64,000 nucleotides of DNA. Source: Ramazzottius varieornatus (lineage: Eukaryota > Animalia > Tardigrada). This document shows, one piece after another, positions 1 to 64,000 of the stretch. The DNA is taken from assembly GCA_001949185.1 (NCBI GenBank), contig BDGG01000002.1, positions 4,144,448 to 4,208,447 on the forward strand. Direction: 5' to 3'. The notes below the pieces were generated by a model. The model was not told the origin of the DNA and did no database searches. It was given only the letters and a program-made list of their open reading frames with translations. The position numbers and the translations under genes are program-made. The first letter of the stretch is position 1; each line of letters opens with the position of its first letter.

Positions 1-1858
1 AGAGATGAAATATGGAGCTGAACATGTTATCAAACTGTTCGTACCAGTGGCCATATGCATGTTGGTTGTAGTTAGTGTCATCACTTCGATTGAATTCTAC
101 ACTGAACGAGCTGGTTACCTGTAAGTGCCCATTCGAAGTTCTGTCTTTGCCCTGTGGTACTGCAGCACTAAGCAAGACAGGGAAACCTATTTGAATTGCA
201 TGGTGGAGTTCCCCTTCCGGTCCGTTCGGAAATTTTGTTTTGATAGCGAAGCTACCGATATTTGGTATTCTCTGACAGGATCTACACGCCGTTTCACGAG
301 ACGTCAACGGATACAGGCACGAAGATCTGGAACTCGTTGGCGAATGCGGGAATTATGATTTCCGTTGTTATTGTTATGACAGTGTTGCTCATAACGCTGT
401 ACAAGTATCGTTGCTATAAGGTACGTAAGGGGATATCTCTTTGGAAACTCTTCCGAATCAACACTGTCGTTTGTGGAAACGAGCATTTTAAATTCGATTA
501 TCGATTGCATGTTGTCAAAAATCACCTGCTGATTAATTATCGATTTTCCCTTGGTTCAGTTCATTCAAGGTTGGCTGATCTTCTCGTCGCTGACGCTGCT
601 CTTCATGTTTTCCTTCATCTTTTTGGGGGAAGTTCTACGCACTTACAACATTCCGATTGATCAGATTACGGTAGCCATCCTGATCTGGAACTTTGGGTGT
701 GTCGGCATGGTTTGCATCCACTGGAGCGGGCCGTTGTTTCTCCAGCAAGCTTACCTCATTGCCGTTAGCGCTCTAATGGCCCTGACATTCATCAAGTACT
801 TGCCGGATTGGACCACATGGGCAGTTTTAGTTGCCATCTCCGTGTGGGGTCAGTAAGCGAAAAACTAAGCATTCTGTTTTGTTCCTGGAAATATTGTTTT
901 GTAGATCTTATTGCTGTTCTCTGCCCGTATGGCCCGTTGAGGATCTTGGTTGAAACTGCACAAGAACGCAATGAGCCCATTTTCCCTGGACTGATCTACA
1001 CTTGTAAGTACAGCAAACCAATCATTTATGCCTTGAGTTTGCCATTGGGTTCAGACAGTAACGTCGGTTCTGCCTTTAGCGTCGGTGATATATGCGTACA
1101 CGATTCTGCTCAGCGACAACCCGGAACTGAGGAACTCACCTGCTGGACCTGCCTCCATTACGGCTCGTCCACATGCAGGGGCCGATATCGAGCGGCACAC
1201 AACGAACGGTGAAGCTGCGGAGGTTGTCGCTTCTACGACGGTTGCTACCACAGTTACTCGAGGAGCTCTAGCAGCAGGCTCGGGCGGTCGAGCCGAAAAC
1301 GCTCCTGCTGGTCCACGTCGAGTACCAGCCCCGCGACCACCTGTTGATCCTGATCTCGAAGAGGAAGAGCGTAAGACAGACCTCCTGTGTCATTACGCTT
1401 CATGTTCGATGTTTCAACTGTTCTGCCTTGTAGGAGGGATCAAATTAGGATTGGGAGATTTCATCTTCTATAGTATTTTAGTAGGGAAGGCTTCTTCATA
1501 CGGCGACTGGACAACGACGTTGGCGTGCTTCATAGCAATACTAATTGTAAGTGCTAATGACCTCTGGAGTGTTGATAGACTGCTCGAACTTCGAAAAAAA
1601 CATACATTACTTTTGGGCGGTTTTCGAATTGATGGTGTCACATGGGCCCGTTCGTACAATAACTGAAATTCAGGAGAAATAAGCGAGGAGTCTGGTTTGT
1701 AGGGACTGTGTCTGACCCTGTTGTTGCTGGCCATGTACCGGAAGGCTCTACCCGCTCTACCGATCTCAATCATCTTCGGCGTTGTTTTCTACTTTTCTAC
1801 TAGCAATTTCGTCACACCGTTCCTTGAGGCTTTGTCCAGCCAACAGATATTTTTATAG
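1..1858 (+). CDS. PSEN: Presenilin (gamma-secretase catalytic subunit), multi-exon, 5' end outside the window
   Basis: Spliced translation gives [34 protein letters not shown]|[45 protein letters not shown] and [10 protein letters not shown]. Both catalytic Asp motifs and PAL are present; TAG at 1856-1858. Confidence 0.97.
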
Positions 1859-2545
1859 CGCTTTCACTCACTAAAATTACCTTTGCTACATTGCACTTGC
1901 TTCTCATTGTCGCAGTCACGAAATACTTTTATGGACAAGAAAAGTTTTCGGCGTTAGGAGGCTGGTAATCGTTTTTTATTGTTTCTATATATGGATCGAT
2001 TTGACAGCTTTCTTCGTTCTTGTTTGATCCGAATAAATTTATTGTTGTAATTAATTAGGTTGATTTCAAAATAATGCAAAGTTGCGGTTAATGAATCACG
2101 AGACTCGATTTGGTTGAAGATTTCGGTGTGCGGAAGTAGGACTGATTCACTCTTCATCTTTTTGTATTTTATTTTATCATGGTTTATTGTCCTGTGAAGC
2201 ACCCGGATATGTTTTGTCGAATGTTACCTGTTTTCGGCGAAGTAGTTTGACAATTCTTGAGTAGAAAAAGACTCCATGAGTCTAGTCACCCAAGGTGTCT
2301 CAAGCTGGTTTACCTTCATTGTTGCGCCTTTCGTTATGATTATCAACGATGTGTTGAATGCCCAGAAGCTTTCTTTGCACCAGCAACGCTAACCTGAACC
2401 TTTTGTTATGTAATTCAACAGTAAATATAAACCCAACTATTTCATAAAACTGACCACCTAACTTCGCCATTCATTTATCCATGCTCAAAAATATCCTAAA
2501 TTGTTTTTCGAACTTTGGTGGGGATTTTAAAATACATACCTCCAA

Positions 2546-5500
2546 ATGATGCCAAAAATGTTGCTTCTATTCATGCTCGTTGCATCCTGCCTCAGTCATG
2601 AAATTGTTCGGCAGAAACGGCAAGACTTTCAATTTCCAGATTTTTCCCGCGAAATGTTTGGACGAAGTGATACCTCGGATATTTTCTCGAATAACAATGC
2701 AAATTTCCCGAATCTCTTCAACCAAAAGTTCACCAGTTTCAGTTCCACGCCCTTCGGGAGCTTTTCCTTCCAGCCTTCTTTTTCGATCCCAGCAGCACCC
2801 GCTGCTTCCAGCTCCAGCTCTTTTCCCTCGTTTGATAAACTAGCCAGTGCTTTCGGCTCGAACATGGCGAAACCTACCATCACTTCCTTCTTTGACTCGT
2901 CCCAAAATGTCCATCCTCAACAGCGACCTGAAGTGCCCACTATGGATTTTGCGTCTTTTGGGTCGCCACCAGCACCCAGTCCGCAGAGCATGAATCTGCA
3001 GCTACCAGCTTTCACTTCGAACTTCCCTACCCAGTCATGGGACATTACGTCGGATATGAACTCCCAGATTGGAAATATCTTTAAGCAGAATGGCCAGTGG
3101 GCACTTCCTGCTAACTTCGTCCAGCAGAAGTTTGATGAAGCGTGGGCTAAGTCTACGGCGCAGTTTGGGACCATGCCAAGTGTCTCAGGTGGCGCGGCTA
3201 CCGGCTTTCCAACCTTGAAATTCGGTTCAGCAGGTAGCCAGAACGACATCTTTGCTGGCACCAAACCAGACTCCTTGGACATTGCGAAGAACGCTTTCAC
3301 GCTGGAAGACTTCTCCAAATCGCTTAGTAAACAGTAAGACAAGTTATCGAGCGTCTTCGAAAGTCAGGACAATGAAATTACCTTGGCGTCGCGAAGCTGC
3401 ATACACGAGTGTCATGCTTTGCATACAGTCATATGTATGCAGGTTCATGAATACACCCTGCTTTTGTGTTTCGACTTCCTCACCGGTTGATGTGTACTTT
3501 TGTGGTTTTCTTCTAGACTGAACCTAAACAAGACCTCTGCGGCTTTTACACTTCCTCTGGTATCCATCAACCCTAATACGGTGGCCCCAGCTGCCCAGCA
3601 GGTTCCGGCCACGGAAGTAGTTCCTGATGATACACCGATTGCAACGCCGGCTTCGCAGCCAGAATGTTCCGAACAGTAAGAGAATTAATAAAGTGCGCAA
3701 CACGTTAATTTTCAACGACAGGTGATCAATATTCTGCATTTTTTTCGAAAGTGCTATGGTTGTTTATTACTGGTGGATTTCAGACCTGCTATTCCGGTGT
3801 CGGAATTCTTGAACCCGGCGAGACAACCTGCATGTGCCAGGAACAAATACCGCACACACAGCGGAGAATGCAACAACCTTTGTTTTCCAACACGCGGCAA
3901 AGACTCCACTGTTTTCATTCGACTACTCGGTCCGGATTATGCAGATGGCATTGCAGAACCACGAAAAAATTCGCAAGGTCGACCACTCCCTTCTGCCCGT
4001 TTTGTCAGTTCCGCCCTCATCGGAAACAAAGTGCGGCTCGCACCGACTTGGACAAATATGGTATTTTACTTTATAACTCCCTTTCACAAGATGCTTTTCA
4101 TGGAGAATGGCTTGTTTACCGAGATACTGTTTTGCAGTTCATGGCTTTTGGACAGTTTACGGTATGCAATCACAATTTTTCCGCCTCCCGCCGCACTTTT
4201 GACAGTGGAATATTGTTGTAGGACCATGATCTCACTGTAAGTCGTGTTGGACCTGCGTTCACACTGATAAGACGTTTAGGGAATTCCTTTTTGATAGCAA
4301 ACACCCCGAGCCACATTATCAGATGATGCTCCTCAGTGCTGTGGAACCAAAAATCCACATCCGCAGTGTCTAAGTAAGCATTCACGTGGTTATGTGGAAT
4401 CCGGAAAAGCGCTTCTCATTCACTGTATATACTACTTTCCCCTTTTCCAGGTATCACCATTCCTGACAACGATCCGTTTTTCTCGAAGTAAGTATGGGGG
4501 TTCAGTGTGACCGGTCATGAATCATAAGGTCAAATTTCTAGGTTCGGTCAGACATGTATGGAGTTCGTGCGAAGTCTTCCAGGTGTACGGCCAGGCTGCC
4601 GGCTGGGTGGACGCGAACAGATCAACCAGCTAAGCGCGTTCATCGATGGTGGCCAAGGTACTGTAAAACCTTCACTGTGAATTTATGCCACTTATGACCT
4701 AATAGCCTGGAACCTCCAAGAGCTCATCTTGATGGAATGATCTTTGCAGTGTACGGAACCAAACAGAATGATGTCAAGAACCTTCGTACCTTCACAGACG
4801 GTAAGGAGATGAAGAGAGGCTCAAACATACTGCACAAGCACCCTCAAGCCTTAACATAACGCGACCTTATGCGGTTCTCCAGGTCGTCTGAAATCCATTG
4901 CCCCCATTCCAAGTAACCCTTCGTACACGCTGATGACGGGAGATGGCTCCAACACGTTATGCGTGGATGGTTCGAAGAAGAGATCCTGCTTCAAGGCCGG
5001 CGACAACCGCTGTAACATTCAGGTAGGTGTGCTTGTTATTGGTCTCCTCAGAGAACTTCTCTTACTCTCGTCGAACTTTTCTGCATAAGGGCAGTTCGGA
5101 GCAGTCTTATACTTTGTAGATTGGACTGCAGACTCTGCACACCATATTTATGCGACACCACAACAATGTGGTAGGCCGTCTGCAGCGACTTAACCCGCAC
5201 TGGGATGACGAAACGCTGTACCAGGAAGGCCGGCGAATCGTCGGTGCTCAACTTCAACACATCACGTACAACGTAGGTCGACCCTTTATTACCTATCGCT
5301 CGATATTATTTAACATCCTGCTTGTCTTAATTGTAAACTCTGACCTAGGAATGGCTGCCGATGTTGTTGGGACCAGATGCCGTCAACAAAATGGGACTTG
5401 GATTGTTAACTAGTGGAAGATTTACCGGCTATAACGTCACGATACATCCAGGCAAGACCGAAAACGATTACGCTGATATCCGACGGAATACTTTACATTG

Positions 5501-6514
5501 TCGATTGTCACAGGTCTGATCAACGAGTTCGCAGCAGCCGCATTCCGAGCTGGTCACTCGATGGTGCCCGGCAAGCTGGATCGCCTGGACGCCAACTTTG
5601 AGCTCAAAAGCACTGTGCGAATGAGAGACACGTTCTTCAAGTCTAGCATGCTCTACGAGGACGGTGCTGTGGACGAGTTTGTGCGCGGGCTGACCAAGCA
5701 GCTGGGCAAAGGCATCGACAACAACGTCGTCTCCGACCTCTCCCAACAGCTCTTCAACTCCCAACCCAACACATTTGGACTAGATTTAGTCAGTCTGAAC
5801 ATACAACGAGGCCGTGACCATGGTCTTCCAGGTTATATGAAGTATCGCAGGCTGTGTGGTCTTCCGACCGTCGACAACTTTGGCGAACTGAGAAACCTCA
5901 ACAGTCTACCGGATGAAACCATCAACCGCCTGGCATCTGTCTATGAGTACGCACTTGCCCTTGAAGTTCGTTCGAGCGGTAATTTACTCGTGTATCTGGT
6001 AGATCGGTCGAGGATATTGACTTGTATCCAGCGGGCATCTCCGAGTTCCCTGTTGGTGGTGCCATCATTGGCCCTACCTTTGCCTGTATAATATCCGAGC
6101 AGTTCTGGAGGTTGCGGGTCGCTGATCGCTTTTGGTATGAGAACGACCTACCATTTCCTTCTCGCTTTAGCGACGGTGAGTACTACCACAGAACCTTCTT
6201 TCGCCAACATCTTGGAACAGTTCATTTGCGAGTATGACTTCGATCGCTGCTGTGTCTATCCTACAGCCCAACTTGCACAAATACGGAAGACCACCCTGGC
6301 ACGAATCCTTTGTGATTCCGTGCCTGGTATCCAGTCCGTTCAACTCAACGTCTTCGAATCGATCTCCAACTCGTAAGTCAATTTTGCCATTGTTGTTGCC
6401 CATGATGTACCTTCCCCACTAAGGCACAGTGGATGCTTTTGCTGCAGAAATCCTCGTGTTCCATGCAATCAGATACCGACCGTCAGTTTCAAGTCGTGGA
6501 CTGGCGCGGCATAA
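2546..6514 (+). CDS. Secreted animal heme peroxidase (chorion peroxidase/peroxinectin-like) with a long Ser/Phe/Pro-rich N-terminal extension; many exons
   Basis: Signal peptide plus RQKR in exon 1 (2546-3333). Phase-consistent splicing to 3517-3675 and 3784 onward. Motifs: [23 protein letters not shown]|[66 protein letters not shown] at 6512-6514. Confidence 0.9.
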
Positions 6515-6656
6515 GGGAACGCCGGCCGCGAATTATCGTTAGCGGTAATCCATTGTTTTACTGCCCGGTGTCCTCCACAGCTTACATGCTTCACAATTCT
6601 TAGTAAAACATGCTAATAAGAGAATGGTAAGAGTGATGAAATTGAAAAGTAGAAAC

Positions 6657-9600
6657 TTACGTTAGAAGCCGAACATCATTGTTGAGAAAAAGTAAATTGT
6701 AAATCTTAGCGAAGTGTTCTTTCCGCAAACGTTTCTTCCACACGTTAACAGAAGCCGAACCTCGAAAGACCTGCCGTAGAATCAAATCCGCTACACCCGC
6801 ATACACCTTTTCGCTTCCCGTCGAAAAGGCCAATATCTCAATCAGAGCTTCCGGCTCTTCATGAGCGGAACTCTCGTAAATGATCCACGCAACCCAGTTG
6901 TCACCAGCCTTGTCACAGAACCAAGTGCGTCTAGCCAACTGAAAGATGGCAGCCAGACCTCGATCCGCTGACATGGTCTCATGTACCTTCGAGAACTTCC
7001 TCATGGCCACCACTACATTGTCTGCTTTCTCAACAGGCCGAGAAATGTTCTGACCAAACCATCGTATGAAATCTTTCGCTTGGTTATTACCCCTATCCTC
7101 GTCGAACCGCATATCGTGTTTACCGTTGTACACCGGAGAAGGGTAGACTGCCACACCACCCTTCTGCAAAATGGTCTTCAGTTCCATCCAGTCGTTATCA
7201 CCTATTGGAAAAAACAGTAAAAGAGGGAAGTTAGATGAGTTACAAAAGAGGCGAAACATACGCGCGCGAAGGGAAAGTTTAAAGCAGTAAAAAGTCTGGA
7301 CCAGGCGATTCCGAAGCAGCGGAACGGAAGTACGTACGTGTGGAATTCGCACTAATGCGTTTTTTGGCAAATTTCTATGGTTGAATTTTGACTTTGCCGT
7401 CTTTCCCGTCTAATTCAAATTTTTTACTGCTCCAAAATTTCCCTTCGCGCGTCTACCTTTGTTGAATGTGATCCACCGCTTCCCACTAGCAAACCGAATT
7501 TCTTTGAGCTGGGTAAACTCAGGCAAGACACACGGCGTTGCCACCAGCTCGTGCTTCCATATGTCCAAGTCGAGACTGTCAACATCATCGGTGAATACAA
7601 GCCTGATGGTCGACTGTAGCGACTTTCCGCCATGTACACTTCTCGTCATGGCTAGTCGATTCTCCACTGCCAGAACACTGCAAGCAAAATCATTTCATTA
7701 TACTGCTCCACCAGTTACGTTTCAAGGTAAAAATTGTACAACTTTACAATCGAATCAGGTGAACATACTAGAGATGGCGAAAGGCTTGTAGATGGTATCG
7801 GTTATCAGCAGGTCCTTTCGGCCACATGGGGAAGAACGCAATGAGCATCGCAGCGATGGCTTCATTGGAAGTTCCCAGTGTCTGCATACCACAGCTGAGG
7901 AATAGTAGGCCAACGGCCATGTGGACGCCCATTTGGTGTCCGTAAGTAATGGACATGCGAGGTCTTCCGTGCATAAAACGCAGAAGTCTCAGCACGTGCA
8001 GGTCGCCAGTACCGGCCATAACCATCGAGATGGCGAGAAGGATGTTGGTCAAGCAGGTCTGAATCAAGCCCTGACTGGAACGTCGGTAGACCCCCGGATC
8101 GTCCGTCCAGCGACTCAGCATGTCGGCCATGTTGGTCAACAGCTGTCGAGCGGCTTCGTCGGCAGTACCTGCGTACCGGAAACCTAGGGCAAGGCCGGTG
8201 CCAGCCAGGATATAAAAGTAAGCCTGAGTCAAGCTTATCTGAAACCAAAAAGAAAATTCACTGAAATATCAATTGATCTAAAACTGGCGCACTATTGCGG
8301 GGGTCCTCAACATCAAAGTGCGCGAGCTGACATGGGAAAGACAGATACACATTCACCGGCGCGGTTTTAAGTATGCATGCAATATTGTAGCACGCGAGTT
8401 GAAACGAAATCGCTGTTATCGCGAAAACAATCTTTGCTGAGGTTCGGTTTTCTTTTTCTACTGACTTACTACATCGTGGCCCATTCTTTCTAGGTCGCTG
8501 GTGTGCAAAAACACCGTCTTGGTAATCCACGTCGGGAAGTTGCTGTTGATCCATTTGTCGTTGGTTTCCACCGTGTTCCACATAATGAGCGAACGCGCTA
8601 CCACTTTTAGCATCAGGAAATCCGGCCTAGTCTCGTCCAGTTCTTGTAACGTCTTGGGCATCTCCATCCATGCGGCAATGTCAGCACGTTCAGTCTTCAT
8701 GTAGATCATAGCCAGTGCCAAGATGGCTCCAGGTGCGGTGATATGTGTGTTGATCAGCTGCTCGTCTCTTTCCTTCGCTCGCGTTGGTGGTATCACACCG
8801 GTCAACGTGGGATCGGCTCGTCGGATAGGGTTCGTCGACTTTCCATGCATACCTCCCATCATGTAGGTTCGTAGACGCTGAGGAATTTTCAAGTCAGCGA
8901 TTCCCAATCCACTTTCATTCCCCATACCGAGAAGGACAAATCTGTTGATACAGCAAACTATTCACTTTTTATGGCAGACATATTTTTACATTCCAAAGAA
9001 TGCTTACTTAAATTCTATAAAAAGGAAATCGTATCACCTTCAGGATAACTCAACCCACCCGAGACCGACAGCAGCAGCCAGTGAGGCCGATTCTCTTTCT
9101 GCCGAACCTTCCCTCGAGTTTCCTTCGGCATCAGTGAACACATTCCCTGACCAAATCTCCACTAAAAGCCTCTCACTCACAAAGCGGTTTGCAGAGCCCA
9201 TGTACAAGAGACCCAGTGACAACAGCGAAGCCACGTGGATACTGGGCGGAATGACCAGCTCAATACCAGAGTCAGGCACGAACGAAATGATGTGCAGCCC
9301 GATCATCCGGAAGTACCTCTTGTCCTGCGTACCTCTCTTGACGCAGGCCATACCCAGAATGACGGCTATGCTAACCGAATCCTCCAACCTCACCTGCAAA
9401 ATAGATAAGTCTAAATTATGCGTTCAGAGTTCCCTCGTTTGTTGATAGTACAACACTTTGGGAGCTCGGCAAACAAAGTCGACATGGTGTTTTGCCCTAG
9501 TTCTCGGTGTTTTCGGTATTCTTGCCCAGAAGCTTGCGCTAACGTTCTAGTTAGTCATAAGTTTCATGTCATCGAACTGTGGCGTACAATTTCGATAGTG

Positions 9601-12600
9601 GTTGTCACTTACCAGTAGGTTATGGAGTTCTACGGGATCAGTGTTAACGTCGATCAAGCCGTTAAGAGCCATCCCGAGGAACATTCCAGCGTACTCTACA
9701 GTCTCCTTCTTGGTCTGTTGGGTAGTGCAGAAGGCAAGCCAGTGATGGTCGAACTTGACGTTGTCTTGCTCATAGTGACAGAGCTGGAGACCAGTGGCCA
9801 CACCGTTGTGGAACCGCGGCCAAAAGTCGTGACCACTAGGAAGGTCCTCGTTCTTCAGCGTCACCTTCCGACCGGTGGCTCGCTCCACTCCAGTGTACAG
9901 CATGTCGGGTGCCGAAAGCTTCTCGGTCGCGTAGGCGAACTCGGATCGCAATGACAACATACCTGAAAAGATTGACTCAGAGCACTTGAGACGTTGGAAA
10001 ACGATTTCACCCAGACTACCATCCCAAGTGGCGCACTGCTTCACTATTATTAGCAGAAAGCGTGCGCCACTTGGGCATCTGCCAAAGTTTCAATGCTTTA
10101 TCTTGATTCTATTTGTTCACCCATTAATCTGGTTTGTTTTGAGAAGATGGTACCTCGTGCAACAGGTAGAGACATGGTACGAGCCACTACGCTCTTCAGC
10201 CATGCTTCCTGAGCCTTCCGGAACTCCACTTCGTTGATGAAATGCATTGGGTTCAACGGGATGGGAATCGGCTCGGACGTGGTCAGAAGCCTTTCTGCTT
10301 CTCGTACTCTTGCGTCCACCGCGAAGCGCTTCGTTATTAGGCTGTTCGGCAGTCCAGTGGATCCCTTTTTGACATCGGTCACCTCCACAGCTTCTGTCAC
10401 ATTTGGCAACGTCTTCTGTGTGATCTCTGCCAGGCTGATGTTACGGGTGCTGTCGTCTTCCAGAAGCTTCTTACAGCGCACTGCATCCTCCCGACCAGCG
10501 AGTTCATAGAGCAACGTTGACACCTTGTCGAATGTCTCGTGTTCAACCACAGCACAGAAAGCGGAGCGAATCGCCACTTGCAACGTTTGAGGAAGTAATC
10601 GAAGGTCTTCCATCATAAATCTCTCTTCATCCAAAAACTGCTGTACTTTCACCATCCTGTCTTCTTCTGATGCCTTCATGAGTATTCGCGTCAACAGTAT
10701 GAGTTTTCGTGAAACTGGGTTCGTCAGTCTAGCTACCGGAAACTTCGCCGTTGCCGCATTGGTCAAAATGCCTTCTAGAAACTTTACGATGGACGGTGGC
10801 TCCACCGGAAGCCGTGGTGCTTCTTTCGAGTTTCTGAACTGAACGGTAATGCGTTTGGGGGTAGCGACAGCATCTTTGAGTGGTTCTGCTTCGTAGTATT
10901 CCATCCACTGGGGAAGACTACAGACTTCCGCAAAGGCGTACATCCAATCAGACACGCAGCGCCTTTCTCGGCGCCAAATGTCACACAGCTGGGTCTCTTC
11001 GTACACCAAGTGCAGTGTGAAGAGAACTGCTTCAGCACGAACCTGACTGAAGTTCTTGTTATCAACGGCAACTGTGAAACCTATACACAGTGTAAGCGCA
11101 AACATCAGCCCCCGAATTTCCGGACGTGAAGATCTGAATGAGATTTTCTGTTTTCCAATACAACTACTGTATTTTTGAAATCTTACCGTTCGATCTGAAC
11201 GAGGATTGGGTCTTCAGCACGTCCCATTTTGAGCCATGTGAAAATCCGCCTTCTCGCGAGGAAGAAACTGAACAACCTAAAAGACCGAACAGAGTTCTGA
11301 AGAAAAGGTCCCACCGATCTTGCACGGAATGTGAAGGTCTTTCGGTGCTGCATGTGGTCTTTGACAGATCGACGAAGAGCCGACCGAAGAAGTCCGCGTC
11401 TGAATGTGTACGGAGGGCGACGAGACATTGTTCGATTACGTCTGTTGTGGGTCGATGGGGGATCTTCAGAAGCGACGAACCGTCTGACGTTCTGGCGATG
11501 AATTTGTTTCCGCTGCATGGTACCAAGCTGGTTATCTCTGGTATGACGGAACGAGCGTTCGTCGGAGTGTTGTTAAGCATCTGCACCGGGGAGAAATGCG
11601 GACTCCAAAACTGACGCACGAACCTGGTCACCTAAAACGAGCCCGATGTCAATATTATTTATTACGAACCGAAACTATTTTACAAAACAAATTGCAGGGC
11701 GGATTCTACGAATGCCTAGAATTTCAGTTGACATCCACAGAGATCATTAATTTTGCAGGTATAGATATCACAGGTAACTTGGAATATTCTTTCCTAACTC
11801 ACTTGTGGACTCGACGTAGTAGGTCCATCATTGCGCGTGACTTCTCCAATGTTATTTAGACTCGGAGAATACATATTCACGACATACAGCATCAAAGTCG
11901 GCGATGCATACACTCTGAGTTCTTTTGATGGATGGAGGACCACCATGACATGGTGTTTGGGCAAACACACAGCACTAACAGCTGGCAACGTCACCACCCC
12001 ATCCGCCGCCAGCCCTCCACCATCTGCCTTCTTCTTCAGCAGCACACATTTCAGGACATGTTGGGCTAACGATACAAAGCACAAATACGTCTGTTCGAAA
12101 CAGTCTACAAACAGGAAACTCTCATGTATTGGTTTCTGTCGGTATGCCACGGCGGTATCGCTCCAGAGGTGCACCATGGCGATCTTGGGAAAGGCTAGCT
12201 CGTCTGTGATGGGAAGAACCGGGTGGCCGGGGTGAGTCGTGCGAGCCAGACGCCGCGAAGACTGGCCACTTTGGAGGGAGTGGAGGGAGCCGGATCGGAG
12301 TTGACGTTGCGTGGGACTGTGGAAGAACGTGTGTTGGCCTTCGGAGTTGGTAGGCTGGGTCGTGGTCAGGATCTTGGAGTGTGGGAATATCCGCGTGGTA
12401 GAGCGGATGTCCTTAAGAGCGCTAGCTGGAACATTAGGCAAAGCTGAGTGCGAACCTGCACAACAACAAGGTTACCCAATACTCACATTACGTTACATGG
12501 TCATGACCTGCGAGGAACAGGATCTCGAAACAAGATAAAGTTTGTTTTTTCAAGCGGCGCACGCTTCCAACTAATGATACTGAAAGCGTGCGCCACTTGA

Positions 12601-14363
12601 GATAATAATGTGATTTTATCGGGTTTGCTCGCCCGAGCACCCAAATGACTTACTTCTCATACTGCTTCGGATGGAAGATATCTGCATAGCCGAAGAGGAG
12701 TTCTTCGTCAGGCTGAGCGACATGTTGCTAGAGGCCAAATTGCTGGTCGTCGTGGTGGACTTAGTGCTGTCCTGGTGTGTTTGAGGTAGAGTCAGGCTGG
12801 ACCCACTCGGTTGCGGTGATGACTGAGAAAAGTCCATGATGGGAAGAGGGGACGAGAACTTACCGTTACCGGGTACGAATGAATGTGGCGTCCATGAAGA
12901 AGCACTTTCGGGGAACGGGAACTTCCGACCGGAAGCTAGCAAGACCTCGCGGTGCAAGGAGTGTTTGCGAGCGGAGTCTCCAGGCAGGACCGCTCGAAGA
13001 GGAGGCGTCACGATGGAGTTGCTCTGGCTTGTGGAGTTTCCGGTATGAGCGGAAAGACCGGAAGCAGACTTGGACTGGTTCCTCGTACGAGGAGATTCGC
13101 AGTTGCCGTGAAAATGAAGATGGTCTCCGTCCTTATTCTCCTTCAAGCCAAACTTATGAATGATTACAAGACAACAAAGCTGGAAGAAGGCGGGTACACT
13201 TTTACCTTTACAGGAATTTCGGCGGCTTTTTCGATCTCTTCCGCGGTGGTGAATCGCGCCATCCAGAGTGAGTGGATGTTCTTATCTGGTTCAAATATCA
13301 AGACTAAAGGTAATTCATCAACAGTCCCCACAACACTACTATCGGGATGGAGAAGTAGGCGCATCTCTTGCGCTCCTCCGCCCAAGAACAGAACAGGCGA
13401 CAGCTCGTCCACCGGGTTGGTCATGGAGAACACGGTGGGGTACCCTGAGATACTGGTCAAGTTAGAAGCGGCTTTCGTGTCGCGTTCAACGAGCAGACAC
13501 AGCGGAGTAGAGAAGATTCTATGGATAGGGAAAGATGTAGCGTGGCTGTGGTGTTCTCCTTCCTTCTGATGAACGTGAATCTTCCGCTTTTCGGCTATGC
13601 AGAGTGAGTCGAAGTCAGGATGGGGCTCCATGACGGGCGTGATGGCTGCATGTTCCGGTTTCACACGGCGTGAATGGTACTGGAAGACGTTCCATGTCAC
13701 ATCGACGATGGAGTTTTCTTTGGTATGAACTTGCTTTATCATGTGGTACTTTGGATCAAGCCCGTAACCGTGGACGATAACGCTGTCGCGGAACGTCACA
13801 AATTCATCTGCAACCAGTGTTACATTAACCGTATCAACTCACGCCTGACGTCATGAATCTCAAGGATGAGCTCGGGAAGAGATTTTGACGTCACGAGCGA
13901 CTGCTGAAATCATACCGGTATCCTCTTCGTTGTTTCCAATCGCGAAAATTCCCTTACGGATTCTATACTTTACATCAGGAGAAGATTCCGCAGCGGTACC
14001 AGGGCCAAAAGTGAGTCTTGACTGTGTTTCGTCTCCTCGCTGGATCGTTCTGGATGTTTTCTTTAACTCTTGGAAGCAGAAGAGCTCGCTCACCAGCAAT
14101 CTGTCGTATTTGCTCAGACGCGATAGCGGCTGAGTCTGCTGGCCACCTGGCCGACTTTCTCGCGAAGTTCGCAGGGCATCTCGCTTCTCCCTTGGTGTAA
14201 ATCCATGCTCAACATCGCCAAAGAAGAGTCGCACATTGCAGGAGGATAAGCGGCCAGTCTCTCCAGCCGTCTGGCTTTCATTAGTCGTTATAGCTTCTGT
14301 CTTTGTACTTCGAAGGAGCACTTGCTCGAAGTTCAACAGCGTTGCCTGCTCGATGTGAATCAT
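6657..14363 (-). CDS. ANAPC1: Anaphase-promoting complex subunit 1, multi-exon
   Basis: Exon ORFs contain PTVFSMTNPVDELSP, WPRFHNGVATGLQ, TAPGAILALAMIYMKT, RPDFLMLKVVARSLIMW, AGTGDLHVLRLLR, YGHQMGVHMAVGLLFL and DNRYHLQAFRHL|YVLAVE, all characteristic of APC1. The last exons (around 7459-7678 and 6657-7202) are joined by plausible GT-AG introns. Confidence 0.9.
10023..10075. repeat. Copy of the ~52-bp hairpin element family (APC1 intron)
   Basis: cccaagtggcgcactgctt...aaagcgtgcgccacttggg. Confidence 0.85.
12550..12601. repeat. Copy of the ~52-bp hairpin element family (APC1 intron)
   Basis: tcaagcggcgcacgcttcca...tgaaagcgtgcgccacttgag. Confidence 0.85.
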
Positions 14364-15212
14364 TATGGCTGGTCATGAGCAGCAGGCTCAGCGGCTGAGG
14401 TCTGAAAAGAGAAGAAGGCTATCTAGCACAGAGTCGAAGCTGCAATATGAGCATACTGTGGTCAAACCTACGGTACGATACTACAGTACAGCATAGGTTA
14501 CAGCGCATTGTATCACGTTCCGCCTGCAGTATTAAGGTCTTTCGCAGATCAGCGACACGTACAGAGATGGGAAAGAGATGGTCGACACAGCAAGAAACAT
14601 AGGAGCGAGCAAATCTTGACTTGGAAATCGGAATGACAACAAAAATGAAAATACCGATTCCCGCAAAAACGACAACAAACGGATTAACTTCGAATGAGGG
14701 TTTTTGTCGGTTGGACGGTTGCACGGACAGTAGCGAACGGTTCACCAAATCCGTCTGAGTTTCGTTTCGGCACAATTAAACGAGTTAATTGGAATGGACA
14801 GGTATCGATTTTAGCACGCCGGCCCATGTTGTCATTCGGTCGATTCGGTCCTCGAAAGTCGAAACCTTAAGCCTTAACTGGTGTACAGGTCGAAACAGTG
14901 CGATGAACCGAATAAACAGAAATGTTGAGTTCCGAGGGAAAAAACCCCTTTGTTCGTCAGAATAACAGGCTCACCCCCGGGATGACCAGGCACGGCTCAA
15001 GGGCTCAGATACTGTCTGAAAAATTTTCGAAATTTAAACTCGGCGCTCGCAATAGAGTGCGGATTATGCGCGTGCGCTGCGTCATTAGACTCCGTGCGCA
15101 AAATCAATCAACCGCTCACATTTGCCCTTTCACATTACGACCCTCACATTTGGTCCGGACCGACTCCACCCCGGTATTGGGCGAAGGCCAATGATGACGG
15201 TCGAGGAAAGAA

Positions 15213-16639
15213 ATGGACAGCGACACTACTGCGCGTCGTCCGAAGTCAACCCGCGAAGAGCAAACGTATAAGAGACTGCTAGCCGTGGATGATATCAATC
15301 TCTATCAGTATCCTCCCGGAAAAGAGTGTACTCTCGCGTGGAAGGTAGCTCTACGCCCTTCCTTAAGAAACAATTATTAGCCTACAGAACCAGAACTCAT
15401 GCCGGAAACTTGAAAAGAAATCAAGGCGTAGAAGAAGGATGCCAGTGCTTTGCATAGTCTTCGGGTTCTAGTTGATCGAAATGTGAAAGAATTCAAGGAG
15501 AAGCATCCAAAGCACCCACGAGAATCTGGCGATGAGGAGGATCCTGCCAATATAGTCGACCGAGTGATTCAGTCCCTTGCGGTGAAGAAAGATAATCAGC
15601 CTCCGGCTGTACCCAAGGGCGACCAAAGAAGCCCCAGCGCAGTAAACAAAGACGGAAGTCTGTTTCGTGGGATGAGCAAAGGAAACAAGGCTACAGCGCC
15701 ACTGTATTCTGTCGGCGACAAAGATTCCTCAGATGGAGCCGAAGAACACGCTCAGGATGTCCGAGCTAATTTGGGTGAGACTCTTTTACGACAAGTCAAC
15801 AACCCTGCGACAGTCGTCCGCGCTTAACTGTTCTTTCTCCTTGCAGTGGAAGATTTATTTCTGCCCGTCAGAGGAAAGGCTAGGTTCTTACCGGAAGCCA
15901 CAGGTAACCGTTTCCGAAGGTGAGATAATGCACATCTCTGCAACGGATGAAACAGAGCTACGTTTGTTACAGAGACCAGCAAAGCAGCCAAAAACACTGC
16001 GATTGCCACAGCGTATCGGGAAGCTCTGGCGAAAGACGGAACGGCAGAAGAACAACAGTTTCCCGAAGGTCGACCAGCGGAACAGTTTTCACCTCAACTA
16101 AGGGAAAATCTGTGTTTCTGAACGGATTCGATTTACTACGATTCGTTCGAAACGATTGATCCGCGCAGAAACGTTCTCATGATACAGCAAGATCGAGACA
16201 AAACTTTCTAGTCTTTTTAAACCTTTGTCTCAAGCGCGGACTTCCGGCGCAGCTCTTAGTGTGTTGCTCTGTTCTCGGCAAGGTGTTTATTAAAGTGAAT
16301 GACGCTGGTTCGTCGACCCTTCCTTCGAGGACTTTCGAGACTTCCTTCGAGGATCGCGCCGCGGATCTCCTCCAAACGTACAACAGCGCTGCTAGCCAAA
16401 TCGAGGCCATGCGTGACTTGGACAAAATCGAAAGACAGATCGATATGGAAGAGCGCAAGAACGATCGCAAATGGCAGAAAGAGAAGTTCGCAAAAGTACA
16501 GGAGCTCAAAGAAAAACGGCTGGAAATCGAGAAAGAAATCCGACTGACCGAAGTTAAAGAACGTACGGAAGATCGCCAGATTCTATTTCAAACTATTAGA
16601 CTTTTCCGAGACGTTCTAATTAACTACGCGAAGAAATAA
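15213..16639 (+). pseudogene. Harbinger accessory (Myb/SANT-like plus coiled-coil) protein remnant
   Basis: MDSDTTARRPKSTREEQTYKRLLAVDDINLYQYPPGKECTLAWK ... VKEFKEKHPKHPRESGDEED ... C-terminal charged coil (ERKNDRKWQKEK...EKRLEIEKE). Interrupted frame; lies next to the Harbinger transposase. Confidence 0.5.
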
Positions 16640-16734
16640 TCCAAGGTGGTGGAAAACCGGTAGACCAAGCTTAAATAAAGAGAAACGAAAAACGGTTGCT
16701 GTTTTTGCGAATACAATTCGATTTCTAATTCTAT

Positions 16735-17633
16735 TTTTCAAACCCCAAGTATACTTCAAGAGGCGGAGGATCGACGCCAAATATTTTCCAGACAAGAGGA
16801 AAGCCGTACATGCATGTTCAGTTAGTCAGAACGGCAGTCACTGGATATGTTTCAGCCACCTGCTGCCAGTGTATTTTCTGTTTTTTTTCATAATTTGCGA
16901 ACGCCAAATCACGTGCTATCGCCACAGAACCGTACTCTACAGTCACTCTAATCTGCGACATTGTGCTATTACAAACTGTCTGTTCTTCTGTCAGGTGGCT
17001 GCCTTTGTAGGAAGCTTGACTGAGAGAATATCACTTGTCGTCGAAGAGACATTTCCCTTCTCTACTTTTCGCTGAGGTGGCGCAGTCGCTCGCGCATGTT
17101 GCTTTCTCTCAACGGGAACCGTCATGACGTCGACCTGCACAGGGACCATACATATTCTCGATTATACCATCTGGAGTGCATATGCTTTGAAACTTCTTGA
17201 CGTGCTTCCGCGGGTGTTCTATCAGGATATTTGGAAACGCCAGCCGCTTCAGTAGCACAGCTAAAGCGAGACTTCTAGAGACGACGACTCGGTTTTCGTC
17301 GATGACGACTTCCGGTGATTGTAAGGCATCGCGTAGTCTGCAGAAATCCTGATAATTCTCCATCCGAAAGTGGTATCGCATCTTTTCATTCGGCGTATTC
17401 ACTAAATCGATCTCATGTCTCACGTAGTACCGTTCGTATTCGAGGGCAGCATGACAATACAGCAACAGGTACGTCTGCCATCGTAAAAGTCGAATGATCC
17501 TCCGTTTGCGACGAGCATAACGAACCCGGAGCGCTTGGACTTCCGCGCACCTGTTATCCAGATCGATGGAAAATCTAGGTGGATGTGGCTGGTGGACAGG
17601 ACATATAACCGCTTTCGGCAGAAGGCACAACAA
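16735..17633 (-). pseudogene. Harbinger/HARBI1-type DDE transposase pseudogene
   Basis: ALAVLLKRLAFP, KFQSICTPDGIIENMYGPCAGRRHD, then after stops and frameshifts CNSTMSQIRVTVEY...AFANYEKKQKI...VLTN*TCMYG...FGVDPPPLEVYL. Confidence 0.8.
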
Positions 17634-18179
17634 GCTACCTGTGGAAACTGAAGAACTCAGTAAATGAAACAGCTTTCAGTCAGACGTAGAACGATATTGA
17701 TTGGTTGAAACAACGGCAACCGGAAGTCGGGGAAAAAACACCCTTCGTTGAGGGGCTCATGCTGGTTTTTTTATTCCAAGTATTCTATTCTGCATTAGAC
17801 CTATGGAGGTCCGAAGGATGTCGGTTCAATCGAATCCACCAACAGAATGACTTCAGCTGATTGCTAGAAAGAGCAGAGTGCGGCCTCCTGCGAGCTCAAA
17901 AGATGAAGTTTCAGTAAGGGGCGTTAAAGGAAGCTTCGACAGGAGACCGTTCAGCGACAACTGCAGTCACTTCAAAGACGCCGTATTGAAGTAGAACGGA
18001 AAAGAGACGAGATATGGTTACTATTGAGACTACAGCGTGAGACCATCGAAAACTGATAGGAAACCAAAGAAAAAGTAAACGAAAAAACAGCTCTTAGTAT
18101 TATTCGACGAAGGCACAACCCCGCTTGTCCAAATGTTCCTGTGAAAAACCATAAAACAAACTTCACGTCGCGAGGACTT

Positions 18180-19190
18180 TAACGTCAAGTAGAGCTATCA
18201 CACTGAGTGCTTTCACCATCTCAACGACGATAGAATCGTTGCTGGAAGTCCCGGCGATACAGCGACTTCTCAGCTCGACCACTGGCCGCAGCTAACTCGG
18301 TCTCGTGGTTACGCTCATCCTGCCGAACACGGTCTTCTTTCAGGCGTCGAGCTGCCTTGGCTTCGTCCTCCTCCCTCGATCGTTCATCACACGAGCGTCC
18401 TCAAAAGCGTATTCTTCCGCGCGTCGCTGATCTTCTTGCCGCCGTTCTGCACGGACGCGTGTATCTCTAACTTCCTTGTCGGCTAAGACAGCCAGAAAAC
18501 CGTCGCGTCGCGCAGCATCTCGCATAGGTGGACGGCGAGCTCGGAGTGGCTCAACACACATGCTATGATGATGGCCCCACTTTAAACAGTGGAAGCGAAA
18601 CGCGCTTTCAAGGTACAGGTCATCCTGCGTGAGTAGTAAAAACGCAGACTGTTTAGAATTTTGATTCCGGTTATCTATTGAGAGTACGGTTCTATGATCG
18701 GCAGTCAAGCTCGCAGAGCAAACGCTTACTTTGATTAGCATTCTGAGCAGGAGCGCGGTATTCCGGCGCAGAGGTGGATGGGCTGTTGCCTTCGACATGT
18801 TCTGTAATCAAGCAAATATACACGCTGGACGTCTCTCGGTGATACTGCTAACAGATGCTGACGATATTTTGGTTATCCAAGTTTCCAGCGCGGAATTCCG
18901 GCGCCTTTTGTTCTCCGTTTAACGAATGTTCCACATCTATTTCAACAAGCATGGTTCCCACCTTCGCTAGTAGGAAGATCCAAATAAAAGAAAGCGATAC
19001 GGTTGACTGGGCTGTCAATGCGGTGATGAACCCGCGGAAGCGAAACGTTTATGTCTGCTGAGCTGACGACCGACGAGCTATCGTCCCATTCTTCTGCCGC
19101 CCTCTTGGTAGCGGTCGGGGTGAGTCCGCTTTCTTGTATGGATGGAAGTTCTACAGAGTCTGGATGTTGGACGGTGGCAGAGACTAGCAA
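18180..19190 (-). pseudogene. Degraded, probably spliced ORF with a charged coiled-coil; possibly another transposon accessory gene
   Basis: Frameshifted charged segment (RAERRQEDQRRAEE / EEDEAKAARRLKEDRVRQDER), splice-like gtaag/ttacag sites and a repeated APE(F/Y)RA motif. No recognisable domain. Confidence 0.25.
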
Positions 19191-20023
19191 AAGATCAGTT
19201 TATTAATCAGAAAACGGAAAATCCGAACTGTGAGATGACGAAATGCGACGGATGATCGCAGTTGCGCACGTGAAAAGCAAGATGCTCACGTTTCCGTCAC
19301 CAAAACCACAACAGAGGTTGATTTAGAGCGGAGTTGATTCGGTCAAATGTGAGAGATTATAGAGATTAAGTTGCTGCTCCCGTTCACTTTACAACTGTGG
19401 CTACGGCCTTGCTCCGCCCCTTTCGTGACGTGTAACTACATTTTGCTTTCCGGAGCTCCCCTTATTTTCGAAAAACAGCGTAATCGGAGTTACGGTTGTC
19501 TAGCATTGGGAAGCATGGTGGCTGCCCAACTATTCAAAGTTCTGATCAGCTGCTGCGCTTATGAGTGACGTTGAAACACATCTTAGCTACAGTGGGACTT
19601 TCGTCTGGCGGTTGTATTATGTGAGAGCTCAGAATGTGTTCGGTTGATTGATTTTGCGCACAGTCCCTGTTCAGAGGCTTCTGCTTAGATGATTTCGACC
19701 ATGGAATCCCTTAACTGTGAGGTGATTGAAGTCCGTGATAGAAATTACAGGATTTTCCAGTTTAACATTTCCAGAACCCCGATCTCTTCCTTTGCGTCGT
19801 GGTGATCTTCGGTCATTGTCTTGTTCCTCCTTTGACCGTGCTGTGACTGGTGGTGCTTGTCCTTGGGGATCTGACTGCTGAGACTCTCCGCTAGACTTGT
19901 TTCTGATCGGGATAAGTGATTGTTATGCTGTTTCCGGTTCAGTAGCGGAATACGCATAAGCGTATCTACGCATCCCTATATCGTCTTCACTCTCATCTTA
20001 AGAGCAAGCCAACGCAAAAAGCC

Positions 20024-22460
20024 ATGGCGAAATCTTCGGGTAGTGGACGTGGAGAGGATATCCTACTAGTCGTTGAACATCTGAAGCATCAGAATCAGAA
20101 GGGATCCCTGTATGTAACTTCGGAAAATCTTGCTTTCCAAGTTCAAGGCAGAGAAACGTTCGATGCTCGATATCACTTCTCGGACATCAAGAGTGAGTTG
20201 TCTAATGCATTTATAACTAAGTTCATGGACATCAGTGATGTTTGTTTTGAGCAACACTTTTGTCTTCGTGTAGTGCAGAAGATTTCCGCCGAAGGGAAGT
20301 CGAAGGTGCAGCTCCAGATTATTCTCCAGAATGACCAAAGCTATAATTTCCAGTTTATCAATCCCGGAGGCCAGGCTGACCAGCTCAAAGACCGTAACTC
20401 TGTCAAAGAGATTCTTATGCACATGTTGCCCCGTTTCAAGAGAAAGATTACTAAAGAAATGGAAGAAAAGAACAAGTGCGTATACAGTAACCATCAATGG
20501 CCAAGTTACAGTGCGATTGCACATCTTCTGAATAAATGGGACTTGTCTGCGTATTCTGCATTCTTATAGGCTGCTGACTGATAATCCTCGTGTTAGCCAG
20601 CTCTATATAGACCTCGTCACGACGGGAATGATGAACGCGGAAGAGTTCTGGACCTTACACAGTGATGTGTGTATCGGTAGTCCTACATGTTCTCTGGAAG
20701 AGATCTCTGCTGGGTTCCTTCGGTATCATTAAATGCTCTTTTTGTTCTTTAGAAACTGGCTTCTGTGTCGAATGCGACCCAAGAACTGGGTATTTCCGCT
20801 AGCTTCCTCGCCGACGTTGTACCAAAGGTGGACGGCGCCAACTCGATGCGATACAATCTGACTCCCCAAATTATCCAGGCCATCTTCAAAACGTATCCTC
20901 AAGGTGAGTGAAATTGCTATCCCTTCAGTCTGTACCGTAGTCAGTCTTTCAGATCTTCTTCGCAGTGAGGAAGAAACACGCGGAAACCGTGCCTGATAAG
21001 CATTCGGAACAAGAGTTCTGGACCATGTTTTTCCATTCTCATTACTTCCATCGTGATCGCGTGGTGGACCGCACAAGCGATAATATCTTTGCTGAATGTG
21101 CCCAAGCTGAACAGCAAGGTAGTGTGGTTTTTCACCCGTGATATCTTACGCCTCTTGAAAGCCATGTCAGAAAAGCAGCAGAGTTTGGATTTAGAAATGT
21201 CGAACGCGGCAAAAAAGGGCGTCAGTAACCCGGAAGGCAACCTCAAGAACCTCAAAGACATGGTAGTGGATGATGAGGAAGTAAGTTTAGAATTTTCAGC
21301 CTGAGCACTGTTTAGAGGTGCTGAGCTACTTGTTCCTCAGGGTTTCGGGATGAATAGCACGTATCAGGCAGATGCAAGCGACGATGCGGCAACGGCCAAA
21401 GTCACCAAACGTTCCCTCAACATGACGCACTCGCAACTCATCCAGCGCTTCAACCATCACTCCGCTCGAATTCTCACGACCACGGAAAGCCACCACAAGG
21501 TCTACCTGCCCTCCGTTGCGGATGAACAGGCGGTTCACAATGGTCAAGTGGAAGATCCTGTCGAAGAAGTTGCTGTTTTGCCTCAAGTGGGTCCTTCGTT
21601 GGGTACTCTGAGTACTTGGAGATACGTTCAAGGTCCTTTATTCTCGTAGTCGGCAAGACAAGATTCGGAGCTTGAGTTACTAAAGAAGAATGACGGAGGT
21701 CCGAAGCGAGCTGCCCTGAAGCTGACGAAAACGGATGCATACCACCAAGGTCCCGCGAAGAAGAAGGGTAATGTCGACCTGAAGCAAAACCGGCAACGCC
21801 GGAGCGCCTTTAGAGCACAACTGGAAACCTTGTCCGCAAAACGCAAAGTTGTAAGTCGGTCTTGATTTCTCCCGGATACGTCTTGGGGTATAATGGGGAA
21901 GTTTTGGGTATTCAATGTATCAGTGGAACATTAATTCTGTGTTGATTTCAGGTGATACCGTCTCAAGTAGCCGTTCAAACGATGCACGACCTCATCGGCA
22001 GTAAGAATCGAAGGCAGCGAAACCAGGACTTTCAGCTTCCTCCGCCTTTGCGGCAAGAACTCAGCAACACATATGCATCTCTAACCGAAATCCTCCGCCA
22101 TTTCTGGTCTTGTTTTCCGCTAAAAGATCAGTTCCTCAAAGAGAAGGTATTGATAAATAATAAATATAAGGTATTAATAAATAATAAATAAAGGTATTAA
22201 TGAACGATAGCTTATGGCTGATCAACTATTCTTGTGCGTTTACGATCATTCAACGACAGATCTCCTGTCATATGGCGTTTTGATTCTTGCAGGTTATACG
22301 GACCAAAGGTACTCTCGAGAAGTTCGAAACAGACAGACTCCGTCCTTTAGCTGTGAAGCTTTCGACGGAAGGACAGCCACCACAGATACTAGCTGCTCTT
22401 TTTGAAATGGTCAAAGCCGCAAATACTCGTTATCAGAACGAGCCGAAGTTGAGGATATAA
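20024..22460 (+). CDS. GTF2H1: General transcription factor IIH subunit 1 (p62), multi-exon
   Basis: PH-like N-terminus ([25 protein letters not shown]), BSD-domain exons ([28 protein letters not shown]), IQRFNHHS and [11 protein letters not shown]; TAA at 22458-22460. Confidence 0.95.
22144..22201 (+). repeat. AT-rich tandem repeat of about 2.5 x 23-24 bp spanning a splice donor
   Basis: aaggtattgataaataataaatat / aaggtattaataaataataaata / aaggtattaat. Confidence 0.85.
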
Positions 22461-22910
22461 ACTGACTCTTGGTGTTTCTCAAACATTCCTGTTCTCAACG
22501 TGATCTTAAGTAAACTTTGAAGTTTCTTCTTATGAAGTCGGGGTGTTCATCTGAGGAGCTGTACCTCATACGGAGCTCTTCTCGTAGGCCAATTTATTTG
22601 AGTTTATAGAATCGTAAAGAGCTACATTAAGTACTACTCCGAGACTGACAAATACTTCCGTCTCGACAATGAGCGCGTCTTTGATATGGATGCTATCAGA
22701 GTAAGACTACGACAGTTCGACAAAATGGACCGCTACAAAGAATATACTTCTTCCATTATATTACTACGTGTTAGACGATCAGTGCAACTCGGAAAACATT
22801 TTGACATAAGCGCTGGTGGTAAAGCAGTGTATTACAAATACGTCGATCAAAAAGAGGCCGGTGGCTAATAGAATTCTTGACTGGACGAGAAGGAAAGTGT
22901 GCACCTTATG

Positions 22911-23414
22911 TCACGCTTGCTCGTTCATCTTCGGTGGAAACTTTTGGCGCAGACGATCATTACAGCCCTCGCGATTTCTAGCAATCTCCACTGCCATGAA
23001 CTCCAGACGAGGCACCACAATAGTGTTCGCCTCCGAATAGTCTCCTTCGGCATCCAGACGGAGCAGAGTGGCGAAGTTGAAGTCAGCCACATCGTTCTCG
23101 AACTCCTTCATGTACTCGCGCCATTTGGCCTTTGCTTCGTCGGATTTTAGCTGTTCAATCACGATGGGAGTCAGACTAAAGTCCCGAAAAGCATCCTTGA
23201 AACTGGCGTACATCCTGTCATCGTGGTCAGTCAGGCGCAGGCTGCGGGGATCCACGGTAGACACTAGGTTGAAGTGCACCTCTGCGTGCTCGATAGCCTT
23301 CATGGCCCACAGGAATTCCACCTCGGCATCGTTTACGTAGTTCTCCGCTGGCTCACTCAATGCGAAGGCCACCGACTGAGCCACGTCAGCTCCCAAGTCC
23401 TTAAACTCCATCAT
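22911..23414 (-). CDS. PBDC1: Polysaccharide biosynthesis domain-containing protein 1 (single coding exon)
   Basis: WAMKAIEHAEVHFNL, LRLTDHDD, LKSDEAKAKWRE, DFNFATLLRLD, YSEANTIVVPRLEFMAVEIARNREG. Confidence 0.92.
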   Translation of the reverse strand: MMEFKDLGADVAQSVAFALSEPAENYVNDAEVEFLWAMKAIEHAEVHFNLVSTVDPRSLRLTDHDDRMYASFKDAFRDFSLTPIVIEQLKSDEAKAKWREYMKEFENDVADFNFATLLRLDAEGDYSEANTIVVPRLEFMAVEIARNREGCNDRLRQKFPPKMNEQA

Positions 23415-23848
23415 TCACCTAAAAGTAGGCATAGAACAACGTGACAAAAGCTAACTTAGAGATCACGTTCACCTTGAATTCAAAACTGCTATATCCTCCG
23501 TGCTTACCGCACTTCTTATCCGCCAATCTCCTGTACAGTTCCAGACGATCTAGTGATGCCGACCCCACCACGTACAAATTGACACGAAGATATCTGTCCC
23601 ACTCACTAGTCGAGGTGTTCCCTCCTTGTCTGGAAGAAAATTATCTGAAACTCCAGGAAAAACAGCTGCCAGCTTGCAAGTGCGCATGTTTACCGAAGAA
23701 TTACGACATAGTACGCACATCCGGCGAGGGCGACGGGTAGAGTGGGCGGCTGGGCGAGCTCGAGTGGGCTGGGCATGGTACGTGACCGTACGTCGAAAAC
23801 TCACCACTACTTGTTCCCTGCCCACCTCCGGTTGGGGGGGGGGGGGCA

Positions 23849-23898
23849 NNNNNNNNNNNNNNNNNNNNNNNNNNNNNNNNNNNNNNNNNNNNNNNNNN
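23849..23898. other. Assembly gap (50 N) flanked by poly-G runs
   Basis: N-run with runs of about 13-14 G on each side. Confidence 0.99.
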
Positions 23899-24186
23899 TG
23901 GGGGGGGGGGGGGCAGCAACTCTGATTCTTGACCGAGTATCTTATCTAGGGAGTTGTTCGAGGTTGTTGTTAGCGGCCATGGAAGTTCTATAACGGTTTG
24001 ACCAGCTGGAGTGCCGAAAGCATCTGAATGCGAAGCATCGCATAGCTGAAGACCTGAGGTACGTATGTATTATGGAGGACCGTGGGAGCCTGGGAGAATG
24101 AATGGATGATCTGTTAATCTTCCATTCATCATGCGTACGGCAGACTATGTCTTAACGGCATACAGAGCTACTGGTTGTGTTTCAGG

Positions 24187-27100
24187 ATGCGGTCGGTATT
24201 GATGGTGGCTGAGAAGCCTTCACTGGCGCAGACGATCGCGGAGATTCTTTCCAACGGAAGTTTACGTTCCCGAAAGTCATCCAGCCGGGCATGTTCTGTC
24301 CACGAGTACACTGGACCATGGCCATATACCAACGAGCAAGTACTGTACAAGATGACCAGCACATGTGGGCATGTCATGGGAGTGGACTTTCCCGGACGCT
24401 TCAACAACTGGAACGCCACTGATCCAGCAGAACTGTTTGACTGCCCTATAGAACAGAAGGAAGCCAACGAGTCACTGGCTATCCCACGAATGCTCAACCA
24501 AGAAGCTCGCGGTGTAGACCTGCTGGTACTCTGGCTGGACTGCGATAAAGAAGGAGAAAACATCTGCTTTGAAGTCATCCAATCGGTCGAGGGTGCGTTG
24601 AAGCCTTCGTACAGGAATGAGAGGAACATTCTCCGAGCGAAGTTCAGCGCCCTGACTCCAAAAGATATCCGACATGCGATGAACACTCTTGGAACGCCGA
24701 ACAAGAACGAATCTTTGTCTGTCGATGCCAGAATGGAGCTTGACGTGAGTACTGGCTGCTTCTTGGTTACCGCTGGTTCTTGCAGATTGTGCGGCTGGGA
24801 CGCCCAGCGGGCTTCATGTGTACTCGCTTGGAAAAGCTGCATACGCCGAGCTCTACACTTAACATGAGATCGGTGTATGCAGGTTCATGTCGCTCATATA
24901 CCTATGTAGTTCTGAACTAGTACTCCGTTTCGTTACAGCTGCGGATCGGATGTGCTTTCACTCGCTTCCAAGTACGTGCAAAGTTATGAAAGACGTTTCC
25001 TCTTCTTTTCACTACTCGATAGACCACACTGTGTAAGTTACAGACGACTTATTTCAACGGGAAGTTTGGAAACCTCAACAGTTCGACCATTTCCTTTGGT
25101 CCTTGCCAAACTCCGACATTAGCCTTCTGCGTGCGGCGCCATGACGAGATTCAGCAGTTCAAACCGGAACCTTACTGGGTTATCATGCCGACACTGATGA
25201 CTCCCGCTGGCGAGACCTTCACGCCTTCATGGACCAAATCTTCCGTCTTTGACCGTCAAGTAGGCGAGATGCTGACCAAGCACGTCAAGGAAGCCAGGTC
25301 TGCCGCAGTGACGTCCATCTCTTCCCAGCAGTGCACAAAGGCACGACCGATGGCTCTAAACACTGTCGCGCTGTTACGGCTAGCTTCTGCTGGTCTCGGG
25401 ATGGCACCTAACTACGCCATGCAGGTACGATTCATGATATCAAAAACAAACCAGAAGGAACGCTTACGTTTGAATCAATTTCCATAGGTTGCCGAGCGTT
25501 TGTATACGCAAGGTTATATTAGCTATCCTCGCACAGAGACGTCTAGTTATCCTGATAACTTCGACCTTCGTGCTACTGCTATAGAAGTTGGAAAAGTGAA
25601 TGAATACTCCGGTGTCGTGCAAAGAATTCTTCAGCAGGGCATCAAGAAGCCGAAGAAAGGTACGGATGTGGGAGACCATCCGCCCATCACGCCAACCAGG
25701 GCTGCTACGGAAGGAGGTCTTGGGGAAGCGTGGAGGATCTACGACTATATCTGCCGACATTTCCTGGCCACCATCATGAATGTATGACTTAGTAGTTAAG
25801 TTGGTGTTTGTTAGAGAGAACGAAATGTCTCAATATCGAGATAGTAATCAGAACATTCTGTTTCTCCAGGATTGTACCTACACGGAAACAACGGCCCTTA
25901 TCGCGATAGGGTCCGAAGAATTCAAAGTGACCGCGACGAAAGTGATCGATCCCGGTTTCACTTCAGTACTATCTTTCCAGGTATGGTGTTTAGTGAAATA
26001 CAGACAGAGCGGATTTTTATTCGCCGACTATGACTTTTATTATTTTGTTCTATAGGCCATTTCCGGTTCTGACATGATCGACATCAAGCAAGGTATGAAT
26101 CTGCAGATTCAAGACGTCAAACTCATTGAACGAAAGACCACACCGCCGGACTACCTGACCGAGAGTGAGCTGATCAAGCTGATGGAGACCAACGGTATCG
26201 GAACCGACGCTTCCATCCCAGTCCACATTAACAACATCGGTCAACGTGGATACGTCACCGTCAGTACCACAGGTCGCCGTCTGATTCCGACCACACTAGG
26301 TATCCTCCTTGTCCATGGGTACGAGAAGATCGATCCTGACTTGGTGTTGTCGACTATGAGGTCCGGCATGGAGAAACAGCTCAACAAAATTGCTGCAGGC
26401 GAAGCGGACTTCGGAGCAGTGAGGGACCACACGTTGACAGTCTTCAAGGCAAAGTTTAGATATTATGTAGAGAAGATTGCGCTGATGGAAGGTCTGTTCG
26501 AGACGTCCTTCACGACGCTGAACGATTCGGGAAAGCCGTTCAGTCGGTGTGGGAAGTGTCAGAGGTTTATGAAACTGATATCGACCAGGCCGCCGAGGCT
26601 GTACTGCGGATACTGTAACGAGGCCCTCCAACTGCCTCCACAGGTATGTCATGCCTTATTTTGGTCGTTCGACAAGAAGAAAAGCAATCTTGAAAACAAA
26701 GTGAGTCAGCAGTTAAATTTTTCTAGAGGTTGGAAGCCATTATAGGCTTCTTTCAAACACCTCCATACAACAAACTGTATAGCTGTCGTATTGCTATGCA
26801 GTGCAGGTTTCTGCAGAGTGATTTCAACTTGTCGGTCGTCGTCAAGTCATACTTCCTGGTTCCTTCTTGGCTATATAAGTTCTAAATTTCAAATTTTTGA
26901 ACTCCTGTGGTGTTTTTTTATTCTTTTGGTTTCAGGGCAATTACGGACTGCACCAGGAGCTGAAATGCCCACTAGACGGTTACGATCTCATCTTCTGGAC
27001 AACAGCGGCTCGTGGAACGCCGCTCTGCCCGTACTGCTACAACAACCCACCCTTTCCTGACATGCCGAAGAACGCTCCTTGTATGAAGTGCACTCATCCT

Positions 27101-27568
27101 TCCTGTCCTCACTCGATGGTGGTGAATGCGGTGCGGACCTGTTACGGTTGCGACACAGGCAACCTCGTTCTCGAGACTTCCGCTGGACTCAAGAAGCGCA
27201 TCTCCTGTAATACATGCTCACTCAAAATCTACCTCGGTGAACAGAAGAAGGTGAAAGTCAAGAGTGGCAGTGCACCGTGTGGACAGTGTGGTGGTAGGCT
27301 CATGACGCTGGAGGACAAGGATGGTGTGGAGAAGACTGGGTGTATTTTCTGTGAGGATAACATGGGACAGAGATGTAGGGTGGACTATAGAGGGCCGAGG
27401 GAAAGAACCGGTGGACGAAATAGACGAGCCAGAGGTGGGATGCAGGCTAGAGGAGCTAATGGTCCAGGTCGCGGTGATTTCCGTGGGTCCGGTCCTCCAC
27501 GAAGACCAGGCGGCAGTAGAGGGCGCGGACGAGGTCGCGGGATGCGAAGAGGAGGCGGAGATTACTAA
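24187..27568 (+). CDS. TOP3B: DNA topoisomerase III beta, multi-exon
   Basis: Toprim VLMVAEKPSLA, LWLDCDKEGENICFEV, catalytic GYISYPRTET, GIGTDASIPVHINNI, CPYCYNNPPF zinc fingers and a C-terminal RGG box, which distinguishes TOP3B from TOP3A. Confidence 0.97.
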
Positions 27569-27670
27569 CTTCATCCGTCGAAAACTAGCGAGTTTTACTG
27601 CGGAAAATCATCGCTGTTTCTGTCTTGTTTTGGCTGTGATTGTTTGTTCGTGTTGAGTATAAACTGTTCC

Positions 27671-27823
27671 TACACGCGCGTGGCCTAACTGTTAGCATGG
27701 AAAAAACAGTTGGCAGCCGGCCGAAAGCGGCAATGGCCAGTTTATTTAGTGTGCGCTGCCGCTTTCGGCAGGCTGGCAACTGTTTTCTCCGTGCCAACAG
27801 TTAAGTTAGGCCAGGCACGTGTA
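27671..27823. mobile_element. Fold-back MITE of about 150 bp flanked by TA
   Basis: ta-cacgcgcgtggcctaactgttagcatggaaaaaacagttggcagccggccgaaagcggca ... tgccgctttcggcaggctggcaactgttttctccgtgccaacagttaagttaggccaggcacgtg-ta; imperfect arms of about 60 bp. Confidence 0.75.
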
Positions 27824-28056
27824 CTCGTAATAGTTTTTTCGAACGATGTTAAGTTTTGTACATGAACTAATCAAGACTCTTTTATCCCAACAAGATACAT
27901 CAAAATTTAATTATGACTGACCCCGTGCCTTTAGCTACGTATCAATACCGTACAAAACATTATCCAATGCGTTTCAGGAGAATGCTACTAGCTTAACTGG
28001 CGCTAACAAATGTGGGAAATACCCGTGCAGAATGTCTGAAGACAAAATAATCTTAG

Positions 28057-29748
28057 TCATTTGCGTCTTTTCGGCTTTTTCTCCTTCTTCTCCTCGAGGT
28101 TCTTGAAAATCTCATAGGAAGCGATATCGGCCGACGATCCTGCGTCGACTGGGTCTTCTTCGCCCTTGCGTCTACAAGTATCTGGTCGTGGGGCGGTCAG
28201 AGACCTAATATCTTCACGAGCCGCTTCCGGCTGAGCTTCTCGGCTGTACATCTCCATGTTATCTGCAATGAAAACCAAAACGCTGAATGTTTACAGACAT
28301 GTCAATATAAATAATGTATGTCAGAAGAAGTGGTAAGTCTTACATCGAGCATGAAGTACGCTTACAACTTGACGCTCTCCGGCTTCCGTGGAAGCAAGTT
28401 TGGACTGCCTCGTCTCAGGACTTTCTGCCCGGAGCTTCGCCATCAACCGTCGTTTCGCTTCTTCGGTGGCTTCGATATTCTTTATCTTAGCTCTGTGTAA
28501 CAGAACGGCTCAGTATAACAGATGCAGCAGCCACTGGGATAATTATATGGCGGAAATAATGGATTTAGAACTTACTCGATGCCCAAGTCGACTTCCGGGA
28601 TGCCAGACAGCATCTGATGAGACAGCATTTCCTCAGACTTCTTCCCGGTTTCTCGCTTGAAGTTCTCCGCCACCACAAGAAGAGCGTCCTCGGGCCGTAT
28701 GACTTGTCTAAAGCGCACATTCAATGTTATAATATTCAACAGGTATCCGTAAATACATCAAAAGGAAGCTCAGGCTGAGTTCCCCGTACCTCATAGAAGC
28801 CGGTAATTCCGAGCCATCCGACGCCGGCACGCCGGTCTTTCTCTTTGCTATCTCGTCTTCGATGAACTTCATCCTGGAAAAACATTTGGACATATCGAAA
28901 CATCCGCTAAAATTCAAAATACAGTAAAATTAATGCATTTATGGTAACTCACATGTCGTAATCTTCGTCTCTTCTTTGGGTCTCGGCGGAGAACTCGGTT
29001 CCGATATCGATATGCTGTCCACCGGATTCCAGTTGGCTGGGTAGAGCAGCCCTGCAATGTGGAAATCAAGCATGTTAGCTTACCGGTGTGCCACGAAAGA
29101 GCAGAAATTTTCCAAGGCGTTTCCCTACGTACATTGCTTTAGCTGTTCTGTAGGTGACCATCCCTCCTGTCCGCATTTTCTCAACATCGCCATCCTACAA
29201 CATGATTCGGGGATCAAGAATTGGCTGTGCAAGCGTGCAGTTTGGAGCATCGCATGCAGCCCGCGACGCAACCGCAGTTGACCGGAAGTCGACCAGGCTG
29301 TGGATAGGCATCACAGGCTATCCCAATAATAGAGCAGAATGCATACCATGCTGGATATGGTAGGTAAAGCTTCAATGTGCCCGGCGGTCAGATTTTCCAC
29401 CCTGTCAAACAGAGAGATGTTAGTCGCGTTCCATCAGCTCGGAATAATCAGTTTCGGCTACGAGTGCTTGAATAAAAACGCTTGCCTCTTCTTACATACG
29501 TTATCCCATGTTGTCGCTTCCGGAGTTTCTGTATTTCCAAGAGATCTGCCAGAGGTATGCTAAAACGGCAACGTTTCCCTTTTTAGGATAACCCCATTGA
29601 TGATTAAGATCTCGTGGACTCACGAAGCCGACGTCCCCTCGTCGTTGTCTTCAACTTCATCTTGCGTACGCTTCCTCGCGTTCGAGTTCCTAGGACGTCT
29701 TCCCTTGAGTTCAGCAGAGTGAGACTTGCCTTCCCCTTCCTTCTCCAT
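28057..29748 (-). CDS. C9orf78: C9orf78/TLS1 (HCA59) splicing factor homolog, multi-exon
   Basis: DIGTEFSAETQRRDEDYDM|MKFIEDEIAKRK, SEEMLSHQMLSGIPEVDLGI|EAKIKNIEATEEAK, C-terminal SSADIASYEIFK. Confidence 0.9.
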
Positions 29749-30255
29749 GTCAGATAGCGCAAACAGCAAATCTGAACGGTGCTAGGGTATACTCAAGAGA
29801 ATCGGGGCCGAACGAGTAGAAATGAGGATCACGAGATCAGAGATCGCACCCGCACATTCGCAATTAACAACAACTACTCGTAAATCAACTTAACAATACC
29901 CAAGGGGACTCTGAATCGCAAACTCATCAGAGGAAGCTCGAGCTCCAGACAGCACGATCCGTTTTTCAGGATTATTCCCCGATTTTTTTTTTCTGGTTTT
30001 TCCAATTTGTTTAGTTTCTGCCGAATCATGTCTGATCAATCAAATTCGCGCGAATCAACTGGCGAAAACAGCTAGTTGATTAACAAAGAATTGATTACTC
30101 TCAGGACCCTGCCGGTCGGACAAGGGTACGGCCGACAGGGTATGACGTAACTCATGCTGCCTGTTGTACGATCGGCAGCGACGCGGCTGGGTAACTAGGT
30201 AGGAAGGTAGAGGATCGTACAATGGTACAATCGCCAGGGTGGGTGGGTAGGTTCG

Positions 30256-30430
30256 TTGATCACTAGTGGTTGACCATTGATCTTGGTAGATTGACCACTA
30301 GTGCCTAACCGTTGGTCTTGCTGTCTTGACAACTAGTGGTCGACCATTGGTCTTTCTAGGTTGAGCACTAGGGGTCGGCCATTGGTTTTGCTATGTTTAA
30401 CCACCGATACTAGCCATTGGCATTGATAGG
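30256..30430. repeat. Degenerate minisatellite, about 5 x 34-35 bp, with a palindromic core ACCACTAGTGGT
   Basis: Units resembling ttgaccactagtggttgaccattggtcttgctaga repeated head to tail with no spacers. Confidence 0.75.
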
Positions 30431-31632
30431 CAGACCGCCCAGTCGCAGCTGGTTTATTGGCCCGTCCTTCCTGTCTATTGGTCAATCGGCGTGGTAACCG
30501 GTCTGGGCTTCCAGATGTGAATGAACCTTGGTTCCCATCCTTTGATCTTTCCGCCATAGGCTCAGGCTTGCCATAGTTTCCCGAATTTAAGGGCGTTAGA
30601 ATGCCTGAACAGCTTTCTACGATGACTCAAGCGGTCTATGACTCATTCTAAAGCTCCGCAGGAAGACCAGCCTTTTGGGCGGAGCTCTCGCAAAAATAAC
30701 GAGCGGACTAAAACAAGCGAGCTTGCGAATATTGCGACCCTGCACAGCTGGAAGGTGTAAAAACTCAACCAATCAAGGAAGAAAGTTCGGAACTGATCTT
30801 GCCCACAATAGGAAAGCGGGTTGATGCGGAGCTTCCGGCACCTTCAGTTGTATATTGTTGTTAACTTAGTGTTAGGATTCGCAGGAGCAGTCTGCTGGCG
30901 AATTCTAGCGTGTCAGGAAAGGCGCTTCTTGTTTTTATGAACTATCACTGGCTTTGTATCGTTGCAGAGACCACTGGAACAACGAGCTTGACCAAGTTGC
31001 GCAGATGGATGGATCGAAGTCTGACTCAAGTCTGTCCCTGTGAAGTCCCGTCGCACCGGTTTACCCGTTTCGCGGTAGAAGACGTTCATGTTCAGAACCG
31101 AGGTACTCTTTTAAACGCATTTCTGGAGTACCGTTTCAACCTTCGTTTGCCAGGTGAGTATTCTTGAAATCTTGTGTGGACTGTACAAAGATAGCATGGC
31201 TGCCTAGGTAAGCTGCTTTTCTTATTTTGAAGAAAGTGAAGAGGTTTCTTCTGCTGTAGGGTTGGGCAGTACCACCTTCAGGGATGGGAAGGTTCGCGTC
31301 CTGATGTGTTCCTCCGACGATTACACTGATTTGCTGGATAACCAACGGACAACAGAAGTCTTTCGAGCTCGACGATGGAAGATTTCGTCGTCCGTGCGTT
31401 GAACTTTCGGGAACTCAGGAAGCCCCCAACGATCAAGGTACTCTTACGAAAACGCACAGCTTTTTCGCTGTCCCTGCGCCAGCGAGTGCCGACAGTAGAT
31501 CCTCATTGGCACAATATGTTTTACGTGCTTGAAATGGAAGGCGCAGAGTCAAATATTGGTAGTGTACATACATTTCCTGTGAACGAAATCTGAAATGGGT
31601 GCTGAGCATACAAAACGCACGTTATAGATATA

Positions 31633-31683
31633 TCATGTGGCGCACGCTTTCGTTGTACCTGATTGGATGGGCGCGCCATTTTG
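31633..31683. repeat. Degenerate copy of the ~52-bp hairpin family (upstream of SLC28)
   Basis: tcatgtggcgcacgctttc...gatgggcgcgccattttg. Confidence 0.65.
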
Positions 31684-32535
31684 CACGCTTTTTGCCGAGC
31701 TTTAGAATAAATTAAACCGCTTCTGTCGTGCGCAGAAAATTCGAAAATCAACCGCAACGCGATCCTACTGTTCATCGCCAGAATTTCCCCATGTTTCAAA
31801 ATGGTTTCTACAAATTAATATCGGAGCTTTTCGGCATAGTATTCATTAGTCTGTTTTACCGTTTTGGCGTAAAATACTATGTAGTACGAGTATCAATGGC
31901 CAGGCACTAGCGAGAACTTCCGGGTCTCTCGATCAAAATCGCTCTTGCAATCGCCCAGAAAAGCCCTTCTGTTTTGTGGAGGTTTTCCGTTATCCGGCTT
32001 TCCATTGTGCTGGTAGTGCGTTCTTTCTAGGTGTTGGTCTGAAATATTCTTGTTACGTATTTCTGTTTCCTTAGTCGCCAGCGGCGATGATACTATGAGA
32101 GGCTTCCGCCTGAAATTTATGGTTTTGCGTTGAATGAGCCGCGTTTGTTGATTTCGACCTGCACATACTTTGTATGTCAAAAACGGCCGAGCTATCAAAA
32201 TTCTACAGTTGCACCCCATCAAAAGTCGCTATTATTACACTGAAGCGTCACAAAAACGGTGACTCAGGCCATTTTACAGAAAAGTGCGATGTTCTTCTGT
32301 TTGTTAGTGTTTGTTGGGTGTATCGACTTTACCTTGCCCAAGCCCAGTATTAGGCCACTCTTTTTCTCTTTCCTCCGGGTCACATTGCGCGCGTCAGTCC
32401 CATTGTACAGTAAGAGTTCGATCCGGACGTGAAATTTAGATCTGTGCTTTCGAAGGCTTTCGTTGACATACTGTAATTCCATTGAAGCAACTTATTTTTA
32501 CTGTAGAAGGCTCTGAATGGATTCTGTAAGTACCG

Positions 32536-35500
32536 ATGGACTGGAACAGTAACCAACTTCCTCCTCACTCAGAGATGGATCTGAAAGTTTCCGGTAATGA
32601 CCGCGACGGTCGACCGTCAATAATATCCATCCTATCGCGAGGCTCGGATGATCATACGGCTGAGACCAACTTCGACTCAAACGTAAGTCGTCGCAGGGAT
32701 CCAGATGAGATTCTTTGAGTTTCACGGCTAAAAACTCTATAAAGATGAAAAATTGCTTATGGATAGTACAGAAAGTAACCAAACGTTCAGTCAGCTTCGT
32801 TCTACATACAGTACATGTACTTTACGGTTCGACCTTCACCGGTAATTCTATCAACAGGAAAATCTTCCGACGTCCCCCAGCAAGAGCTCCGTCGACAAGC
32901 GGAAGAAGACCTTCTATTCCTCACCGTTCCAAACCATCATCGAGAGGACCGAAGGGTTCATAAAGTCCGGGCTGGAGAAACATCGTGGGAAGATCCGGAT
33001 TCCGGTTTGGACATTGGTCTTCCTGGCTTACAATGCATGTCTCATCTACGCCTGTATTCGAGACTTTCGCAAAGCCAAGACGCTCCTGGTCCTCACAATT
33101 GTTATCTACGTTTGCACCATCTACTGTAAGTGGATTAGTAGACCTCTGTGGATCAAAGTCGGGAACCTCACAGCACCGCTGGCCAAGAAACTACACAAAC
33201 ATCGCAGGATTCGCCGAAGGTACACCTTCAATTTGGCATAGATTTGGATTTGTCTGTACACATTTATGACACGCTGGCTCATACTTTACAGAGTTCAAGT
33301 GGTACTCTTCCTTTTGGCCGTGAGTATGTTTCTGGGCATTGACTGTTACCGCACTCCGGCGAGGTTACAGTCGCTGGCGGGAATATTTGGTCTTCTGGGT
33401 TTCGGTCTGCTGATATCAAAGCATCCATCCAGAGTTCCCTGGTACGAAACCTATATGCCTTTCAACTCCTAACATCGGGAGGGGGGGGCTGAACAATCAT
33501 ACGTGCAAAATCATTGTATCGAGTGACGCACCTCTTCATTTAGTAGCAATAGAGGTGTGCGCCCCTTGAGATAACAAGCTTGTACGTTGTGCTTGCCGAG
33601 CTCAGCAGTTCCTATTTGACTTCAGTTAGAATCTCAATAGTAAGGCGTTGTTATTGTTGCTTTTTCAGGTATACCGTGATATGGGGAATTGCCATACAAA
33701 TTATCTTCGCGTTGATCATTCTGCGATGGGACGCCGGTCGATCCATGTTCGAATGGTTCGGCGATATCTTTGACAGCTTGATTGACTTCACCAACGCCGG
33801 AAGTGAGTTCGTATTCGGAAAGTCGTACAAGGACCATTTCTTTGCATTTGGGGTAAGCTATCCTCCTTCGGTATTACGCTTGGAAGTAGAAAAATTGTTA
33901 CTTCGTGACATACGACGATGGGATGTCAACACTAATGCAGGTTATGCCGGTCGTCGTCTTTTTCGGATTCATAATAGCGGCGCTGTATTACTGGGGAGCC
34001 ATGCAGTTCCTCATCATGAAAATCGGATGGCTACTTTATGTAGGTGGATCTTGAAATATTAGACGGTGGGCCAATACTGTAAAGTTTCTTCTTCAGGTTG
34101 TGATGGGCACTAGCGCCTGTGAATCTTTTTGTGCGGCGGCAAACATTTTCGTTGGTATGGTACGAGCATTCACCCACGCCTCAAAAACGTATTTTATTAG
34201 GCTCGAAGTCTCGAACTTTCCTTTATCTCATATCTGCTTGGTAGACGGAAGCACCGCTGATGGTCAAACCGTACCTGGAGCAAATGACGGCGGTAAAGAA
34301 TGAGTATCCTTTTGAGTTTCCGTATTGCAGCTTACCCTCTGTTCAGGCTGTTCATAGGGGACTTATTGAAAACAGACCACTTACGCTGTATGGATTCTGA
34401 CTTTTTCCAGAGCGAGCTCCATGCGTTATTCGTGGGAGGGTTCGCTAACGTTGCTGGCTCCGTACTGGCGGCTTACGCTAGTTTCGGAATTAGCGGTAAG
34501 CCACTTCTTGGTACCCTATATCATATTTCTGTCCGCCCACAAGTGCATAATTGGCCTCTTGGATTATTTTTTAGCTGTTCATTTGTTGTCCGCTTCGGTG
34601 ATGTCCGCTCCGTGTTCCTTGGCTCTCGCCAAATTAGTCTACCCGGAAACCGAGAAGAGTAATACCGGTTTTGACCAGATTCGCTTTGAACCAGGGTAGA
34701 TAAAGCTTCTGTCGTACTGCTGGTTATTAACCCATTCTCCATTTGATTCATCAAGCTATATGTTTCCAGACCAGAGCACAACGTGCTGGAAGCAGCGACT
34801 CTTGGTGCGACCTCGACTGTGAAACTAGTCAGCTACATCATCGCAACGATCATCTCCTGCCTGGCGGCACTGCAAATGTTCAACTGGCTCATTGGCTATT
34901 TGGGGTCCCTGATGGGCGTTGAGGGTCTGAGTTTCGAGGTAGCATTTGAAGAGGGTGTATGGTTGCAGTTTTCCTGAATCGTTCACAGCTATGAGTTTTA
35001 CAGATCATACTGGGTTATGTATTCATCCCGCTGGCGTGGGGAATGGGCGCGGACTGGGCGGACTGCCAGAACGTGGGAGAGCTAGTTGGAACCAAGACGG
35101 TCCTGAACGAGTTCATCGCATATGTGAAACTCGGCGAGTTCATCAAGAACCACACTATATCGGTTCGTACTGCACAGAAATCCTTCTCTGGTATTTCACT
35201 TTGTTTGTGCTAATAATCGAAACTGTTTTGTTGCAGGAAAGGTCCCAGTTGGTGGCCACGTACGCTCTCTGTGGGTTCTCAAATATTGCCTCGTTGGGCA
35301 TCACGATCGGAGGGATGTCCGCTATGGCTCCAGGGCAAAGGAAGACCATCGTAGCGGTTGGAGTCCGCTCTTTAATAACGGGGTCCATGTCGTGTTTCAT
35401 GGTGGCCTCGCTCGCAGGTAAGAATGCGTCTTATGCGATTTGATGTTTGCCTTTCATCCGCGTGAAGGTCTTGATCTGTTTCGTAGCTTTGCTGGTCGAC

Positions 35501-35635
35501 GTGACGGCGATGAACCAGACTATGACGCTCCATCCGAATATCACAGTGTTGAACACCCCGATCTCCAATGCTACAGCACAATTCGTATTGAATCTCACGA
35601 CTTCTCATAACTTCTCAACATCCGGGCTATCCTGA
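32536..35635 (+). CDS. SLC28: Concentrative nucleoside transporter (SLC28/CNT family), multi-exon
   Basis: RLQSLAGIFG, SKHPSRVPW|YTVIWGIAIQ, FTNAGSEFVFG, GTSACESFCAAANIFVGM|TEAPL, GGFANVAGSVLAAY, SVMSAPCSLA, LVGTKTVLNEFIAY, TYALCGFSNIASLGITIGG. Confidence 0.95.
33519..33570. repeat. Copy of the ~52-bp hairpin element family (SLC28 intron)
   Basis: tcgagtgacgcacctctt...agaggtgtgcgccccttgag. Confidence 0.75.
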
Positions 35636-35680
35636 AAATTTTATTCTTTATAAATTATCTAAATTGATTAGGTGTTGTAA

Positions 35681-36155
35681 TAGTCCTCCTCACGAGAGGC
35701 CGTAAAACTCCGTTGATTGTGTTGATCTCGAAAGTGGATTACCGAAGTTTCGCTTTCAAGATAAGCTACTCAAGGGCTGCTTATCTTGAAAGCGAAAACG
35801 GATTATTCTCTGCACACTTGACTCAAAATTTCAAATTTTCATTTCTCAGCTGATCTCTGTCTGCACAGTGCTTGACGTTGCGAGATACCGTTTCACGTAT
35901 GGGCTTTTTGATACCTATTAGTGTCGGGGAAATCGGCAGACAGAGACTAGCCAGAGAGAAAACCATGAATTTCAGCCTAGTCAGGAGGCAAAGTTTGCCT
36001 ACAAACCTACCCCGCAAAACTCGCGCATTTCCGCTCCCATATCCGAGACTTTCGAAAAACGCAGTTTTGCGTCACTCACGAATAATTTCCGTTGATCAAG
36101 CAAACTCAACTTTTAATCAACCGTTTGCGACATAAACAGCTCGTCGTGAGGACTA
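35681..36155. mobile_element. Possible non-autonomous DNA transposon (about 475 bp) with short imperfect TIRs and an internal 19-bp perfect hairpin
   Basis: Ends tagtcctcctcacga ... tcgtgaggacta; internal tttcgctttcaagataagc-N12-gcttatcttgaaagcgaaa at about 35748-35797. Confidence 0.45.
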
Positions 36156-36329
36156 ATGCTGTCGCAGAAGTTCTTGGTCTGTCCGGGACCTGTTGGTTGG
36201 TCGGCTTTTCCCAGTGGCGTTGGCGCTACATTCCCTTTCTTTGCATTGTCTAGGGCCCACAATCTGTTGATCTGATGGTGTCGGAGATCTTCTGCGCTAA
36301 GTTTTCTCTGCAGAAAGCAAAGGGTTTAT

Positions 36330-39250
36330 TATGTTCTATGTCGCTATTTCCTCCTTACCACGGGGATTATACCTGTCGTGACATCCCGATGGTCAAAGTG
36401 TCCCGACAGACCGATAGAAGAGATCTGAGCTCCTTCCTCAGATCCTTCCCATCGGGGACCCTTGCAGGATTCTGGCTTCTTGTTGTAACTCGAGAAATCT
36501 GCTGCTGTGTGGTGCTTGGTCCGCTGAGCAGGAGGTGTCCCTCGGGGAACCCGTCGGTCCAGATCTTGAATGCGCTGATCAGCACTGCCTTCGCTCTGCT
36601 CATCCATAAGTTGTCCCACTGAACTTCGGCCAAGTGTTGCCGGTATTGGTTGAAGTCGCTGTCGTGTTGGCCTTTCGGGATCTTGCTTAGTCGGATGCTT
36701 TCCAGGAAGTCTTTTTGAACTCGCTCCAGTTGTTTCTGATGATTCTGGTTTGTAGGATTCCACACTGAACATGCATACTCAGTAATGGGGCGGACCAAGC
36801 TCTTGTATAACAATTGCCTGGCCGCACCGAGCCGTGGTGGGAAGTATGCGGATAGCGTGGAGTCTTTTCCGACACTTTGCAGTCACTGCGTCAACCTGCG
36901 CTGTCCAGTTCAAGTTTCTGTCTAGCACCACACCCAAACACGTAGACTGGCTTTCAGCAAGAATATTGATACCACTGATAGAGCAGCTACCTTGAGGCAC
37001 AGGAACACTTCCGCTTCTCTTGAATGACAGTCTTAGGTGTTGCGACTTATCCGAATTCAGGCTCAGCCCGGCGATGATGTAATTATCTCCCAGCTGGTCT
37101 AGACATTCTTGGAACGCTTGACAATCTTCGGTCTTGTCGATCACACGGTGGGCCACCAAGTCGTCGGCATACTGGAAGAGTTCGCACTTGACAAATTCAG
37201 AGTTTGTTCACCGCCACAATGAAAACAGCGGACCCAGAACGGAACCTTGCGGAACGCCTGACCGACCCTCGCTGTAGTCACTGTAGTAGCCTCCAACTGT
37301 CACTCTTTGTGTTCTGCCTCGCAGGTAATCAGACAGAAACTGCAACAGGTCGCCGGTGATGCCGTGGTCTTGAAGGCTTCTTACCAGTACTTCGTGGGGG
37401 ACTCGATCGAATGCCTTGGTGCAGTCTAGGAATACTTCGTCCACTAAGTTCTTCTCTGACAAGGCTTGCGACCACTGGTGTACCATATGGAGCAGCTGTG
37501 TCTATTGATCTGTTTGCTATAAAACCAAACTGCCTCGCGGTCAATAGACTATTCTTTTCCAGAAAGCTCAAAATTTGAACAGCTAAAACTTTCTCGAAAA
37601 CTTTAGACAGGAGGCAAAAGAGAAATGGGTCTCCAAGTGGCACCGCCTTTCTTTGGAACTGGCACAACATCGGCGCTTTTCCAAGAGGTGGGATACTGCT
37701 TCTTGCTGAGGATCAGGTTGAATAGTCGGGTGAGTGGATAGACGAGAGCCGAGCCAGCTGCCTTCATGAGAGGATTCGTCAGGAACGACGAGCCTGCTGC
37801 TTTCTTTCCACGCATCATCTTTAGTACACTCCACACTTCCGGTCCAGACACGTTTGAGTTTGGAAACCACTGCTTGCATCTTGTAACAGTGGATGGAATT
37901 TCGTTGATTGGCTGGCGATGCTCATCACACTGGCCGTAATCTTTCAGGAAAACGTCGGCTATGTGTCCAGCTTTATCCCTCGGATGGACCAGATACTTCT
38001 CTTTGCTGCCAGATACAGGAATGGGAGGAAGACTCTCAGACTTTGACGATTGCTTGACATGTCTCCAAAGTACGTTCGGACATCATCTTGACAGTGTGGC
38101 GATGTTTCGGAGTTGTTTTGTCTTTGCTGCTTTCAAGAGCCTCTTGGTTTCTCTCGCACAGTCTACCCAACCTCTGAAGTCTTTTGGAACTTGAGTCCTG
38201 TTCCACTTACGAAAAGCCGCGTCACGTCTCTTAAGGCTGTCAAGAACCCGTGGGGAGAGCTTTTCGATCCAACTTTCTTCAGAGCAAAATGGTTCTGCGC
38301 AATGTCCACCAACCTAGCCTCAAAAGTGACAGTTGCCACATCTGAATTACACTGGCAATCGAAGAACCTCTTCCAATCACAACTAGCTACGTCTTTGCGG
38401 AAATCTTGCTGGTTCCCAGACTCAAATGCACACATTAGTTTCGGTGGAGATGGGAAGCCCACTGTCCACAACCTCACGGAACACTGTAGTCCACAATGAT
38501 CATTGGGAAAGGTCAGCTTGGGAAGTATACTGACTTGACGGGCCAGGCTCAGCTGTGTTACGAAGAGGAGGTCCAAGCACGAAAAAGATTATTTACGCTG
38601 TTTGGTTATCCCCCGCACTTTCTGGAACAGACCGAACTCTTTCGTGATGGAGACTAGCTCCCTTGTACGGGGTTTCTTGGCTGACATGTCTTCCCAGTCG
38701 ATGTCTGCACAGTTGAAGTCACCTACCAGGATCAGGTTCCTTTGAAGATGGGGTGGAATTTTCGCAAGGGAAACACGACGCTTTCCGAACACTTTCATGT
38801 CATAACCTGGAGCATACAGGACACCGACCAGTGCGATCATCGACATCCTCACAACTTTCACCCACATCAGCTCGAGTCCTTCCACTCCATAATCGGCAGC
38901 TCTCAGCGTGTGAAGATCTTTCTTGGCTATGATTGCAAGTCCACCGCCGGATTCCTTGCGACATCCAGCCCGATCTTTCCTGTAGACATTGTACTTCTGT
39001 AAATCAGCAATCAGCCCATCCGTCACCGTGTCGTCTGCCATTGTCTCAACAAATGCCGCGATGTCGACTTTGCCTCTCTCCGTGCAGGCTTTCACTTCTT
39101 CCGTCTTCGACTTTATCCCGTTGAGATTCGCGTAACGGAGTATCAGCCGTTTCCCCAATTTCCCATCGGCCATCGCTAGGTTGTTCGCCATCTCTGTAAG
39201 CAGTGAGAGAAGAGCAGCCACAGGCAAACGCTAACAAATAAACAGTGGTA
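36330..39250 (-). mobile_element. Non-LTR retrotransposon (LINE, CR1/L2-like) with APE endonuclease and reverse transcriptase; frameshifted
   Basis: APE motifs YANLNGIKSK, VET, YRKDR..GGG, ILVGDFN, LDLLFV, NDH. RT motifs WKSADVVPVPKK, WRPISLL, QFGF, FLDCTKAFDRVPH, GVPQGSVLGPL, FQYADD, LGVVLD and LYKSLVRPITEYACSVWNP. Several frameshifts and stops. Confidence 0.95.
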
Positions 39251-40042
39251 CGGTTGATTGGAGCTACTTACGAGATGGTGTAGCTCCGGCTAGCTCGATT
39301 GCCTTCCATAGTTCGCCACACCAGACAGATCCTCGGAAATAGATGGCTTCTACCCCTAAGGACTCTGTCTGGATACTCTGGGGCCACCCAGAAGGGAAAT
39401 TGACGTCCAGATGGAATGGACTTCAAACAAAGGAAATTCAAAATCGCGCCGCGATCATGGTCAGGACAGGCGTAGTCCCTACTCTCCTTGTTGAAGGTTT
39501 TGCAGGATCTTCCAACCATAGAAGCTTACACTTACGGACAGTGTCCGTCGGTTACGGGTTACACTGGTATCATGTACGATTGTACGTCGGGACTTGGGGT
39601 TGTACTGTACTTATGTACTGTATACTGTATAGTGTATAGCAGTGTAAGACTTGGTTGATAAGCAGTAACCCTCTTGATCTGTTGTCCAAGCAGGTCCAAC
39701 CGTCCAAGTGAGCGATTGAGCATTTCTAATTTGCTATCAACGATTGCGAAGTGAGAATCAGTATACAGATTGCGAGCCAAAGCGCACTAGCACAATTCGA
39801 TACGCACATCGTGACATCATAGGAGCAAGTTCGTCTCGTAGGCGCTATGTCAAAAGAGTCGCACAATGTTTACGTATGATGTCACGATGTTCCTGTGCGT
39901 ATCGAATTGTGCTAGTGCGCTTTCGCTCGAAATCTCTCTAGTGCGATAAAATTCCGGAAGCCGGATTTCCGGATCCTGGGACGGGGGTTAATTTCCTTTT
40001 CCTTTAGTGTAATTGATCACCCAGGTTTTAGGACAGAGCACC

Positions 40043-41453
40043 ATGAACGGCTCCAAGAAGCCCGATCCCTTCCAGCAACTGAGCAGTTCCCTCGCTAGCC
40101 TCAACTCGTCAAGTCCGAATCAGCTGCAACACAGCCGGAATGTCGCTCGATCTCCTGCTGCTTCCCGCATTCCTAACATGCCTGACGCAGAGCTCAAGAA
40201 GTTTGTCGAATCAACGGAGAAGATGTTTGCAGACAGGTAAGGTACTGAACATTAGTGCTAAGCTCTGGGCTGGTAGTCGAATGCCCGAACGATAGAAGAT
40301 AGCAGACTTCGTTGTTTACTTTATCGTGTCTCGACGCTGAACCGTCGCAGATAGCTTAAGCTTATTCTACAGGAGCTTGTTGAATGCATTACCAGATTCC
40401 GGTCAAAAACTGCGGGACAACTTGGAGAAAGCTCGGGAGGAACTCCGTAAGCGCGAGTCAACTCCTGCCTTCGCTTCAGCTGACATCAACGAAGAAACAA
40501 CCATAGAGTCATTACCACCCAAGAAAGTCTCACCCAGACTCGAGGAACATGTCGAAACATCTCTGGTAGAGTCCATGCAGTCGATGAAGGTGGCTACTGA
40601 TGGCGGACATATGAATGAGGAAGTCAATGAGGCTCCCGAACCTTCTGATCGGTCTGACCAGGAACACACTCGTTCTTCCCGTTCGCCCAACACAACCACG
40701 AATTATATGGACAAGAAGAGCGTCTTTAGGGATCTCTTACAGCGCATTCCTGACACGACCAAATCCCTTTCTACGCTGTAAGTATTTGATTTTGCTGAGA
40801 AGTGTACAAGACTGATAAATCCACGAATCTCTTGCTGGTCTGATGATAGGCAGCTTCGCGATACTTGGCGCTCAGAGTCTCCGTCAGCTGCATCTCCTCC
40901 GAAAGAGGGACCCAAAGCAGCGAAAGTGCTGACGATCGAGGAAGGGTGTGAGTTGGCGAAACAACATGAACTGGCCCGGAAGGTACATATTTTTCGACGG
41001 GTGTAATTGTTTAGATAGCGCTGAGTGTTGCTGCTGTACGGCAGTAAATGACAGCAGACATCGTCTTCGACGGATGAATGCGTTACCTCTGCGAAGTCCT
41101 CAGCAGCGAATTTCACACATTGTTGTTTCTTACAGGAAGCCCAAGAAAGGCATGCTCAGTACGTACTGACGAATTTTGCGCCGAAAAGCAGCACTGCGTC
41201 TCAACCGAGCGATTCCTTCAGCCGCGCTTACGACTTTTATAAGTAGGAACGAACTTCATCACGCACTCTCGACTACCCAGGATATCCTTAGATACATCTA
41301 TCTGTATCGTACGGTTCACGTTCAAAATTAAGACCAAGCTTTTTCATTTGTAGTCATCGCGAGCCCGATGAAGATTACCTTACCGAGTCGGAAGAGGCGG
41401 ATGCGGAGGAAGATATAGATGAGGAGAGCGAACCGGATGAAAAAGAAGAATGA
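40043..41453 (+). CDS. POLR2M: POLR2M/GRINL1A (Gdown1)-like RNA polymerase II regulator, multi-exon
   Basis: N-terminal ELKKFVESTEKMFADR|SLLNALPDSGQKL (the LPDKG motif family), C-terminal VLTIEEGCELAKQHELARK|EAQ, and an acidic tail ending at TGA 41451-41453. Confidence 0.65.
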
Positions 41454-42194
41454 GAAGAGTTCTGACAATAAAGGAAGTTGCGGTACTTGGAAATTGTTTT
41501 ACAGCGTTTTATGGAAGGCTTTCGCGGATAAACGGTACCTTTCAGTTAGAACGTTCGCTTTTCTTATGAAAGTTGAGACGTGGGAGCCAGCTTTTCGGCA
41601 GCTGGAACGCACCCTAAACCAAAGTTCGACCACCGTTTAACCCATGCGCGATATGGTTAGCTTCTTGGGAATACTCCGAGCCTGTCGCTTTGATTCTTTG
41701 GAGGACTTTGTGAGGTTAATCAGAGTTATAGACGCGTTGTGGTGCGAGTAAATTATCATGCCTGTGGACAAAGTGTTATTCGATGCCCATCAATGATTAC
41801 CCAGACTTCCCAGTACTTCTTGGTTTCCCAAGCGTAGTCAGCCTGCCATTATTATGCACTATCTCGCTCGAGCTCGGAGTCATATCCTGTGGGCGAGCTC
41901 TCAGCATCACTATAGAACGCAAGACACCTTCGAGAAACCCCACACGTTATTCCGATGATGGTCCTTAAAAAGACGTATTGAGCAAATTTAGGAGATGAAC
42001 AGCAAAACGTGAAAATCATAAAGCGCTACAAAACATCAATTCTTTGCAAATTCACATTACGACCTCTCATTTTGAAATTCTGAAAAACGAGCATTAAGCT
42101 CATACAGATCAAGCAGTAAAACTACAAAACTAATCCCGTTTGATATAATAATCTTGTAAAATATAAAAACGTCAAAACAAAGGTTTGGGTATTT

Positions 42195-43879
42195 CTAGGC
42201 CGCCTGTTGCTTGATGGCCGAGTTTATCGCCGACATCGGTAGAGCACCTCCGTCCGCCGCCGAAAGGATCTGTTCGATCAATGTACTGGTCTTTGTCGAG
42301 TCCTCCAACTTCTTAGCATGCAGCATCTTCTCGTAAAGCTGAATGTAGTTCTTGGCCATGTTAGGTACCGAGAAGCGGTCATCGAACGTCTTGCGAACCA
42401 ACCTACGATCCATGGCAGCAGCACGAGGCACCGCGGCTACGGCTTCTTCGATACTCTCCACTAAGATGCCACTGCAGAAGCAAATAACGAAAATTCAGCT
42501 CACCCAATAAACATCAGGTCCATTACTCAAGTCATCGTTGAAACCCTCCAAGGTAAAACAGACTCGTAGCAAGAGCGACGCAAAGCACCGGTGTAATAAC
42601 AGCCACGGCGCGCGAGTTGAACAAAGTAGAGTGCGAACCGCCAACTCGCGCACCCCAATAGTTGGTAAAACGATGTCGTGCGCGACTTCATGGACTAAAG
42701 TAATTAACATTTGGAATTCCGTACCTGATGCCATCGTCGATGACTTCACGAACCGAACCATGAGGATAGGCGATGACAGGAGTACCACAAGACATGGCTT
42801 CGATCATGACGATACCGAAAGGTTCAGGCCAGTCGATCGGGAAGGCGAGAGCGATTGCGTTGCCCAAGAAATCGGACTTTTGTTCCTGGTTAATCTCGCC
42901 AATGAACTCGACCAGTGGGTTCCCGTCGATCATGGGCTTAATCTCCCTGTCGTAGTACTCTTGATCGGCCTTGTCCACCTTTGCAGCAATCCTCAGCTTG
43001 ATGCCAGCCTTCTGGGCGATTTCGATTGCGCGATCGGGTCGCTTTTCTGTAATTAGAAAATTTACTCAACCGGCAATCGGCAATCAAGATGAGTTCAAAG
43101 TCATCTTACCTGGAGAGATTCGGCCCAGAAAAGCCAAGTAGCCACCGTTGAAAGGAGTCAAGCTGAATCTGAGTGGAGGAATGCCGTGGTAGACGGTAGC
43201 GTAGAAGTTGGCGATACCTAGCAGGGGAATCCGCTGGTTGTCTGAGATGGAAACGATCTTCATGTCCTTGTATTCCGCGTACACTAACGGCAGGTCTTCA
43301 ATGTCACATCGTCCGTGGATGGTTGTAATACACTTGGAAGCCAAATGGCGGAACAGGCCGAAAGACAGGAAATCCGTGTGGAAGTGGATGATGTCGAACT
43401 GGAAGAACAAAGGATAACGAAATTAGGTACTTCCGGGTACGGTAGTACAGAACACGAACCGAGCTGACACCATACCAACGTAACCATTCTACACAAAGGA
43501 TTTCGCGTTTCAATTGATTACTTGATCAAAGAAGCTCTTTCATTTTAACGGGAACGGGATAACTGCGAAGCCACTACTTCCGGCTTCACGTCTTTACCTG
43601 GTCTTCCATCTGCAGGACCTTCTCGAACATGAGCATGCTGTAGATGCATTCGATCTTGATAGCAGGATTGAGCCGGATAGCGGTCTTGACGCATGGTATC
43701 AATCGCGCTTCCGTAATGGAATCTCCGCTCGCGAACAACGTCACTTGGTGGCCTTCTTTGACCAGCTCTTCCGTCAGGTAGCTCACAATCCGCTCAGTTC
43801 CTCCGTACAGTTGTGGAGGACAGCTTTCGAACAAGGGTGCAACTTGAGCAATGCGTAGTGATCGAATGCCGGGCTTCAT
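42195..43879 (-). CDS. Bacterial-type GT4 (GT-B, AviGT4-like) glycosyltransferase, 4 exons, about 389 aa
   Basis: RIAQVAPLFESCPPQLYGGTERIVSYLTEELVKEGHQVTLFASGDS, FDIIHFHTD, YLAFLGRISP|EKRPDRAIEIA, AAKVDKADQEYY, FPIDWPEPFGIVMIEAMSCGTPVIA. Exons 43879-43598, 43398-43110, 43046-42725 and 42471-42195 splice in frame (1170 nt). Confidence 0.93.
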
Positions 43880-45863
43880 CGTAGGAAAGGCTTTCTCGGA
43901 GCGAATAAATCATGAAGGAACAAGGATGCAACAATGGAAAAGTAACGAATCTCGAGCAAGATCGGTCAAAAACAAAGTGCTCTTACTTCGACCGAAGTAC
44001 GCATATCACACACAAAAGCTCCTCAATAAAACCGGAATGCACTGTCAGCTCGTAATCACAAGGACGTAACAAGTGGACTGCAGTCTAAGTATCACACACC
44101 CACGTCACAGGACCTCCATTTCTGAAAGGAAGAAGTTTGGAAGTTGGCCTTGATCGCGAAATCATGGACTAAATTTCCTTACTGAGAAGTTGTAGTGTCT
44201 ACAGGCACCTTAAGCACGGATTACCATAACTGATTTAACCGTAACAGCAGGTTGGACTTTCGCGATTGGTCCAGCGAGAGATCCGGTTTACCTCGCGGTT
44301 TGCACTCCATAGAAAAGTGAAGGCCGGCTTCTGGAAAATCGTACTTACCATCGGGGATTCCCCTCGTCCGAACTCAGAAGAAGCCACGTCCTCGCTGCGT
44401 GATCGATAGTCTGTCTCTAATCGTTCATTTGGTTTCTGTGTGCATACGGTCTTTTCACGCTCAGTCCTGACTTACTTATCATTATTGGTGTCTACCCGCG
44501 TGACATTTCCTATGAAACATGCCTTACAAAAACCATGCGGCAGTTACGTAATGGGTGGCGGATCGAGCTACCGGGTGGGTACTTCCTCACCGGCCAAATT
44601 CGACCCCATTTTTGTGCGCGACAACACTGAACTTTCCGAGAGTGCAGCGAATCAGGCGGCCCGTACAAGGTATCTCTCTGCTTGGTTTCTATTGGTAGGG
44701 TAACTCCAATGGTTGGTAGGTGGTAATAGAAAGAAATGTGTGTAAGGTAGCCTGGGCGGACCAAGACTTGCGCGATCAGGCACCTCGGCATGCACCGATC
44801 ATGAGCTCGTTGCATGGCCATGCACGCTCGGGTGGCCGATGAAATGCGGGTGAAGGACAACAGAACCATTAAGCATTTGACGATCGGATCGATCGACGGC
44901 GCCAACTGTCTTTTTGTGCATCTCGAATTCGCCACGATGGATGCCTCGCTCTCTTAGCATCGATGCTCGAAAAGATCATCCATCATCGAGCAGGGAACAG
45001 ACTTGACAGCCCGATTACAGACTCGGCCTTGTGGTTCCGAAGCTCAGAAAGGCCGTCTGCAAAGGTTCCAAAGATCATTGCCGTCTGCAAAGGCTTCGAG
45101 GTTCTTCCGAAGACAAACGTTCCAATTAGCCCAGTCTCATGCCCACAAGTTCTTTGTTTAATTTAGACTGCAAAATCCTGGTTTTTAGCAGGGGCCCCAC
45201 GAAATACTGAAAGACAATAAATAAACCTCTTGATATCATGTTGAAGAAGCTTTCGGAAAATGCAACGTCAGATTAACTTCGATAAATTCTTGATTGATGC
45301 GGAAGATCACATATACGAGATTCTGTATGTATACTGTATTACTGTATATTATTGTTTCGATGACTAGAACTCGTGAAGTTCAAAGTCGAAGCAGAAGGGA
45401 CCCCAGCTGTTGATCAGCCCTCCGGTCCAGTTTATGCGTTACGACAGCTAGTCGCGACGCTCCAAGGCTTCTACGGACACAGTCATCGACTAGCCGTGAA
45501 ATGGGGAACTCCCTCGGAGGCGGAAGTGATCGATCTCAATTTTTATCACATCCTCAGCGCGTTTTCGTCCTTGTGGCGGCTCACGAAGACGATGTTTTGT
45601 TCAAACATTACGCTCGAATGTCGTTGGCTTTCCGGTTAAAAGACAGGAGCAGCGTGCACTTCGGCCAGAAATTTCAAAAAACCCAATAACATTGTATTGC
45701 CATGAAACGGAGTACTCTGACGAAGGCGAAATTCGGAAACCGGGAGTGAATACTGTAATACAGCTAAAAGACGACAAGAAAAGAAACGAAATGCATAAAC
45801 TTCCGGCTTCCCCAGTAAGTAGGAGTGTCTTTTTCTACGTGTCCCTTGTAATTTTCACGATTC

Positions 45864-48557
45864 TCAAAACCGTGCTGTGCGACAAGTCTTCTCGTAGACA
45901 TCAGGGAAAGCCTTGGAACAATCCAGCTTGAGGCGCATTGTGTCGTACAAACTATGGTCAAACATTTCGCGGAACTCTTCTTTTGTCATGTAGCTATCCG
46001 CATACAGCATCTGGAACCTGGAAAGAGGAAATGAAAACAATCATCGACCGTTGACGACCAACACTTAGAAGTTCAGACAGAGGAAAGCCTAACTCACCCA
46101 GCATGTCTCCTGACAAAAGCTTCAATCTTCCTGGTAGTTTCCCGATACTGGAAACCCGGAACTTTGGGTTCTCCGTACGCTCCAATGTCCACGTACATTT
46201 CACCGGGAGCATCACCAGTCTTCTTAGCACGTGCCAAGCCTGGACCTGCCGGTAGCCAGAAGGGACATAGCCAAAGCGGAAAGATGTCGACTTCTTTCTC
46301 GAAACACTCAAGACTCGTTTGGACGTGTTGGAGGGGGACAAGCATGTCTTGAATCATTTGTCGTTGTTCGTACAGCCGACGAACAGTCTCGCCTTGTGTA
46401 AGCTTTAGGAAGGAGACTTTGGGGGGAACAATCCAGCCAAAGATGTAGCGAAACACTGGGTTATTCCCGAATGGTATGATATTCTATAAACCAAAAGGGT
46501 CAGCCTTCCAACCGCCGACATATCGGGTGCGTCAATAGGCCGCTGCACCTCAGGAGAAGAAAGAAATATACCTGAAGCATCCAGAAGATGCTTTTGGTGT
46601 GACGATGGTAGTAGTGGCGAAGTGGGATATACTCATATTCCGTCTTCGAGCTTCTTAGGAAGGACTCCACATGTTTGTAAAACCAGGGCTTCCAGTAATG
46701 TCCGATAGCATTGAACTGAAATACAAGAAAACCTAGATACTGTATGGATTCATGAATCAGAAGTTCAGAACCACGATAGATAGGGAGTTGAGCTCTGGGC
46801 AAGAATAGGACGGTTTCCATACTGACCTTGTCTTTCTCGACGACGTCGGTCATGGTGCCACACATGACGACGGCTTCGGTTCTCGAGAAGACTATCCCTT
46901 CCACGAAATGATTCTCCTCTCGTGCTAGAGACTTCTCTGAGAACACCTTGCAAAGCTCTTCAGTGGAATGAGTAGGGAAGTATTCCAGCTTGACGTATTG
47001 CTTTGCCGGAATAATCTGGATTTCTGCGGCGACCAGGAAGCCAAGAGTCCCATGAGACCATGGAATACATGCGAACAGTTCGGCGTTCTCATCCTATCAA
47101 ACAGAAGATACAGAATAGCTCCAACCACCCCTCACATATACAAAGCAAAATAAAGGTACATTCTTGTGTGATAAAATTTTAGATTTAATGACGCGACCAT
47201 CTTCGTTGAAAATTTTGTCATTAGCAATTTAGCACTGCGGCCAATATATTCACATACGTGTACATTGTCGACTAATCACTTTGCATGGTACCTTCGAACA
47301 GCGAACCAAAGATCCATCTTGCAGAACCAGTTCCACGGCGAGAACGATGTCTTGGAACAGTCCATAAATATGCGACGAGGTCTCAATTCCGACGCCCATA
47401 ATCAGCCCACCTGGAAGCAAGGCCCGCAGGTCAAAAGCAGTCTGAAAACTTTCGCGCATAAGGTTTTATTCCCAGAATGGATTTAAACGAACGTATCACT
47501 ATCTCAGCAATCGGGAAAAATCGAGAAAGACCAGAAAAGACCTGGAAAGACCTTAATTAGCTTAGAAAACGGATTAAACCCGCATTTTCTGCCGGGAAAA
47601 CTCGTTTCGGGGAAATTTCTAGCTCTTTTTCGGAATTGCAGATTTACACTTCCAGCCACTTTTCCTGTAACTTGGTTCGGGTCCTAATTATTTTCAATGG
47701 TATCTCAAGACCTCGACGGAGAACTGGAAAATTAATTCTCGAAAACAGCTCCAAAAACTGCGAAAGTCCTTCGCTCCTTTCCTGACTTAATCTCGATCTC
47801 CATTCCGTGAGCAGTTTTCTGGCCCATAATTTTGGGAAGAAAAATGTCTGCTGAACCAGGGAAAATTCACTTCGAAGTCGAGAAATGATCGCGTCGAGAA
47901 AGCCATGATTTTATGAGTGGTAGCAAGTTGGCTGGGACAGGCTGGATTATCCCGCGCTGCAAAAAAAACTACCGACTAACTAACCGATTGTCAGGTCATC
48001 CAGTTCGGGAACAACGGGAAGAGTGTATCCGAGCGGGTTGAGGGTTGCAGTTATCTGACCCATGGTCACAAGAGGTTCAACTCGGACGACCCTTCTTTCC
48101 GTATCCACATCGAGAATGTCCATTAGGTTGATCTTGATAGCGTTTAAAGTTTGCTTGTAAAGCGGCGTTCTGAAACTGATGGTCAGCCAACCTGGACGCG
48201 CTGTACACATCCGCTTTTGCCGACCTCCTGCGATCCATGCTTTAACCTTAACAAATACCAAGGTTGGTCAGCATAGCATATAAGGAGCGACCGGAAGTAG
48301 CCGGCTTCGTCAAGAACAGACCCTCTAACCTGATCTTGTATCTTTCTGACACGAAGATTGTGCTGCTTCGGTGCACTTCGAAGCCAAAAGATGATCCTGT
48401 TTCGCACGTAGAAGACCAGGTCGTACAGGGAAGACGCCGGGAGTAGGAACAGACATACGAATATCCAGCGATAGTGTATGATCACGTGCTCTAATCCCTT
48501 CAGCTTGATCAACGCGAGAATCGCCAGACCGGTGATCGAGCAAGCTTCGAGTAACAT
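45864..48557 (-). CDS. DHCR24: Delta(24)-sterol reductase (FAD-dependent), multi-exon
   Basis: [47 protein letters not shown]|[57 protein letters not shown]; stop at 45864-45866. Confidence 0.97.
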
Positions 48558-49253
48558 GGTGCTACTTCCCGAGATGGATTATCCTTCTGGCCTGAGCAAA
48601 GGAGCAGAGCGAAGGTGGGAAAGTTCCGGCAGAATAAACAGTTACGGCGAACCTCCCCGCATTCAATCTTATCTACGGAAATGATAAGATTACATCCCGC
48701 AGCACATGGATATACAGTCGTATAGACAATAGCGGGAAGTTCTTACCTGTCTATGCAGCCCTGGTGCAGATGGACGTTGCCCCGTAAGGTCCGTCCGATG
48801 GTTATCGGAGATATCACGCCACCGGAAGTAGAAATTTACATACTAAACCAGATCCCCGGAAAGTGTTCCACTGAGAACTTTCTTGATCGGCAGCCTGATG
48901 TGTGTCAGCAGTGCCAAGAAGAGTCGATGAACTTCGGCGGTGGGAGTTTTCTGCAACGAAATGCGCATGAATTCAACAATCCAGCATGATGGAAGTAGCA
49001 GCAAACAACCTGTTTTTGCCACTCACGAGGAACCATTCAGACCATGTTAGTCGCCGATCACGATATCAATGCTTTCACAAGATAGCTGAGACTCTTCGCT
49101 CTCTACGAAGTATGGGGAAGAATGGCAGATGACCACTTCCAGGCTCTGCAGAAAATTGAGGAGTACCGTTTATTAATCCAAAATACAAGGAAACACAATA
49201 AACTGGTTCCCAAAAAAATGAATTTCCGACTCCTAAGTATTCAAACCGAAAAC

Positions 49254-49326
49254 TGACATGACATCACATGACAGGTATGTTATGTCATAACATAACATAA
49301 CATACCTGTCATGTGATGTCATGTCA
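49254..49326. repeat. Perfect 32-bp-stem hairpin built from pentamers (TGACA/TAACA)
   Basis: tgacatgacatcacatgacaggtatgttatgt, 9-nt loop, acataacatacctgtcatgtgatgtcatgtca. Confidence 0.9.
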
Positions 49327-49519
49327 TGCATAACATGTCATCACTAGAAATTCGAATAAATTTTGTGAGCCAACGGTCAGATTAATTTTCCGTTTCCGGA
49401 CTTCCGGTCTGATAGACGCATCTTCTGTAATCTTCCCTACACCACAGCAATGCCTGTAAATCCACGAAGCATCCTGGATTTGTTGCAAGATAGACTGCAA
49501 GACTTTACGACGATATCTG

Positions 49520-51331
49520 GTGCGACGCAAGCAGATATCAAGCTGGCAAATCTTATCGAAGGTAAGTACAGCTTTCGGAACTCTGTCCTACGAGTGGATT
49601 CTCAAAATTTGGTTTAACGGACACTTTCTCGTTTTAGATCTACTCAGGAGCGCTGCTTTGTCGTCCGAAGATGTGACTACGGAGGAGATCACTTTGGAAT
49701 ACGAGGATGAAGACGAGACGATGGAATTTACTGTAGACCAGATACACGAGATGGCAGAGGATGAACTGGAGCGACGCGAGGAGGAGGCATCGAGTCAGCT
49801 GCCTTCGAGTGGATCGACCTATTATCCCGATAATTCCCAAAGAAAACTCGGAGAGAGAATGTAGAGTTCTCGTACAGACAACGAGCAGTTCAGTTCCGAA
49901 CGTTAGGGAAAGGGAAGAATCGTAAGCTATCGTCCGTTCAGACCCAGTTCAAACGTGTTCCTGATGTTATGACACTTTATCGGTGGAGAAAACAGATAGA
50001 ACAGTGTGGAAGTCGTAACGAAAAGCTGCTTCAGATCCGAATGCGTGTAAGGCAAGAGTTTGATGATATGAAAGAACGAAGAATGATTGTACGCGATCGA
50101 GATATCCGTCGGATGGCGATCCGAATAAACGCAGAAGTTGGGCTGGAAGGGTTCGTCGCATCGGATAGTTGCGTTTACAGGTGGAAGAAGCTTTTCAAGA
50201 TTGTTTGTCGCAGAATAACGAAATTCGTTTCTCGAAATTACGCTTACGAGCTGGACGACATCAGCCAGACAGCAGCCGAATTCGTAGCCAGAGCGAAGCT
50301 GATAACCCTCGCAGCTGACCCGTTATACGTATTCAACATGGATCAAAGCGGTTTCAACTACGAGATGCACGGTGGACGTACTTTGCATTACAGAGGTAAG
50401 CTTTCCTGTGTTATTGGCTAGAAGCGTGCGCCACTTGAGTAAAACGAGCATGTCGAGTTTGTTTGCCGAGCTCCCGAATTCAGTTTGACAGTGAAGACTA
50501 GCTTGGTTTTCGGCCCATGGTAATCGGTGTCTAATCTGTGGTTATTTTTTGCATAGGTGCGTTGATTGTTGAAGCAGCTTTTCAGTCAATTAACTCTACC
50601 ACCCATTCCTACACGATACAACCAATCGTATCGATGAGTGGAGATTGGAAGGTCCCTGTCTGGTTTATGGTGATGCAAGAGTCAACGGAAAGTGCGGACC
50701 TATCATGGCCAAGAAAGTGGAAAGTGTTACCAGGAAGTGCGGTAACGTCTACGTTACAGCGACGTCTTCCGGGAAAAGTTACGAAGGAAATACTACGCGA
50801 AGTTTTTGAGAAAGTGTTCCGGGAACACGTCGACGAGGATATTGTGTTGCTGGTCGTCTCGTTCTCATCCTACAAAGACCCGCAGTTCTTGCAAAACATG
50901 CAGCACAAGGTGGAGTTGCTCACTATTCCACCTAAAACAACTGGACTCATCCAGCCACTTGACATCTGTGGTTTCCGCCCGTGGAAAAGCTATTTCCGGA
51001 TGTGCTCTGAAAGAGTACTGATCGTCAAGATAGACTTCGGGTTTTTTGATAGAGAAACTGTATAATACTTTAATCCTTGATCTTCCGTTAGCTCACTTCT
51101 CCTCGTTACACTAATCTTTGGAAGTACTCTTTTATAAGTCCTGGTACTGTGACGAGAAACCCAATGTGTTCGACGATCCAATCGACTTTGCGTTCCCAAA
51201 AAATTGCGCTCTATTGTAATCAGTGCAAGCCGCGCAAAATAAAGTTCGTTAGATGTTCCTGGTGTAAGGATAACCTGTGTTTTGTCTGCTTTGTGACTGA
51301 CTATCATAACTGTGAAAATTCTGTACCGTAG
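49520..51331 (+). pseudogene. Transposase (CENP-B HTH plus DDE_1 plus C-terminal Cys/His finger), intron-containing and disrupted
   Basis: GFVASDSCVYRWKKLF, VFNMDQSG, intron about 50396-50555, TTHSYTIQP, IPPKTTGLIQPLD and CNQC..RCSWC..LCFVCF..YHNC. Frameshifts are present and the second catalytic Asp position reads LLVVSF. Confidence 0.85.
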
Positions 51332-52784
51332 ATCCGGTTTGTGACAGTTTGTCTTTTCGTCTTGTATCGATTCGTTTTCAGTTTGAATACTTAGGAGTCG
51401 GAAATTCATTTTTTTTGGGAACCAGTTTATTGTGTTTCCTTGTATTTTGGATTAATAAACGGTACTCCTCAATTTTCTGCAGAGCCTGGAAGTGGTCATC
51501 TGCCATTCTTCCCCATACTTCGTAGAGAGCGAAGAGTCTCAGCTATCTTGTGAAAGCATTGATATCGTGATCGGCGACTAACATGGTCTGAATGGTCCCT
51601 CGTCAGAGTCCAAGTCAACTGTGCTTAATTGTGACTTGGGTTGTCCGGTAACATCTGACGTCATGCGCAACACCGCTCCGATACTAGTAACGAGTTTCGA
51701 TGCGTCATGTTGGATGACATGAACATCTGTCATTCTACTTCCGATTTCCGAAGTTCCGGCACTCTGGTTCCGGTTACGGGTTACCGTACAACGGTATCGT
51801 ACTATCACAGTGATTGCGACCTCAGCTTCCGCCGAGTGCAGAACCCGACGGGACCATGGTCTTCGTCATAATCTCCTAAGATTCTACACGTTCAGAAGCT
51901 TAGATGATCATTTCGTGTGAGGGAAAGTACCTTCTGCTCAACCGGACATTATGGCTGCGGTTCGTCGTCTTGCACAGGCCGCGCAGACCTGGTCTGCTAA
52001 CGGTCTCATAATTATGCGGAGATGTGTATCCACTCGCATCATGGAGAAAGCTGCTTCCTCGTCCGAGGCAATAGTCCTTCAAGACAAGCACCTTCCGGAT
52101 TCCTGCAGGATCTCAAACACCGGTTCCCGATGTCGCTACCGCTGAGGAATAGATTTTATATCCAGTGCGTTTCCTTGCTTCGAGGAGCGAAACTAAAGAG
52201 CTACCACAGCAGGCTGGGGTATCTGACCTCTAACCCTCCAGAAGACCCTATTCCATATGCGAGAGATCTCACGGCAGAGGGAAATACGGCAGAGGAAGGG
52301 GATGGACGACGAGAAAATCATCAAGGAACGGTGCCGCGAACAATCGGTGGTTTGCCCAGTTTGACTCCCAATGTGGAGCTGTGTGATGAAATCTAGCATT
52401 TTGTTTCTTTCGAGTCAGAGAAGGATTTCGGATATGGCAGAAAGCAATGTTGGGGACGGTAAACTGCTCGATAGATAGATAATTTGAGCCGGGAGCCATT
52501 ACTCAGCAGACCTTCCGGGCACGTCATACTTCGTGCAGCGTACACCACCGACAGTCCTAATGGAAAGTAAGTGTAAGATGGCTTCGAACTTCATTGTTCG
52601 ATTTTCCTGGATAACGTAAATTACGAAAAGTCATATTATGGTTGTTCTTCGAGATGAGTGAATTAAGTCTTGTGAGTTGATCTAATTCACAAGAGTGATT
52701 CTATGTCTTTTGAACTTCCGCTTCCGGTTGATGTAGTTATGGCCATCGTCTCTTTGATATGATTTAAGAGGGATATCCTAAAGA

Positions 52785-55414
52785 ATGGTCGTCACATTCC
52801 CCACCACCAGCAGGACATCTCGCTACGAAGCCGCACGAGCAAGACGCGCTCGAGCCAATTCAGCAGACTCCACCGTGACCACCACCGATTCGTGGGACAT
52901 TCCCACGGAGCATGAAACCGCAAAGTCCCTAGTGGACTATTCGGACCGGCCGGCCTTCGCCGATGATCTCATGGAAAATGCTTCCCTCATGCCGTTCCCT
53001 CTTCGACGTTCCTTCAGCTTTCAAGGCTCTTCGGGACTTCGCTCCCGCTACTTGGCCACGATGAAACCACACATCTATCGGCACCCGGAAGACCAATGGG
53101 AAGTTGAATCGTTGAGCTTCAGAAAGCTGTCCTCTCACCAAAAGAGAACCTTGTCACTCATATGGCTGGCTAAAATTTCCTATTACTTTGCTCTTGGGAT
53201 GATGCCCATAGTGCTTCCGTCAGCCGTAAGTACATATTCACAGCAGCTTTCAAACGTAGAAAGGCTCTCCACTTAGCTCTTTTGTAGCTTGAAGCACAGG
53301 GATTCTCAACACTGGCTACGGGAACTATCTTTGCGATATGGGGACTCACGACGGTGATAACATGGCCACTCTGGCAGATGGCGGTAGGTGACTAAAGTTT
53401 GAATGAGTGAGAAGCATTTCGTTTTATATTAGGGCTTGCTTCTCGTAGGTTCCTCGCCTCGGGACAAAAAACACATTTAATTTGGGCTTATTTCTCACCG
53501 GAACCTCTTTCGTACTTTTCGGGTGCGTTGTCAGTTGTTGTATATCTCTTTCTGCTACGTTATTGATAGTACGTTGTTTCGACTTGCAGAAGTCTTCACT
53601 GGGAACAAGATGCACTGCGGTACATCATTCTGGCGGCCGTGTTTCGGGCGGTAGAAGGCATAGGGTTTGCAGGTAAGCTACCCGCTCAATGTTTCTGGCT
53701 CAAAGAAGGATGAATTTCAACGGATTGTTTTCGTAGCTCTTGAAGTAGCGATAACAGCGAAGCTCTTGGTGGAGTTCCCGAGGAACGAAAGCGGAGTTTA
53801 TGTAAACCATTAGTCAGCGTCATACTATCGGGCATCGTTTTTCTTACGTTAACGGATCATACTCAAAGCGTCGTTCTGTTCACAGGGCAGCGCGCTCAAC
53901 TGTGTTGGGGTCGGCCTGACTCTCGGAAGCTGCCTGGCTGGAGCGCTTTATTATGTTCGTGGTTGGTTTGTTGTTCAAATGGTTATACGTCAAAAAGTCT
54001 GGTCTGTTGTATCCGTTGTCAGGTGGCCGACGTTGCAGCGACCTTCTTGACATGTGGACTGCTCTTGTTCGTTGTGGGGTTTGTCTCCATTTGCTTCCTT
54101 GAGCGAAGACCATTCACCTGTAAGTCTGCCAGATATTATAGCAGAACGTTCGCAAAATCGTACAGTAAGTTGAAGTTTTCCCTTTCCTATCACCTAGGGT
54201 CGTTGTTCAGTGATTCTACCAAGAAGAGAAGGAAGTTCCGAAGAAACATCTCGCTGTATGGAGCGACCACCATGTTCTTCTTCGCTGTCCTGGCTCTTGC
54301 CGCCCTGCAGACCATCATAGAGCCGCACATCCGGACGGTTCGGGCTTAAGACTCTTTTCACATTCAAAATTCGAAATTTATAATGCGTCTTTGCAGATAT
54401 TTGGCTCGCATTACACGGTGGAAGGAATTATCCTCGCCTTGATTCCATTGTCTTTCTCATTCGGTGTCGCCCTCTGGCAGTGGCTAATCACGCACGACTT
54501 CATCTGTGGTCTGGAATGCTCAAACATAACGGGCATCTTCCTGGCTGGATTCATCTTCCTCTTTACCGGTCCCGTAAAAGCATTCAATATTCCAGCAAAG
54601 TAAGTGTCATCCTTCCGTACGCATATGAGGTTCTGTACTAAATGCCGGGACTTTGTATCTGACTCCCCTTTCTGCAGTTTGCTTTGGCTGGACCTTTTAT
54701 GCTTCCTGGGTCTTGGCGGAACCGCCAGCATGGTCTTCGCCGCCACATTCCACACCTTTCTCGAATGCGCAGAGTAAGCTGACTGGCCGGTAGATCTTAG
54801 GGGAAGAAGCTACATTTTTATCGCCTTGTCATATTCCCAGAGCGAAGAAACTGAACAAACTTGCGGCATACTCTACGACCACAAGCGTTATTGTCATAAC
54901 GCAAGCCTTGGGGTAAGCTGTCTGTTTCAAAACCCAAGTCCATCGAAATATGAGAAGAGACACATGATAATTCCAGCATAAGGAGGACATGAGCAAAACC
55001 ACGGTTGATTTTCTTCGGTATTTTAGCACGATAGTTGGTGCACCGCTTGGGGGGTTTCTCAACTGGTACTTGGACTTCCAGCTGGCTACCGCCATCATCG
55101 CTTCCATCCTCTTTGGAGCCTGCCTCATAGGAGCGATCTTCTCGGTGGTCAGAGTCGTTGTTAAGATGCGCCGCTTGAAAAGAATGGCGGGACATCATCT
55201 AGCACGGATAGAGCGGGCAAAGCGAAGCGGAAGATCTTCAAGAGCTCAACTCGTGGGCGGGTCTTTGGCTCGAAAAACCACTGCTGCTCTACAAAATATC
55301 CGAATAAATAATTTTCGCTATTCCGCAAATGTGGGACAGTTCATCGCAGATGATCATCCACTACTCGAACATTCTGTCAGTCAGAAACATCGTAGTTATG
55401 GGACTTATCTGTAG
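52785..55414 (+). CDS. MFS-type multi-pass membrane transporter (SLC18B1-like), divergent, multi-exon
   Basis: Successive short exons encode hydrophobic helices (LIWLAKISYYFALGMMPIVLP, GLFLTGTSFVLFG, RAVEGIG, VGAPLGGFL) between hydrophilic N- and C-termini. Confidence 0.6.
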
Positions 55415-55958
55415 ATTTACCGACCAAAGAACTTTTCGCATTTTATGCCCACATTCCATCATTTTTCTCCCGAATTACAAAAATGGAATTCAGTGTGAGT
55501 ACAACGGTCAGAATTTTATTGCAGCAATATTTCTGGTAAAACTGAAATACATCTCCGTACAAAACATAAAAGACTAAAAAACAGAAGCACAGTCGCTCGT
55601 AGCGAGTAAAAAGTGTGTGAAGGGTGAGGAAGACATGGTAAAAGATCACAGGTTAAATCAATCTCGTCTCCTTTTGAGCATATACAGCTTACCATCACTG
55701 CAATCCCGCATAGAAGGAGAATGCCACAAGAGCCATTAATACCAGTTTGCTGCTTTACTGGACATTATTTATTCTTGCCCGCAGCTAGCATAACATCAAA
55801 GGAAAAAAGCTTGCAAAGCTGAACACAAACGGGCCGTCAGAAAAATATAACAGGAGGAAAAGTCGAAGCTCACTATCCGGCTTTTCATGTAAAGCAGAAG
55901 TTTGCGATCGTCATGGGGCTATTGGTTAACCAGTAGCGCAGAATCTCAAGAGAGATTT

Positions 55959-58783
55959 CTATTTTCCGCGACGGAAGGAGGAACTGGGGGCTGTTGGGAA
56001 ATCGTCCATGTCGATGTTAAGTCCTGTAAAATCAAGGTACTAATGAAAACGAAAGTGGGACGCCACTGGTGACACCGACAAAGAGGTAGGCGACTGGCGA
56101 GCAACTCTTGCACTTTTCTTTATTAGGCACCTGCATACATGAAACTGTCCAACTGCCACAACCAGCAGTATGCAGGTACACGTGAAAAGATTACCTGAAC
56201 CATCCGTCACGTACCTACATACCGCCAACCCGATTACAAATACGTAAACTGTGTATGCAGGTGCGGGGCTCTACAGACAAGTTCGTCTTACCTATATCGA
56301 AGTTATGCATGTTGAAAGGATCCGCATTCGCTGCGACGGGATTAACCACTGGGGTCGCCGGTGCCGCTTTGACTTCTTCTTTTTTCTCGGTAGCAAGAGT
56401 GGCCGTTCCATTGAGTGTCTTCTTGTGGACCAGCAGTGGAGTACCCCAACGACGTGTGAAAGGATCATCCGCCACCCTTTCCGCATCGCGCTTCTCCTTG
56501 TCCGCGTTAGTCAACGCCTTTCCCAAGGCCTCAATGGCCGAGTTCCTGTTACGCTTGTTGATGGCATCGATCTTCGTCTGACCTTTATGACGAGGTTCAT
56601 GGCGTTCTGAGTTCTGGGTGTCGATACTACGGAGCTCCTCGATAATCGATGCCAACATGGCATCATCGCCGAGCCCTTCAAAAGTTCAACATTAACCTTA
56701 TTTCCACCGTTGGATACTGTTGCTATTTTTTTCCAGGAAAATTTAATGTTGCTTCAGAATTCTGTTGTACTTATATTTACAGTGGTCGGGACCTGGGCAA
56801 ACCAAGTCGACCGGATCGGTACACTCAAGTGGCGCACGCTTCCAGCCACTAACACTGGGCACGTGCGCCACTTGGGGAGACAATTCTGTCGAGTTTGGGG
56901 GGCTTTGCGTTGCAGTATGCAGGCTTCCATATTGCCAGTTCTTCCGGAATCCTCGTAAGATAGCCTTCTCTTGGTGTGAACGAAAGTGTGGTTAAACTTC
57001 TCTTGCCTTCGGCTAAAGCTTTTGACTTGAGTAGTTCGGCTTTTCTCATAGCCAAGTTCTGTGGCTTCATGCCCAGTTTCTCCTTGGCAGCGACCATGAC
57101 GGTGATGTCGGCGTCTGTCATCCGGTAGGTATTAGCCCGCTTGATGTCCATCAGCTTTCGCTCGACGTGCTCCTGGGTCGGCAACGAGAGATCCTTCTCC
57201 AGCATCTTATTTTTAAAGTCTTCGAACTCGGCTTCTGTCAGGGGCTGATTGGAGAGGAACGTCAGGTTCATCTGACGCTCTCTTTCGAACACCCTACAAA
57301 AGAAACAAAAACATGCAGGTTTCAAATAGAAATCCAAACAACAAACACTCTCTTCCATTGGCGATAAACTCGGCCTCATAAACTAGCAACAAGAAGACTT
57401 ACCTGAGTCTTAGCATAACGTTCGTCTTGACGAAATCCTTTGCGCCACCTTCCCCTTTGAGTTCATAAGGTTTCGGAGATTCCAAAACGCCCAGGATTTC
57501 TGCGATCTATAAAAGCAAGAAACCTGAATACAACACTAAACGGGAAAGAAGCTTTCATACCAACTGAAGAACGTCAGCGTGTAACATACTCTATATACAG
57601 GTTGACCATTGACCATGTTATCCCCAAAGTTGACTCTAACGAAACATCCTTTGACGGCATCCGCGAAGAACGGCAAGTATATCCACTTGGCAATGCGGAA
57701 CCTCGACAGACGAATCCTTTCCAAATCTGCCATGTTTTTAATGGGTTCTAGTCTATGATCCTTCTCCTCTTCTTTCTCTTCCTTTTGAGACTCATCACTG
57801 TCAGACTCATCCGAAGAAGTATCCACCTTCTTCCTCTCGACATCCCTCAGATTCTCTTCATCGTCCGAGTCAGTATCATGGCGTTCCTTCTTGATGGTTT
57901 TAGCTGCTGCCTTCTTCTTCTCTTGATCAGCAACTCGATTAAGTTTCGCTTCCCGAGCAGCGCGAAGATTCTCGATGGCCTTCGCCTTCGTATCCTTCTT
58001 GCCTAAATTGATGCCAACCATTACCTCTGCACAATTCCGGCTAACTTCTGTCTGAACGTTCGAAGTCCACGTTCTTATCAAACTCGCTACGACCTTTCCT
58101 GAGTTTTAAGTATAGTTTTTACCTTCGACCATCAAGCGTCTTTCTTTGCTGCGCGCACTCGTGTCGTCCACCGCGCCACCTTTGATATTTCCTCCAGTCT
58201 TCTGTCGCATCTTCAGCTTCTTCTCCAACTCAAAGCGGCGTTTGAGCACTTCTCGGTGCTCCAGACGTTTGAAAATTTCTTGTTCGCGTTCACGCTCAGT
58301 CATCGTACTGAGCCGTTCACGGTCGGCTTCATCACCGATGAGATTCTCGTCGTACCCATCGTCAAACTCGGGCTCTTCATCGGTACTTTCATCACTCACT
58401 TCACCTGCAACAGCCGATCTACAAAACCACTCCGCAAGCGGTAACATTGCCAGTTTAGAAGTACCTTCTTCAACGTCATCTTCTGAAGATGGTTTTCCAT
58501 TCTTTCGACCAGTTTCTTTTCCATTCTTCTTATTCCTCTGTAAGGACGAAAGACGAGCATTCGGTTACAGTGAAGGCAGACGTTGTGTTTCGGTCCTCAC
58601 CTTTTCGTCATCGGAGTTCTCTTCTTCAGAGCTGGAGGAGTGGATGTTGCTGGTTTTAATCTTCTTTGCTCGAAGGCGAGCCTTCATTGGCTCATCCTTA
58701 GTGTCGGTGTCATCTGGCCCATCATCGTCCGAGCTGGACGAGCGAACACGCTTCTTCTCGTCAGTCTCCCCTACGTCAGACAT
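55959..58783 (-). CDS. RTF1: RNA polymerase-associated protein RTF1 (Paf1 complex), multi-exon
   Basis: [35 protein letters not shown] (HMD), Plus3 domain [28 protein letters not shown]...[23 protein letters not shown] and [10 protein letters not shown]. Confidence 0.95.
56824..56876. repeat. Copy of the ~52-bp hairpin element family (RTF1 intron)
   Basis: ctcaagtggcgcacgcttccag...ctgggcacgtgcgccacttggg. Confidence 0.85.
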
Positions 58784-59367
58784 GTCTCACGGCTCCCCAG
58801 AATCTGTAAACAAGCCACACTAGTATTTTAGAAGGTGCGCAAGCATGCTCACAAGGTCCGTGAATGTATGGCTTACCAATCCAGGCGCAGACTGTATCTT
58901 GTCACAAAGTCGCTCGTCCCCCTGGCACAGTGACTGATCTAGTCCCGAAAGCACTCCTAAAAACCAAGAGACGGAAGACAGGATGAGGTTGGGAACTTGG
59001 GACTTGGGAAAAGGATTTTCTCCAGACTCAAGAACACTTGAGAACAGTGAACTGCCTTTGAACTGAAGGTTGCATGATCCATTTTGGTTGAATGGATTAT
59101 GGAAGCATGCGCGATGACGTCATGGGCTAACCCGACGCGATAGGCGCATCGGTTCGGTCTGTACCGAAGACACGCCCAGTACGAGCCACGAACAACTGAA
59201 AATCAATTTATTGTTGTGGTTTTCCTCCCGTCCGCCATTCCTTCATTAATTTTCCCTGCTCGACATTCCAAATCCGCATTGACGTACTCCTTATACAAAC
59301 CTTTGCTCCCGGTTATACTTTAACCTCGATTCAAGTGCCCAGGATCAAGAACAGCAATTGAGGAAAC

Positions 59368-59640
59368 ATGCCTTCATCTGGCGACAAGGGAGGATCAGGG
59401 GACCAAGAGATCCAGCCATCGGACGAGTTGGCCCATGTAGCTGTTGATGCTCACGATGCTTGGTCATATCCTCGCATCAGCGCTTACAGCATGAAGTCTC
59501 ACTCCTTTTACGACCGTCTGCAGCTATCCATGGACGATTTGAGCTACAGCGACTGGGGTGGATTGATAGCTCTCATCGCTTCCAGCTGGGCCATCTGTGG
59601 ACTCATCGTCTACATCACCATGTTTTTCCCGCACATGTGA
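59368..59640 (+). CDS. Small hypothetical protein (90 aa) with a C-terminal transmembrane segment
   Basis: ATG in good context, divergent from RTF1, hydrophobic tail WGGLIALIASSWAICGLIVYITMFF. No homolog recognised. Confidence 0.45.
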   Translation: MPSSGDKGGSGDQEIQPSDELAHVAVDAHDAWSYPRISAYSMKSHSFYDRLQLSMDDLSYSDWGGLIALIASSWAICGLIVYITMFFPHM

Positions 59641-60430
59641 AGCTCCGCGGGTACAGAATATCTCACTTCATACTTGACATTTTCACAAAGATCTTAGATT
59701 AATTCTCTTTCCATGACACGAATATATCCAGATTTTTATGTTTCGTATAAAGTGGTGCCAAAAATGTCCGTAATTCCTTTTTTTCTTCTGCGCAGGATAA
59801 GTTTTCCGTATCCTTTGATACTGCCGTGCGGCACAGGTTTTAACTTTCGAAAAGTATGTATGCACAGGAATAAAGACTTTCGCTATCGGAGACTGGACTT
59901 TTTGCTCTCTGCACAGGGCGACATTCTAAAAGTAGTTTTCCGCCTGTTTTCGTGTGGTTAAGTCGGAAACATCTACGGCTAGGAGTACTGATCGTCAGGA
60001 TATCCCTTCCGTCGTCGGTTGTTCTGTCGGGAATCGGAAAGAGTTACCTTCTGCATTTAATAATATGCGGTGTTATCGCTGCTTTGTGTAGTTACTTTGG
60101 TGGATCAAGTCTTCGAGCCAAAGATAGGAGGCAATAAACAGGAAGAAAACGTCACGAAAAAGTGCGATTTATTTTGCAAACTGATCGTCAACTTGCAAGA
60201 AATCCGGAAACACTCCTCCTTTACGCTGTTCGAGGAGCATTCCAGCGACACTCGGGAAGGCTACGGTTCCGGATGCTAATAATTGCGAGAATCTCTTCTG
60301 CCGTAGGAGGCAAAAGATTATTCGTTCCGGATCCGATTTCTTTCCGAGAGCGCACAAGCAAGACTGCGGTGCCACCCTAACATCCTTTTCACATGTAAAG
60401 AATAATTATTCGTCTGTAATAACTTAATGT

Positions 60431-60503
60431 GGGGATGTAGCTCAGATGGTAGAGCGCCCGCTTAGCATGCGGGAGGTAGGGGGATCGATACCCTCCATCT
60501 CCA
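60431..60503 (+). tRNA. tRNA-Ala: tRNA-Ala (anticodon AGC)
   Basis: GGGGATGTAGCTCAGATGGTAGAGCG-CCCGC-TTAGCAT-GCGGG-AGGTAGGGGGATCGATACCCTCCATCTCCA. G3:U70 pair, eukaryotic Ala-type GATCG T-arm. Confidence 0.97.
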
Positions 60504-60504
60504 G

Positions 60505-60509
60505 TTTTT
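60505..60509 (+). terminator. Pol III terminator (T5)
   Basis: TTTTT immediately downstream of the tRNA. Confidence 0.75.
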
Positions 60510-61897
60510 GCAGATGTTTCAGTTCATTTGTTTTCAGGTCCTCGAGTGCTTCTGGATAATCTGCCAATGTTCAGATGTTCTCCAAGGAAATAACCGTGGC
60601 AGATAGTATAAGGTCTCTCAGTATGAAATTGCCGTTTTTTAGGGTCGGGCTTCAAAACTCGTTTCAAGGTCGTAACATGACTTTTTAAGTTCAACTGATG
60701 TCCAACTCTACTGACGAGGTCTTCTCGTTTTTTTTCGAATAAGATCCACTCGGAAAGTTAAGAATGGGACGTAGGAAGAATTCTAGGATAATAGCAACGC
60801 ATATCAAACCAGGATCACTTTACGAATTTTTTGCCGCACGGTCAGCTGCACCATCACACCGGCAACAGTGTCATTTAGTAGTAAGATCTTTGATCTATCA
60901 GTGCCGTTAAAGAAACCAGGAAGGTATTCCTTCGGGGTTTTCGAAGAGAAGTTGTTGAAAAGGAGGTAGTGAATTGCCGACGAACACGTGCGCCAGTTTA
61001 GTGGGGCAATGAGTTTTTCCCGATTTCTTCGGTCGTATTGTTGATGAGTTTAAGCAACGAGGCTCTCGGTCAGTGTTTCAAGGTGTCTTCAATCACTGTG
61101 TGAAGTTTAAAAAATCTGGTCTGCCCAGGCCGCGGGAAGAAGAAATTTTTGTCGACAAACCTAAGGTTTTTTAGCTCTGTTTTTCCACCTGGAAGTTTTC
61201 CGAAGAGGACATGCTTTGTCAAAAAAGAAACAGGCAACCGATAGCCTTCTTGTTGGTGTACGTTCCCACGTCAAGTGTATAATTTCAGAAGCGCTGTTGG
61301 CGACATGAGAATTTTTCTAACAAGGACGTCATAATTTTCAGATTTTCGCCACAGACACAAACAGCTCCAGCAATTTATCGTGAGGCTGGAGTGGAGCTCC
61401 CTTATGCTTAGACGAAAGACGACACCTTATGCTATGCTCATTAAAAGAGAGGGGATCGAAATATTGCTTCTGACCAGAGATAGAACTGTTTGAAATAAGC
61501 GTTCGGAGAACGGCAATTTTGTACTGAAAGACCTTATACCATTGTCACGGAATTTCTGATGTATAATAAATGTGATCACCAGGATTTGTGAGCGGAGCTA
61601 CGTAGGCGGTAGCGAGTGGGAAACAGCAGAGGGAAAAACCGCGAACCGGAGCGCCGAAAATTTCACTTGATGATTATTACATTCACATGATATTCTTCTG
61701 CTACTAGTATTAAACCATAAAAAGATTCCGTTTAGCGGAAAAAAAACCAGGAATATAACAAAATTAACATTCAGGGATTCGGAAATTCCCGTACAACGAA
61801 CGTATTATGAAGTTAGTAGAGCTCCATAACCGACGACTGTGGCTATCAAACTGGTTATTGAAACATCAACCTCAGTCGTTCCCTGGATCTCAGACAC

Positions 61898-63131
61898 TCA
61901 AACAGCCGTTCCTCTCTCGATATTCTGCTTTGTCTCCGAGGTATACTGTCCGTAGAAACGTTCGAGCTTCCTGTTGAAGTTCATGTTCTTCTCGTTGATA
62001 TAGTCGATCTCGGATTCGGCGTTGAATGCTCGTCGACGACTGTACTTGCTCTTTTTATCCGCTCTAAAAAGGAGTAAGGCATAAGGCGTGCGTTCAACTG
62101 GAAAGATATTTCTCGCTACGCGTAATGTGCGTATTGACAAACTACGTCTACTGGACAAATTAATATAATTGATTCATGGACTTCCGGTCTGATGAACTTA
62201 CTGAGATCTAACATCCGCAACAAGCTTTTCGATTGCTTCCGGGGAATCCTTGTGCTCGCCGTGGAGAATCGTGTTCGCGTTAGCGTAGAACCGTTCTCCC
62301 CTAAATGAGAGAAGCAGATTTATATATAATGCTATGGCTATCTAATTTTGAGGGATTTTAAATGCACTATAGAAACGTACAACTCTTCTTTCTGTTGTTG
62401 ATAACTCTCCATGTCAGGCTTGATCTGCTTGGTGAGGTTGTTATACTGTCTTATAGTGGAATCTTCGAAGGTGGAGAAGCCCATATCCGGATTCTTTTTT
62501 CGTTTGTGCCGCACATCCTGAGCACTGGCTTCCGCCGCAGAGACCTCCAACACCTTCAGTCTGTCGTAATCCTGTCCTCCTTCCTCAGCCGCCTGGAAAT
62601 GAAAATCACAGTTCAAAAAAAACTTCCACATAGATGCAATGCTACCCTGATAGCAGAGAAACATCCTGGGAAAGTATACGCAAAATTTCAGCGATATGAA
62701 AACGAAGATGAAACCAACCTTGCGCTTCTCTGCATCGTTCAGTTTCCATTCTAGGCGCTCCCGTTTCGCTTCCCAGTTTGTTGGTAGCTTCTTACGGTAA
62801 TCTTCCTCCACTACGTCTTTGTGGTTCAGGTTTCGTGCTTCGTTCTAAAAAGAGCAGAATGTTAGTTTAGAGTCAACACAGAGCGATGCTTTTCATGAGA
62901 GGATGACTGATGTCAACAGTTCCGAAAAGAAATAACAGTACTCGCACGCGATCCACAATATCCTACCCGTTTCATGTGCAGCTCCCGTAACTTCTTCATC
63001 CGTTCATCGTGACGTGCTTTCGATGATATAGGGGTAGTGCTGCTGGTACAAGCGGAATTATCAACAGGAGCTGCGTTTTCGGGAACATTTCCGTCGGAGG
63101 TGCCGAGCTCACTCGTTGAAGGAGCATCCAT
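61898..63131 (-). CDS. SYF2: Pre-mRNA splicing factor SYF2, multi-exon
   Basis: [13 protein letters not shown]|[100 protein letters not shown]. Confidence 0.97.
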
Positions 63132-63752
63132 CTGACAGCGAGCTGTTCCTGAGTAGGGTGCGACGGTGTGTTCTGTAGGTACAGGGGAGGTTCAATGACG
63201 CCAGAGAATGGATGAGATATCTCGAGATGACGAACGAACGAGGTTAGAACTTGGAAGCCAGGGAAGAACTCAGAAAATAGATCGCAAGTTCGCAACAGTA
63301 AACATCACTGTTATCACATCACATGACATGACTTACCGTCATATCGTACTCTATGTATTACCGCTTATGTGCGCCGATGTCAGCGGACCCAGCGGGGTCA
63401 CTGGCAACGCCCAACGAGACTCTTTTCACGAGGCCACAGTAAAAGCAATCAGGACTAATAACTTTACAGCCTCGTTTGGCAGGCCATTTAGGTAAAGAGC
63501 CATAACTTATAATTTATAATCGCGGTAACCATAAACACCACGAAGTTCTTCGAAACCGCGTACCAAAGTATGCAGAAAACCCATCAGCGGTCTGTTCGCG
63601 CCTTTGATTAGGCGTTCAGTCTGACTCAGTCAAAAATTATAGCATACAGTGTAATCCCGTTAGTTATAGAATCGGGAGCGGTGTCAAAGAACGAACAAAT
63701 TTATCAATACTAATTATTAGTACCGAAACCCGAATGGGTACGTCGAAAAATA

Positions 63753-64000
63753 CTATCGGCTCGCAGCCAAGTCTTTCAAGCGAGCCTGACGAGTCTTCTC
63801 CATCCCGACAGCTTCCTCCCACCGCTCTTTTGTCAAAGTCTTCTCGCCATGGCTGATGCAAAGGTATCTGGCGAGTTCCAGTTGGTTATGCAGCTGTTCA
63901 CCTGACAAGGATCGATCCGACTTCCGGGTCTCCACGAATTCTTCCACAATCGCCTGCACACAGGTAGAAAACGAACCTTAGCATTCAGTTTACGATGAAG
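63753..64000 (-). CDS. MCMBP: MCM-binding protein, 3' terminal exon(s); gene continues beyond the window
   Basis: AIVEEFVETRKSDRSLSGEQLHNQLELARYLCISHGEKTLTKERWEEAVGMEKTRQARL resembles the MCMBP C-terminus. Confidence 0.8.

What the first reader, a model, noticed from the sequence alone, without database searches (positions are those of the whole stretch)
42195..43879. Bacterial-type GT4 glycosyltransferase with three spliceosomal introns: probable domesticated horizontal gene transfer
Seen: an intact ~389-aa ORF after removing GT-AG introns at 43597-43399, 43109-43047 and 42724-42472. It keeps the GT-B acceptor motif (PPxLYGGTER) and the EX7E donor-binding motif (EPFGIVMIE), and sits between the animal genes POLR2M and DHCR24. 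Known: this motif set (IAQVAPL..S.PP..YGGTERIVSYLTEEL, LAFLGRISPEK, AAKVD, FPIDWPEPFG) is typical of AviGT4-like GT4 enzymes of Proteobacteria and other bacteria, not of animal GT4s such as ALG2, ALG11 or PIGA. Inference: an old bacteria-to-animal transfer that gained introns and an extra C-terminal tail of about 40 aa. With no signal peptide it may be a cytosolic enzyme making a small glycoside or protective sugar, which would be an undescribed pathway in this animal.
Basis: partly seen in the sequence, partly recalled or inferred. Interest (0 to 1): 0.85.

Follow-up and report, generated by a model that had tools for sequence, protein, structure and literature searches.

The report
Bacterial sugar-transferase gene domesticated in a tardigrade
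The tardigrade Ramazzottius varieornatus carries an intact, spliced and expressed glycosyltransferase gene of clearly bacterial type, and its closest studied relative makes a stress-protective sugar in cyanobacteria, so it is a testable lead for how this animal survives drying.

Summary
A four-exon minus-strand gene (CDS 43879-42195, 389 aa) has three GT..AG introns. Transcript contigs from four studies splice all three at the predicted bases and carry a poly(A) tail.

The gene is already in NCBI as hypothetical protein RvY_04843 of Ramazzottius varieornatus. I found no paper that discusses it.

All its near relatives are bacterial or metagenomic (at most 61% identity). It keeps all 85 near-invariant positions of that bacterial family. 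It lies on a 9-Mb scaffold beside spliced animal genes. An exon-sized reading frame from an unidentified second organism is 82-85% identical and shares the borders of introns 1 and 2. Horizontal transfer followed by domestication is therefore well supported. The donor is only loosely placed, near Alphaproteobacteria.

Two new points bear on function:
- The closest solved relative is not AviGT4 but TeGSS, a cyanobacterial UDP-glucose:sucrose alpha-1,2-glucosyltransferase (E 1e-89).
- In bacteria this transferase usually sits in an operon with a GH176-type hydrolase, a family whose one rigorously characterised member is an alpha-1,2-glucosidase.

The tardigrade has the synthase only. It most likely makes a soluble alpha-(1,2)-glucoside; the acceptor is unknown. 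The "gained C-terminal tail" is not supported.

The parts
41838..44170 (-). Whole mRNA of the GT4 gene (RvY_04843), about 1.82 kb after splicing
   Evidence: Transcript contigs of 4 runs span 41838/41841/41842/41933 to 44118/44142/44170. The loose end at 44170 in X1 looks like a template-switch oligo (from my memory), which would mark the 5' end. A non-templated T run before 41838 in X2 marks the poly(A) tail.
43880..44170 (-). 5' UTR (291 nt) with short upstream ORFs
   Evidence: There is no in-frame ATG upstream of 43879 before a stop.
43598..43879 (-). Exon 1 coding part, residues 1-94. It holds the first beta-strand and the glycine-rich loop with the catalytic Tyr25.
43399..43597 (-). Intron 1, 199 nt, GT..AG, phase 0
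   Evidence: Skipped in contigs of all 4 runs. The same exon border is seen in P0378.
43110..43398 (-). Exon 2, residues 95-190 plus the first base of codon 191
   Evidence: It is 45-57% identical to bacterial homologues and 82-85% identical to P0378.
43047..43109 (-). Intron 2, 63 nt, GT..AG, phase 1, inside the conserved GRxSPEK phosphate-binding motif
   Evidence: The same donor border is seen in P0378.
42725..43046 (-). Exon 3, the core of the Glycos_transf_1 domain with the E-X7-E motif (Glu265...Glu273)
   Evidence: Pfam 1.9e-17. It is 61-73% identical to soil bacterial genes.
42472..42724 (-). Intron 3, 253 nt, GT..AG, phase 2
42195..42471 (-). Exon 4 coding part with the TAG stop: the last helices of the fold plus an unconserved tail of about 40 aa
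41838..42194 (-). 3' UTR (357 nt) ending at the poly(A) site
45864..48557 (-). Upstream neighbour, a multi-exon DHCR24-like FAD oxidoreductase gene (context only)
   Evidence: The ORF pieces read like DHCR24 (my memory of the human protein). PF01565 matches at 47295-47411. The Atlas gives only related ALO/VAO-type clusters.
40013..41766 (+). Downstream neighbour, a spliced plus-strand gene (context only). The POLR2M identity is not verified.
   Evidence: A GT..AG intron at 41243-41353 is spliced in 4 runs. ORFs are listed. There is no GCOM2 match and no PDB match.

Best explanation
This is gene RvY_04843 of the tardigrade Ramazzottius varieornatus. It is a bacterial GT4 (GT-B fold, retaining) glycosyltransferase gene that entered the animal lineage by horizontal transfer. 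It then acquired a promoter, a poly(A) site and three spliceosomal introns, and it is maintained as a working enzyme.

The protein has no signal peptide or membrane segment, so it should act in the cytosol. It most likely binds a UDP-sugar, probably UDP-glucose, through the conserved Tyr25, Arg187, Lys192, Glu265 and Glu273. It would then transfer the sugar, with retention of configuration, onto a small soluble acceptor and form an alpha-glucosidic bond, probably alpha-1,2.

In bacteria the same enzyme is usually paired in an operon with a GH176-type hydrolase that would degrade the product. The tardigrade took the synthase only, so its product would accumulate or be turned over by other means.

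Shown: gene structure, splicing, polyadenylation, bacterial affinity, and conservation of catalytic and family-invariant residues.
Inferred: donor sugar, linkage, soluble acceptor, and any role in stress protection. The acceptor is unknown. Candidates are trehalose (the animal has its own synthase gene), dietary sucrose, or glucose/kojioligosaccharide.
For: Gene and expression:
- Exact splicing of all three introns and a poly(A) tail are seen in transcript contigs of 4 runs from 4 studies.
- The join is identical to the public 389-aa protein P0158 = RvY_04843, whose contig is 9.03 Mb long.
- The gene is single-copy in the 55.8-Mb, 200-contig assembly.

Bacterial origin:
- Each exon is collinear with single bacterial ORFs.
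- The best 120 of 5.8 billion clustered proteins are bacterial or metagenomic at 56-61% identity, with self at 871 bits and the next hit at 468 bits.
- The nearest Atlas clusters are 100% Bacteria.
- Exon 3 is up to 73% identical to Bradyrhizobium, Nitrospirota and Acidobacteriota genes.
- The protein falls on the alphaproteobacterial side of a 97% SH-aLRT split.
- Its GC3 of 65% lies between that of the host neighbour (54%) and the bacterial median (79%).

Kept as an enzyme:
- 85 of 85 columns that are at least 98% conserved in 108 bacterial homologues are retained, as are 44 of 52 columns at 90-98%.
- A second organism's exon-2 ORF (P0378) is 82-85% identical and has the same two exon borders.

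Function:
- TeGSS (PDB 7FG9/7FGA) matches over the full length at E 1.1e-89, about 46% identity by my count.
[quoted passage not shown] All of these are conserved here.
- In 66 of 127 bacterial loci a hydrolase of about 715 aa (GDE_N_bis plus an MGH1-like GH domain) lies beside the gene. In 56 of them it is directly downstream on the same strand, with a median gap of 16 bp, and the loci come from nine or more phyla.
- That hydrolase matches GH176 TgAMY (7VMA) at 2e-84.
- The one rigorously characterised GH176 enzyme cleaves only alpha-1,2-glucosides, including kojioligosaccharides and 2-O-glucosyl-trehalose (PMC13671375).
- HSP20 genes lie upstream in 9 loci.
Against: - No activity was measured, and no tardigrade metabolite is known to fit.
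- Identity to TeGSS (about 46%) is below the 63% shared by the two proven glucosylsucrose synthases.
- The fructose-stacking Trp10 of TeGSS is Phe17 here, and only 5 of the 11 cavity-rim residues are identical.
- The genome shows no sucrose-phosphatase family match, so sucrose is not made by the animal.
- GH176 is functionally diverse, with several uncharacterised clusters, so the operon partner does not prove the linkage.
- In Alphaproteobacteria, the side of the tree nearest the tardigrade protein, many loci instead carry a divergent MsbA/NdvA-like ABC exporter. This could point to an exported or lipid-linked product.
- Nesting inside Alphaproteobacteria is not statistically secured (AU p = 0.30).
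- The P0378 source organism is unknown.
Confidence: 0.6

Rival explanations
1. The origin is the same (bacterial transfer), but the enzyme does a different job. It would glycosylate a lipid, a polysaccharide primer or a non-sugar small molecule such as a pterin, rather than build a soluble alpha-1,2-glucoside.
For: Sources name many bacterial homologues 'glycosyltransferase involved in cell wall biosynthesis'. A divergent MsbA/NdvA-like ABC exporter is the neighbour in 38 of the 80 genome-contig loci, all Alphaproteobacteria or unclassed Proteobacteria. The next solved relatives are tetrahydrobiopterin glucosyltransferases (E 2e-23). Residues on the acceptor side differ from TeGSS.
Against: The source names are generic COG labels. 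The exporter is confined to one class, whereas the GH176-type hydrolase partner spans nine or more phyla with operon spacing. TeGSS is far closer than any lipid-acting GT4: PimA and BshA score 30-40 bits against 304 for TeGSS.
Confidence: 0.22
2. The gene is an expressed relic. It is transcribed and spliced but no longer matters to the animal.
For: The hydrolase partner and any bacterial regulator are missing. The 5' UTR carries upstream ORFs, one of which overlaps the start codon. No orthologue is seen in annotated animal proteomes.
Against: All 85 near-invariant family positions are intact and the frame has no stop. An orthologous exon in another organism keeps the conserved blocks at 82-85% identity. 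The transcript is assembled at high word depth in every run laid, which is only a weak hint.
Confidence: 0.08
3. The gene is a vertically inherited eukaryotic GT4 that merely looks bacterial.
For: None was found, apart from one unidentified organism that shares the gene and its introns.
Against: No eukaryotic protein appears among the best 120 hits. Every named hit is bacterial, and the Atlas clusters are 100% Bacteria. The other three Glycos_transf_1 loci of this genome lie elsewhere and do not match exon 3.
Confidence: 0.03
4. The locus is bacterial contamination or a chimeric assembly.
For: The protein is bacterial in type, and its CDS GC content is somewhat above that of the flanks.
Against: Bacteria have no spliceosomal introns or poly(A)-tailed spliced mRNAs, yet both are seen in four independent studies. 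GC content is uniform across the window. Spliced animal-type genes lie on both sides. The scaffold is 9 Mb long.
Confidence: 0.01

Closest known systems
Glucosylsucrose synthase TeGSS (tll1591, PDB 7FG9/7FGA/8X3U/8X3Q) and alr1000 of Nostoc PCC 7120
   Same: Full-length collinear match at E 1.1e-89, about 46% identity. Same GT-B/GT4 fold. Catalytic Tyr and Arg, the UDP-binding Lys and both Glu of E-X7-E are conserved. Soluble cytosolic enzyme of about 350 aa.
   Different: Trp10, which stacks on fructose, is Phe here. 6 of the 11 cavity-rim residues and 3 of the 4 C-terminal dimer-interface residues differ (the fifth, Glu160, was not mapped). There is no linked sucrose-phosphate synthase, and no S6PP family match in the genome. 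Identity is below the 63% shared by the two proven members. The host is an animal, and the gene has introns.
Uncharacterised bacterial 'glycosyltransferase family 4 protein' of the GT4-GH176 cassette (for example in Rhodomicrobium, Bradyrhizobium, Granulibacter, Roseomonas, Acidobacteriota, Verrucomicrobiota)
   Same: 56-61% identity over the whole fold. All 85 near-invariant columns are shared. C-terminal tails are variable.
   Different: The tardigrade gene has three introns, a poly(A) tail and an 8-residue N-terminal extension. It lacks the adjacent hydrolase and the ABC exporter.
UDP-glucose:tetrahydrobiopterin alpha-glucosyltransferase BGluT (PDB 5ZER, 5ZE7, 9V0L)
   Same: Same GT4 subfamily neighbourhood, a soluble enzyme acting on a small-molecule acceptor.
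   Different: Much more distant (86 bits, E 2e-23).
   Same: GT4 fold and the C-terminal nucleotide-sugar domain.
   Different: Only 43.5 bits, and only residues 180-297 align. It is not the closest relative.
TPS-TPP trehalose synthase gene of R. varieornatus (Hara et al. 2021, PMC8277472)
   Same: Another sugar-synthesis gene found in R. varieornatus. The paper's title attributes trehalose genes in anhydrobiotic animals to gene loss and horizontal transfer. The genome has the Glyco_transf_20 locus on contig 8.
   Different: It belongs to a different family (GT20) and its product is known. No link between the two genes has been tested.
Animal GT4 enzymes (ALG2, ALG11, PIGA)
   Same: They share the Glycos_transf_1 domain. 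This genome has three other such loci.
   Different: None of them appears among the best 120 relatives. From general knowledge, those enzymes are ER membrane-associated and act on dolichol or PI-linked acceptors.

Membership tests
CAZy GT4 / GT-B retaining glycosyltransferases | Two Rossmann-like domains: Glyco_transf_4 at the N-terminus and Glycos_transf_1 at the C-terminus | tested here: met
   Pfam PF13439 4.6e-13 (residues 25-126) and PF00534 1.7e-23 (residues 181-306), both above their cut-offs. The Atlas model has pTM 0.86 and TM 0.87-0.90 to bacterial GT4 clusters.
CAZy GT4 / GT-B retaining glycosyltransferases | E-X7-E motif and a basic Arg/Lys pair that binds the nucleotide diphosphate | tested here: met
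   Glu265...Glu273 and Arg187/Lys192 align with TeGSS Glu256/Glu264 and Arg179/Lys184. They are invariant in the 8-sequence alignment.
Glucosylsucrose synthase (TeGSS/alr1000) | Catalytic Tyr18 and Arg179, whose mutation nearly abolishes activity | tested here: met
   Tyr25 and Arg187 align with them (residues defined).
Glucosylsucrose synthase (TeGSS/alr1000) | Sucrose contact Trp10 and the 11-residue rim of the acceptor cavity | tested here: not met
   Trp10 is Phe17. 5 of the 11 rim residues are identical: Tyr18, Arg117, Lys184, Trp254 and the second Glu. Tyr70, Glu74, Tyr97, Thr119 and Asn122 are Glu, Ser, Phe, Asp and Leu here (read from the alignment).
Glucosylsucrose synthase (TeGSS/alr1000) | Sequence identity at the level seen between proven members (63%) | tested here: not met
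   About 46% (157 of 342 aligned positions, counted by hand).
Glucosylsucrose synthase (TeGSS/alr1000) | Sucrose available from a linked sucrose-phosphate synthase/phosphatase pathway | tested here: not met
   PF05116 (S6PP) has no match in the whole genome, although the controls ring. Dietary sucrose is not excluded.
Glucosylsucrose synthase (TeGSS/alr1000) | UDP-glucose-dependent alpha-1,2-glucosyl transfer to sucrose | not testable with these tools
   Needs an enzyme assay and NMR of the product.
Bacterial GT4 of the GT4-GH176 cassette | Full-length similarity and retention of family-invariant residues | tested here: met
   56-61% identity to the best 120 hits. 85 of 85 columns conserved at 98% or more are kept.
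Bacterial GT4 of the GT4-GH176 cassette | Adjacent GDE_N_bis/GH176-type hydrolase gene | tested here: not met
   Present in 66 of 127 bacterial loci. In the tardigrade genome neither PF14742 nor the hydrolase protein finds a match.
Domesticated bacterium-to-animal gene transfer | Nearest relatives are non-metazoan, with a large score gap to any metazoan protein | tested here: met
   No metazoan protein other than the gene's own product is listed.
Domesticated bacterium-to-animal gene transfer | Spliceosomal introns, polyadenylation and expression shown by RNA | tested here: met
   four runs from four studies. The runs' RNA nature is the tool's guess, but spliced poly(A) contigs can only come from RNA.
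Domesticated bacterium-to-animal gene transfer | Physical linkage to host genes | tested here: met
   9.03-Mb contig. Spliced neighbours lie on both sides. Window GC content is uniform. Long-read linkage was not examined.
Domesticated bacterium-to-animal gene transfer | Phylogenetic nesting inside a donor clade | tested here: inconclusive
   The protein falls on the alphaproteobacterial side of a split with 97% SH-aLRT and is sister to the metagenome protein P0277 (91%). The AU test does not reject placing it outside that group (p = 0.297).
Domesticated bacterium-to-animal gene transfer | Persistence in more than one species | tested here: inconclusive
   One exon-2 ORF (P0378, ENA, 2.2-kb contig) is 82-85% identical with shared intron borders. 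Its organism is unknown. No orthologue is seen among annotated animal proteins.
   2IUY scores 43.5 bits over residues 180-297 only, against 304 bits for TeGSS.

The most novel reading that the evidence does not exclude
Ramazzottius varieornatus uses this bacterial enzyme to build alpha-1,2-glucosylated non-reducing oligosaccharides in its cytosol. One route is glucosylation of its own trehalose to the trisaccharide selaginose. Others are glucosylsucrose or kojioligosaccharides. Because the degrading GH176 partner was not transferred, these sugars would accumulate. They could act as a glass-forming protectant in an animal known to hold very little trehalose. That would be a sugar-protectant pathway not known in any animal.
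Probability: 0.18. Interest if true: 0.85.

Novelty: new member of a known kind. Interest (0 to 1): 0.55.

Why it matters
Tardigrade anhydrobiosis is currently explained mostly by disordered proteins, and trehalose levels are low or undetectable (PMC9526748, abstract). Here is a robustly expressed, intact synthase of bacterial origin. Its only studied relative makes stress-induced protective oligosaccharides in cyanobacteria. That gives a concrete candidate for a missing small-molecule protectant.

The candidate is directly testable. R. varieornatus can now be knocked out by DIPA-CRISPR (PMC11175437). The GH176 alpha-1,2-glucosidase offers a specific analytical reagent.

The locus is also one of the cleanest single-gene cases for real horizontal transfer in a phylum where such claims were long disputed. 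It combines three RNA-verified introns, a poly(A) tail, a 9-Mb scaffold and an orthologous exon with shared intron borders.

Separately, the bacterial GT4-GH176 cassette, found in nine or more phyla, links two recently characterised enzyme families into one probable alpha-1,2-glucoside cycle.

Tried and rejected
Neighbour identification and context look-ups:
- Pfam on ten flanking ORFs gave only a retrotransposon endonuclease hit.
- PDB searches with neighbour exons found nothing.
- The Atlas placed a DHCR24-like exon only among ALO/VAO-type clusters. I briefly read that neighbour as L-gulonolactone oxidase, and dropped the idea when the ORF texts matched DHCR24 as I remember it.
- Pfam GCOM2 found no POLR2M domain, and its controls cannot ring for a eukaryote-only family.
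I therefore could not fetch the contig of P0378, of P0277, or the annotated neighbourhood.

Literature and supplementary data:
- No supplementary files are held for Hashimoto 2016 or for the HGT compendium. I could not confirm that the gene is on their lists.
- No paper mentions RvY_04843. A further literature search gave nothing relevant.

Search for more orthologues:
- The metagenome scan with exon 2 found only bacterial-type genes, at most 60% identical, and no further eukaryote orthologue.

Alignment and tree runs that failed:
- P0004, the first scaffold I chose for the exon alignment, is a frameshifted metagenome ORF and was discarded.
- The mixture-model tree of 109 rows was killed for memory.
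- One script call returned no answer.
- One reference included a stop through a coordinate slip; I corrected it and resent it.

Searches for a transferred partner or a sucrose pathway in the tardigrade genome were negative:
- GH176-type hydrolase.
- S6PP.

How the spliced model was handled:
- Searches with window sequence were made exon by exon, by reference.
- Full-length searches used the public record P0158, which an exon-wise profile search had returned.
- The only joins were local script checks of identity and composition read from window.fa.

Full report
**What is at the locus**

Reading the minus strand of 42000-44100 gives a gene with four coding exons: 43879-43598, 43398-43110, 43046-42725 and 42471-42195. 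They are separated by introns of 199, 63 and 253 nt. Each intron begins GT and ends AG, and the phases are 0, 1 and 2.

The join is 1170 nt, which gives 389 codons plus TAG with no internal stop. Pfam finds the start of Glyco_transf_4 in exon 1 and Glycos_transf_1 in exon 3 when the exons are searched separately. On the whole protein it finds both domains above their cut-offs.

**How the spliced model was searched**

All searches with window sequence were made exon by exon, by reference. I aligned the four exon peptides, as separate rows, to a full-length bacterial homologue. That profile then retrieved a public 389-aa protein, P0158.

P0158 is named by NCBI 'hypothetical protein RvY_04843 [Ramazzottius varieornatus]' and by UniRef 'Glycosyl transferase family 1'. 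A local script that read window.fa showed that the four-exon join is identical to P0158. All later full-length work used that public record.

The assembly has 55.84 Mb in 200 contigs, and the protein's contig is 9.03 Mb long. The organism is therefore the tardigrade R. varieornatus, and the gene model is already public.

**Is it transcribed and spliced?**

Many small runs of one organism hold about two thirds of the words of the 3-kb stretch I searched (window 41500-44500), as an mRNA would. I laid contigs of four runs from four studies on 41200-45200.

- In every run a single contig of 1.67-1.84 kb covers 41838/41933 to 44118/44170.
- Each contig skips exactly 42472-42724, 43047-43109 and 43399-43597. 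These read CT..AC on the plus strand, which is GT..AG on the gene's strand.
- There are no other differences from the window.
- One run carries ten non-templated T before 41838, which is a poly(A) tail on the minus-strand RNA.
- Another run carries, at 44170, a loose end that I recognise from memory as the reverse complement of a template-switch oligo. That would mark the capped 5' end.
- The neighbouring plus-strand gene is also spliced, at 41243-41353 (GT..AG).

The tool labels the runs as RNA only by guess. Even so, intron-less, poly(A)-tailed contigs can come only from RNA. Word depth of this transcript is 13-22 times that of the neighbour in the same runs. The tool warns that this is a poor measure, so I treat it only as a hint of solid expression.

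**Whose gene is it?**

- *Collinearity.* Each exon aligns collinearly with single uninterrupted bacterial ORFs. Identities are 52-72% for exon 1, 39-57% for exon 2, 61-71% for exon 3, and 30-47% for the first 50 or so residues of exon 4.
- *Exon 3 against representatives.* Against 1.84 billion representatives, exon 3 finds 185 proteins at E ≤ 1e-30. The ones I looked up are metagenomic or bacterial.
- *Full length.* With P0158 against 5.8 billion clustered proteins, self scores 871 bits and the next hit 468 bits at 61% identity. The best 120 form a flat plateau of 56-61%. Every named entry is bacterial: Rhodomicrobium, Roseomonas, Granulibacter, Bradyrhizobium, Microvirga, Tautonia and others.
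- *Atlas.* The nearest ESM Atlas clusters are 100% Bacteria, both by features and by structure.
- *Other animals.* No animal protein other than the gene's own product appears. This includes the annotated proteome of Hypsibius exemplaris, which I assume to be in that collection; I did not verify this.
- *Copy number.* The gene is single-copy in its genome. The three other Glycos_transf_1 loci lie elsewhere.

**Is it kept as an enzyme, and is it in other animals?**

In an alignment with 108 bacterial homologues, all 85 columns that are at least 98% conserved are retained. So are 44 of the 52 columns conserved at 90-98%, and the eight changes are mostly conservative.

A search with exon 2 alone found one exon-sized ORF, P0378 (ENA, contig 2.2 kb). 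It is 85% identical over the exon. It is 82% identical over 107 residues of the window's own read-through ORF.

Similarity starts at the same residue after an acceptor-like '..Q' and ends at the same '..P|GK' donor read-through. Introns 1 and 2 therefore sit in the same places in that organism, and the transfer predates the split between the two.

A scan of the metagenome collection found only bacterial-type genes at 60% or less. The window's own exon-2 ORF is also absent from that protein collection. Missing exon-level hits from other tardigrades therefore mean nothing.

**Donor**

A FastTree of 109 rows and an IQ-TREE (LG+G4) of 41 rows both pair the tardigrade protein with one JGI metagenome protein, P0277 (support 95 and 91). 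Both place the pair on the side of a well-supported split (97% SH-aLRT) whose named members are all Alphaproteobacteria. The other side mixes Acidobacteriota, Verrucomicrobiota, Nitrospirota, Chloroflexota, Bacteroidota and others.

An AU test does not reject a position just outside that alphaproteobacterial group (p = 0.297). The donor is therefore 'probably alphaproteobacterial or near it' and no more.

The coding GC (52.4%, GC3 65%) lies between the DHCR24-like neighbour (48.8%, GC3 54%) and the bacterial homologues (medians 62.5% and 79%). This fits partial amelioration.

**What does it do?**

The closest solved structure is not AviGT4 (43 bits, partial). It is TeGSS, the tll1591 protein of Thermosynechococcus elongatus, at E 1.1e-89 over residues 8-349. 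By my count 157 of 342 aligned positions are identical.

[quoted passage not shown] The glucosylsucroses they make accumulate under salt and heat stress (PMC9909042).

- *Conserved here:* the residues that paper shows to matter. These are Tyr18 and Arg179 (mutants nearly inactive), Lys184 and Glu256 on the UDP diphosphate, and the second Glu. They correspond to Tyr25, Arg187, Lys192, Glu265 and Glu273.
- *Different here:* the acceptor side. The Trp that stacks on fructose is Phe17. Only 5 of the 11 rim residues are identical. Three of the four C-terminal dimer-interface residues differ; the fifth listed residue, Glu160, was not mapped.

I therefore do not file the protein as a glucosylsucrose synthase. 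It works like one on the donor side.

**Bacterial gene neighbourhood**

This gives an independent line of evidence. Among 127 bacterial or metagenomic loci that hold the gene, 66 have a hydrolase of about 715 aa beside it. In 56 it is directly downstream on the same strand, with a median gap of 16 bp. The loci include Alpha-, Beta-, Gamma- and Deltaproteobacteria, Acidobacteriota, Verrucomicrobiota, Nitrospirota, Bacteroidota, Chloroflexota and Hydrogenedentota.

The hydrolase carries GDE_N_bis plus an MGH1-like (alpha/alpha)6 domain. It matches PDB 7VMA at 2e-84. 7VMA is the GH176 enzyme TgAMY.

A 2026 paper shows that the one rigorously characterised GH176 enzyme cleaves exclusively alpha-1,2-glucosidic bonds. 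[quoted passage not shown] The same paper shows that all its kojibiose-binding residues are conserved in TgAMY (PMC13671375).

So the nearest studied transferase makes alpha-1,2-glucosides, and the studied relative of the operon partner degrades them. Small heat-shock protein genes lie upstream in nine loci.

Two cautions apply. GH176 holds several uncharacterised clusters. Many alphaproteobacterial loci instead have a divergent MsbA/NdvA-like ABC exporter that reaches no curated cut-off, which keeps an exported or lipid-linked product possible.

**What the tardigrade has and lacks**

- The genome gives no match to GDE_N_bis or to the hydrolase protein. Only the synthase is there.
- It has no sucrose-phosphatase family match. 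Sucrose could only be dietary.
- It does have a Glyco_transf_20 trehalose-phosphate synthase locus. This is the TPS-TPP gene discussed by Hara et al. (PMC8277472).
- The protein starts straight into the first beta-strand after eight residues and shows no hydrophobic leader. A cytosolic location is therefore likely.

The most likely mechanism is a cytosolic, UDP-glucose-dependent, retaining alpha-glucosyltransferase that builds an alpha-1,2-glucoside on a small soluble acceptor. Trehalose (giving selaginose), dietary sucrose, or glucose/kojioligosaccharide are candidates. None has been tested.

- The roughly 40-aa C-terminal tail is not an animal innovation. Bacterial members have unconserved tails of 10-45 residues.
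- 'AviGT4-like' should read 'TeGSS-like'.
- The upstream neighbour does read like DHCR24. This rests on my recollection of the human protein, on the ORF texts, and on a weak FAD_binding_4 hit at 47295-47411. The Atlas gave only related ALO-type clusters.
- The POLR2M identity of the downstream gene is not confirmed.

**Novelty and standing**

Horizontal transfer into tardigrades is an established, if modest, phenomenon. Published figures are 1.2% or less, or 234 genes, by HGT index in this species (PMC5034306), and 0.7-1.8% in H. dujardini (PMC5531438).

By its scores this gene would pass the HGT-index criterion those papers use. I could not see their lists. No paper in the library names the gene.

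What is new here:
- single-gene validation, with RNA-proven introns and an orthologous exon with shared intron borders;
- the link to glucosylsucrose synthase;
- the GT4-GH176 cassette in bacteria.

I rate it a new member of a known kind, of moderate to good interest, because it yields a direct and feasible test of a non-trehalose sugar protectant in an anhydrobiotic animal.

**Limits**

- No enzyme activity, metabolite or quantitative expression was measured.
- The donor clade and the age of the transfer are only bounded.
- The second organism is unidentified.
- Cyanobacterial sequences could not be added to the tree, because the PDB sequences carry no id usable in the other tools.
One tree run was killed for memory, and one script call returned nothing.

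Noticed in passing
L002-L161 (bacterial and metagenome loci); example L087:5915-8062: A widespread two-gene bacterial cassette pairs a TeGSS-like GT4 with a GDE_N_bis/GH176-type hydrolase directly downstream (median gap 16 bp). It occurs in nine or more phyla, sometimes with an HSP20 gene upstream. It looks like an uncharacterised cycle that makes and breaks alpha-1,2-glucosides.
   Followed up: partly
window 38589-39227 (-): A 212-aa ORF matches the Exo_endo_phos / endonuclease-reverse-transcriptase families. It is probably a fragment of a non-LTR retrotransposon about 3 kb beyond the downstream neighbour.
   Followed up: no
window 43794-44020 (-), 5' UTR of the GT4 gene: There are two upstream ORFs. 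One is a 12-codon ORF starting near 44013. The other is the frame of the 46-aa ORF 43934-43794, with an ATG near 43913, and it overlaps the main start codon out of frame. Both could damp translation.
   Followed up: no
window 44089-44178: In two runs, short contigs (77 and 92 nt) map to both strands of the same 30-65 bases just inside the 5' end of the transcript (records 5 and 10). They are probably hairpin or template-switch artefacts of library making.
   Followed up: no
G000:C8:1067301-1068897 (+): The trehalose-phosphate synthase (Glyco_transf_20) locus of the same genome matches in three pieces with stops between them, so it also has introns. It is the only strong GT20 locus found.
   Followed up: no
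window 46500-46946 (-): The Atlas places this DHCR24-like exon nearest to D-arabinono-1,4-lactone oxidase clusters (score 0.95). This nearly misled me into calling the neighbour an L-gulonolactone oxidase. It shows how a single exon of a VAO-type flavoenzyme can be misnamed.
   Followed up: yes
L003-L078 (alphaproteobacterial loci); example L018:374-2137 (-): In Bradyrhizobium and other Alphaproteobacteria the GT4 gene is divergently paired with an ABC exporter of about 587 aa. The exporter resembles MsbA and the glucan exporter NdvA/ChvA but falls below every curated NCBIfam cut-off.
   Followed up: partly
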